From assembly GCA_951406725.2 (NCBI GenBank), contig OX597821.1:109492001-109556000 (forward strand): a stretch of 64,000 bases of DNA, read 5' to 3'. This DNA is from Octopus vulgaris (lineage: Eukaryota). Below are positions 1-64,000 of this stretch, piece by piece. The notes under the pieces were generated by a model, which was not told the origin of the DNA, searched no databases, and was given only the letters and a program-made list of their open reading frames with translations. Numbering within the stretch: the first letter of the stretch is position 1; the number at the start of each line of letters is the position of its first letter. The position numbers and the translations under genes were made by a program.

Positions 1-164
1 GCTGGTGTGTTTACGTCCCCGTAACTTAGCGATGCGGCAAAAGAGACCTATAGAATAAGTACTAGGCTTACAAAGAATATGTCCTGGGGTCGATTCGCTC
101 GACTAAAGGCGGTGCCCCAGCATGGCCACCGTCAAATGACTGAAACAAGTAAAAGAGTAAAAGA
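1..164 (+). mobile_element. SINE family A, 3' part (tRNA-headed CORE-like SINE)
   Basis: Matches the 3' half of the full copy at 42561-42977 (gctggtgtgtttacgtccccgtaacttagc...gaaacaagtaaaagagtaaaag). Confidence 0.9.
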
Positions 165-699
165 ACATATATATATATATACGACGGGCTTCTTTCTGTT
201 TCCGTCTGCCAAATCCACTCACAAAGCTTCGATCAGCCCGAGGCTATAGTTGAATACAGCTGTTCAATTATTGAACTTTGACCATGCTGGGGTAGAGCCT
301 TAAAGTGTTTAATCGAAGAATCGACCCCAGTAAATATTTGTTGAAGTCTTTTTTGCGAAACCATACTTTTATGCGAACGCAAACAAACCAATATCGGTTG
401 TCGAGCGATGGAAGGAAGAGAATTAGAACGCAAGGACGAACGGAAACGCTCGCGCGCACGGTGAATACTATCTCCAAAATTTGAAGCCACAATTACCAGC
501 CCTGGTAAATCACTAGTTAAACTTCGGATGAATTAACTGAGGGCGCCTTTTTATTCAAGATCACAGAGATTTTCGACTGAAACTCGAATTTACCAAGAGT
601 TACTAAAAAACGACATGACTAGACACAGCATCAACCGCAACACAACCGAGGAACAGAATGAAAATAACAGCTCAGTAGCTAAAGAGATTCTTTCTAGCT

Positions 700-880
700 G
701 AATTTATAGAAGAAACCGTAATTGCAAAATCCTTTTTCCATGGAATTATGAATGCAACCAATCTCGAGAAATCAGGCTTCTCAAAACCAGAAAGGAGAAT
801 GTTGATTCGAAAACTACAAAACCAAGCCATCACTGGAACTGTAAAAATCTTTAAAACTTTCCAGAAGTTTTATCATTTAA
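700..880 (+). pseudogene. LINE C-terminal fragment, restriction-like endonuclease (R4/Dong-like)
   Basis: Reads NLEKSGFSKPERRMLIRKLQNQAITGTVKIFKTFQKF, resembling the LQK..LLGT..I.R C-terminus of RLE LINEs. Confidence 0.5.
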
Positions 881-1051
881 GTATATATAACCATGTCTAG
901 ATATGCAAGTATATGCATGAGAATATATACATAAAACAAAACATACAAATTTGCACGTATACATACATACACAGAAGTCACAGTCACTCATAGCAAAAAG
1001 GAATACTGGTGGAATGTACCAGTGAAGACCTCAATAAAATGTAAATACAAG

Positions 1052-1177
1052 AGACCACATGGTTCCGGTTTCAGTCCCACTGCGTGGCACCTTGGGCAAG
1101 TGTCTTCTACTATAGCCCCGGGCCGACCAAAGCCTTGTGAGTGGATTTGGTAGACGGAAACTGAAAGAAGCCCGTCG

Positions 1178-1254
<77 letters not shown>

Positions 1255-1471
1255 TTGTGTGTCCGTTTTTTCCTCCCAACATCGCTTGACAACCGATGCT
1301 GGTGTGTTTACGTCCCCGTAACTTAGCGGTTCGGCAAAAGAGAATCGATAGAATAAGTGCTAGGCTTGCAAAGAATAAGTCCTGGGGTCGATTTGCTCGA
1401 CTAAAGGCGGTGCTCCAGCATGGCCACAGTCATATGACTGAAAAAAGTAAAAGAGTAAAAGAGTAAAGAGT
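1052..1471 (+). mobile_element. SINE family A, 5'-truncated
   Basis: ccacatggttccggtttcagtcccactgcgtggcaccttgggcaagtgtc (B-box-like plus CORE-like motif), internal (TA)n(TG)n, tail (gtaaaaga)n. Confidence 0.9.
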
Positions 1472-2499
1472 AACCCTCCATTTTGATATTTAGAGAACAT
1501 CTATGACCATCCTAGTCGTATATCTGAGGTTGGTGTCGACTAATTTTGTCACTCCAGATCCCTGTTGTTCCGCTAGAGCAAGGTGCATTTTAACCCTTTA
1601 CCACACCGATTATTCTATCAAATATAATACTTATATATTCACATCATTTTTCATTTGTCATGCATTATCTTGTAGCCTTGAGAATTCGATTATGTGACCA
1701 GATATTTTTTACACCAGATTAGAGCAGTCTTGAGTGTGAGCGGCCGATACTGCAATGACGATCTGGAACTCGAGTGACAATAGAAAGCTCCGAATTACCC
1801 ATCCTTGTTCTTTCCTGTCCTTTTTTGTATCGTCTAACTGTCCGGATGTTTTGTTGTCGCCTGCTACCCTCTTGTTTTTTTTTTGTTTGTTTATATATAT
1901 ATATATACATATAGCGGCGTACGTACACTTTTGGTCTCCTTTAGACTGCGGCCTCACTGTGGCGCCACCGTATTGTACCACAAACTTTTACCACTAAGTT
2001 ACGGGACTTTAAGTACACAGGCACCGGTATGTAAATGTAGCGGGGAAGAGAAACAGACAATAAGGCATACATTCAAAGACACATACACACACGCGCGCAC
2101 TCATATAGGGAAGGTGCGAAAATCTGGATCTGGCCAGGTTGAAAATAAAACAGGTAGAGTATTTTGGCCGGATATGACTGGATTAAATGCTAAAGGATAT
2201 CAAAAAATTTCCCGATCGAAATCTTGCAAACCAATTTTGGCATCCTCCCTCTACTCAGTCCATATCTTCCTGCAGATTTCCGCTGTTTTCTGCCATTTTA
2301 TAAAATAAGAAAAAAAACATGCGATTTCAATAATGTATGACAAGTCTGTGCCCATTTACACTAGTGGTACATTCCTCCAGAATAGCACCAAGGCACTATC
2401 TGTCAGCCCTAGGTTTCCCCAAACTTTTTCACTGTCCTCGGTTCTGTTAACGGCTACGCGTTCAGGTTAGTTTACTGACACTGATGTAGGAACATTTGA

Positions 2500-2950
2500 A
2501 ATTTTGTCCTGCAAAAATCTAGCTGAGGAGAACCAATCAAATTCACGATAACAAGCGTATTTTGAAGAGTTCGAAATCTAGTTCCTACATTCTCCAATTC
2601 TGAGTTGTTCATTTATCTAATGTTCTTCCTAGAGATGTTTTGCAAACAACTTGCACATGCTACGAAGCCAGCAAGTGTATGGCTGTCATCAGGAGACAAT
2701 GCGCGCCGTTTCGGGGCCTACCTCTCGACGGCATCAATGCGCATCGGCCTCCCCTCCCACTGATATGAGGCTCCGCTTGCTAGATCAACTGGTTATCAAA
2801 TAAGATGAAATAATAAGAGGCAAGATGAATTTTTTATGTTCGCTGGTCGCACACATCTTTGCCAAAATATATACAATGAAACTTTACTATAGCGTCGTAA
2901 AATTATCGACTGCTATTTCCAGTAAACATTGATGCATTGTCGTACCACTA
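2500..2950 (+). repeat. Interspersed repeat family E, interrupted copy
   Basis: Shares blocks (tatttgaagagt, atttatc.aatgttcttcctag, agcgtcgta...tgctatttccagtaaa) with 5540-5850 (+) and 15120-15420 (-). Confidence 0.6.
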
Positions 2951-3264
2951 TTCCGTATAAATATATATATCGTCATTGTATTTGGTTTGCATGTTGCAGC
3001 ATATATTATTGTGTCTGGGGTGAGTCATTTTGTTTTGATACCTTATTAATTAACACACTCACCACACCGACGCACACAAATGCGCACAAACAAACAAAAA
3101 CAACGCAGCTCTGATAAATGACAGCGCCAACGACTACTGAAGAGGTTGGAAGAAGCAGCGAAACTTTAAAAAAAATGAATAAATGAGTGGAAATCGAACC
3201 GGTGAGTGTTTTAATTAATAAGGCATTAAAACCGAATGACTCTCCCCAGACAAAATAATATATA

Positions 3265-3910
3265 TCTATATATATAAAACTCAACTTGTGTGTCTGTGTG
3301 TTTAACTTCCCGGCACATCTCCTCCTAGCCAACAAATCGTAGAACCACCAAAAATGGGTCACTTAGAGTTTAGGCGAATGAAAATTGAACTGCGCTATTT
3401 CTGTTCCGAAATTCATCTCGCAAGTTCAAAAATCGATAATGTGTTTGTTTAGGCCTTATCCCATGCATTGAATAGTGAACTTTACTCAGTCAGCTGTTTG
3501 ACGTGAACTGTGTTCACCACGCGTGCAAGCATGCGTAAATTGCATGAAAAATAAAAAATCAAGATATAAAAACGAATCGCCGTAATAATTGTAGAAATTC
3601 GGCAAAGAAATGAATTTTCGGGATGTAGCCTGGAGGGTTTTTTCGTATTAATCGTTTGAACTTTGTGAACACATACCAATTGTTTTCATAACATTTTTAA
3701 CGCTTTGAAATAAATGTGACCATTTTGCGTTGAGTCTGTAGTTTGAATCACTTTAACCAAATTTTAGCAGGCCGGATTTTGATCATCACGATACATCGCC
3801 CGCGACTCCCTGAAACTCTCCCCTGAAATCCCCATTGAGAAATCTATATATATAAAACTCAATTTGTGTGCCTGTGTGTGTATCTGTGTGTGTGTCTGTG
3901 TGTTTAACTT
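3265..3910 (+). mobile_element. Non-autonomous Helitron-like 5' parts (two TC-starting ends, 3265 and 3843)
   Basis: A|TCTATATATATAAAACTCAA(c/t)TTGTGTG occurs twice, the same style of 5' end as the Helitron-like elements at 24099 and 43414. Confidence 0.55.
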
Positions 3911-3960
3911 TTGGATCTACCAAGTTTCATTATTAAGGATGGAAAGTAGTGTGTAGAAAA

Positions 3961-4347
3961 TATATATATATAAAGCTGAAGTTGTCTGTGTGGCAGGTTT
4001 GGTAGCCTTCAACTAACACTATCTCCTTCAAGACTCTGCAGCGCAAGTTGACCAAAATTGAGAGTATGATAGTAGAAGGCTTGCTCTTCATTCTGTAGAA
4101 GATAAAATTCAAATCGGACCATATTAACACCAAAAATTATTTACATCAAAAAGGTGCTTTTTTTCTATGAAAATCCCTATTTTTTACGATTTTTGACTGC
4201 TGTGTCACCTTTTTTCGGTGTATTTCAACTGGGAAAATGTTCACTTGAAGAGAATAACAAGTTGCATAATGCACAATTTTTACTTTTCAAAAATTCCAAT
4301 TCTAAAGGGTCGAAGCAAACCCAAGCAACACCGGGTGATACTGTAAG
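3961..4347 (+). mobile_element. Non-autonomous Helitron
   Basis: tatataaa start; 3' end aaacccaagcaacaccgggtgatactgtaag is a degenerate version of the hairpin+CTAG end at 24587 and 43791. Confidence 0.65.
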
Positions 4348-4888
4348 TATCCATATATATATGTGTGTGTGTATGTGTGTTTATATATGTATATATATAT
4401 ATATGTATATATATATGTGTATATATATATGTATATATATGTGTATATATATATATGTATATATATATGTGTGTATATATATATGTATATATATGTGTGT
4501 GTATGTATGTATCACCCTGTGTAAAAACCGGTTTGTGTGGAGCATTTCAATTTCAATTTTGATAAGCACCATATCGTTTACAGTATATGTTGTACGTTAC
4601 TCTTTCACTCACATATATCTATCTACCTATCTATATGTCTATCTTTCTATCTATCTATCTATCCACACACACACATGCACACACACACACATATAAACAT
4701 ACAGGATAATACACATATTCCCACGGCCATTTCCACGCGCACACAAGCAAATATATATATGCGACGAATTTCCTACGCAGATCCCACTTGCCCATATAAA
4801 GTGATATATAAGTGTATAAATATATGTGGGAGGTGTTGAATATACTGTGTGTGTTTGTATATGTATGTATATCTATATATTTATATAA

Positions 4889-4919
<31 letters not shown>

Positions 4920-5059
4920 CTCTGTGTGCGTGAAAGTATGTATATTAATACTCAATTGTTTGTTACATAGAATTTCCTCCAAAATACTTTTTAGGACTTT
5001 CCAGTATTTTCTAAAACTCTATGACAAAACGGAATATACATACATCCTTATATATACAT

Positions 5060-5124
<65 letters not shown>

Positions 5125-5163
5125 CATACATATATATATATATATGTATATATACATACATAC

Positions 5164-5223
<60 letters not shown>

Positions 5224-5539
5224 GCATATATATATGTATATATATTTCTTTATTGATTTTTCTTTTTTATTTTTATTTTATTTCTTATTTTTTATTTTTT
5301 ATTATTATCATTTATTATTTTTTCTTTTTAATTTTCCATACACCCATTTTTATTAAAATTTACTTTCAAATTTAGCATTCTGCCTTATTATAATTTTTCC
5401 TCTCCTATCATTTCCCCACGTGCGGCCAACACAACCCCACCATTTATTGATTTGTATATATATATATACTGGAAAGCAATACTCTCGTATTGCATTACTA
5501 TTTTTATTGAAACTTCTTCACTGTTCTTGTTCTGTCAGC

Positions 5540-5850
5540 GTTTTGGCGTTTCAGTCGAGTGTATTGGCATTGATGTGGCAACATCTGAAATGTTGTCGGG
5601 TATATGTTGGCTGATGAAGATAAATCAAGTATATGTGTGCAGACATATCTTGAAAAATCTGAAACCAGTCCCACATTATCCCTTTCTAGGTATTTCATCT
5701 TTCAGATGTTCTCCCTGGAGGTAAGACAATTTTTTTCAAGTTTGTTGCACACACGCATTTTTGCTAGTACATATGTGGTGAAGCGTCGTATTTATTACGT
5801 TCGCTATTTTCCAGTAAATATCGGTACTTCTTTGTGCCATATATTTACTT
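5540..5850 (+). repeat. Interspersed repeat family E
   Basis: Similar to the reverse complement of 15120-15420 and to 2500-2950. Confidence 0.6.
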
Positions 5851-5877
5851 CTATGTATATATATCTATATATATATA

Positions 5878-5941
<64 letters not shown>

Positions 5942-6149
5942 TTACGGAACATCTAGATAGCGTAGAAATGCTCAAATCGAACCTAGGGCGTTAGATAAAT
6001 ATGGTGGATAGAATAGAAAAAGTTCAAATCAGGCAGACTACGATTAACGCATGCGTAAACGGGTTTAGTTAGGATGAAATAAGAATCCTTGTTTTTCCTT
6101 ACGTAAACCCGTATATGTGTGTGTTAATCGATGTCTGCCTGATTTGAGC

Positions 6150-6186
<37 letters not shown>

Positions 6187-6246
6187 GCATGCTGGACCGC
6201 TGAAGTCTAGACGTTTTTTACATTCTCTCTGTTTATTTTCTCTTAT

Positions 6247-6285
6247 TCTTCTCTGATGAAGAGCGTAGGCTCGAAGCATAAAAGA
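6247..6285 (+). ncRNA. Degenerate minimal hammerhead ribozyme motif
   Basis: CTGATGA-A-GAGC gtag GCTC-GAAG-CATA; GAAA and stem III are mutated; same family as 36305 and 47541. Confidence 0.55.
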
Positions 6286-6539
6286 CCTTTACATTTTCCC
6301 GAGCGTCCAACTTATACATCTGCTTGTTGTTCATATTCCTGTCTTAAGCTTTTGTTTTTCTATAGATTTCAGTATATATATATTTATGTATGTATGTGTG
6401 TGTGTATATGTATATGTATTTGTGTATTTATGTATATTTCGTTTTGTCATGAAATTTTTAGAAAGCACTGTAATTTCCTAAAAGTCCTCTCGAAGGAAAT
6501 TCTGTGGAACAAACAATTGAGTATTAAGATGCATATTTA

Positions 6540-6571
6540 CTCTCTCTCTCTCCCTCCCTCTGTCTCTCTCT

Positions 6572-6611
<40 letters not shown>

Positions 6612-7268
6612 CTCTCACACACACCTACATACTCTCTCTCTCACATACACAGACTCTCTCTCTCACACACACTCTCTTTCTCAGACACACATACAATCTC
6701 TCTCTTTCACACACGCACACACACATACTCTCTCTTACAAACACACACTCTCTCTCTCTCTCTCTCACACATACACTCTCACTCTCTCACACACACACAC
6801 ACTCTCTCCCTCACACACATTCTCTTTCATACACACACTGTCTCTCACACACACACTCTCTCTCTCCCACACACATATACTCTCTCTCTCACATACATAC
6901 ACACACTCTCTCGGTCCCACACACATACGCTCTCTCTCTCACATACACACACACTCTCTCTCTCTCACACACACACTCTGTCTCTCACATACACACACAC
7001 TCTCTCTCACACATACATACACACACACACACACACTCTATCTCTCACATACACACACACTCTCTCTCTCTCTCTCACACACACACTCTCTCTCGCACAC
7101 ACGCTCTCTCTCACACACATTCTCTGTCACACACACACACACACACACACACTCTCTCCCACACACATACACTCCCTATCACACACACACACACACACAC
7201 TCTCTCCCATACACATACACTCTCTCCCCCATACTCTGTCCCCCACTCTCTCTCTTTCTCTCTCTCTC
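6540..7268. repeat. Compound (CT)n/(CA)n microsatellite
   Basis: Directly visible. Confidence 0.95.
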
Positions 7269-7393
7269 ATATATATTTGTTACTCTGATGATTTCACACT
7301 TATAAACAATGTCATGACGGGAGGAAATCTATTCCGATGCCGGACATAAGGAAGAGTGCAAAATACTCAGCCGCTCGCCATAGCAGTAGCGAG

Positions 7394-7978
7394 AACAGCA
7401 CAAACAACAGCAACAACAACAGCAACAACAGCAAAAACAACAGCAAAAACAACAGCAACAACAACAGCAACAACAACAGCAACAACAACAGCAAAAACAA
7501 CAGCAACAACAACAGCAACAACAACAGCAACAACAACAGCAAAAACAACAGCAACAACAACAGCAACAACAACAGCAAAAACAACAGCAAAAACAACAGC
7601 AACAACAACAGCAACAACAACAGCAAAAACAACAGCAACAACAACAGCAACAACAACAGCAAAAACAACAGCAACAACAACAGCAAAAACAACAGCAAAA
7701 ACAACAGCAACAACAACAGCAACAACAACAGCAAAAACAACAGCAACAACAACAGCAACAACAACAGCAACAACAACAGCAAAAACAACAGCAACAACAA
7801 CAGCAACAACAACAGCAAAAACAACAGCAACAACAACAGCAACAACAACAGCAAAAACAACAGCAACAACAACAGCAACAACAACAGCAAAAACAACAGC
7901 AACAACAACAGCAACAACAACAGCAAAAACAACAGCAACAACAACAGCAACAACAACAGCAAAAACACCAACAACAGT
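7394..7978. repeat. 12-bp-period AAC/AGC minisatellite (aacaacagcaa[c/a])
   Basis: Directly visible; source of the poly-N/S and poly-T/A ORFs. Confidence 0.95.
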
Positions 7979-8039
7979 AAAAACAGAAACAGCGAAAAAA
8001 CAGCAGTAACAGAAATAGTATCGAGAGCAATAATAAACA

Positions 8040-8620
8040 ATGAAGAAGAAGAAGGATGAAGGAGAAGAAGAAGAAGGATGAAGGAGAAGAAGAAGAAGGA
8101 TGAAGGAGAAGAAGAAGAAGAAGAAGGATGAAGGAGAAGAAGAAGAAGAAGAAGAAGGATGAAGGAGAAGAAGAAGAAGAAGGAGGAGGATGAAGGAGAA
8201 GAAGAAGAAGGAGGAGGAGGAGGAGGAGAAGAAGAAGGATGAAGGAGAAGAAGAAGAAGAAGAAGAAGGATGAAGGAGAAGAAGAAGAAGAAGGAGGAGG
8301 AGGAGGAGGAGGAGAAGAAGAAGGATGAAGGAGAAGAAGAAGAAGAAGAAGAAGAAGAAGAAAAAGAAGAAAAGAAGAAGAAGAAGAAGAAGAAGAGGAA
8401 GGAGAAGAAGAAGAAGAAGAAAAGGAGAAGAAGGAGAAAAAGAAAAGGAGAAGAAGGAGAAAAAGAAAAGAAGAAGAAAAAGAAGAAGAAGAGGAAGGAG
8501 AAGAAGAAGAAAAAGAAGAAAAAGAAGAAGAAAAGGAGAAGAAAAAGAAGAAGAAGAAGAAGAAGAAGAACAACAACAACAACATTAACCACAACAGCAA
8601 CAACAACAACAACAACAACC
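8040..8620. repeat. (GAA)n/(GGA)n purine tract followed by (AAC)n
   Basis: Directly visible. Confidence 0.95.
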
Positions 8621-9375
8621 TCTACAACAACGCTCACATCACTTACACCAACAGCAACGATGTCAGTACCAACAACAGCAACAATACAAATAGCAACAAA
8701 CAGCAACTACGATAAAATAAGGCGAAGCATCGACAGAGGCATGAGACCTCTGGCGGAAAGAGCTTGCGGTATTCATTCGGGAACGTATCCTTGATACCCA
8801 TCCTTGAAACCAGTGGCTCTCAATCGGTGTCCATGTGACCTCTTCACGTTCACATCACCCTTAAGGGTCCATGGAAGATATTATTGCTGACATGTTTTAC
8901 GCATTAACTTGGTTATACTTCTGTCATGCACAAAATTCTTTAATGATTTTTTGTTTTCGTACAGACGTGTTTGCGTGGTAAGAAGTTTGGTTCCCAACTG
9001 AAAGTGTCACAGTTCAATCTCACTACATGCCACCTTGGTCAAGTGTCTTCTGCTATAGTTTCGGGCCGACCAAAGCCCTATGAGTGGTTTTGGTAGACGG
9101 AAACTGAAGGAATCGCGTCATATATATATTATATATTATAAAATTATTTTCAGAAAAAAATTTCATCAAAGGTGGCAGCATATTAAAATACCTTTAAAGG
9201 CTAAAATTATTAACAACTTATAATCAATGGCAAAAAAATATTATTTCAATGCCAATATGCTGAAAACAGACTTTAATTCCTCAATTTCTACATTTCATTA
9301 TACATTCACTATAAATACACGTCGTGCTGAAATCGAGGAAAGCTAGCTAACAGAATTTTTTAAAAAAGTTCGTTA

Positions 9376-9434
9376 TTTCTATATTGAATCAATTTCGGGA
9401 TTAATCCTATGGATTCTTCCCTCTTCAGTAGAAA
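9376..9434 (-). ncRNA. Type I hammerhead ribozyme, complete core
   Basis: Minus strand: tttcta-CTGAAGA-GGGAagAATCC ata GGATTaaTCCC-GAAA-TTG att CAA-TA-tagaaa. Stems I, II, III all pair and the core CUGANGA/GAAA/UH is intact. Confidence 0.8.
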
Positions 9435-10591
9435 ATACGATAAGAAATAAATGAAACACTTACGCGCACTCCAGAAAAGAGCATAAGCAAGAGTCATGTG
9501 TACGCCTAAGTAACCCCAGTTATATCTAAATGTAAAATCCTTTAGCCAGCCTCAGCACACGTGTGAACTATTCTGAACTACAACTTATAGTGGTTACCAG
9601 TCCCTAAGTGAATGATAATAAATCTACTTCTAAAATAGGATAAAACTTTTTTCAGAAAATAATTTCATCCAAAGTGGCAGCATATAAAAATTGATTCAAT
9701 ATAGAAATAACGAACTTTTTAAAATAAATTCTGTTAGCTAACTTTCTTCGATTTCAGCACGGCGTGTATTTATAGTGAATGTATAATGAATTGTTGAAAT
9801 TGACGATTTAAAGTCTGTTCTCAGTATATTGGCATAGAAATAATTTTTCTTTTGACCATCATCATCATCATCATCATCATCAATTTCATCACTAACACTT
9901 CCACCCACCACCATTGCCTCCCTTACCACTTTCTTCATCACTCACCATCATCATCATGACCACCATCATCATCATCATTTTAGTCTTCATAATATACTCT
10001 CCTTCCCTTCTACCCCTAATCCCTCACTCAAACACACACACACACACACATTATAAATTAGTAGTTGTGCTTCATCAGGATGGGATCTTCCTCAGTTTCT
10101 AAGATGTACATTTTAAGTCGTTCGATCAATAAAACTTATCAGCTCTTAAAATTAACGAGCATGGGGACTGAGTACCCCAAAGAAAAACACGAGTACTCTT
10201 AAAAATAAAACTAATGCTGAATTAACTTGGAACAATATGTGACAAAGCTCGACCTTACAGAGTTCCAGGCATGACCCACTCGTCAAGTTACAGTGTTGTT
10301 CCCGTCAACCTTAGATGTTATAGTGAGAGAGACATACTCAAGATTCACAGTGTGAGATCGAACACGGGATCTCACGATTGAGAACTGAAGGTTTTTTCAT
10401 TTATGTCAAGTACTGGGGAACGGTATTCTTGATAAAATTCAACCTCACGATGCGTTGTGATGTTCATGCCTTTTCCCATTGAAATTTCCTGTGAATTCAG
10501 ACGGTTGTTGTTGGTTAATCACAGTTTACCCCTTAATCGGATAGATCTATGGACAAAAGGGTTCCAAACATGACCATCCTGTTTTTGATCT

Positions 10592-10663
10592 GCCTTAGTA
10601 CTCTAGTGGTAAGTAGGCCCACCTGTCACACAGGAGATCGAGGATCGATTCCTGGCCAGAGAG
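10592..10663 (+). pseudogene. tRNA-Asp(GTC)-derived copy 1
   Basis: tagtggtaagtaggcccacctGTCacacaggagatcgaggatcgattcctggccagagag aligns to eukaryotic tRNA-Asp; stems degraded. Confidence 0.7.
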
Positions 10664-10763
10664 CGAAATTGTCTTTAAAAAGTCGTTCCTCTTCATCTCT
10701 CAACTTATCATGAAGGGCATCTGGGGATCTTAGTGTTGGCAGACGCATAGCTCGCCACTATTC

Positions 10764-10899
10764 GGAAAGGATCGATGATCCACGCTTCCGCGGTTCGTAT
10801 TCGTATTGAAAATCGAGATCGAGCGAGCTTTTACCCTTTTGCTCGACATGTGGTTTCCGTTCACGCTCAGCTCGTCATTGAACATCTCCGTTCAGACAG
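10764..10899 (-). rRNA. 28S (LSU) rRNA fragment, pseudogenic
   Basis: Reverse complement GAGCAAAAGGGTAAAAGCTCGCTCGATCTCGATTTTCAATACGAATACGAACCGCGGAAGCGTGG...CGATCCTT matches the conserved eukaryotic LSU segment GAGCAGAAGGGCAAAAGCTCGCTTGATCTTGATTTTCAGTACGAATACAGACCGTGAAAGCG. Confidence 0.85.
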
Positions 10900-10985
10900 C
10901 TGTTTTTGGTTAGCTACAATTTAACCCTTAGTCGGATAGATCTATGGTTAAAAGGATTCTAAATATGACCAACCTTTTTTTACCC

Positions 10986-11057
10986 TCCTTAGTTGTATAG
11001 TGGTAAGTATCCCCACTAGTCACACAGGCGATCAAGGTTCGATTCCTCGCCAGAGAG
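10986..11057 (+). pseudogene. tRNA-Asp(GTC)-derived copy 2
   Basis: gtatagtggtaagtatccccactaGTCacacaggcgatcaaGGTTCGATTCCtcgccagagag; A-box and B-box retained, acceptor and anticodon stems imperfect. Confidence 0.75.
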
Positions 11058-11559
11058 CGAAATTCTCTTTAAATAGTGATTTCCCATTATCTGTCAAATT
11101 ATCACGAGGGACATCTGAAGATCTTCGACAGTATTTTTTCACGAACCTAAAGAGAAATGGCCAGGATGGCAACAGCCCGTGGCCTGGAACGAATAAAGGA
11201 ATTAAAGAATTTAGACTGCATTATCCAATGTGATCTGTTTGGGGTTTCAGAGAAATTTGGATGCTATTTCTACCAAAACAGAAGATCGCTCGAGACTCCA
11301 TGAAAATAAGGACGTTATTTTCGTGGAAAAATAACGTCCTTAGTGCTGTCAAAACACTAAAATCTCCAGATGTCCTTCATGATAAGCTAAGAGATAATGA
11401 GTCGGATGTGCGTCATGTCCTTCTACTGTGACCAGCACTATTATGTTCGTGTGGCCAAACACTTAACGTTTAAATTGCTTAGTTCAAGTAGCCGTAAATA
11501 GGACTACATAAAAAAAAACAGGTCGACGTTCGAAGAAAACAGACCGCTGATACACCAGA

Positions 11560-11820
11560 GTAAATCCAACGCAAATCCAATGAAAACCCACCGTAAATTC
11601 ACTACAAGAAAGCATAGTAAACATAAATCCACTATAAGTCCACTGTAAATCTACTGTAAAGCAACTGTAAGTCTACTGTATGTCTGCTGTAAAAGAACTG
11701 TAAGTCCACTTTAGGCCTACTATAAAGCTTTCGTAAATGTACTGTAAATCTACTGTAGATCCACCACAAATCCACTGCAAATCTACTGTAAAACCGATGT
11801 GAGTCTACTGGAAATCTACT
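11560..11820. repeat. Degenerate 11-bp minisatellite (aaatc[c/t]actgt)
   Basis: About 20 imperfect units such as aatccactgta, aatctactgta, agtctactgta. Confidence 0.8.
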
Positions 11821-11984
11821 TGCCTCTCTGGATAGTTCTCTTCATACTTATGTCTTTTGTATCCACAGAAAAGAAGCCAAAAACAAAAACAACAACAACA
11901 AAAAAAACAATGTCAACTCAATGTCCAGCGCTAGAGAGTGAAATATTAAAAACAAGTCAGGAGTCTGGGGACTGTTTTAGCTGG

Positions 11985-12430
<446 letters not shown>

Positions 12431-12630
12431 ATGTGCGTGTCTAGAAAAGGAGAGAAACTGTTTTGCAATCGGAAATAGAACTTCAAAAAACAAAAAAAAA
12501 ACAATAGCTGGAAGTATCAAGTATCAAAATATATATTCACTCCACTTCAAAAGTAAATATATTTTTTCCTTTCGTTTGTAATTTCAATAGTGTGTACGTA
12601 AATGTTTGTCAGTGGATACGTTTGTTTGTT

Positions 12631-13345
12631 AAGGCAGCAAGCTGGCAGAGACGTTAGCGCGCCGGACGAAATGCTTAGCGGTATTTCGTCTGCCGCTACG
12701 TTCTGGGTTCAAATTCTGCCGAGGTCGACTTTGCCTTCCATCCTTTCGGGGTCGATAAATTAAGTACCAGTTACGCACTGGGGTCGATGTAATCGACTTA
12801 ATACCTATGTCTGTCCTTGTTTGTCCTCTCTGTATTTACCCCCTTGTGGGTAATAAAGAAATAGGTATTTCGTCTGCGTTACGTTCTGGGTTCAAATTCT
12901 GCCGAGGTCGACTTTGCCTTTCATCCTTTCGGGGTCGATAAATTAAGTATCAGTTACGCACTGGGGTCGATGTAATCAACTTAATACCCATGTCTGTCCT
13001 TGTTTGTCCCCTCTGTGTTTAGCCCCTTGTGGGTAATAAAGAAATAGAAATAGGTATTTCGTCTGCCGCTACGTTCTGGGTTCAAATTCGGCTGAGGTCG
13101 ACTTTGCCTTTCATCCTTTCGAGGTCGATTAAATAAGTACCAGTTACGCACTGGGGTTGATATAATCGACTTAATCCGTTTGTGTGTCCTTGTTTGTCCT
13201 CTCTGTGTTTAGCCACTTGTGGGTAGTAAAGAAATGCGTATTCGTTTCTCTATATCTTCTGACTTCAAATACCACCGAGGTCACCTTTGCCTTCCATCCT
13301 TTCAGGGTTGATAAATTAAGTACTAGTTGCGTACGATGGTCGATC
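12631..13345 (+). mobile_element. SINE family C: head plus about 3.5 tandem ~180-bp body units
   Basis: Head aaggcagcaagctggcagagacgttagc, then repeated ggtatttcgtctg...gactttgcctttcatcctttcggggtcgataaattaagtaccag (resembles the MetaSINE/Sauria-SINE central domain)...aaagaaata. Confidence 0.85.
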
Positions 13346-13539
13346 TAACTGACTGGTCCCCTCCCTCAAGATTTCGGACCTTGTGCCTAGAGAAGAATAG
13401 AATTTGTTTGTTTCTATGTATGTCGAGGCTTTTTTCTTTTTCCTTTTATTTTCTTTTTTTGTCAACAAGGAAGAAGATAAATAAAACCAAAGAATTAGTG
13501 TTAGCTTCAAAATTTGTTACAAGGCGTGCCACTACAGAC

Positions 13540-13880
13540 GAGAGATTAAGTCGATCACATCGACCCCTGTGCGTAACTGGTACTTATTTAATCGATCCCG
13601 AAAGGATGAAATGTATAGTCAACCTCGGTGGAATTTGAACTCAGAACGTTAACACAGACGAATGAAATGCCGCTAACCATTTTCACCAGTGTGCTAACCA
13701 TCCTTTCAACTATAGGTACAAGGCCTGAAATTTTTCGAGGTGATAAATCGATTACATCGACCCAGTGCGTAACTGGTACTTATTTAATCGACCCCGAAAG
13801 GATAAAAGGCAAAGTTGACTCCGGTGGGATTTGATCTCGGAACGTAAAGATCCGGACGCTATGTATTTTGTCCGGCGTGA
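13540..13880 (-). mobile_element. SINE family C, two partial copies
   Basis: tgcgtaactggtacttatttaatcgaccccgaaaggat.aaaggcaaagt, the reverse complement of the family C body. Confidence 0.8.
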
Positions 13881-14789
13881 TTCCCCTTCAAAATACGTTG
13901 ATAATAAAATCTGATTGGTTAGTTTCTCTATTTCCTGCTTGGCTCTTTGTTTTTGTTGTTCCTCTTTTGTTTTGCTGTTTTTCCTGTTGTTGTTGTTGTT
14001 GTTGCTGCTGCTGATGCTGGTTTTACTTTTACTGCTGTCTTTGTTGTTGCCGTTTTTGTTGCTGTTGTTGTTGTTATTGTTGTTATCGTTCCTATTTCTG
14101 TTGTCATTCTTCCTGTTTCTGTGCAATTTGAACCCACAACGTAAAGACGAATGTACTTTTTTCTACTCTAGGCACAAGGCTACAAAATTAATATTATAAA
14201 TCTATATAAGATGGCGAGTTGGCTGAATTGTGAATACTCTGCCAGACAAAACGCTTAGCGACATTTCATCCGTCTTTGCATTCTGAGTTCAAGTTCCGTC
14301 GAGGTGGACGTCGCCTTTCATTATTTATTTCTTTTAGGCTGGTGCTTACACGAACGGGCTCTTTTGCCGAGTTTGTATCACATGGGAACGTAAACATACC
14401 AACATCGGTTGCCAAGCGGTGGGGGTTGGACAAGGAAATACACATATGCTTAGAGAGAGAGTGTGTGTGAGGGTTAGATAATATACATATATACACACGA
14501 CGGGCTTCTTTCTGTTTCTGTCTACAAAATCCAGTCACAAAGCTATACTAGAAGACACTTGCCCGAGGTGCTCCAGCTTGGCCGTAGTCAAATGCCTGAA
14601 ACAATTAAAAGAGCAAAAGAATAAAAGAATCGTTATTGATGATGACATAAAAACAAATTAGAAACACCTTTAATTCGAGCAGCGCATATTTAGGGAAAGT
14701 AATTTTCAAGGCATTTACGGACTGTCGTATTTAGAACAATTCTGCATGTGGGCCCCGTGAGATTTTCGGAACATATTAAGAACAACATG

Positions 14790-14824
<35 letters not shown>

Positions 14825-14919
14825 AAGCGTATTAATGCCATCAAATATGGTTAGTAAATGGAAGAATGGTCACCTCTGGAATACCCTTAATTATAATTTG
14901 GGCCTTGTTGGAGGCCCAA

Positions 14920-15040
14920 CCTTTCAAGTACTTTTACAGGGTTTAGAGAAACTGAAGGACCGCTGCAATAAGTGTGTGCATCTGAGAGGGGAATATGTGG
15001 AATAAAATCATAATTTAACTGAGCCTCCTGTATTTTCTTT
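14920..15040 (+). mobile_element. Mariner transposon 3' end
   Basis: QGLEKLKDRCNKCVHLRGEYVE*, the typical mariner C-terminus (RW.KCV...GEY.E). Confidence 0.7.
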
Positions 15041-15046
15041 TATCCG

Positions 15047-15079
<33 letters not shown>

Positions 15080-15119
15080 GTATGTGTGTATGTATGTATA
15101 TATGTATGTATGTATATAT

Positions 15120-15420
15120 AAACAGATGAGTGGTGCAACAAAGCACCAATATTTACTGGAAAATAGCATTCGATACAAATACGACGCTGTTGTAAAGCTT
15201 CACTGCTAAAGACGTGTGAGTGCAACAAACATGAAAAACTTGTCTTACCACTAGGAAGAACATTCGATAAATGGACAACCCAGAATCGGATAATGCAGGA
15301 CTGGTTTCTGACTCTTCAAATACGTTTGACAACGTAAATTTGATCAGTCTTCATCAGCTGCATTTACCTAGACAATATTTCAAATACTGCTACATCAATA
15401 CCAGTATACTCGCCTGAACG
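15120..15420 (-). repeat. Interspersed repeat family E
   Basis: Homologous to 5540-5850; aaacagatgagtggt occurs at 15120 and again at 15541. Confidence 0.6.
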
Positions 15421-15553
15421 CCTAGCCGTAAACAGGACGAGAACAGTGAAAAAGTTTTCAATGAAAAATAATATCGCAATACAAATGTATTACTTTCTAG
15501 TAAAATAAAGCCCCATGAGGGTAGAAGTTTATATATATGAAAACAGATGAGTG

Positions 15554-15617
<64 letters not shown>

Positions 15618-15686
15618 AAGAATTTTTTGCGTAATAAGATAAATAAACAAAAGCTGTATAGATATTAGAGCATTTATAGTTAGAAG

Positions 15687-15738
15687 GTCCTACAGCTGTT
15701 TCTAGGATATTAATTAATAATATCCCTTCTTCGGAGAC
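15687..15738 (-). ncRNA. Type I hammerhead ribozyme motif (U4C variant)
   Basis: Minus: gtct-CCGAAGA-agGGATATT attaatt AATATCCta-GAAA-CAGCTG-TA-ggac; self-complementary stem III; lies between (TA)n/(TG)n tracts. Confidence 0.65.
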
Positions 15739-15807
15739 GGTGTGAGAGGAAAAATTAATTATGGTCTGTCTATAGCACTAATGACACCATTATCTCTTAT
15801 ATATATA

Positions 15808-15888
<81 letters not shown>

Positions 15889-16044
15889 GGTTTTCGGTTC
15901 TCTGCACATAGAAAAAGGAAAACGAGTTTGCTACTGGTGGACCACCTTTTGATCACATTTCTGCCCTATCAAGGTCGACTTCGAGCTTAAAACAAACACA
16001 CACACCAATAATGAGTGATGGAACATGAAAGGGTGGAAGGCAAT

Positions 16045-16950
16045 CATCATCATCATCATCATCATTGTTCGACCGTGGTCGAGACAATGGAATTTACCAT
16101 GCTATGCCAGACTTCACGGTCCATCATTGCATTACGGAGGTCCTGTTGCTGGATGCCTGTATCCCTGGAGATTACATCAGGGTAGGAGAGTGTGCGTCCT
16201 CTGGCATTGCGAGTAGGTGACTTCCAGAGGAGGAGAGTAGAAATTACCTCTTTTTCAGCTCTACAACAATGTCCAGCAAACTGGACTCTCCTACCTTTCA
16301 CAAGAGATGACGCAGGTGGTAGTTTCCCATATATTTGCATTTTGGTTGGATGGCGCTTCCACGAGAGATTTTGAGCTCTCATAAGGAGGCGAGTGTAGGT
16401 TCCATCCAACCGCCTCTCAAGCTTCTTTGATAACGTCTAGGTTTCTGAGCCATATAGTAGAATTGGTTCGACTGTGGCTTTGAAGATTTCAAGTTTGAAG
16501 TCTCTTCTTAGATTTGATGACCAGATCTTATGCATGTCATTACAGGCTGACCAGACCATACCCTTTCTAGTTAGAAAATCTTTTCCAGATGATGATATGT
16601 ATGACCCAAGATATTTGTAATCAGAAACCATATTTAAGAGTTGAGAGTATGGATGATGCAATCACTGTTGGACAGGCACTTGTTTATATATTCAGTCTTG
16701 GCCTCATTGAGATAAAGACCTACACAATTTGAGGCTTGTTCGAGAGATTGTTAAAGAGACTGGGCATTGGAGAGAATCACTTATAAGAGCGATGTCGTCA
16801 GCGAAGTCAGTGTCTGTCAAGTATTCAGCTGAGTGTCTGGAAATTCTTGGTTTTATTTCAAAGCCCTTGCCAGAGATGGTATCAACTGACATACGTAGCA
16901 CATAGTCAATGACAATGATGAAAAGAAATGGGGCGAGCGTGTCTCCCCGC
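16045..16950 (-). pseudogene. RTE-clade (RTE-X-like) LINE, 5'-truncated, frameshifted RT and C-terminus
   Basis: ORF pieces GDTLAPFLFIIVIDYVLR...DTDFADDIAL, YKYLGSYISSS...ILLYGSET, QFAGHCCR...AMMDREVW; (GAT)n tail at 16045-16065. Confidence 0.85.
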
Positions 16951-17090
16951 AAGTACCTCCAGCAAGTGGAAGGCAAAATGGACGCGGTGATTCTTGAACT
17001 CAGAACGTTAAGATATGTAACTAGCTAAATTTTTAAATCTTTTAAAACACACGCGAGATATTTTATCCTGAGCTCTACGGAATCATTTAA

Positions 17091-17180
17091 CCGGATATCA
17101 TGCTACAACAAAACAAGAATAACAGGACATGTCTACTAAGAGATATGACCATCCCCTCAGACAACAATGTTGTTATCTGA
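17091..17180 (+). pseudogene. RLE LINE fragment (PD motif)
   Basis: PDIMLQQNKNNRTCLLRDMTIPSDNN resembles the RPD......C..IDV.VP.D.N motif. Confidence 0.5.
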
Positions 17181-17569
17181 AAACACTGTTTTATAAAGGC
17201 AACCATAATGGCGGAAGTCATAGATACACTTGAGTTCATATAATGACCAATAGGGAAAATCTGAGTCAAAAAGAGGCTGCATGTTGCTTAGATCTATTAG
17301 CATTATCAGTGAAAATCTTCTTTGAATTACATCTTACGTGCTTAAATAAAGGTCACTCTTTATCAAGTAGTTCTATATTCTTCCTATTAATATGGGTTGA
17401 TGGTGGCTGGAATGCCTTTCATCATAGATTTCCTGAAAACAGGCTTGATTTGAGGCTAAACACAAACAACGAAAACATCAACAATAGCTTTGACAATTAG
17501 ACAAAAGAACAAAAATAAAAATGAAAATAAACTTTTTACATTCGTTCGATGTGCTATGACGTATTAGTA

Positions 17570-18025
17570 CCATCTTGATGCAGTCTCAGCTTCGCTGGGC
17601 AGGGCTCGTAGCTCGCTTGTCAGACGATCGACTAACAAAAAGATTGCTCTTTGGCGAGCTGCAAAAAGGAATGCACTCACAAGGCGGCCAGAAGAAGCGA
17701 TTTAAGGACACCCTGAAAGCCTCACTGAAAGCCTTCAACATCGACCATGACACTTGGAAGCAGTCTGCTCTAGACAGAGAAGGGTGGCGATCAGCTGTCC
17801 ACAAGAGTGCCAACACATACGAGAATAATAGGATCGCTGCTGCAGAAGACCGCAGACAAGCCAGGAAGAACAGAGCTAATAACCCTGTAGCAGGCACTAC
17901 CATTCCCTGTCCACACTGTCAAAAACTCTTTCGGGCGCAGATTGGCCTCACTAGCCATCTGCGGACTCACAAAACAAGCCCATCCCCACCCTAGGATGAC
18001 TAGCTGGTCGACGGACAAACTACAC
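17570..18025 (+). pseudogene. RTE (BovB-like) LINE 3' end
   Basis: QSQLRWAG.VARLSDDRLTKRLLFGELQKG..SQGGQKKRFKDTLKASLKAFNID...CPHCQKLFRAQIGLTSHLRTH. Confidence 0.9.
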
Positions 18026-18904
18026 ATATTCTATGAAAATCAACCACATCTTTTTCAGATAATACACTGATTCAAATTTCATGAGGTAAGATGTCGCGTA
18101 CGTTCAGAATGCATCTAGTCCTTGAAGCCTAAAACAAAAGTAATAATGTGATGATAACAGTTTGAGTACGTTTGATCGTAGTTTGTTCTTAACCAAGGAT
18201 GGCCTAGGGATAAGCAACCAAATTTACAACAATGGAGGCAGTTCCAAACTTTAAAATGACCAACAGATGGTCTTTACTAATTTTATACACATCCTTTCTA
18301 AAATATTTCCTAAACTAAGGTAACTTGGTTACTTAGACACTTGATTATTAAGAAAGGTTTTGGCTTGTGTTAACCCAGGCTATGACAAAATTAACAGCAC
18401 CACCTAAAGACGTTTAGCCATGTTTCAATATAGTCATACTTTGGTCGCCAAAGGCCATTCGAGTAAAGATTTATTGCTTAAAGGTTATAAGTGTCTTATT
18501 TGGAATTTCTTTAAAATCCGTTTGAATGTTATGGAACCTTTTTCTCCTATTTATTATGGCGTAATGTTAAAAAGAGCATGGTAATTTGAGGTGAAATAGT
18601 TGTCTTGGAGTTGTGTTGTGACAGGAGTTCGATTTTGGCAGATGACAGATGGCTCGGCGAATAAGTCTTTTGTGAATTAGAACTGAAACTAGATTATTTT
18701 TAGCAGCACCAGAGATTATTATTTCTAAAGCATTTGTAATAGATTTTAAATTTAAAAGAGTACCACATCTAGTATTTAAAGGAATAATAAACCTGGTCTT
18801 TACAAAAAGTAACAGATCTTGCAGATAAAGGAGTAACATACCATGTCTTTAAAGGAATCTTTTCTACTCTAGGCACAATGCACGAAATTCTTGGTGGGTG
18901 GGCA

Positions 18905-19263
18905 GGAGGCCAGTCGATTAGATCGACCCCAGTACGTGACTGGTGCCTAATTTAGCGACCTCGAAAGGATGAAATGCAAAGTCGACCTCGGCGGAATTTG
19001 AACTCAGAACGTAAAAACAGACGAAATACCTATTTCTTTATTACCCACAAGGGGCTAAACACAGAGAAGACAAACAAGGACAGACAAACGGATTAAGTCG
19101 ATTATATCGACCCCAGGGCGTAACTGGTACTTAATTTATCGACCCTGAAAGGATGAAAGGCAAAGTCGAATTCGACGGAATTTGAACTCAGAACATAACG
19201 GCAGACGAAATAGGACTCCGCATGTCACCCGGCGTGCTAACGATTCTGCCAGCTCACTGCCTT
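18905..19263 (-). mobile_element. SINE family C, head plus 2 tandem units
   Basis: Reverse complement of the 12631-13345 units; head gctaacgattctgccagctcactgcctt. Confidence 0.85.
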
Positions 19264-19556
19264 ATGGTCTTTAGAGGAATGGCAAATCTAATGCTTGTAA
19301 AGATGTGTGGCTTAGTGGTAAGAGTGCTGGGCCCACGATCGAATGATTCCTAACTCGGGCAGCGTATTGTATCCATAACTAAGACTTTAGTTTACTCGGA
19401 TGAAAATGAGTAGGAAACCTAATACTAGTTCAGATATCACTCTCTACAGCTGTCACATCTTTGGGCTTCCGTTACGTAAATTGCGGGAAGGGTCAAGAAG
19501 TTGTCGATATCTGCTTGTGACTAAAACGAACAGCTGAAGAATGTTATATGCTAAAC

Positions 19557-19617
19557 CAGTGGTTCCAAACCTTTAAATGAGTTTTCCCACGGGTCCCATT
19601 TAATATACTTATCCTTA

Positions 19618-19663
<46 letters not shown>

Positions 19664-19675
19664 TAGATACATACA

Positions 19676-19729
<54 letters not shown>

Positions 19730-19865
19730 TATATATATATATCGGACCCAGTACTACCCTTGCAGATCACCTGGAGTTCACAGTGTTATAGAATTTGATT
19801 TTCCTCAGTCACATAGTAAATTCTTCAATTCCCACATTCTGTCAATTTCAACAGTTACATTGGTT
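19557..19865. mobile_element. hAT-like MITE remnant interrupted by microsatellite
   Basis: Starts CAGTGGTTCCAAACCT, typical of Charlie-type hAT TIRs; right end degraded. Confidence 0.4.
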
Positions 19866-20164
19866 TAAAATCATGGCAAAAAGCCAGAAAGTTTGGAGGA
19901 ATGGGGTAAGTTGATCAACAGTCACTTACTTTATCGACCCAGAAAAGGATGAAAGGTAAAATCGACTTCGACGGAATTTGATCTCAAAGCGGACGAAAAT
20001 ATCGCTAAGCATTTGCCCGGTGTGCTAACGATTCTGCCAGCTGACCGACTTAATTTCAACATTTTATGTCAGTGAGTAAAATACTACCCTTCATATGGCA
20101 GATAACTTTGAAAGTATATTTTCGCTACAATGGACAATATAACCAAATATGGCACAAATACGAG

Positions 20165-20447
20165 TAAAACCGATTATATTTTTTCTTTTTGCAATATGCC
20201 AAGATTGCAGGATATTTCTAAAGTGTCCCAGTGTTTCTTCAGGTTCGGTGGTATTGAACTTAATGCTACAATGACAACAGGATCAATACTTAGTTTTGAC
20301 TCTCGCAGCCGCCACATATTAACGACCTCAGTCTCCATATTTGTCGAACTTTGTCTTCCTTTCATGACGTTGTGTTGATTTCATGGAACTCCTACTTCAA
20401 TTATTAGGGCCTCTTGCTTATCCTTCTTATAGGCTACTATATTCGGC

Positions 20448-20455
<8 letters not shown>
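20165..20455 (-). pseudogene. R4/Dong-like RLE LINE C-terminal fragment
   Basis: KPNIVAYKKDKQEALIIEVGVP...MWRL...DPVVIVALSSIPPNLKKHWDTLEISCNLGILQK; abuts (TTA)n. Confidence 0.65.
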
Positions 20456-20522
<67 letters not shown>

Positions 20523-20524
<2 letters not shown>

Positions 20525-20700
20525 GGCGGTGAGCTGGTAGAATCGTTAGCACATGGGGTTAAATGCTTAGCGGCATTTTGTCTGTCATTACGTTCTGAGT
20601 TCAAACTCCACCGAGGTCGACTTCGCCTTTTACCATTTTGGAGTCGATTGAATAAGTACCAGTTACGCACTAGGGTCCATGTAACCGACTTACCTATCAC
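20523..20700 (+). mobile_element. SINE family C
   Basis: ggcggtgagctggtagaatcgttagcac...gtcgattgaataagtaccagttacgcac. Confidence 0.8.
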
Positions 20701-20748
20701 CGCAAATGTGTGCCTATAAGAAAAAATATTATGATTATTATTATTATT

Positions 20749-21275
20749 GAGTGAGAGAGCAGCCATGTTACACTGGGGTAAAATATATGAGGCCCAGTAT
20801 ACCCACCATGACTACCCGTCTGATAAGGGTACACTAGGCACATGCATCACAACCATATGTGCGCGACATGGTGATCTCATATCAAGATAAACAGCGCATG
20901 ACCTTGCAGGTGGGGCCCAGCTAGAATTTTCTTCTGGTCAAGTAGCCTATCTCGCTGAAAAGGTCCCTGAATAAGGATTGTTTAAGGATGTTGAACGAAA
21001 CACCCATGTTTCCAGAGATGAATTATTCAAACCCCAAAGAATCCCTTTCAACACATGGGTATGAAGCTTCCCCACTACTTCTGCTCGCGGTCAGAGATGC
21101 ACATATCATCAGCCACTAAAGGACTTGGTCAACTGACAAGCAAATCTGTGGTATTCAGCAGAATATTTGCTGTAGCCCATCTTTTATACCAAGACAAAAC
21201 AATGTACATGATAACACTTCCAATCAGTTAAGATCAGAAGCCAAGAGAGACACTGTTTGGTATTGCATCAGCGTA
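20749..21275 (-). mobile_element. Family D ~555-bp (TAA)n-embedded element
   Basis: Highly similar to 61160-61714 and 55449-55992; (TTA)n on both sides. Confidence 0.9.
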
Positions 21276-21480
21276 TTTGTTATTATTATTATTATTATTG
21301 TTGTTGTTGTTGTTGTTGTTGTTATTATTATTATTAAAGAAGAAGGAAGTACGTATTGGATACTGTAGCCTAAGATTAACTATGTCTGGAAAGAGATGAA
21401 GGTTGAGCTTTCATGATAATTGATTCTTGATTCGAGACAACAGCAAAACAACAGCGGCAGAAGTAAACAAGCTCCACATA

Positions 21481-21521
<41 letters not shown>

Positions 21522-21627
21522 AGTTGACAAAGAGTCGAGTAAACAAACAAACATTCAAACCATTTCATCTACTTACATCATATCTAGATATTTCTCATCA
21601 AACCAGAAAACATCCCCACCTTCTCTC

Positions 21628-21673
<46 letters not shown>

Positions 21674-22145
21674 CTAATGGCCGCCATATTGTTTCCCTCT
21701 AAGTATCAATTGTCGTCATAGGTCACTCTTGTATAGACCGTATCAAGGTGTCATTGATAGCGTTCAGCACATTACTTCCTCCACATAGGCAGATGTTTTT
21801 GCTCAAAAACGATTTAAGCTTTCGGCCAGGCCCATTAGTCTCTTTTTACTGATGGCTGGCTCTAAGTAGTCACGAACTCAAAATAGGATATGCATATCTA
21901 GAATGTCCGGACTCATCTCTTCCTGTTGATATGTTGCTGCATATCTGATCTGTTGTTGTGGTTCTTCTATAATTTCTGTTTATATATCCTTTGCAATATA
22001 GCCTTTAATGCTGTACTGTTTCCCTGTGATCGATCTAAAGCCCATATGTTCTGTGAGTCGTATCTTATCTTTTGATATTGTCCTTTATGTCTTGGACCTT
22101 GTGGTCAATAAAAAAATCCTCCTCATCATCATCATCATTGTTATC

Positions 22146-22180
<35 letters not shown>

Positions 22181-22221
22181 TATTATTATTATTATTATTA
22201 TTATTGTTATTATTATTATTA

Positions 22222-22599
22222 TTCTATGTTTGACTTTTGCTTTATATTTGTACAAGTTGGCTCCAAGTCTCACCCAGAGACCTCAAGAGACAACAGGGTT
22301 GGAAGTTCATGTTGTTGTTATGCCTAGTGTGCCATATATTTGGGGGGTGGGGATGTTGTACTAATGAATGTCTAAAAAAAAAAAGTTCTTTTTTTTTTTT
22401 TTTTTAAACCGAAAATTATGTTTGTTTTAAACCTTGAGATTACATAGAGAGTATTTTGCGTAGGATATGAGCAGTTCCCATGAGCACTATCTTTTGAACT
22501 TCTGCCATTTTTGGGTTTCCTGGTATCTGAGTTAGGTAGCTATCAGCCCCTTTTGCTATCATTCCCAGGGCACCTATGACAACAGGTATTGTTTTAGTC

Positions 22600-22600
<1 letters not shown>
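22222..22600 (-). pseudogene. R4/Dong-like RLE LINE 3' end with (TAA)n tail
   Basis: Minus: KTIPVVIGALGMIAKGADSYLTQIPGNPKMAEVQKIVLMGTAHILRKILSM*, then 3' UTR and (AAT)n; the 5' break is also in (TAA)n. Confidence 0.8.
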
Positions 22601-22657
<57 letters not shown>

Positions 22658-22698
22658 GATAACAATGGTGATGATGAGGATTTTTATTATTATTATTA

Positions 22699-22768
<70 letters not shown>

Positions 22769-23204
22769 GAGTGAGAGAGCAGTGCATATCATCAAAGTGA
22801 TACTGGGGTAAAATATACGAAGCCCAGTATACCCCTCATGACTACCCGTCTGATAAGGGTACACCACACACATGCATCACAACCATATGTGCGCGACATG
22901 GTGATCTCATATCAAGATAAACAGCGCATGACCTTGCAGGTGGGGGCCAGTTAGAATTATCTTCTGGTCCAGTAGCCCATCCCGCTCAAAAGGTCCCTGG
23001 ATAAGGATTGTTTAAGGATGTTGAACGAACCGCCCATGTTTCCAAAGGTGAATTATCCAAACCTCTAAGAATTCCTGTCAACACAGGGCTATGATGCTAC
23101 CCTACTACTTCTGCTCGTGGTCGGAGATGCACATATCGTCAGCCACTACAGGACATGCTCAACTAGTTAAGGTCAAACAACTGACAAGAAAATCTGTGGC
23201 ATTG
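22769..23204 (-). mobile_element. Family D, truncated
   Basis: Same gagtgagagagcagtgcat end next to (TTA)n; far end missing. Confidence 0.9.
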
Positions 23205-23214
23205 ATCATTATCC

Positions 23215-23745
23215 TGTTCGGGACGACGGTCGACATCCCGAACGAATGAAAACAATGAAAAATTCATGAACTGAGCTTGGTGAACCGTTACCACTCAATT
23301 GACGAACTTTTTGATATGACTGGTGTGTCCTGGAGCTCCTGCCAACGAATTTTGAGGGAGGAATTGCTAATTAAAAAAAGTTGCAGCAAAATTTGCGCCT
23401 CGTTTACTCGCAGAAGATGAAAAGCAGTCACGACTGAATGCGCATCGTGAACTGAAAGAACAGTTAGTTGGAAGTTGATCCGGAGCTTTTCGAAGGTCAT
23501 CACTGGTGACGAAATTTGCTACGGAATTTGCAGATGTGGAAGAGGTGAAGGAAAACAAAAGTACGGAGGCGTTAAAAGGCATCACTTCGCAAGATTTCCA
23601 GCACTGCTTCCAACTGAGGAAAACGCGCCTGAACCGATACGTTGCTTCAAATGGAGAATATTTTGAAAGCGATGAAAGTGTAAACATGTAAAACTAAGTG
23701 GATGAAATAATAGTGCCAAATTCTGTTTTCTTCTGAGTACATCCT
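23215..23745 (+). pseudogene. Internally deleted mariner transposase
   Basis: KKVAAKFAPRLL...KVITGDE joined directly to FADVEEVKE...FQHCFQ..RLNRYVASNGEYFE. Confidence 0.75.
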
Positions 23746-23809
23746 CATCATCCGTCTTCGTCTTTTGTTTTCTTACAAATTCTCACTATATATATATTAT
23801 ATATGTATA

Positions 23810-24037
23810 TGTCGTTTGGGGATTTGGTTTGCAAGACTCTTCATGTGAGTTCGTGTGTTGAAGCATATTCTGGTGTGTCTGGGGAGAGTCAGTCTCTTTT
23901 AGTGTCTTATAATTTACCACACTCACCGGTGGAATTTCCACTTAGTTATTCTTTATTTTTCTAATTTTTTTTTTTTTTTTTTGCGTCTTGCAATATTTTC
24001 AATAGTTTTGAGAGTTAAAACTATTGAAAAGGTTGCA
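23810..24037 (+). repeat. Repeat family F with terminal hairpin
   Basis: gtgtctggggagagtc...acactcaccggt shared with 3005-3258 and 31450-31860; hairpin tttcaatagtttt/aaaactattgaaa near 23996-24030. Confidence 0.7.
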
Positions 24038-24040
24038 ACA

Positions 24041-24098
<58 letters not shown>

Positions 24099-24109
<11 letters not shown>

Positions 24110-24587
24110 TCTAGTTGTGTGAGTGTCTGTCCCCTTCGATTTAGATTCCTAACTCCTCCCACATTTTGCGGTGCAGTTTAACCAAATTCGGGTATCTTAT
24201 AGTCGTGATTCATATCGAGCCCGTCTGACTATTAGCGTGCGTCAACGATGAGTCTACGATTTTAAAAATAATTTAACATCATTTTTTTATTCCATTTTAA
24301 TGCATAAAATGCATCGTGTGTCGATGGCGGCGGAGTTGGCGTCCACGCTCACAGCTGCACCTGTTTGCTTCTCCCCCTTCCCTCCCTCGTGAAGCTGTGG
24401 GGAAGGGAGTGTAAAGAAATCAACGTCGTAATGCGTTGTGAAGGAAACCAGCGTTCTTTTAGAACAACGACTTCATGGCTTGAAGACACCAAAACAAAAA
24501 TGGCTAAGAAAGCCCGAATTGGCATCTAAAAATGCTTATATAGTTATTTCCCTTACAAACCCGAGCAACGCCGGGCGATACTGCTAG
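24099..24587 (+). mobile_element. Non-autonomous Helitron
   Basis: 3' hairpin CCCGagcaacgcCGGG then cgatactgCTAG|T; inserted in (TA)n; no TSD. Confidence 0.75.
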
Positions 24588-24659
<72 letters not shown>

Positions 24660-25548
24660 CATATTCCATATATATATAAGTATATGTATTCGCAGATATG
24701 TATGTGTACACACACTTATATGTGTGTGTGTATATATACACACATACACACACATACATACACACAGACATGCATGCACACACATACATACATATATATA
24801 TATGCATACATACATACATGCATACATACATACATACATGCATACATTCATACATACATACATACATACATACATACATACATGCATGCATACATACATA
24901 CATACATACATGCATACATACATACACATGATGGAAGATGGTGCGTGGCCTAGTAAGAGCATTTCATAAACCCCAACCGTAGTTGACTACATTTAGGTTA
25001 GCGATTATATACTCCCATAGTATCGGGCCTGTGTGCTTCGCGGCGCATTTTGTACGTCCGTGTACAGTTCGGAAAGTCCAAAGACGTTTCCTGTGCGTGA
25101 CTTGTTTTAAGTGGATAAAACTTTTCCCAGATCTAAACCTACTTTTCATCGCAAAGAGATATAGGAACAAAGGCTGAGACAACCAGAAACCAATTGTAAT
25201 TCAAAGTTTATACACGACATATTTATATATTATTTATAATATATACTGAATGGAAAGACCTGAATGATTGCAGAATAAGACTGGACATATAAACTTTTGT
25301 TCTCAGTATTAATTTATTATATATACTTTATATATATATATAAATTATAAATTAGGGTATCTACGAGATACCACCATGCTCTGACTCTAAAACCACCTTA
25401 ATTAAGGTGGTTTTAGAGTCAGATCATGGCTGCTATTTTCAGCATTGTGATATCTCATAGATACTCTAAATTATAATTTTAACAATTATTACCACTTGAT
25501 AAGATCGTTTTATTTTAAAATTAATGATCTTATCCTTATTTATATAAT

Positions 25549-25672
<124 letters not shown>

Positions 25673-25731
25673 GTACATAATACATTGATAGAAAGATTGA
25701 TAGATAGATATACATGCATGTCTTCTTCTCC

Positions 25732-26432
<701 letters not shown>

Positions 26433-26789
26433 GAGTGAGAGAGCAGTGCATGCCATCAAAGTGACACTGGGGTAAAATATACGAAGCCCAATATACCCAT
26501 CATGACTACCCGTCTGATAAAGGTACACCAGGCACATGCATCACAACCATATGTGCGCGACATGGTGATCTCATATCAAGATAAACAGCACATGACCTTG
26601 CAGGTGGGGCCCAGTTAGAATTTTCTTCAGGTTGAGTAGCCCATCCCGCTCAAACGGTCCCTGAATAAGGGTTGTTTAAGGATGTTGAAAGAACCACCCA
26701 ATTTTCCAGAGGTGAATTATTCAAACCCCAAAGAATCCCTCTCAACACATGGCTATGATGCTCCCCCACTACTTCTGCTCGTGATCAGA
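26433..26789 (-). mobile_element. Family D, truncated
   Basis: Same family as 61160-61714; abuts the long (TTA)n. Confidence 0.9.
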
Positions 26790-27329
26790 ATCTCTTTAGA
26801 ATAATAATATACGCAACTCCAAATAAATATGTTCAGTGTCTTTCAATTCGTCCACTCACACGTATTCATGTATGTATGTATGGTATGTATGTAGGTAGGT
26901 AGGTAGGTAGGTAGGTATATGTATGTATAGATGTATGTCAACACACACACACATACACAGGCACGGGGATAGAAGAGAGAGTCGCATGGCCTTGTGGAGA
27001 GCGTAGATCTTAGGTTCAATCACCGAACGGTTGATGTATTGTGCTCTTAAGCAAAACACTTCACTTTCCGTTGCTCTGCGATTGCTTCGACATCTGACGT
27101 GTAACACACTAGAGCCCCTGTACAGGCAAATGTCGATATGATGGACGGAATAAGCTCATGTACAACGAAACACTGATCACTATAAAGAAAATGGCGCCCG
27201 AAAAAGTCGCGCTATGTATTTTGCCCGGCGTGCTAACAATTCTGCCATCGTGGCACCTTAGAAGCAGAGATAATTCTTTCTGCTATGGACAGAGGGCTTG
27301 AAATCTTGGTGGAGGACGCTGATCGGTGA

Positions 27330-27962
27330 CATCAACCCCAGTGCTAAATTAGCGGTTAATTTACCGAATCTGAGAAGATGAAAGGCAAAGTAGACCTCGG
27401 CGGAATTTGAACTTAGAACGTAAAGACGGACGAAATACCTGTTTCTTTACTACCCACAAGAGGCTAAACACAGAGAGGACAATCAAGGACAGACAAACGA
27501 TTAAGTCGATTATATCGACCCCAGTGCGTAACTAATACTTATTTAATCGACCCCGAAAGGATGAAAGGCAAAGTCGACCTCGGCGGAATTTGAACTCAGA
27601 ACGTAGCGGCTGACGAAATACCTACTTCTTTACTACCCACAAGGGGCTAAACGCAAAGAGGACAAGCAAGGATAGACAAACGATTAAATCGATTATATCG
27701 GCCCCAGTGCGTAACTGGTACTTATTTAATTGACTCCGAAAGAATGAAAGGCAAAGTCGACCTCGGCGGAATTCGAACTCAGAACGTAGCGGCTGACGAA
27801 ATACCTATTTCTTTACTACCCACAAGGGGGCTAAACACAGAGACTACTTGAATAATTTTAATATTGTTATTTTTGGTGTACTTGTTTTAAATAGTTTGAT
27901 TGTCATTAAGCATTCCGACAAGCATTTTGCCTGGCATGCTAACGATTCTGCCAGTTCGCCGC
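27330..27962 (-). mobile_element. SINE family C tandem array (about 3 units) plus head
   Basis: Repeated ggcaaagtcgacctcggcggaatttgaactcagaacgtagcggctgacgaaatacct... Confidence 0.85.
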
Positions 27963-28096
27963 TATTAAAAAAAGAAATACATACATATATATAATATATA
28001 AAATGAAAATTAGACAGTCAGAAGTTAATCAAGAATGATCTGGATTCAAACAACAAAATTTGAATAATTAATACTAATTGATAAAGCCACGACCAA

Positions 28097-28154
<58 letters not shown>

Positions 28155-28313
28155 CACAACAAGAGCGGAAGCAACATTAACAAAAACAACACAAACAACA
28201 AGAACAAAGCTGTTAGAAAAACCGAAAAACCCAATTGCGAAAACAATAGTGAAGGTGGCGGTGGTGGTGGTGGTGGGCAGTAGATGCAGCAGTAGCAGCA
28301 GCAGCAGCAGTAT

Positions 28314-28660
28314 AGGCGCAATGGCCTAATGGTCAGGGCAGCGGACTCGCGGTCGAAGGATCGCGGTTTCGATTCCCAGACCGGGCGTTTTGTGTGTTTA
28401 TTGAGCGAAAACACCTAAAGCTCCACGAGGCTCCGTCAGGGGGGGGGGAGACTCCTGTTGTACTCTTTCGCTCCAACTTTCCTTCACTCTTTCTTCCTGT
28501 TTCTTGTCCCCCGACTTCCTACGCAACCGCTAAGCTTGGATGCGCATTCATCCATCCGTCGATGCTCTCGGTGTCGGGGTTTGACCTGCTTTCTCTTCTG
28601 CGGGTCTTACGAATAGCAAAGAACCATGTTTCGGACTTCTCCCATCTTGCGAGCTCAACA
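28314..28660 (+). mobile_element. SINE family B head with an alternative 3' tail
   Basis: ggcgcaatggcctaatggtcagggcagcggactcgcggtcg...ttcgattccc (tRNA-like); diverges from other B copies after ~28505. Confidence 0.8.
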
Positions 28661-28712
28661 GCAACAGCAGCAGCAGCAGCAGCATGAGCAGCAGCAGCAG
28701 CAGCAGCAGTAA

Positions 28713-28763
<51 letters not shown>

Positions 28764-29232
28764 CAATTGCTGTCATTATCGTCGTCATGGTCGTTGTTGT
28801 AGTCAAGTTCGCCATCGCCCCTTTGTCTTTCTTTGTTAATGTTATTTTTTTTTCCTTTTACTCAAAGAAGCACCGCAGTAAAATTTTTGTTTTAATAAAT
28901 AAATCAATAAATTTCAGTAATGAAGTGCCTGGCTGGATTGTCAAACTGACTTTGATAAATTGATCTGCCATTTACAAAAAAATAAATAAATAAATAAAAG
29001 AAAAAAAAACAACAGATTCTTTTGCTGAAATATCATCCCACCTCTCCCTACTCCTTTTCTTCCCTTTCCCCTTCCTCTTCCTGCCTCTTGTCTTCCTTCT
29101 GCTTAAAAGGTAAAAGAATACCGTTGATGACATTTTCACCTGCCAATCTGCAACACTTCAAATGCCTTTTGTTTTTTCCTGTCCAATTGTTGTTCCCAAT
29201 ATCATTGCTGGCTATTGGTGTTATAATTATCA

Positions 29233-29580
29233 TTTCTTCTTCTTCTTCTTCTTCTTCTTCATCTTCTTCTTCCTCTTCTTCTTCTTCATCTTCTTCTTCT
29301 TCTTCTTCTTCTTCTTTTTCTTCTTCTTTTTCTTCTTCTTCTTCTTCTTCTTCTTCTTCTTCTTTTCTTCTTCTTCATCTTCATCTTCTTCTTCTTCTTC
29401 TTCTTCTTCTTCTTCATCTTCATCTTCTTCTTCTTCTTCTTCTTCTTCTTCTTCTTCTTCATCTTCATCTTCTTCTTCTTCTTCTTCATCTTCTTCTTCT
29501 TCTTCTTCTTCTTCATCATCTTCTTCTTCTTCTTCTTCTTCTTCTTCTTCTTCTTCTTCTTCTTCTTCTTCTTCTTCTTT
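29233..29580. repeat. (TCT)n microsatellite
   Basis: Directly visible. Confidence 0.95.
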
Positions 29581-29826
29581 ATTTATTGATTTATTGATTT
29601 ATTTCATTAAGATAACATTCATATTCTATATATTATTGTTACAAAAGGGAATTTTTGAATTTCAAAATACAAAGAAATAATTTTGAAAAATCTTGACTTC
29701 TTCAATAATTTTAATATTGTTACTTTTGCTGTGCTTGTTTTAAATAGTTTGGTTGTCATTAATTTTTGAGAGTGAAGTCCTCTGGTTAATTTTCTACACA
29801 CTTTTTGCCATTCCTTCTCTCTCTGT

Positions 29827-29872
<46 letters not shown>

Positions 29873-29873
<1 letters not shown>

Positions 29874-30102
29874 TCTTTTTTTACTCTTTTTACTTGTTTC
29901 AGTCATGTGACTGCGGCCATGTTGGAGCACCACCTTTAGTCGAGCAAATCGACCACGGGACTTATTCTTTGTAAGCCCAGTACTTATTCTATCGGTCTCT
30001 TTTTGCCGAACCGCTAAGTGACGGGGACGTAAACACACCAGTATCGTTTGTCAAGCGATGGTGGAGGGACAAACACAGACACACAAACATATACACACAC
30101 AT

Positions 30103-30169
<67 letters not shown>

Positions 30170-30326
30170 CATATACGACAGGCTTCTTTCAGTTTCCGTC
30201 TACCAAATCCACTCACAAGGCATTGGTCGGCCCGAGGCTGTAGCAGAAGACACTTGCCCAAGATGCCACGCAGTGGGACTGAACACGGAACCATGTGGTT
30301 GGTAAGCAAGCTACTTACCACACAGC
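29873..30326 (-). mobile_element. SINE family A, near full length
   Basis: Reverse complement of 42561-42977. Confidence 0.9.
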
Positions 30327-30659
30327 TGTGAGTGTGTGTGTGTGTGTGTGTGTTTGTGTGTATGTATATGTATATATATCAAAATAAGCAATAAGGATAT
30401 CCAGAGGTAATGCAGTACGATCGCTTCATGCGACTCCATTTAATTGAACAATGTAAAAATTACATCAATTTAAAATGCATAAAACAGCAGAACTGGAACA
30501 AAACTCAGTATTTACAATATAGAATGGTGATGATCCATAACCTTGGACCCTACACAAGAATACGCAGAATTCTTTGTTAATCTAAACACTATTGTTCGCC
30601 TGGTGCAAACAGAAAAAAATTAAGATACTTGGATATTTTCCTACTCTTTTTAACATACA

Positions 30660-30872
30660 TATTGCTTTATTACCCACAGGGGGTAAACAAAGAGGAGACA
30701 AACAAGGATATACAAAGGGATTAAGTCGATTACATCGACCCCAGAGCGCAACTGCTACTTATTTAATCGACCCCCGAAAGAATGAAAGGTAAAGTCGACC
30801 TCGGCGGAATTTGAACTCAGAACGTAACGGTAGACGAAACACCGCTAAGCATTTCTGCTAGCTCGCCGCCTC
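30660..30872 (-). mobile_element. SINE family C
   Basis: One body unit plus head gctcgccgcc. Confidence 0.8.
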
Positions 30873-30880
30873 ATGATAAG

Positions 30881-30915
<35 letters not shown>

Positions 30916-30926
30916 GGTATTATATG

Positions 30927-31005
<79 letters not shown>

Positions 31006-31008
31006 ATG

Positions 31009-31040
<32 letters not shown>

Positions 31041-31214
31041 CATGGCGGTTTTCTACTCCTTATGCAGAGTCTGACCACCTTTTTTATTTAAACCTTAGAT
31101 TCATTTTGGCGTCTGATGTGGGGGGGTTTTTAAGCCAGAAAATGTATTGAAAAGACACCCACATAAATTGTATATCTTATTAGGACCCTCAAGAGCTACA
31201 GTTAAGTTCTGATC

Positions 31215-31400
31215 TTAGTTGGTGTTAAAATGTCTTTTGAGGTCCCCGTTAGATTTGCAGATCTTATGGCATACACGGCATTGAAAGACGTGCACAGATA
31301 TTTAGGCAGGAAAGTTGGTAGGGTTTCGTTTTTCATGGGTCCGCAAATGAGATTTGAGCCCAGCAAATGAAAGGCACGGTCTGTCACAAACTGTGCACAT
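31215..31400 (-). pseudogene. Two C2H2-type zinc fingers, probably an RTE LINE ORF end
   Basis: Hand translation: MCTVCDRPCLSFAGLKSHLRTHEKRNPTNFPA*ISVHVFQCRVCHKICKSNGDLKRHFNTN*. Confidence 0.65.
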
Positions 31401-32545
31401 AATGACAACTGGAAACAGCTGTGAGTCGAATTTCCTACAATAAAGAAATATTTCGTTTTGGGATTTGGTTTGCAAGATTCTTTATTTGAGTTCGTGTGTT
31501 GAAGCATATTCTGTCGTGTCTGGGGAGAGTTCATTTTCTTTTTTTGCCTTATAATTTAACACACTCACCGGTAAAATTTCCACTTATTTCTTATTTTTAT
31601 TTTCCTATAGGAAAATAAAAATAACAAATAAGTGGGAATATTTTCCTATAGAAAAATAAGAATAAGAAATATGTTGAAATTTTACCGGTGAGTGTGTTAA
31701 ATTATAAGGCAGAAAAAGAAAATGACTCTCCCTAGACACAACAGAAGATGCTTCAACACACAAACTCATATAAATCGAAAAACGAAATAATTTTAGCGGT
31801 GTGTGTGTTAAATTTTAAGGAACAAAAAGAAAATGACTCTCCCCAGACACAAAAGAAATATTTAATAACCATTAATTATCCTTGGCCCTCGGTTCAGTTC
31901 CACTGCGTGGCACCTTCGGCAAGAGCCTTCTCATATAGCCTCGGACCGATCAATGTGAGTGGATTTGATAGGCAAAAACTGAAAGAAAATTCTTGATAAG
32001 GTGGAACCTAAAGCCCGGTTGCTATAAAATGCATAGTACTCACCAAATTAACATTGTTTCACTTTTAGCTTAATATTGCGTTCATTTTTCGCCACTATCT
32101 GTCCTCTTCTCTGTGTTCATGTATTGGTGTGTGCTTGTGAATACATACACCCATCCAAACACACACACACCCATCCAAACACACACACACCCATCCAAAC
32201 ACCCACACACACACGCGCGTGCTATGTATTTATTCATATACGTATTGTGCGTATGCTCGTGTGTGCGTTTGTGCATGTGTGAGTGAGTACGTGTGTGACT
32301 GTGCGTGAGTGCGTGTGTGTAGGTTCGTGTTGTGTCCATTTGTGTAATGTAAACGCGTTGATATGATCCGGCTTAGCCATTCAAAACGGTGCCCCAGCAT
32401 GGACGCAATCTAGTGACTCAAAGCATCAAAAGAATTAAACAAGGAAACAACATGCTCACACATATGTATACGTACATACATAATACATATATATATGTAT
32501 ATATACTTATATATACATACATATATACATAGATACATATATATT

Positions 32546-32585
<40 letters not shown>

Positions 32586-32647
32586 CTTATATATACATAG
32601 ATACATAGATACATATATATATATATGTATACATATATATGTATATA

Positions 32648-32721
<74 letters not shown>

Positions 32722-32946
32722 TGTCCTTATACGCAATCAGAAAGCACTCTATCAGACTATATGATATGCAAATTTGCACAAAAGCGAAACAGCAGATATT
32801 CCATGTGAATATGACGCCATATTTTGTGTAAGTCGATTTCTATGCGGTAAGAAATCTGCTGGCGACAGGATTCTTTCAGTCCATCTGTTGGCAGTATTTT
32901 TGGTAAAGCCACTCAGTAAATAGGTCGGTCGATACGCATACAATAT

Positions 32947-32996
<50 letters not shown>

Positions 32997-33094
32997 TACT
33001 TACACATACGCAATACAGCACAAAATTCTTGCGCGTATCACGCTTATGTTCGCTCAAACACATATGGACTTAAATACGAACACGTGTTTTTTTT

Positions 33095-33145
<51 letters not shown>

Positions 33146-33338
33146 CTATATATACAAGAGTACTGTCTGTTTCACACATGTACACACATTACATACATAT
33201 ACATACACACACACATACACATACACATACCCATACACACACAGCGTTTGGATTTAGTTAAAAAAAAATCATCTCACCACACAGAAACGAAGGCATTATC
33301 ACATTTCTATTTACATGTTCATATATATGTATGTATAT

Positions 33339-33402
<64 letters not shown>

Positions 33403-33496
33403 TTATTTATATATATATGTTATATATGCATATATAAATAGATATACATCCATGTGTGTATGTGTGTGAACATATTTTTATATACTATATATATGC

Positions 33497-33570
<74 letters not shown>

Positions 33571-33734
33571 CATAGATTTTATTTATAACTATACACATAT
33601 ATGTGTGTGTGCGTGTGTGTGTGTGTATTCATGCCTACACACATTCTTTTATACGTAATCTGCATATGTACATACACGCACATGTTTGTATGGCGAGTAT
33701 GTACGCAGACACATTCACACACACACATCTATAA

Positions 33735-33780
<46 letters not shown>

Positions 33781-34330
33781 AACGTACACATACTCACGTA
33801 CACACACGTACTCACACAAACACGTACGTACTTGCACACACATATATACATACACACAGTCACGTACTTAATTCTACCCCGTTACCAATATCTACTATTT
33901 CATATATCTAACTTCAATCCGCCTCTCCTATTTCAAAATCTCCATTTCTCTCTCTTTCTCCGCTCATTCTTCCTTAGTATTTCTCCATTCAAATCCATTC
34001 TCAACCATCTTCCTTTCCTCCTATTCCTCCTCTTCCTTCTGTTCAGCTTCTCTCTTTGTATTTCACCCATCATTTTCTCTCTCTCTCTCTCTTTCTTTCC
34101 TTCACATTTCTTCATTCGCGTACCTATGTCGCCTTTTCCCCCGTCGTCATTGAGATATTTTCAAGCTTAATTGATGCACAAATATTTTCACATACACACT
34201 CCTAAACATGCTTACACATATGTATACGTACATAATGGCACAATAAAAGTATGTAAAACTTTCCCAAAGTTTAGCATATAAGTACCTATCCTCATGTCTA
34301 GACATGCAACTCTATGTATGTATAAACAGT

Positions 34331-34697
34331 GGAGGCGCAATGGCCCAGTGGTCAGGGCAGCGGACTCGTGGTCGTAGGAGCGCATTTTCGATGCTCAGAA
34401 CGGGCGGTGTGAGCGTTTATTGAGCGAAAACATCTAAAGCTCTACGAGGCTCCAGCAGGGCGAATCGTACTATACTCTTTCACCACAACTTTCACTCTTT
34501 CTTCTTGTTTCTGTTGTACCCGTATTTCAAAAGGCCAGCCTTGACACACGCTGTGTCATGCTGAATCACCCCCGAGAACTCCGTTAAGGGTACACGTGTA
34601 TGTGGAGTGCTCAGCCACTTGCACGTTAAATTCACGAGCAGGCTGTTCCGTTGATCGGATCAACTGGAACCCTCGTCGTCGCAACCGACGGAGTGCC
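34331..34697 (+). mobile_element. SINE family B, full length
   Basis: tRNA-like head ggaggcgcaatggcccagtggtcagggcagcggactcg; tail ...ggaaccctcgtcgtcgcaaccgacggagtgcc. Confidence 0.88.
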
Positions 34698-34956
34698 ATG
34701 ATGTGTAAACATATGTGCACCGTCGTAAATTCTTGTACATTTATGCACAGGTACATGAACAACCAAGTTGTTAATATTAAAATTCCAAAGAAGAACATTT
34801 GGATTAAGGTTAGAAACCAGTCCTTTCTTTCTAGTCATATCTAGAAATAGGACTAAGTAATCTTATTTACATACACGCATCCATACATGAATGCATACAT
34901 ACATGCATACATACTTACATACATGCATACATGCCTGCATGCATACATACATTCAT

Positions 34957-35507
34957 GTTGGCTGCCCCCTCGTTATCGAGTATGGCCATTGCGCGAAGCT
35001 TAATCGATGTTGTTATCGTGCAATGCCTGTTCAAGAAGATTTCTTTTTAAAGCGAGGAACGGCTGTGCACTGAGTCAATCCCACTCACTAAGCAACAGCA
35101 GTCATAATCTGAAAAGAAGAACAAGTCACATCATCGGTAACCACTGAGCCGCAGGTTTTATGTCGGAGTTATCCCAGTTACCTGATTTACCTTCTCCTAG
35201 AAGGGATGCCCTAACAAAGGCTAGGAGTCCTTCACTCCCAATGGATTAACCGCGCGATCGAGTATTCAGTCTGGTTATTTCTATGTCCCCGCGCATGATA
35301 CAGCCTTAAGACATTTATTGGATGGCCGTTGACTCTCAAGAATTCCTCCGCTCTTTGACGGGTTTTGTTTTTCATCCCGCAGGGTTTCCAGTAAACACCC
35401 TCTTCACCAAGCAAGCTTGGTTGCGTTGCCGGTTTAGTCGCCGACGACCCGACAATGCAACAGGTTGTACTGGGTTACATGCTACCAGTAGCACTCGAAA
35501 GTGACCT
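34957..35507 (-). mobile_element. Putative non-autonomous RTE-derived element
   Basis: Minus strand has ggactcctagcctttgttagggcatcccttctaggagaaggtaaatc (RTE 5'UTR-like motif) and ends aatggccatactcgataacgagggggcagcc plus a simple-repeat tail. Confidence 0.45.
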
Positions 35508-35599
35508 GACATAAATACACACATACACACATAGATACATACACAAAAGCGATACCTACATACATGCATGCATGCACGCATGCATATTGCGTACATAAA

Positions 35600-36215
35600 T
35601 ACAGGATGCGAGGGGTATTTGAAGACATTTCGTTTTTAGTTCATTACACCTTGAAGTTATTTAATGAATTTTTCTTTTCAAGATATGATGCTAACGCAAG
35701 AAATGAAAAGACCTGCAGTCATAGTTGCTATACATGCAAACCACAGTGATTTAGAAATTAGCAACTTTCTAAATGTTGAAAGATCATTTGTACGCAAAGT
35801 TCAGTTGGAATTGGAGTCATGTGAAGGTAATGTTTCACCTGTATCAAAAAGAAAAAAAAAAATTCACAATGCCCAGACACTAAAAGGACACCGGAATTTA
35901 TACAACATGATCAAAAAATTATCGATGAAAACCCCAGAAGATCAATGAGGTCCATTGCTAAAGAAATTCAGGTGTCAGAGTGATTTATCAGAATCGTGGT
36001 ACATCGTGACATTCGATACAAGTCCTATGTAATGAGGAAAGGCCAATTCGTATCTGCAAAAACACAGGGAAACCGTCTCATCAGTTCAAAACGGTTACTT
36101 AACAATGTGAAAAACCCTCATGAACATGGCATACTTTGGTTTTACTCTGACGAAGAAAACTTTAACCAGGATCAAAAATCTAACAGAAGAAATGACAGGT
36201 GGTTATGTGTAGATG
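35600..36215 (+). pseudogene. Tc1/mariner-superfamily transposase 5' part (DD37D/maT-like), frameshifted
   Basis: MLTQEMKRPAVIVAIHANHSDLEISNFLNV (HTH)...DIRYKSYVMRKGQ...WFYSDEENFNQDQKSNRRNDRWL. Confidence 0.75.
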
Positions 36216-36304
36216 TGGACAACCTCGGTGTTGTGCAGAGAGGAGGCTGGTATGCATGAGCAACTGCTGATCTTCATTCTCTCTCTGTTTATTTCTTTGT
36301 TTTC

Positions 36305-36340
36305 CTTTCTGTTGAAGAGCGTAGGCTCGAAACGTAAAAG
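36305..36340 (+). ncRNA. Minimal hammerhead motif (CUGUUGA variant)
   Basis: cttt-CTGTTGA-A-GAGC gtag GCTC-GAAA-CG-TA-aaag. Confidence 0.6.
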
Positions 36341-36444
36341 ACTTTCTCACCTTCCCGAGGGTCAAACTAAAACACCTGCTTGTTTTTTATATACCTATCT
36401 TCATCTTTTGATTTTCTGTAAATTTTAAGTATATATATATATGA

Positions 36445-37398
36445 CTTCGTTCGGTCTATTTACAAGCTTTTTAATCCGATCAATGTAAAACTCTTTTGGT
36501 TTCAAAGCGAAGAACTCGGAAATGTCAGTTTCGACCTCCTCCTGGCTTGCGAAAGCTATGTCCCGAAAATGATTCTGTAAACTACGAATCAAATGGTAGT
36601 CTGAAGGAGCCAAGTCGGGAGAATAAGGTGGATGAGGAATTTTTTCCCAACCAATCTCTTCGGTCTTCTGTCATGTGATCTCTGCAGTGTGCGGTCGCGC
36701 ATTGTCCTGATGAAACATCATTCCTTTTCAGTTCACTAAAGAGGGTCTTTTTTTTCTTCAAAGCTTGGTTCAAACGCTCTAATTGCTGACAGTAGACTTG
36801 AGCATTGATTGTTGCATTACATGGTAATAATTCGAAGTAAATCACTCGTTTACAATCCCACCAGATAGGGAGAAGAACCTTTTCCCCATGAAGTTCCCAT
36901 CTCGGTTGTGGTTGAGCTTTTTCCCTTTTACCAACCCACTGTTTCCGACGTTTAACATCTCGATAGAAGATCCATTTTTCGTCACCAGTCACAAGTCTAT
37001 CCAAAAAGGGTGAAATGAGTTCGTGAGAATGGAGAGAAGAGCAGATAGCAACTCGGGATTTGCGGTTGCTTTCGGACAATTCATGAGGCAACAGTTGTAT
37101 GGTTTGAACTAAGCTTTATTGCCAATTCTTCAACTGATAATGCAGGATTTTCTTGAAGTAATGCCTTTTCTTCAAGTAATGCCTCATCAAACCCAGCTGG
37201 ATGTCCTGTTCGATCCTCATCTTCCAGGCTGAATACTCCACTTTTGAATTTTGCAATCCATCTTCTGCAAGTTCTTTCATTCAAGCACATTATTTCCCAT
37301 AAAGTGAGTGTATGTTTCGAGTCGCTTTTGGCTGGAGTGTTTCCCTTTTTGTACTCATAAAACATTATATTCCTCAAATGCTCTTTGGATACTTCCAT
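36445..37398 (-). pseudogene. Mariner (DD34D) transposase pseudogene
   Basis: MEVSKEHLRNIMFYEYKKGNT...SLEDEDRTGHP; PHELSE...LVTGDEKWIFY...WWDCKRVIYFELL; APSDYHLIRSLQNHF; several frameshifts. Confidence 0.9.
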
Positions 37399-37518
37399 GT
37401 TAGAAAGGGTTTTAATCAAAGAAATTTTAATTCTATTATTCTGTAAAATAATATTTAATTAGTTTGAATGTACACAAATGCATAAAAATAATTTTTAATT
37501 CCATTAGACATTCTAAAA

Positions 37519-37706
37519 TAAAGGAGCTGTTGTGGTAGCACACGACGAAACACGGTTGTAATTCCTCACTTTAATTTTCCTGCAACAAACCATCACTTTA
37601 ATTTTGAACTGGATCCTATAAAGGAGCTGTTGTGGTAGCAGACCACGAAACACGGTTGTAATTCCTCACTTTAATTTTGCTGAAACAAACCATCACTTTT
37701 AATTTT
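37519..37706 (+). repeat. 100-bp tandem duplication with degenerate hammerhead-like motif
   Basis: aaggagctgttgtggtagca begins at 37521 and 37621. Confidence 0.85.
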
Positions 37707-38741
37707 TAAGTATATAATTATATTTTTAGAATTATATACGTATAAATTTATGTTTGTGTGTGTATGTGTGTGTGAGACAGGAAATTTAATTACAAAAAGC
37801 AGTTCTACTAATGTAAATACTATCGGGCACAAGTCCATTTATTGCGAGTTAGCCTTCGGGGAAAGGCCCCTACACGAAGTCGGGTGTTAAAGAACACTGA
37901 GTGTCCCAGACGAGGTGAAAAACTCGCCCCGAAGTGATTGAGGCTGGTAGACGCCGGTATTTCGCTATTATTGTGGTTTATCAATATCATGTACTCGGAT
38001 CACCTTAAAACAAACAAAACACATACAACAGGAATGTCGGAGAGTGAATAAGAGGGAATGAAACAACAAAGGGTTAGAGAAAGAGGAGATAGGGGTGGGA
38101 GGGGAGGAGGAAAATAGGTAGAATCGTGATATATTGACATGGCTGGAGGCTAATTGCGTAATGGTATCGCCCTAGAATATGTAGGTATATGAAAATTACG
38201 TGTATATCTATATGCGTGTGTGTGGAGAGAGAGAGAGAGGGAGAGAGAGAGAGACTGACAGACATACAGAGAGAGAGAGAGAGAGTGAGAGAGAGAGAGG
38301 GTGGGTGATAGAGAGACACATACACACACCATATGCATGTATAAACCTATGTATACATGAAAGGATAGAGGCATGTATGTATATATATACTGTATGGGTA
38401 TGTGCGCATGTATGTACGTATTGTATAAATATATATAATATGTGCACACACGTGTGTTTGCATGTGCGTGTATTTATGTGTAAGAAGAGTGTGTGTGAAT
38501 ATGTGTGTATATGTGAGTGTGTGAGAAAGAGAGAGATAGAGAGAGAGTGAGTGAGAGAGAGAGAGAGAGAGTGAGAGAGAGAGAGATCTTGACTAGTCAT
38601 GTTTTGAATAGCGTGTCAATGTCAACGCATGAAATATATATACTTATGTATACATACATGTTTAAAATAGTGCTCGCTTGTACATACATACATACATACG
38701 TATACATATATATATATATATACACACATAAACACATACAT

Positions 38742-38789
<48 letters not shown>

Positions 38790-39166
38790 ACACTCACACA
38801 CACACACATATATATATATATAAATACACATATAGATATATATATATATATACACGCACACATATACATATATACACACACATACACGTATACATATGTT
38901 ATACATACACACATACACGTATGCATATACATATATATATACATATACATATACATATAGATATATATACACATACACACACACAAACATACAAACACAT
39001 TCACACACACACACACACACTGCATGCATATATACACACGCACATACATTCGTGCCTTACGTATTTTATAATTCATAAAAGCAAACGTTTTCTTTTTTTT
39101 ATGCCGTATGAGGTTATGTGTGTGTTTGTCTGTCTGTCTTTGAATATGTATGTTTGCGTGTTTGTG

Positions 39167-39237
<71 letters not shown>

Positions 39238-39629
39238 ACAATATGCTTGCGTCGATGCTTATGTGTGCATGTGTGCACTTAAATATCACACCATTGACTT
39301 GTTTTTACATGCCCAGGTCAAAGGTGATACAGCTGTTCAGTAAAGTTATGTTTGAAGTAGAATTTGAACGTTTCAGGTGAGCACAACCACCACCACCACC
39401 ACCACCACCACCGCCAACACCGCCGCCGCCGCCGCTGCCAACACCACCGTCATCATCAGCAACATATACCCACACACCGCAAAACAAAAACAAAAAAAAA
39501 AACGGAAAAGAGGAAAGTAAAACAAAAGAAACGAAACTTTATTACAGTGCATTGTAGGGTGCAAAGCACGTTCATTTGAAGAATCGAAAGTTAACCAGTC
39601 TAGCATATATACACATGCACTCGAATATC

Positions 39630-39819
39630 AAGAGAGAGCCAGACAGACAGACAGACAGACAGACAGATACAGACGGACAGAGAGAGGGAGAATTATGCAG
39701 ACAGAAACACGGAAAGACAGAGAGAGAGACCTAGAGAGAGAGAAAGAGAGAGAGAGAGAGAATGAGAGAGAGAGAGAGAAAGAGAGGCAGACAGACAGAC
39801 AGAGACATCGAGACAGAGG

Positions 39820-39853
<34 letters not shown>

Positions 39854-39860
39854 GACATCG

Positions 39861-39891
<31 letters not shown>

Positions 39892-40070
39892 AGGACAGAG
39901 ACAGAGATAGAGTTACATAGAGCGAAGGATAAATAGACAGACAGAGACCGAGAGACGGAGAGAGAGAGAGAGTTAAAGAGAGCGCGGGATAAATGGACAG
40001 ACAGAAACACGGAGAAAGAGACACACAGACAGACAGGCAGATAGACAGAGGAAGGGAGAGAAAGAGAAAG
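39630..40070. repeat. (GACA)n/(GA)n compound microsatellite
   Basis: Directly visible. Confidence 0.9.
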
Positions 40071-40544
40071 GGGGTAGGGTTGGCTTAGTATTCGGTCATG
40101 TTGACACTAGTATTTGACTGTTATTTTGTTTTATCGACCCCCTGGAAGGATGAAAAGAAAAATTGACCTCTGTGGAATTTGAACTTAGAGCCTGGAGAGT
40201 TATTTTGAAATACCGCGACGCCAGGTATTTTTCTCCGTTGCTCTACCAATTTTTGATTACCAGACAACAATTTTGTGAATTTTTTCTTTGTCGTTAGTTT
40301 TTTTTGTTTTCAGTCATTGGGCTATGGTCATGCTGGGAGATGAGAACAAACATATACTAAAGGCCGAATGATTTGAGCCCAGGGTTTATTTTCTGAGTTT
40401 GGTACTTGGTCTAATGGCCTATTTGCTTAAAAACCGTAAATGTTACGAGATCGGAAAGAGACCTCCAAAGTTTGTCAAACAAACGGGAAGCAAACACAAA
40501 GGCAGACACACATAAATACATACATATATGGGGGCCTGGCCTGG

Positions 40545-40855
40545 CTTTGCATTCCGTTGGTCATGACGACGTGTATTTCGGTTGATCCTATCAACGGAAC
40601 AGCCTGCTCGTAAAATTAATTTCCAAGTAGCTGAGTACACCACAGACACGCGTAACTTTAACGTACGTCTCAGGAAGACGCAGCTTGACAAGATTGACCC
40701 TTCGATTTACAAGTACAACTCAGTCATTTGGTAACTGAATGAAATGGAGCGAGGTGAAATTAAATGTCTTGTTAAAGACAGCATGTGGCGCTGGGAATCG
40801 AACTGACGACTTTACGATCGTAAGCCGGATGCACTAAACATTCAGCCACGCGCTT
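40545..40855 (-). mobile_element. Diverged SINE family B relative
   Basis: ggttgatcctatcaacggaacagcctgctcgtaaaattaa...gggaatcgaac...cattcagccacgcgc. Confidence 0.65.
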
Positions 40856-40879
40856 AGACACACATACACACACATATAT

Positions 40880-41238
40880 TCTTTTACTTGTCTCAGTCAT
40901 ATGACTGCGGCCAAGCTGGAGCACAGCCTTTAGTCTAGCAAATCCACCCCAGGACTTATTCCTTGTAAGCCTAGTACTTATTCTATCGGCCTCTTTTGCT
41001 GAACCGCTAAGTTACGGGGGGAGTAGCAAACACAGACACACGAATACACACGCGCGCGCGCATATATACATATATACACGACGAGCTTCTTTCAGTTTCC
41101 GTTTACCAAATCCACTCACAGGGCTTTGGTTGGCCTGAGGTTATTGTAGAAGACACTTGCCCAAGTTGCTATGCAGTGGGACTGAACTCGGAACCATGTG
41201 GTTGGTAAGCAAGCTACTTACCACACAGCCACTCCTGC
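40880..41238 (-). mobile_element. SINE family A
   Basis: Reverse complement of family A with an internal deletion. Confidence 0.88.
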
Positions 41239-41243
41239 ATCTA

Positions 41244-41289
<46 letters not shown>

Positions 41290-41859
41290 GAGAGAGAGAG
41301 AGAAAGAGAGAGATGCATGTATGTATGTATGTATGAGAGAGAGATAATATACGGCGAGCTTTCACACAATTTTCACCTAACAGATTCATTCAAGACTCTG
41401 GTCAGCCCGGTGTTATATTAGAAACCACTTGCGCCTCCGCGTGCACGTGCTAGAGTGATTAGTGAGAGAAAAGAATGAAATGATGGAACGTGATGAAGAA
41501 CAGGGTCACTTGAATCATGTGAGACTGAGGGGTTTTGCCAAATCTAGTTCACTGCGTATCGTAGGTAGTAAACGAGTGGGAAAAGCGCTGCATTGTGAGG
41601 TCCCTTTGGTCTGTGAAATACTGTTTCTTCGATCTATATTTCAAGTGCCGGTGCCACGATAACAGCACCTACTGTATTGGTTGACGATAGGAAGGGTGTC
41701 TGACCGCAGTACTTCACTGCTTCTTTATTTTATTGACGTCGTTGGGATGAAGCGCCAAGTTGAGCTCGAGATTTGAACACAAATCGTAAAGGGCCGCCTG
41801 ACGTAAAGGGCGTAAAGGGCCGCCTGACGATTCTGCTGATGCACCTCCTTCATCTAGAC

Positions 41860-42097
41860 CAGCGCTGCTTACACTATGAGTCGCGAAGCGATATGCTGGG
41901 GTCGCGAAGCGAAATGCTGGGGTCACGAAGCGAAATGCTGGGGTCGCGAAGCGAAAATGCTGGGGTCGTGAAAATTATATTCAAATACTTCAATTTCAGT
42001 TTTATGTTATTTCACAAACGCATATTTGATATCTGGGGTCTCGAAAAATTTCTTGTTGGAAAATGGGGTCATGAATGAAAAATTGATTAAGACCCCT
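41860..42097. mobile_element. hAT-like MITE with ~20-bp tandem ggggtcgcgaagcgaaatgct repeats
   Basis: CAG...CTG ends (cagcgctgcttacac / gattaagacccctg) and recurrent GGGGTCGCGA subterminal motifs. Confidence 0.55.
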
Positions 42098-42129
42098 GAT
42101 ACGCTTTTCAGTATATAGGCACTGAAATG

Positions 42130-42560
42130 CTCTTCAAAATACAGGCGGAAAGACTGAATTTCTGTGGGATGCGGTCCGACCTCATAGAAGAAGTTGAAGG
42201 GTTAGAAATAACGTTCACCAATTAAATAATTTCGGTTGAAAGCCTTAATTATTGGGAACGTCTGAAAGCTTTGCGCCTCTACTCCCTTGAACACCGAAAC
42301 GAGAAATATATAATCATATACGCATGAAAAATCCTGGAGAGTAATGTTCCAAACTTCGACATTAAAGAGAATTTTAATGCACGAACGGGTAGATAGTGTT
42401 TGCTTTCAGATATGCTGTCTTCGAAATTACGTGCAGAAACACAATTGCACTAGTTTGATATTTAGAGGTCTTCAACTGTTTAACTGCCTACCTAGAGAAA
42501 TAATAAAAAAAATATGGAAGGAACCTCTACTGAAACATTTAAAATAACATTGGATAACAT
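42130..42560 (+). pseudogene. CR1/L2-like LINE C-terminal fragment
   Basis: SLNYWERLKALRLYSLEHRNEKYIIIYA*KILESNVPNF...RGLQLFNCLPREI; interrupted by SINE A. Confidence 0.7.
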
Positions 42561-42732
42561 AGGCGCAGGAGTGGCTGTGTGGTAAGTAGCTTGCTAACCA
42601 ATCACATGGTTCCGGGTTCAGTCCCACTGCGTGGCATCTTGGGCAAGTGTCTTCTGCTATAGCCCTGGGCCGACCAATGCCTTGTGAGTGGATTTGGTAG
42701 ACGGAAACTGAAAGAAGCCTGTCGTATATATG

Positions 42733-42765
<33 letters not shown>

Positions 42766-42977
42766 TTGTTTGTCTGTGTTTGTCCCCCTAGCATTGCTTG
42801 ACAACCGATGCTGGTGTGTTTAGGTCTCCGTCACTTAGCGGTTCGGCAAAAGAGACCGATAGAATAAGTACTGGACTTACAAAGAATAAGTCCCGGGGTC
42901 GATTTGCTCGACTAAAGGCGGTGCTCCAGCATGGCCGCAGTCAAATGACTGAAACAAGTAAAAGAGTAAAAGAGTAA
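42561..42977 (+). mobile_element. SINE family A, full length
   Basis: aggcgcaggagtggctgtgtggtaagtagc (A-box)...ggttcagtccc (B-box)...cttgggcaagtgtc (CORE-like)...(gtaaaaga)n tail. Confidence 0.92.
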
Positions 42978-43413
42978 ACTAACGACGAGTCCAAACTAAC
43001 CACTATTCAAGAATTCACTGAAGGAAGACCAACTTCAACGACGTCCAAGAATTTGGACCTGAAGATCTCCATTTCCAGCGACTTCGAGGGCCACCTCCCC
43101 ACAATGGTGTCGGGCGTCAACCAAGAGCCCTCGACTACAACAAGACGACCAAAGTTTTTTTCCTTTTTTTTTTTCCAAGGTCTAGGGTCTCCCGCCCCTA
43201 AGCCCTAGACCATCACCTAATCACCCTTACTCGTTTTGTTGCTTAACAACAACTACAACAACCTGCTGCAACAAATTCAATCATAGACCAACTTCCAGCC
43301 ATAAAGCGATAACAAAACTGATAGAAAATAAATCAAGTCAGTGCTCCAGCATGGCTGGACTCCTACGACTAAAACCATTAAATGGATAAAAGGGTAAAAG
43401 AAAAGAATATATA

Positions 43414-43791
43414 TCTATATATAAACGGCAGTTTGTCTGTGCGTGTTTCTGTGTGTCTGTTTGCTTGTACCCTCACCCTGACCACGGCTTTCAACCGATT
43501 CTGATGAAACTTGACACACACATAGCCCAATGTCATAATTCAAAACTAACGCAGCGAAAATTTTGAAAAGTTCCCCCAGTTCTGAAAAAAATCGATAAAT
43601 TCGACATGGGGTCGAGAATCAGAAACACAAACCACAAACTGTCTAGGGGACGCAACTCCACCTTTTTAACTCTCAAAAAAATTTACCATCATTTTTTTCC
43701 ATTTTTTTGCTATTTTTTGGCCATAACTCTCTAAAAATGCTTTATAGTTATTTCCCTTACAAACCTGAGCAACGCCGGGCGATACTGCTAG
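43414..43791 (+). mobile_element. Non-autonomous Helitron
   Basis: A|TCTATATATAAA...cctgagcaacgccgggcgatactgCTAG|T, i.e. canonical TC/CTAG ends in an A|T site. Confidence 0.8.
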
Positions 43792-44293
43792 TATATATAT
43801 ATATATATATATTCGTTATGCATCTGTTTTCATTAGATTTCAATGTGTTTCTACTCAATTTCCTTTTTCAATACTTTTTTCTCGGATTCATTTTTTAAAA
43901 AAAAAAAGTGTTTTAAATTTATTTTATTTTTATTTTCTACTTACAAATAAACGATGTTTAAATAATTCCCTTTAAGATCTGTTTGAATTATGTTTGTAGT
44001 ATTGACAAACTTGTCTCATTTAAGTTGACTTTTTTTAGATCTCTTTCAATGTTCACTTGGGTACTACGGAGTACGGCCTCTCATTCACTCACTCCCTCTC
44101 TCTCTCTCTACCTCTCTTCTGTTTATTTAAAACAAATGTGTGTGCGCACGTATGTGTGTGTATGTGTGTCTCTGGCTTTTCGTTTAATGCTGTTGAATAA
44201 ACACTTCAAAGGCCAGTTAAGTTCATTGTCAACATGTAAAATACTGCCGAGCGATCAATAAGTCAGTCGCATCAATCATACACACGTACTCAC

Positions 44294-44337
<44 letters not shown>

Positions 44338-44615
44338 ACACACGCATCACTATTAACCTATGTATCTATCTATATGTGTATCTGTATGTGTGTGCCTGCG
44401 CGTATTTACCTCTCTATCATTCTCTCTCTCTCTCTTACTCTCTCTAATCTATTTTGTGTAGGTCGAAGTCCCTTTCGTTAATGGAAATATGGTAGGACAA
44501 TTGTCATATCTGACGATGCTTGCTGAGTCAGAAACGCGTGTCCAGAACATTCCTTTTATCTCTGGTCAATAAGCTACACTTTTCCTTAATGGCAGGTCAG
44601 CTTTGGAGAAAATTC

Positions 44616-45009
44616 GGATCTTTTCGGTTTGAACGGCAGTTTTTTCTAGCGGTGTCATATGAAATTGTCACCCATAATTATGACCCTAGTATCGATCTAT
44701 TGCATTTCAATTTATTTTAGGGTTAGGGTTAGGGTTAGGGGTGGGGGGAAGGGTATATTTTTTCTTCAGAAATGTAAATAAACCCAATCTGTTACGTAAA
44801 CGAGAGACATATTCATACGGCACATAATTATTTTTTACCTCAATAGACGTCAGTGATTGGCTGAAATTGCAGAAATTGAAGAAAAAAACCCAACAAATAT
44901 CTTATAAACTATAGAATTTTCTCAATAAAGCCAAGAGAAAAAGATGTTTTATAAACACATTCTACCAGTATACGAAGTTAAAAACTTGCTGTTCAAACCG
45001 AAAAGATCC
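44616..45009. mobile_element. ~394-bp MITE with ~30-bp TIRs and internal TTAGGG repeats
   Basis: ggatcttttcggtttgaacggcagttttt ... aaaaacttgctgttcaaaccgaaaagatcc; (TTAGGG)x4 at ~44717-44740. Confidence 0.8.
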
Positions 45010-45187
45010 CTCCAAGGTTGTTGACCCGGATCTCTTGACTGGAGGACATCCAGCCTCGTTTTGGAGACATCTTTAACAACATCATTTTTGTCTCTCAGAC
45101 TATTAGGTAGGACACTGAAGTGTTATGGACAATTGAAATCCAAGTCGTGACAGTATCCAGTGCTGTATCATGATGGATATATCATAT

Positions 45188-45229
<42 letters not shown>

Positions 45230-45258
45230 CGAGAAAGAAGCAACAAGAATGGATAGGT

Positions 45259-45349
45259 TTTTAGTACAATCGTTTCATACAAGGACAGGCTTTATTAAAA
45301 GTTGCAAAAATTACAGCATATAAACGTGTCCCGTACTCATCAGCTAAAA
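45259..45349 (-). ncRNA. Type I hammerhead ribozyme (left arm of palindrome)
   Basis: Mirror of 46234-46323. Confidence 0.78.
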
Positions 45350-46233
45350 TACATGTGAGTTCTCTAGACATCCTAGTGGTTGAGGCTATACTCATGAAGT
45401 AATGTAGATAATTAAGTAACATAAACAGATTTCCAAAGTTCATTAAAGTTCATTAAAGATGACGTACAGTCTTATCATAGAATTTTAAAAAAGTTTTAAT
45501 AGCATCACAGAGAAGGTGACCTAATCCATAGTGCACATATGAATTTCCAGAGATATGATGAGGGATTACATACTCACAGAAGACAAATGTATCCATTGTT
45601 AATTACAACGAGGTGGGTTTCAATTCCTGCTTATTAGCATTATAGAGAGGGTGAATTAATCCTTTGTATAGATGCACAATTTCCAATGGTGTAGATGTAA
45701 ATTTCCAGAGAAATGAAGAGGAATTTCAAATTCACAGGCGATAAGTTTATCAATGGTTGAACACAATGAGGTAGGTATCAATTCTTGTTATATAACAAGA
45801 ATTGATACCTACCTCATTGTGTTCAACCATTGATAAACTTATCGCCTGTGAATTTGAAATTCCTCTTCATTTCTCTGGAAATTTACATCTACACCATTGG
45901 AAATTGTGCATCTATACAAAGGATTAATTCACCCTCTCTATAATGCTAATAAGCAGGAATTGAAACCCACCTCGTTGTAATTAACAATGGATACATTTGT
46001 CTTCTGTGAGTATGCAATCCCTCATCATATCTCTGGAAATTCATATGTGCACTATGGATTAGGTCACCTTCTCTGTGATGCTATTAAAACTTTTTAAAAA
46101 TTCTATGATAAGACTGTACATCATCTTTAATGAACTTTAATGAACTTTGGAAATCTGTTTATGTTACTTAATTATCTACATTACTTCATGAGTATAGCCT
46201 CAACCACTAGGATGTCTAGAGAACTCACATGTA

Positions 46234-46323
46234 TTTTAGCTGATGAGTACGGGACACGTTTATATGCTGTAATTTTGCAACTTTTAATAAAGCCTGTCCT
46301 TGTATGAAACGATTGTACTAAAA
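46234..46323 (+). ncRNA. Type I hammerhead ribozyme, complete core
   Basis: ttttag-CTGATGA-GTACGGGACA...TGTCCTtGTAT-GAAA-C gatt G-TA-ctaaaa; 6-bp stem I, long stem II, minimal stem III. Confidence 0.8.
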
Positions 46324-46471
46324 ACCTATCCATTCTTGTTGCTTCTTTCTCGCTTATAATCACCCCACATTACTGTATTGTTAAATCAGTATAGTTTTCT
46401 TTTGGTGCATCTAAGTTAGGTACCATATTCAAGTTAATTCATTTAAATTAACCTGAATCTTTATTGCTTTT

Positions 46472-46529
<58 letters not shown>

Positions 46530-46929
46530 TGCTGTTCAAACCGAAAAGATCCGAAAATTCTTCAATCTCAAGACTGTTTCCTCTTCTCACATGGGTCTCG
46601 TCATAATTTTCATCTGGTAACTATGAAACATCCTCCAGAAGCGGTGTTAATTATTGTTAAAATTAAAAGAAATTGAGTCAAGACTATATGTGGTAGCTTG
46701 ATCCGATGAAAGTGGCAGTGTGGCAGTCAGATCTCCACCCCATCTCCCCCTCTCTGTCTCTCCCTCTTTCTCCCCCCCCCTCTCTCTCTCTCTGCATGCA
46801 TATATGGGTATAGGACACCATATATATATATATGTATATATATATATTCTTTTATTCTTCTGTTTCAGCCTTGGGGCTGCGGCCATGCTGGGACACCATA
46901 TACTATAATATATTATATATTATATTTAT

Positions 46930-47112
46930 AAGCGCAGGAGTGACTGCGTGGTAAGAACCTTGCTTCCCAACTACATGGTTCCGGGTTCAGTCCCACTGCA
47001 TGGCACCTTGGGTTAGTGTCTTCAGCTAAAGCCTTGTGAGTGGATTTGATAGACGGAAACTGAAAGAAATCCGTCGTATATATATATATATGTCTATGTG
47101 TGTGAGAGAGTA

Positions 47113-47154
<42 letters not shown>

Positions 47155-47348
47155 TTTGTTTCCCCCATCAGCACTTGAGTACTGGTGTTGGTGTGTTTAC
47201 GTCCCCGTAGTCTAGCGGTTCGGCAAGAGAGACCAATAGAATAAGTACCAAGCTTACAAAATAAGAACTGGGGGTCGATTCATTCGACTTTAAATTCAAA
47301 GTGGTGCTCCAGCATGGCCGCAGTCTAATGAGTGAAACCAGTAAAAGA
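46930..47348 (+). mobile_element. SINE family A
   Basis: Full-length diverged copy. Confidence 0.85.
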
Positions 47349-47540
47349 TATATATATATATATATATATATGGCGATATATATATATATATATATGGCGG
47401 TGTACGTACACTTTGTTCTCTGATATATATATGTATATATATATATATTCTTTTTTTTATTTCAAAATGTAACCCCATGTGAATCGTTGGCGATTTTTCC
47501 CCTCCGACCTCCTTTTCTCTTGGACTTTCCTCCGTCTCCT

Positions 47541-47576
47541 GTTTCTGAAAAAGAGCTTTTGCTCGAAACATAAAAC
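47541..47576 (+). ncRNA. Degenerate minimal hammerhead motif
   Basis: gttt-CTGAAAA-A-GAGC tttt GCTC-GAAA-CA-TA-aaac; G8 mutated. Confidence 0.5.
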
Positions 47577-47715
47577 CACCTTTCTTGCCTTCTCTGAGCG
47601 TCTGCTAACACTTTACATGTGCCACGTCTTCGCGTTGTTGTTTTTTTTTCTTGTGTTTGGTCTTCGTTTTTGTTTTAGGGGGATTTACTATATGTATATG
47701 TGTATATATATATCG

Positions 47716-47756
<41 letters not shown>

Positions 47757-49127
47757 AAGAGAGATAGGGAGAGAGAGAGAGGGGGAGAGATAGAAGGGGA
47801 GAGAGAGAGGGAGAGAGAGAAAGAGAGATAGAAGGGGAGAGAGAGAGAATCAGACAGACAGACAGACAGACAGACAGAGGGGGAAGGGAATCGATTTTGC
47901 TCTTTACCTATTATCTGGAACAAAATAAGGGATGCTTCTAAGAAAAAACAAACGATTGTTCTCTTCTCGAAAATACATGACTTTATTCTTATTCTTATGT
48001 TTGAAAGCAACAATTAATTCTTTACTGGAAATCATGATAAATTTTCTTGCTTTATTTTATATATTTATCATAAAATACACGAAGTGAAATAAATTATTCC
48101 ACCATCTGTAATTCAGAACAATTTTAACGTTTCGGACAAAACCCTTCTCGTAAAATTTACACTGATAAAATTTCTATTCAAAACTTAAAGATGTTTCTTC
48201 CTGTTCCTCAAGGCAAATCATTTTATGCCCCATTTTGAAAACTTTTCACACTTAATATTCTCTGACTCAGACAGTCGCTGTTTTTCCTAAGACTGCCCCG
48301 TTCAGCTATTATATATTTTAAATACTGATTACATTCAAAACGATATTATTTTTCCTTCGAACGAACAGACTTCATTCTTTTATCCAACTGGAAAATGGGA
48401 TTCTACGTTAAGTTTTGTGTCTATCTAAGAAGAATTAACGAAAGGAAATTTCAATTAACCTGGATTTAAATCTGGATCACTAGTTCCTCTCACTCATCAC
48501 AGTTGGGGACATAACCACACAGAATATTTCCTAAATGTATCATTTTCTTTAAACAAAAAAACCCCTGGGATCTCATTTCGATCACAGAAATAGGTTTGCA
48601 TGCAAAACATGCAAAACATTTTTTTTTATTGTCTCTCTTGGAAGTTATTAACGAAAAGATTTTTCGATTAACCTGGAATTGGAGCCGGTTCACCAATTCT
48701 TCTCACTCTTCGCAGTTGGGGTACATACATGACCGCACAGTTTACATTCTAAATTTGTTGTATTCTAAGAAAAAAAATAAGGTTTTTATTTCGATTGGAG
48801 AAAAGGGTGACTGTTTTATATTTTTAGTTAGTCGTAGATATATTACCCGAGCGAGAATCGAAACCAGTTTATCAATTCTCACTTGTCACATAACTGTTGT
48901 GATTACATAAACGCACGAATTGCATAACTGCACAAATTACATAACCGCATAGATTACATGACCAGAAAGGCGCAGGCGTGGCGGTATGGTAAGAAATTTG
49001 CTTCCCAACAACATGGTTCCGGGTTCAACCCACTGCGTGGCACCTCTGACAAGTGTCTACTACTATAAAATAGTAGACTCAAGCTTTGTGGGTAGATTTG
49101 GTAGAGAGAAACTGAAAGAAGCTCGGC

Positions 49128-49178
<51 letters not shown>

Positions 49179-49201
49179 CATACACATACATATACATATA
49201 T

Positions 49202-49358
<157 letters not shown>

Positions 49359-49421
49359 GGAGTAAACACATAAATGTGAAACAAGGTGGAAAAAGAGTAC
49401 TCAAATACCAGTGGTAGAGTA

Positions 49422-49583
49422 ATATGCTTTATTTAAAGCACCAGAAAATTCAACAAAATCTGTTGCTCTGAGTTTCTCCTTGCCGTTCATCAGACAGTTT
49501 TTGCTAGCAAAAACTGTCTGATGAACGGCAAGGAGAAACTCAGAGTAACAGATTTTGTTGAATTTTCTGCTGCTTTAAATAAA

Positions 49584-49589
<6 letters not shown>
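49422..49589. repeat. 168-bp zero-spacer palindrome containing hammerhead-like motifs
   Basis: Centre ttgct|agcaa at 49505/49506; + arm ctgt-CTGATGA-acggcaagga-GAAA-CTcagAG-TA-acag (49514-49551). Confidence 0.9.
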
Positions 49590-49641
<52 letters not shown>

Positions 49642-50658
49642 ATATATATATATATGGGAAGATACGTGAGCACGTTGTTTTGTATATGTTCGTCTCTCTC
49701 TGAACTGTTTGACCTCCATTGTTGGTTTGTGTATATCCCCGTGACTTAAAACGAGAAAAGTGCTGGGTTGATCCGTTCCACTGAAAATCTTTCAAGGCAA
49801 TGTCCCAGCACGGCCGCAGTCCAGTAACCGAAACAAGTGAAAGACGAAAGAGGAAAGCAAACAGATTACTTTCAAATTTTATAATTTTCTGGAAAAATCG
49901 AGGAAAATTCAATTTGTTGAAGAAATAAGATCGTATATTCCTATCTTGTTTCAGAAATTGGACTGCGATAATACTGGGGTACCGCCTTGGTGGGTCTAAT
50001 TGAACAAATCGACCACGGTACTCTTTTTCTGAAATTTGGTACTTGTTCTATCGATGCCATTTGCCGAACTGCTAGGTTACAAACATCTAACAAACCAACA
50101 ATGGTTGTTAAGCACACATAGACACAGACACAGACACACACACAAACACGCACATATATACACATATATTTATATACACATACACACACACACACATATA
50201 TATATACACACATATATCTGCACACACACACATATATACACACACATATATACACACACATATATACACACACATACACATACAAACTGAAAGAAGCCCG
50301 TCATTAGTGTGTGTGTGTGTGTGTCCACCATCGCTTGACAACCGATGTTGGTGTGTTTACGTCCCCGTAACTTAGCGGTTCGGCAAAAGTAACCGAAATC
50401 AACCCTTTATTTGACGAATGGGGTACTCTCTTCTCATTCCGAAGGTATTTTTTGCTGATGTTATTATTTTTATTTATTCAAGACACTGCCTGGGATTGAA
50501 CTCGGAATTGAAATGGAATTAAGATCGCTATATGCCCACGAGCGTATGTCGTAGTGTTTTAGAGCACAGGGTTCTAACCTTAAGATTCCGAGTTCAATTC
50601 TAGACAGTGACTTGAATAAATATTAATAATAATAATAATAACAACAACAGCAACAACA

Positions 50659-50713
<55 letters not shown>

Positions 50714-50949
50714 GATTGTCTTAACTGGTACATCACACGTATTGAGAAGAGCATTGTCGATGTGAGAACTGTTGCTGCTCATGTATTTTAATTTAACTTA
50801 AAAAAAAAAAAATTTTTTTTTTTTTTAAATGAACGAACTATTGAGTTTGGTTTAATGGCCTACCAATGTATACTATGAGTTTCTTTGCCCTAGGAGTCGG
50901 GAAGACACTCGGGAAGAAATGGAAGCAAATTTGAAAGAAGCAAAAAAAA

Positions 50950-51016
<67 letters not shown>

Positions 51017-51026
51017 CAATAGCAAT

Positions 51027-51108
<82 letters not shown>

Positions 51109-51185
51109 TCAGAAAAAATAACTGAAGAATGAGAACAGAGTACCCCATTAGTCAAATAAAGGGTTGGGTTCGAAATTCCACAAGG

Positions 51186-51229
51186 ACACCTGATGAAGGC
51201 ATGAGAGTACAACAGCCGAAACGTTGTGC
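51186..51229 (+). ncRNA. Minimal type I hammerhead ribozyme motif
   Basis: acac-CTGATGA-aGGC...GCC-GAAA-CG-TT-gtgc. Confidence 0.65.
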
Positions 51230-51354
51230 TAACAACAAGCAAGGTGAGGACATCTATCCGTTCATTCTAAATAATGTACTTGCACGTTAATTTCACGGGC
51301 CGTCTGTTCTGTTCAGCGTCTCAACTGACAGAGTCCCAGTTCTTGTCTGTCTGC

Positions 51355-51772
51355 TCTTACTCTTTACTCTTTTACTTGTTTCAGTCTTGTGACTGTGGTC
51401 ATGCTGGAGCACCGCCTTTAGTCGAGCAAATCAACTCCAGGACTTATTCTTTGGGAGACTAGTACTTATTCTATCGGTCTCTTTTGCCGAACTGCTAAGC
51501 TGCGGGGACGTAAACACACCAGCATCGGTTGTCAAGCGATGTTGGAGGGACAAACACAAACACACAAACACGTACACACACATAGATACATATATAAATA
51601 CATATATACGACAGGCTTCTTTCCGTTTCCGTCTACCAAATCCACTCACAACTCTTTGGTCGGCCCGAGGCTATAGTAGAAGACACTTGCCCAAGGTGCC
51701 ACGCAGTAGGACTGAACCCTGAACCATGTGGTTGGTAAGCAAGCTACTTACCACACAGCCACTCTTACGCCT
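51355..51772 (-). mobile_element. SINE family A, full length
   Basis: Reverse complement of 42561-42977. Confidence 0.9.
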
Positions 51773-52144
51773 ATGTCTTAGAAACTTTAGCAAATTAAAA
51801 TTACATGAAATGTAGAATCGAAACGAGTTTCCAAGTTATCCCACCTTGTCCTTTTTGCTCACCTTTCTCACACCTGAGAACATAGCAGTTTATAATCCAA
51901 ACTTCATTCTCCGCTCCAAACGTCATTCGCCTTTTTTTTTTATTATTTATTTTATTGCAGAATCTAAAGCGAATGAAAACAAGCCTGAGCATTAAGTAAA
52001 CAGGGTTACATGGCTTAAGTATCGTCACACCCGTTGGATATGTCCATCATGTGGGTATGTATGTACCCCTACTGACAGGACATGGAATGGGTAGCGAGGG
52101 AAGGGAGAAAGGAAGGTGCTGCAGTATCAGCAGGTGCTTGTTCT

Positions 52145-52715
52145 GGAGGTGATGGTGGTGGTGGTGGTAGAGTGGAGGAAGGACGTGTTATTCTTGTTGT
52201 CGTTGTTGCTGTGGATGATGGCGGTGGCGGTGGTGGTGGTGATGGTGGTGGTAGTGGTGGTGATGGTGGTCGTCGTCGTCATCATTGTCGTTGTCGTAAT
52301 GGTAGTGATGGTGATGGTGGTGGTGGTGGTGGTGGTGGTGAGAGTGGTGACAGCTTTGTTAATGAAGGTGGTTGTAGCGGCGATGATGGTGGTGACGATG
52401 TTGGTAATGCTGGTGTTGGGGAAAGTGGCGATGATAGTAGAGGTGGCGATGTTGGCGGTAACGGTAATGGTGAAGATGGTGATGCTGATGATGGTAGTGG
52501 CGGCGGTGGTGGTGGTGGTGGTGGTGGTGGTGGTGGTGGTGGTGGTGGTAGTGGCGGTAGTGGCGGCAGTGGTGGTGGTGGTGGTGGTGGTGGTGGTGGT
52601 GGTGGTGTTGTTGGTGGTAGTGGTGGTGTGGTGGTGGTGTTGGTGGTGGCTTCGGTGGTGTTGGTGGTGGTGGTGGTGGTGGTGATGACGATGATGGTGG
52701 TGAGACGGTGGTAGT
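52145..52715. repeat. (GGT)n-rich degenerate trinucleotide tract
   Basis: Directly visible; source of the poly-G/V/P/H/T ORFs. Confidence 0.9.
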
Positions 52716-53354
52716 TGACACTGCATGTCATACAGATTGCTTTTGACATAGTGATCTAGTCAGAAACCAGGTGTAGGCACACACTCACACTCTCACACAC
52801 ACACTCACACACACACACACACACATCACAGCACATATATACATACGATCACAGACACACGCATTCATATATCCATACACATGCGATTACGCAAACACAT
52901 CCACTCACACATATACGTGTACATAAAAGAATAATATACATACATACGCACACACATACACACACACTCACACACACACACACACATGTATAATGCAAAT
53001 GCACATACTGAGTGAAAAGGCAGACAGAAAGAGAAGTTGTTGTTGTTGGTGGTGGTGGTAGTGGTAGTGGTGGTGGTGGTGGTAGTGGTTGTGGTGGTGG
53101 TATTGTTGTTTTTCTGTGGTTGGGTTGTTGTTGGTGGTGGTGGTGTGGTGGTGGTGGTGGTGGTGGTGGTCGTCGTCGTCGTTGTCGTGATGGTTGTGGT
53201 AGAATGGTAGTGTTACGTAAAGAAGAATTTACGGGAATTGTGAAAACGGAAAGGAGAAAAGAGTGACTAAGAAAAAGGGAAGAGGGGGAGCAGAAAGAGA
53301 AAAAGGGATTGGTGCATATTAAATATTATTTGTTGGTTACATGGATCAGTACTT

Positions 53355-53395
53355 GATAAAGACGTTTCGGACTAAGGCCTATCATCAGAATATTA
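53355..53395 (-). ncRNA. Minimal hammerhead motif
   Basis: Minus: CTGATGA-taGGcC tta GtCC-GAAA-CG-TC; stem I poor. Confidence 0.55.
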
Positions 53396-53517
53396 ATGTA
53401 AAGAGAAAGAGAGAAAAGAAAGACGAGAAAAAGCGGAGCATAAAAATCCGAATGACGAAGCGAATATTTGTTGGTGAGAGTACTCGGCTGAATATAAGGA
53501 ACGAGAGAGAGGGAAGA

Positions 53518-53557
<40 letters not shown>

Positions 53558-53916
53558 GAAAGAAAGACGTAGCTAGACAGTGTGAGTGGGTGGGGGTTAG
53601 ATGATAGCGTTAGGTGAAATGGAGGTGGAGAGGATAAGGGTGAATCGGTAGATTAAGATAACAATCACTTGAACGAAAATACCTTCCTGTACACCTGTAT
53701 AACATGCGGAAATTTACAATTTGGATTTTATACAAACACACATACGCCCATACATTCCCACACATGTGAGCGGGTGGTTGTGCTTCTGTTTGCGTTATAT
53801 ATAAATAGATACGGATATATATTATAAATTTAGTGGGTGTACGTAAGTGAAGCAGCGTTAAATTAAAATAGTTATCTATGCATCATATCAAGCGTATAAA
53901 GACCATTTGACATGTG

Positions 53917-54240
53917 AAGGCGCGTGAGTTAGTGGTTAGGGGCTTCGGATAACGACTTTAAGGTCGTCCATTCGATTCATACCAGGGCTTTCTGTCCTTG
54001 AGGAAGACACTATATTTCCCGATGTTCCAGTTCACTCCGCAGGCAAAAAAATGAGTGGTACCTGTAATTCAAAGGGACCAGCCTTGTCACATTCTGTGTC
54101 ACGCTGAATCTCCTCTGAGAGCTATGCTAAAACTTATGTGTATCCGGAAGTGCTCAGCTACTTTCACTTCAATTTCACAATCAAGCTGTTCGTTTGGTTG
54201 TGTCAAGTGAGACACACGTCGTCGTCGTAACCGACGCAGA
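53917..54240 (+). mobile_element. Diverged SINE family B relative
   Basis: aggcgcgtgagttagtggttagg...ccagccttgtcacattctgtgtcacgctgaatctcc...cgtcgtaaccgacg. Confidence 0.7.
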
Positions 54241-54367
54241 ACCAAGACATCGTTGGCGGACACGATGTCGTTGATTTTCGTCCCGACAGAAAATATATTC
54301 ATAGGGCTATGTTAAAAACGTTAGCAACAATATATATCGGAGTAAGGAGAGATATTCTTCCTGCAGT

Positions 54368-54745
54368 AGCGTCCCCAAAGTCCATCCACCTCCTCACCGT
54401 GGTGGGAACGCTGGCAACGGGTAGTGTCAGAGCTATGCCGTCGGGAACTTCGGTTCCTGGTAGAGCCATCCAAGGCGGATTGGTCTGACACCGAGTGGTA
54501 TTAGGGCCACAACCCGGCAGACGGGGCTCTGGTGAAAATCCTCGGAGTGTCTGTTTCGGCAACCGGCGGCTCCTCAGTCGTTCTGTGCCTGTGTCTGCGG
54601 ACAATCTGCGGCAAACAGGATGTCTCCACATGCGGGATTGTTGGGAATCGCTTGTGAAATCCACATATTCCCACGAAACTTCTTCCATGAGTAGAAGAAG
54701 CCGACTCAACCCGCCAGGGTGAATATCGCCACAAGTACAAGTAAG
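54368..54745 (+). mobile_element. 378-bp non-autonomous RTE-derived retroelement with 13-bp TSD
   Basis: TSD TTCTTCCTGCAGT at 54355-54367 and 54746-54758; (ACAAGT)n-like tail; 5' part resembles the Expander/Rex3 RTE 5'UTR (gagctatg..gtcggg...cctggtag.g....ccaaggc). Confidence 0.75.
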
Positions 54746-55374
54746 TTCTTCCTGCAGTGTTTCACGAAAACGCCGCTAGCATTTTGGGTTGGTTGGTGCT
54801 TTCTAAAGACAGCTACACGCATGTGTATGATACTTTGATGGTTTATTTTATATGTAATTCTGTTACAATTGCGTTCACCGAGGTTTTATTCCTCTCGATG
54901 GCTTTTCGCAATTTCAGTGAATGTATTATTTGCTACTTCCTATATATCGATGAACGAATTTTCTCGAAGCATGTGAATAGCGAGTAATTGCCATTGACGA
55001 AGCCTAGCAAGGCCGAAATTCTTCTGGCGTTCTCATCAATCTCTACGAGGGCAATTTTTCGTCAAGTTCCGACATATATTGCATTTTTAACGAAGCATGA
55101 CTTTGAAAAGATTTTTTTTTATCTTGGACGAAAATCTATTGCATCATACCTCTCAACGTTGTATATACGTAGCGTATGATACAATGATGAATATATGAAC
55201 GTGCACACATATGCATGAGATTATATTTTAACGATGCCAAAAGGATTAAAGGCAAAGTTGACCTCGGCGATATGTGAACGCAAACTGTAAAAAGCGAAGA
55301 GAATTTCTGTTAAGCATTTTGTTCGGCGTTCAAACGACTCTGCAAAGACACTGCCTTAATTAGTAACAATAATG

Positions 55375-55448
<74 letters not shown>

Positions 55449-55449
<1 letters not shown>

Positions 55450-55992
55450 GTACCAGGCAGAGGCTCTCATGGCTTCTGATCTTAACTGATTGGAAGTGTT
55501 ATCATGTACATTGTTTTGTCTTGGTAGAAAAGATGGGCTACAGCAAATATTCTGCTCAATACCACAGATTTGTTTGTCAGTTGTTTGACCTTAACCAGTT
55601 GAGCATGTCCCTTAGTGGCTGACGATATGTGCATCTCTGATCACGAGCAGAAGTAGTGGGGGAGCATCATAGCCATGTGTTGAGAGGGATTCTTTGGGGT
55701 TTGAATAGTTCACCTCTGGAAACATGGGTGGTTCTTTCAACATCCTTAAACAACCCTTAGTCAGGGACCGTTTGAGCGGGATGGGCTACTCAACCTGAAG
55801 AAAATTCTAACTGGGCCCCACCTGCAAGGTCATGTGCTGTTTATCTTGATATGAGATCACCATGTCGCGCACATATGGTTGTGATGCATGTGCCTGGTGT
55901 ACCTTTATCAGACGGGTAGTCATGATGGGTATATTGGGCTTCGTATATTTTACCCCAGTGTCACTTTGATGGCATGAACTGCTCTCTCACTC
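55449..55992 (+). mobile_element. Family D, near full length
   Basis: (TAA)n on both sides; ends ctctctcactc(aat)n. Confidence 0.9.
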
Positions 55993-56239
55993 AATAATAA
56001 TAATAATAATAATAACAGCTACAGCAATAATAACAAACCCAATAATAACGATGATGAGGATGATGATGATGATGATATTGACAACGACAACAACGACGAC
56101 GAAAATAACATAAGAAAGACCCGGGGAAAGCTCGGTTATTAAGCAAAACTAAATATATAAATAAAAAAAACAACAGCCCTTGCAACAAAACATATATATA
56201 TATAATTATTGAAAAAAGCCGCAATAGTTATGCACCAAC

Positions 56240-56283
<44 letters not shown>

Positions 56284-56477
56284 ATTGCAGCACGGATTTT
56301 GTCAGTGAACAGGTCACGGATTTTAGCGACGAAAATATTTTGACAAATTAAACTTAAATCTTGAAGTGAATCGAACGGCTTTTGTGTGTTTCTTAAATGG
56401 CTTACAAACACCTTCCACGCTGCAATTGTTTTCGTTTCAGCACACGATCTCAGATCAAATTACTTGCTATGCGAGTA

Positions 56478-56580
<103 letters not shown>

Positions 56581-56737
56581 GCGAAAAATTCGCAAAATGG
56601 AAGCGAAGAGCCAAGACGTGCAGCCCTTCCGCTTCACTTGAGGAGGTTAGAGTTTAAATTTATGGAGAAGTGACATATGAGAATATGTCAAGATCTTTGA
56701 TTTTACTCCTGACTCATCGTCAGAAAATAATACTTAT

Positions 56738-56802
<65 letters not shown>

Positions 56803-56806
56803 AATT

Positions 56807-56860
56807 AAGTGAAAAATATACGAAATGAAATAATTATTTCATTTCGTATATTTTTCACTT
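56807..56860. repeat. 54-bp perfect palindrome next to (TA)n
   Basis: aagtgaaaaatatacgaaatgaaataa|ttatttcatttcgtatatttttcactt. Confidence 0.92.
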
Positions 56861-57067
56861 GTTCATTGCTATGGTTTTGTGTTGAGTTTGATCTGAGAAC
56901 ATAATCTTTTGTGGTGAATGGCGATTTGACGTCTATATCTAGCATGTTGACTGTCCACTTTTCGTGTTCAGTCCTTAATTGGTATATATAAATATTTTAA
57001 TCTTCGGATTCTTTTTTAATATGCTAGACCACTGGTCTTAATTGATAAATATCAATTTCTACCCTTA

Positions 57068-57108
<41 letters not shown>

Positions 57109-57394
57109 TAAGTAATTAAGGGTTTAGCAACGATTTGCCTCACCACACACCGAATTTAGAAATAGCAGTCAAATTTCACCCTATATTATTACTGATAACT
57201 ATATATATATATATATAACGAACAGATGTATACGCATATAAACATATACGCTTAAAATTGTGTGTGTAAGTGCTTATGTATGTATGTTATAATTCCTCGT
57301 ACAAATCAATAACGTTGTTAAGGAAGTAGATATAACGTTGCACATCACCTTTCTTATTTACATAGTTTATTTAACCTTGTCATAATGACAGACT

Positions 57395-57776
57395 GGAGGC
57401 GCAATGGGCCAGTGGTTAGGGCAGCAGACTCGTAGTCGTAGGATCAAGGCTTCGATTCCCAGTCCGGGCGTTGTGAGTGAGTGTTTATTGAGCGAAAGCA
57501 CCTAAGGCTCCACGCAGATCCGGCAGGGGCTGCTGCAAACCCTGCTGTACTTGTTTACCACAAATTTCTCACTCATTCTTCATGTTTCTGTTGTGCCTGT
57601 ATTCAAAGGGCCCGCCTTGTCACACTCTGTGTCACGCTGAATCTCCCTGAGAACTACGTTAAGGCTACACGAGTCTGCGGAGTGCTCAGACACTTACATG
57701 CTAATTTCACGAGCAGGCTGTTCCATTGATCGGATCAACTGGAACCCTCGTTATCGTAACCGACGGTGTGCTACGT
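57395..57776 (+). mobile_element. SINE family B, full length with TSD
   Basis: TSD ATAATGACAGACT at 57382-57394 and 57777-57789. Confidence 0.9.
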
Positions 57777-59085
57777 ATAATGACAGACTGTCATATGGAG
57801 GTACGTGAAAACCAGTTGCATGTAACTCATCACAATGTAAAATCTTTATCCAGTGGTGACTCCGGCACTCGGGCTGTTCAGGCTTAGCCCGAGTATAAAT
57901 TTAATAAAGTGAACGTGTATTATCAATCTGATTCAGTTTCTGCCAATGTTGACTTCAAGTATGTAATTGCAGCCAATAACTCGGGCGTCTTTTATTGATC
58001 CTAGTCGCAGTTCATTTATTTTCGTTTAGCGTCTGGCGGTCGTCTTCGAGTTGCCCTTTGTCAAAAATATCATTCATAGCAGAAGTTCTCTCGACATCCT
58101 TCACACACTCCTCAGCAGTTGCAGCCCGAGTTGTTATCTATAATCGTAAAATTTAAAAGTAGTTCAAATTCAATCTTTTCTTGAAACAATAAATTTCTAT
58201 AGAGATTAGGATTTAAATTAAAATCTATGAAAAGCTTCCGTTCTACAGTATTCTTAAAGGAACGAAATATTTTCCAGCAACTCGGGCTAATACGAACGAG
58301 CCTGGTTGATGAAAAAAGACTAACTGGCATCTCTTGTCAAGAGTACAAGCGACAGTGAGATCGCCGATGTTTGTTGTGTACTCCGCTGGTGTTATCTTAT
58401 TGCTGTTATTCTGTGCATCTGTGTGTAAAATATCAGTCGACCTTTGCGGAATTTGAACTCAGAACGTAAAGACAAACGAAATACCTCTAAGCATTTCGCC
58501 CGGCGTGTTAACGTTTCCGCCAGCTCGCCGCCTTAAAATTCAGACATATTGCCTTTGAACGATGTGGAAATCGTCCGTTTCTTAAGACGATAGTGTTTAA
58601 TTTGAATGTGATTTAACTGATATTTCTCGCCAGTGCAACGGCCATATAGGGGTACCCTTCATTATCTCATCTCCGTTGTCATTGATGATTAGTTCAAGGT
58701 TATCTCTGTTTAATCAGATATATAACCAAAGGCAATCCAGTCATGACAATTCCACGTTTTCTATGTACAAATAAGCCAGTAGCACATTATTCAATATTAC
58801 TATCTGTGTCTCAAGATGGCAGGCTAGAATTTTAGAGAGTTTGACTGCTATGTCTAGACCGCCACCCTACAACCTTGATGGTCCTCTTATAATCTCTTGT
58901 ATCTGGCATTACCTATGTTTTGTGCGTGTGTATGAGAGCATGACAATTCATTATGTGAGCAATAATACCTGTCAACAAACAACACCAGTTTCTCATATAA
59001 CACGTGGATAACCTGTCATAAACTTGATCCCCGTTTGAGTGATAAAGATAAAAAAAAACGAAAGAGTGAAAGGTGGAAGGAACGT

Positions 59086-59123
<38 letters not shown>

Positions 59124-59232
59124 TAGAATGAAAGAAAATCCGGATTTTTGAAATACTAAAATAGTTTAGTCACTTCAACATCATACATTTTAAAAAGGCC
59201 AATTCCAACCTTGTTTTATATACTTTATCTAA

Positions 59233-59289
<57 letters not shown>

Positions 59290-59311
59290 CATTATTATAA
59301 TAATAATAATA

Positions 59312-59376
<65 letters not shown>

Positions 59377-59435
59377 TTTTTTTTTCTTCTTTCAAATTTG
59401 CTTCCATTTCTTGCCGAGTGTCTTCCCGACTCCTA

Positions 59436-59499
<64 letters not shown>

Positions 59500-59501
<2 letters not shown>

Positions 59502-61060
59502 GCCGACAAGTCGGTGGGATTGCGACTGGGCAACTGGCGAGGTAGATCGATGCTGTCGGACGGTGTTGTCGCACACACTGGACTGACGGATCAGTGAAAC
59601 TGCACTGGATCGAGTTGGTCCCGACATCCAGGTGGATAAGAATTGAGAAGAGGTGACGAACAGGGTGACCTCTCTTTACCTAGAAATGGGCAGAGAGGAA
59701 GTTGTCCCTGAAGGGTCGGACAGAGGTGGCGAATGCCTACATCGCCTCTGTCATTATTTATCGTCTGACCGTCGTGCCTTGCTCCAATTACTGCTTGATT
59801 AGACTGGAACGTATCCTGTTTATTTTCTTGTGGAAAGGACGCGTTCCAGTGGTCAGGCGGTCAGTCTGCTGCCAACCTCCTTTGCGTGGAGGCTTTGGCA
59901 TGCCATGGATTTTAATGTGCAGACACGCACTCGGGTTTGCGCCAGCTGCAGCAATTTCTAGGTGAACGTGTGTGGGCTCCGCTTGTGAGACACGCCTTTC
60001 CGCAGCTCGCCTCCTTGACAGTTCTGCAGTCTTGGCTAAAGGATAGGCCGGGATTGGGCGCCTGGCATTTAGAATGCGGTCAAGCACTCACTGGCCCTAC
60101 AAGTTGGGCAACAGGATAGGTGGATGTTTCGCTATAGATATTTACAGAGAATTAGTAGCGGGGAAGTGCGACGACGTTCTCGGGGAGACCCCTAACCGTC
60201 GACGAAAACGAACTGGCATGTCTATCCCGGAGGACTTTCCGGTCGGGGATTGTTGTGGATAATTTCCAGATGTCTTTGACCTGGCAGTACTACTGGGGCG
60301 GGGGGCTACCGGTTGCAGATAAACTCTACAGGCATGAATGTGTTGTCAGACGGACTTGTCCGAGGTACTCGCAGAGCGACGAAACCTTTCTGCATGCACT
60401 CGTTCAATGTCCGGGCATTGCTGACTTGTGGGGTTATGTCGAACAGCTACTGTCGCGTGTAGGACAGATCCGTCTGTCGTCCAAGTCCATAATGACGATT
60501 GCTCCGCCGCCCTCCGTTAGTCAGGCTGACAGGGCAGTTTTTCTTTGTATGGTGGCTGTGGCGAAAGAGGTTATCTGGTGGACGAGGCTGAAATGAGTGA
60601 GAACAAAAACATTACTCTTTGGTAAAGCACCCATCGACTTTTTCAAGTTTCATTTGAAAAGGTAAGTGAGGGTGGAGATGGAGATGCTGTCCTTAAGTGA
60701 ATTTATGAAAAGATGGGTGAAAGTTGCGATAACGGCTAGAGTGGATGGTACCACTCTCAGTGTAGATCTGTGAGTAGGAAGAAAGAAGTTGGAGTGGGCT
60801 CTCGTTCTTGGTACTCAGGGTGATCTCGGATGGTGAGGTTCCTTGATTATTCCTAGAAGCCCTCCTGAATCAGGGGGTCCCCATCACGATCCTTTCCCCC
60901 CACCTCGTTTTCCAGTGCTATATACTATGTATACGTCCCTTCTTCTGATATATACCGTGTATACTTTTTATTTTATCATTCCATTATATGCAACCCCCTC
61001 CCCACACTTTATGTCTGCCTTTGTTTTGTCCCCTCATCCTTGTCCTGGTGGAAAATAAAA
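59500..61060 (+). pseudogene. Tx1/L1-clade LINE 3' portion, degraded
   Basis: LSLKGRTEVANAYIASVIIYRLTVVPC...FLWKG...PLRGGFGMP; CCHC-like TCPR.SQSDETFLHALVQCP..LWGYVE; AATAAA at ~61053 followed by (ATT)n. Confidence 0.82.
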
Positions 61061-61097
61061 GAAATCATTATCAATATTATTATCATTACTATTATCA

Positions 61098-61159
<62 letters not shown>

Positions 61160-61712
61160 GAGTGAGAGAGCAGTTCATGCCACCAAAGTGACACTGGGGT
61201 AAAATATACGAAGCCCAATATACCCATCATGACTACCCGTCTGATAAAGGTACACCAGGCACATGCATCACAACCATATGTACGCGACATGGTAATCTCA
61301 TATCAAGATAAACAGAACATGACCTTGCAGGTGGGGCCCAGTTAGAATTTTCTTCAGGTTGAGTAGCCCATCCCGCTCAAACGGTCCCTGAATAAGGGTT
61401 GTTTAAGGATGTTGAAAGAACCACCCATGTTTCCAGAGGTGAACTATTCAAACCCCAAAGAATCCCTCTCAACACATGGCTATGATGCTCCCCCACTACT
61501 TCTGCTCGTGATCAGAGATGCATATATCGTCAGCCACTAAGGGACATGCTCAACTGGTTAAGGTCAAACAACTGGCAAGCAAATCTGTGGTATTGAGCAG
61601 AATATTTGCTGTAGCCCATCTTTTATACCAAGACAAAACAATGTACATGATAACACTTCCAATCAGTTAAGATCAGAAGCCATGAGAGCCACTGCCTGGT
61701 ACTGCATCAGGG

Positions 61713-61714
<2 letters not shown>
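61160..61714 (-). mobile_element. Family D, full length
   Basis: Flanked by (TTA)n on both sides. Confidence 0.92.
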
Positions 61715-61778
<64 letters not shown>

Positions 61779-62499
61779 TGTTCTATTATTATTATTATCA
61801 TCATTATTATCGTCGTCCTCGTTGTTGTTGTTGTTGTTGTTGTTAAGGCGATGAGCTTGAAGAGTGGTTAACATGCCGGACAAAATATCTAGAAGCATTT
61901 CGATCATCTTTATGTTCTCAGTTCAAATTCCACCGAGGTTGACTTTGCCTTTCATTAATTTCGGAGTCTATAAAATAAGTACCAGTTACGTACGCGTTGG
62001 GGTCGATGGTATCATCTTACCACCACCCCTCACCACCTCGAAATTACTGTCCTTGTACTAATATTTGAAACCAACACACACACACATACATACACGCATA
62101 CATACACACATACATACATACATACATACATACATACATACAACGAGCTTCTTTCAGTTTCCATCTTCCAATCAAATCACAAGGCTTTGGTTGGCCCGAG
62201 ACTATAGTGAAAGACATTTGCCGAAGGTGCCACGCAGTGGGACTGAACCTGGAACCGTGTGGATGAGAAGCCACGCCTGCGCCTGTATAGTTACAATCAA
62301 GGCACTCTAAATTTAGACTTCCAGGCGGCAGAGTGGACAGGAGTCGTTTGCGTGTAGTCCAGTGGTTAAAGTTTAGGTTACTAGTTGTGTAGGTTCCTCA
62401 TGTTGAGTGATAGTTCTTCATGCCTTGATTCTAACAAAACATTTTCACTCAACCGTGTCGGCCTTCATGTTAGGCGCAAAATACACTGTTACGTAACAC

Positions 62500-62860
62500 T
62501 AAAAACGCTGCCGCCGTGGTGATCTCATTCTCGCCCACAACATCATAAGCGGGAAGTGTAACCTCTCGAAAGAGCTGTTCTTCACTCCTGCTCCGGAGCG
62601 TCGGCTGCGGGGTCATTCCGAAAAGCTCTACCTGCGATGATTTCATCTCAATCGAAGGAGAGGAGCTTTCTCCGTCCGGGTTGCGGATCCGTGGAACAAG
62701 CTGCCAGACGAGATGGTGAAGATGCCGACGACCGCTTTGTTCAAAGCCTCCCTGGACCTCAAGTGGCCTGAACTCTTTACATGAACACCACCCTGTACTT
62801 AACTCCATGTCCCCCTACATGGCCTTGCTATTTGCTTTTGAGCCAAATTAACTAACTAAC
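62500..62860 (+). pseudogene. CR1-like LINE 3' end
   Basis: ELFFTPAPERRLRGHSEKLYLR*FHLNRRRGAFSVRVADPWNKLPDEMVKMPTTALFKASLDLKWPELF; (AACT)n tail. Confidence 0.8.
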
Positions 62861-63107
62861 GCACGGACGTAGCAGGAAATATACCAAAGGTTTTAAACTT
62901 AATAACGTGTTCCTTCTCTACAAACACTTGACGGAAAATATTCAGAGCATTCCTTGTTTAGTATTGTCACTAGAAATATTCAGTCAACGGTGGCAAACCT
63001 TAACTTATGACGCCAAGCATTGTCACTTGATAAAAACACACGGACGTAGAGGGGGAACTTACAACAATTTCTAAGACTCAGTCAATCAAGTCCTATTCAA
63101 GACATAG

Positions 63108-63395
63108 GGAGGTTCAATGGCCCAGTGGTTAGGACAGAGGACTCGCAGTCATATGATCACGGTTTCGATTTCCAGACAGGGTGTTTATTGAGCGAAAACA
63201 CCCAAAGCTCCACGAGGCTCCGGCAGGGAGTGGTAGCGAACCCCTCTGTACTCTTTCACCACAACTTTCTCACACTCTTTCTTCCTGTTTCTGTTGTACC
63301 TGTATTTCAAAGGGGCCAGCCTTGTCACACTCTGTGTCACGCTGAATCTCCCCAAGAACTACGTTAAGGGTACACGTGTCTGTGGAGTACTCAGA
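63108..63395 (+). mobile_element. SINE family B fused to a family A tail
   Basis: B head and body to ~63395, then gatagaataagtactaggcttacaaag (family A 3' part). Confidence 0.8.
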
Positions 63396-63535
63396 CGGAT
63401 AGAATAAGTACTAGGCTTACAAAGAATAAGTTCTGGGGTTGATTTCTTGGACTAAAACCATTTAAGCCGGTACTCCAGTATGGCCACAGTCAACTGACTA
63501 TAACAAGTAAACGAATAAAGGAATGTAAATATATA

Positions 63536-63922
63536 GGGGCAGGAGTGGATGTGTGGTAACTAGCTAGCTTACCAGCCACATGGTTCCGGGTTCAGTCTCA
63601 CTGCGTGGTACCTTGGGCGAGTGTCTTCCACTATAGCCTCAGGATGACCAAATCCTTGTGAGTGGATTTGGTAGACGGAAACTGAAAGAATCCCGTCGGA
63701 TATATATATATGTGTGTTTGTGTGTATGTATCTGTCTGTATATGTTTGCGCGTGTGTTTGTTCACCCAACATCGCTTGACAACTGATGCTGATATGTTTA
63801 CGTCTCCGTCACTTAGCGGTTCGGCAAAAGAGACCGATAGAATAAGTACTATGTTTGCTCCACTAAAGGCGGTGCTCCAGCATGGCCGCAATCAAATGAC
63901 TGGAACAAATAAAAGAATAAAA
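63536..63922 (+). mobile_element. SINE family A
   Basis: Full head, internal deletion in the tail. Confidence 0.85.
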
Positions 63923-63950
63923 ACATATATGTACACACACACACACACAC

Positions 63951-63983
<33 letters not shown>

Positions 63984-64000
63984 TAGATAGATAGATAGAT

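What the first reader, a model, noticed from the sequence alone, without database searches (positions are those of the whole stretch)
45224..46358. 1.13-kb near-perfect spacerless palindrome with mirror-image intact hammerheads
The ~567-bp arms differ by about 4 changes and have no loop. Each strand carries a complete HHR near its 3' end (46234-46323 +, 45259-45349 -), so a transcript from either direction is a ~550-bp hairpin ending at a potential self-cleavage site. Fold-back pairing would compete with ribozyme folding. Each arm also has an internal ~160-bp-period diverged repeat, and (TA)n flanks the region. Long spacerless palindromes are normally unstable, so it is either young or maintained. 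It is a potential ADAR/Dicer substrate.
Basis: partly seen in the sequence, partly recalled or inferred. Interest (0 to 1): 0.75.

Follow-up and report, generated by a model that had tools for sequence, protein, structure and literature searches.

The report
Head-to-head Hydra-clade Penelope retrotransposon stump
This 1.1-kb mirror-image sequence is two back-to-back end pieces of a young, abundant Penelope-type jumping gene, each carrying that gene's predicted self-cutting RNA motif, likely made in one insertion by copying one RNA onto both strands of a cut TA repeat; the layout is already known, though the many copies give testable clues to how it forms.

Summary
The palindrome is real: 567/568-nt arms, 3 substitutions and 1 indel, no spacer, a hammerhead motif on each strand. 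Each arm is the 3' end of a young Penelope-like retrotransposon of the Hydra clade (931 exact ribozyme-word matches; intact 954-aa ORFs elsewhere). The insertion runs to 46473: the right arm alone carries the 115-nt Penelope 'tail', and (TA)n lies on both sides. The layout is the family norm: 42 of 61 sampled loci are head-to-head, 40 of 40 scored pairs have a tail on exactly one arm, and 15 of 40 are near-symmetric. This junction occurs once in the genome, so the palindrome does not move as a unit. It is young rather than maintained: its arms are no closer to each other than to sister copies. Likely mechanism (inferred): two cDNAs primed on opposite target strands from two start sites of one RNA, then joined at a native ATAT. 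The ribozyme is conserved but predicted to need a same-sense partner. dsRNA processing was not tested, and reads gave no locus-level test. The architecture is published, and this scan noted it before on other DNA (108 notes, at least 21 genomes).

The parts
45177..45223 (.). left (TA)n target microsatellite
   Evidence: 45177-45227; the last TATA is shared with the element end
45224..45791 (-). left arm: 5'-truncated 3' end (3'UTR/pLTR) of the Hydra-clade PLE, tail-less end
45260..45348 (-). hammerhead motif of the left arm (core from 45343, predicted cut after 45265)
   Evidence: cut site mirrored
45528..45791 (-). two diverged 107-nt repeats, period 157 nt (45686-45791, 45528-45634); native to the element's 3'UTR
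45790..45793 (.). head-to-head junction at a native ATAT micro-palindrome shared by both arms; junction unique in the genome
45792..46358 (+). right arm: same 3' end, same truncation point
45792..46055 (+). two diverged 107-nt repeats (45792-45897, 45949-46055)
46235..46322 (+). type I hammerhead motif: helix I, CUGAUGA at 46240, long interrupted helix II, GAAAC at 46306, 2-bp helix III in a self-complementary 8-mer, predicted cut after A46317
46359..46473 (+). 115-nt PLE 'tail', right arm only; in full-length copies it lies between the pLTR end and the ORF start
46474..46522 (.). right (TA)n target microsatellite

Best explanation
The palindrome is one insertion of two 5'-truncated 3' ends of a young Hydra-clade Penelope-like retrotransposon into a TA repeat, likely made when the element's enzyme primed two DNA copies of one RNA on opposite strands of the cut target and the two copies were then joined head to head. 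Shown: family identity, boundaries, one-sided tail, unique junction, near-identity of the two arms within each locus. Inferred: (1) the GIY-YIG nuclease cuts both strands of (TA)n; (2) one 3'-OH starts reverse transcription at the tail end and the other about 115 nt upstream at the pLTR end; (3) both cDNAs read the same RNA and here stopped at the same base; (4) their identical 3' ends annealed through the self-complementary ATAT and were filled in. The two hammerheads are passengers of the pLTR and are predicted to be inactive in a read-through hairpin.
For: Arms match 3' ends of copies whose ORF has a TERT-like RT fold and Hydra-type motifs. Of the first 100 of 931 ribozyme-word hits, 37 neighbour pairs are -/+ and none +/-; 42 of the 61 loci they define are two-armed. 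Tail on exactly one arm in 40 of 40 scored pairs and 19 of 19 further pairs. The tail-less arm is the longer one in 11 of 40, by up to 3018 nt, so it cannot be a copy of the tailed arm. Single-arm loci end at either site: 10 tail-less, 8 tailed, 1 unresolved of 19, so both sites prime. Pooled within-locus divergence is 0.30% against a median 1.66% between loci; 60 of 66 within-locus differences are private (54 of 59 loci scored), which fits one template. 15 of 40 pairs start within 15 nt of each other (shuffled mean 1.85, maximum 8 in 5000). In vitro, a Poseidon PLE cuts and extends both strands and starts at two sites that bound the tail (PMC11167929, main text read).
Against: No biochemical test of this family. 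Central deletion after a fold-back could also shorten either arm, and gene conversion could also make arms alike. One locus (L071) has 5 differences that segregate in the family, so its arms may come from two templates. 19 of 40 junctions hold filler bases rather than overlap. The sample covers only contigs C1 and part of C2. No independent read spans this junction.
Confidence: 0.7

Rival explanations
1. Self-priming fold-back: one cDNA folds back at its truncation point and copies itself; asymmetric pairs arise later by central deletion. The family identity is the same; only the mechanism differs.
For: Arms within a locus are near-identical and share private variants (36 in 54 loci); 15 of 40 pairs are symmetric; self-priming was proposed for these structures in PMC3846280 (passages read); L097 has a 42-nt inverted stub at its junction.
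Against: It does not explain why the copy stops at the same tail boundary in 40 of 40 pairs, or the 10 tail-less single-arm loci. Asymmetric pairs are no more diverged than symmetric ones (0.31% vs 0.27%, Fisher p=0.69), so no progressive deletion is seen. This junction would need a hairpin with a loop of 2 nt or less.
Confidence: 0.2
2. A maintained, functional unit: a palindromic ribozyme cassette that moves as a whole or serves the host as a dsRNA/siRNA source.
For: A transcript across it would fold into 562 base pairs; family sequence is present in two guessed-RNA contig sets; PLE copies yield small RNAs in rotifers (PMC3846280, passages).
Against: The junction 22-mer occurs at 1 locus while the native continuation occurs 108 times; closest sister loci have other junctions; arm differences are private and unconverted.
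Confidence: 0.05
3. Fold-back library or assembly artefact.
For: No independent read or contig spans the junction.
Against: The two ends differ in the family-typical way (tail on one side only), the flanks beyond the TA runs are different, the arms differ at 4 sites, and 58 other loci follow the same rule with their own junctions.
Confidence: 0.03

Closest known systems
Hydra-clade Penelope-like elements (Craig et al. 2021, PMC8557442; section 11, passages and supplement part 2 read), including Hydra-1_Obim and Penelope-13_HM
   Same: C-terminal EN, RWK, DKT, CxCX5C linker, CxxC and CxH motifs, no CCHH, hammerhead near the 3' end, (TA)n target; Penelope-13_HM is listed with a 5'-truncated inverted copy at its 5' end
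   Different: Unit is 4866 nt (Hydra usually under 3 kb) with two Asn-rich inserts and a 3'UTR of about 1.6 kb; the ribozyme has a much longer helix II and differs from the one listed for Hydra-1_Obim; the tail is 115 nt
Inverted pLTR plus one-sided tail of EN+ PLEs (PMC8557442 Fig. 2 legend; Adineta Pen2-4, PMC3846280, passages)
   Same: Head-to-head 5'-truncated copy, tail at one end, palindromic junctions, Asn-rich inserts in the ORF
   Different: Tail 115 nt rather than 30-40; no target duplication can be read in (TA)n; both arms here are equal in length
Anolis Poseidon PAc in vitro (Frangieh et al. 2024, PMC11167929; parts 1-2 of 4 read, whole text searched)
   Same: Ribozyme upstream of two start sites that bound the tail; AT-rich target
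   Different: Different clade; its ribozyme overlaps the ORF start; the paper does not link two-strand priming to inverted insertions (only use of 'inverted' is a blocked oligo)
Minimal PLE hammerheads (Cervera and de la Pena 2014, PMC4209133; parts 1-2 of 4 read)
   Same: Type I, tiny palindromic helix III, long helix II, extra base after the first box; pairs on opposite strands 100-700 bp apart were already reported
   Different: Helix II here encloses about 60 nt with two further stems
Non-LTR retrozymes (bioRxiv 10.64898/2026.07.22.740005, passages)
   Same: Non-coding, hammerhead-bearing, pLTR-related
   Different: Retrozymes are tandem, same-sense monomers; this is a truncated end of an autonomous element in inverted orientation

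Membership tests
EN+ Penelope-like element | Telomerase-like RT | tested here: met
   Model of the 954-aa ORF (pLDDT 75): the top 10 PDB fold matches are all telomerase RTs, best E 7e-9. Pfam gave no match.
EN+ Penelope-like element | C-terminal GIY-YIG nuclease | tested here: inconclusive
   VIY...YLG motif and beta-beta-alpha order are visible at residues 830-925; recognised from recall, no profile or fold hit to GIY-YIG was obtained.
EN+ Penelope-like element | Partial tandems forming pLTRs | tested here: met
   933-nt direct repeats at 99.9% flank the ORF in L086; direct repeats in several further full-length loci.
EN+ Penelope-like element | Inverted 5'-truncated copy and one-sided tail | tested here: met
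   40 of 40 and 19 of 19 pairs.
EN+ Penelope-like element | Target-site duplication | tested here: inconclusive
   Both flanks are pure (TA)n; the empty site was not recovered.
Hydra clade | RWK, DKT, CxCX5C linker, CxxC and CxH near the C-terminus | tested here: met
   RWK37, DKT124, CxCX5C815, CxxC912, CxH942 in P0001; most of 30 homologues share them (definitions).
Hydra clade | CCHH motif absent from the nuclease; insertion into (TA)n | tested here: met
   One Cys between the GIY and YIG equivalents; TA flanks in the scored pairs.
Hydra clade | RT phylogeny with named Hydra references | not tested
   No named reference proteins were held; the assignment rests on motifs.
Hydra clade | Generally short (under 3 kb) | tested here: not met
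   Unit 4866 nt, due to Asn-rich inserts and a long 3'UTR; a typical trait in the source, not a strict criterion.
Neptune clade | CX2-5CxxC linker and CCHH | tested here: not met
   Neither in P0001.
Hammerhead ribozyme type I | Core boxes and three helices with covariation | tested here: met
   14 related sequences: 96.8% of cells paired, 3 of 18 pairs with two-sided change, 0 of 500 shuffles reach the score; slid controls 21-44%. Sequences are related and the structure came from the window copy, so this is supportive, not a probability.
Hammerhead ribozyme type I | Self-cleavage | not testable with these tools
   Monomer MFE is not the ribozyme fold (-14.7 vs -13.1 kcal/mol constrained).
Non-LTR retrozyme | Tandem same-sense monomers of a non-autonomous unit | tested here: not met
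   Arms are inverted and continue into the ORF in longer copies.
Mobile fold-back element / MITE | Multiple copies sharing the same internal junction | tested here: not met
   Junction found at 1 locus.

The most novel reading that the evidence does not exclude
Hydra-clade PLEs insert by obligatory two-site twin priming on a single RNA: one cDNA starts at the tail end, the other 115 nt upstream, usually with a first C that the template does not encode there, and both often stall at the same base, so each insertion event can create a spacerless, kilobase-scale palindrome. A few hundred such young hairpin templates would exist in this genome, a ready test set for the unsolved origin of PLE inversions and for dsRNA editing in a cephalopod.
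Probability: 0.45. Interest if true: 0.55.

Novelty: new member of a known kind. Interest (0 to 1): 0.3.

Why it matters
As a locus it is ordinary transposon debris. Its value is in the family: how PLEs make inverted ends is still called an open problem (PMC8557442, passage), and the published suggestion is self-priming (PMC3846280). This young family with intact ORFs gives countable rules (one tail per pair, either arm longer, one template, shared stop points, a non-element G at tail-less ends) that favour two priming events and can be tested with the existing in vitro PLE assay. I found no paper stating this model in 4 full-text searches aimed at it (open-access library only), but earlier notes of this scan reached it on other DNA.

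Tried and rejected
Rfam at gathering score and at E<=10 found no hammerhead; the miRNA-type hits at the centre only reflect the hairpin. Pfam found nothing on the ORF; the PDB sequence search gave only a weak retron RT hit, E 0.011. No coding frame in the arm. My first clade guess, Neptune, was dropped on motifs. Read test of the locus: four DNA contig sets broke at the TA runs and the repeats and neither spanned the junction nor showed an empty allele; two raw-read runs laid 0 reads, so no test; two guessed-RNA contig sets hold family sequence but none crosses the centre or joins a unique flank, and they may be DNA. Homodimer prediction of residues 1-480: no verdict, score 0.00, alignment not used. 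A G(TA)nC target duplication as the source of the terminal G did not fit the flanks read by eye. One search used a mis-registered structure string; one search is the corrected count. One search timed out and was rerun. Rows left out of the 40 scored pairs: the C2:37.6 Mb composite, L087 (recognised as a pair later), L093 and L097 (second arm reaches no end). The L056 tail score was just above threshold (61 vs 60).

Full report
Observation. The palindrome is as described. The right arm (45792-46358, 567 nt) matches the reverse complement of 45224-45791 (568 nt) with 3 substitutions and one 1-nt indel and no spacer; each arm holds two 107-nt repeats at 75.7% identity, 157 nt apart. Hammerhead boxes lie on both strands. 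Rfam does not report them. The window is microsatellite-rich DNA of a 2.8-Gb genome, probably an octopus; this is inferred from a named Octopus protein among the homologues.

What it is. One arm has 1253 candidate matches in the genome; the 41 best full-length places are 97-100% identical (40 candidates scored). A 25-nt word from the ribozyme occurs 931 times, control 0. Longer copies continue upstream into an ORF. One locus gives the unit: 4866 nt, 933-nt direct repeats at 99.9%, and an intact 954-aa ORF; further ORFs of 949-1072 aa occur in 6 of 20 loci fetched for full length. The folded model matches telomerase RTs best. The motifs RWK, DKT, CxCX5C, CxxC and CxH, the lack of CCHH and the (TA)n target are those given for the Hydra clade. 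I first took it for Neptune; an earlier scan note naming Hydra prompted the check. No tree was built. The 157-nt repeat is part of the element's 3'UTR, not a feature of this locus.

Boundaries. After 46358 the right arm continues for 115 nt with sequence that, in full-length copies, lies between the pLTR end and the start codon. This is the PLE tail. The left arm stops at the pLTR end. The insertion is therefore 45224-46473, between two TA runs. Both arms start at the same element base, where the element has a native ATAT that forms the centre. The junction 22-mer occurs at one locus only; the native continuation occurs 108 times.

How common. The first 100 word hits (contig C1 and part of C2) gave 37 neighbour pairs in -/+ order, one --, one ++ and no +/-. 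They define 61 loci, of which 42 are two-armed head-to-head, 18 single-armed (10 tail-less, 8 tailed) and 1 unresolved. Among 40 scored pairs, all have the tail on exactly one arm, as do 19 further pairs taken from best BLAST hits, this locus included. 15 of 40 start within 15 nt of each other against a shuffled mean of 1.85; the tailed arm is longer in 14 and the tail-less arm in 11. Junctions show overlap in 17, blunt joins in 4 and filler in 19 of 40. Near-symmetric arms reach 2591 nt. So a 1.1-kb spacerless palindrome is a frequent product of this family.

Young or maintained. With low-complexity parts masked, pooled within-locus divergence is 0.30% and the median between loci 1.66% (54 of 59 loci); 60 of 66 within-locus differences are private to one arm, 5 segregate in the family (all in L071) and 1 could not be classed. 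Here the arms differ by 0.55%, while three arms at two other loci differ from the left arm by 0.37%. That fits a recent insertion with later point mutation and no conversion. If the calibration in PMC13282606 (JC 0.09 = 25 My; passages read) applies, the age is of the order of 1 My; this is a rough inference.

Ribozyme. Across 14 related copies from several subfamilies, 96.8% of cells pair, helix I shows U-A to C-G and A-U to G-C changes, and 0 of 500 shuffles reach the score (related sequences, so not a probability). Helix III has 2 bp, and its 8-mer is fully self-complementary in 13 of 14 copies in three sequence forms, the mark of ribozymes that work as same-sense dimers (PMC4209133). The PAc ribozyme cut only with protein and was not needed for insertion in vitro (PMC11167929). 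In a read-through RNA the antisense arm is made first and pairs far more strongly. The motif is thus under selection in the element but predicted to be silent in this hairpin. The predicted cut lies 41 nt from the tail-less end and 156 nt from the tail end, so the cut does not define either end.

Mechanism. A single cDNA that folds back cannot make a tail-less arm longer than the tailed arm, nor tail-less single insertions, unless DNA is deleted afterwards; asymmetric pairs are not older than symmetric ones (0.31% vs 0.27%, p=0.69). Two cDNAs primed on opposite strands from two start sites explain the one-tail rule directly and match the in vitro behaviour of PAc. Low within-locus divergence points to one RNA template. 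Equal stop points would follow if both copies end at the same break in the RNA, and two identical ends can anneal through ATAT. These steps are inferred. One more sign that the tail-less end is a priming junction: 42 of 64 tail-less ends carry a G where all 66 tailed arms carry T; the G form occurs 154 times genome-wide, the read-through form 258 times, and G with read-through 0 times. The source of that base is unexplained; this locus has the templated form.

Not shown. Reads gave no locus-level test, so polymorphism, transcription, editing and small RNAs remain open. An artefact is unlikely on internal grounds: unequal ends, different flanks, four arm differences.

Known context and verdict. 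Inverted truncated copies with a one-sided tail are described as typical for EN+ PLEs (PMC8557442; PMC3846280), opposite-strand ribozyme pairs were reported in 2014, and an octopus Hydra family is listed. This scan holds 108 similar notes in at least 21 genomes and many in this one; these are unchecked notes, not support. Verdict: a new member of a known kind, interest 0.3, with the family statistics as the useful part. Of the PMC8557442 supplement I saw part 2 of 59 and a term search; alignments in the rest may bear on the clade call.

Noticed in passing
L076 and L086 (G000:C2:37.617-37.628 Mb): Two full-length elements head to head, about 10.6 kb, each with its own pLTR; the left ORF is intact (954 aa), the right is broken into two frames; tail-less on the left end, tailed on the right.
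   Followed up: partly
tail-less ends across the family: A G not present in the element stands at the junction with (TA)n in 42 of 64 ends; an A in 12; templated or other in 10. Both end types then begin with C on the cDNA strand. Origin unexplained.
   Followed up: partly
P0001 residues 481-580 and 641-800: Two in-frame Asn-rich inserts (27% and 39% N, low pLDDT), like those reported for Adineta Penelope elements; homologues are about 700 aa.
   Followed up: partly
L077, L072, L088, L027, L045, L031 junctions: Filler made of short repeated copies of nearby element sequence; L031 holds an extra 118-nt piece covering the ribozyme. Resembles templated end-joining (recalled).
   Followed up: no
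L035:4848-4972: The second arm consists of the tail alone, opposite a 2.7-kb tail-less arm.
   Followed up: no
window 44616-45009 and 46522-46552: A complete 394-nt high-copy MITE with 30-nt terminal inverted repeats left of the insertion, and a lone terminal-repeat stub of the same family right after the right TA run.
   Followed up: partly
window 45008-45178: Old low-copy repeat fragment (7 other matches at 69-83%); covered by contigs in one of four DNA runs only.
   Followed up: partly
window 15357 and below, - strand: Another hammerhead-like motif with 5-bp helix I, unrelated to this family.
   Followed up: no
window 20741-21262, 22761-23208, 26425-26789, 55449-56000, 61152-61703: Five copies of another repeat, at least four next to (TAA)n runs; 55449 and 61703 form an inverted pair at 98%.
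   Followed up: no
window 10780-10883, - strand: 104-nt fragment of large-subunit rRNA, Rfam 68 bits.
   Followed up: no
window 36585-37115, - strand: 177-aa open frame with a TGDEKW motif, like a mariner transposase fragment (motif recalled).
   Followed up: no
P0028: An annotated Octopus ankyrin-repeat protein is 69% identical over 21% of the element's ORF, probably a gene model that includes a piece of the element.
   Followed up: no
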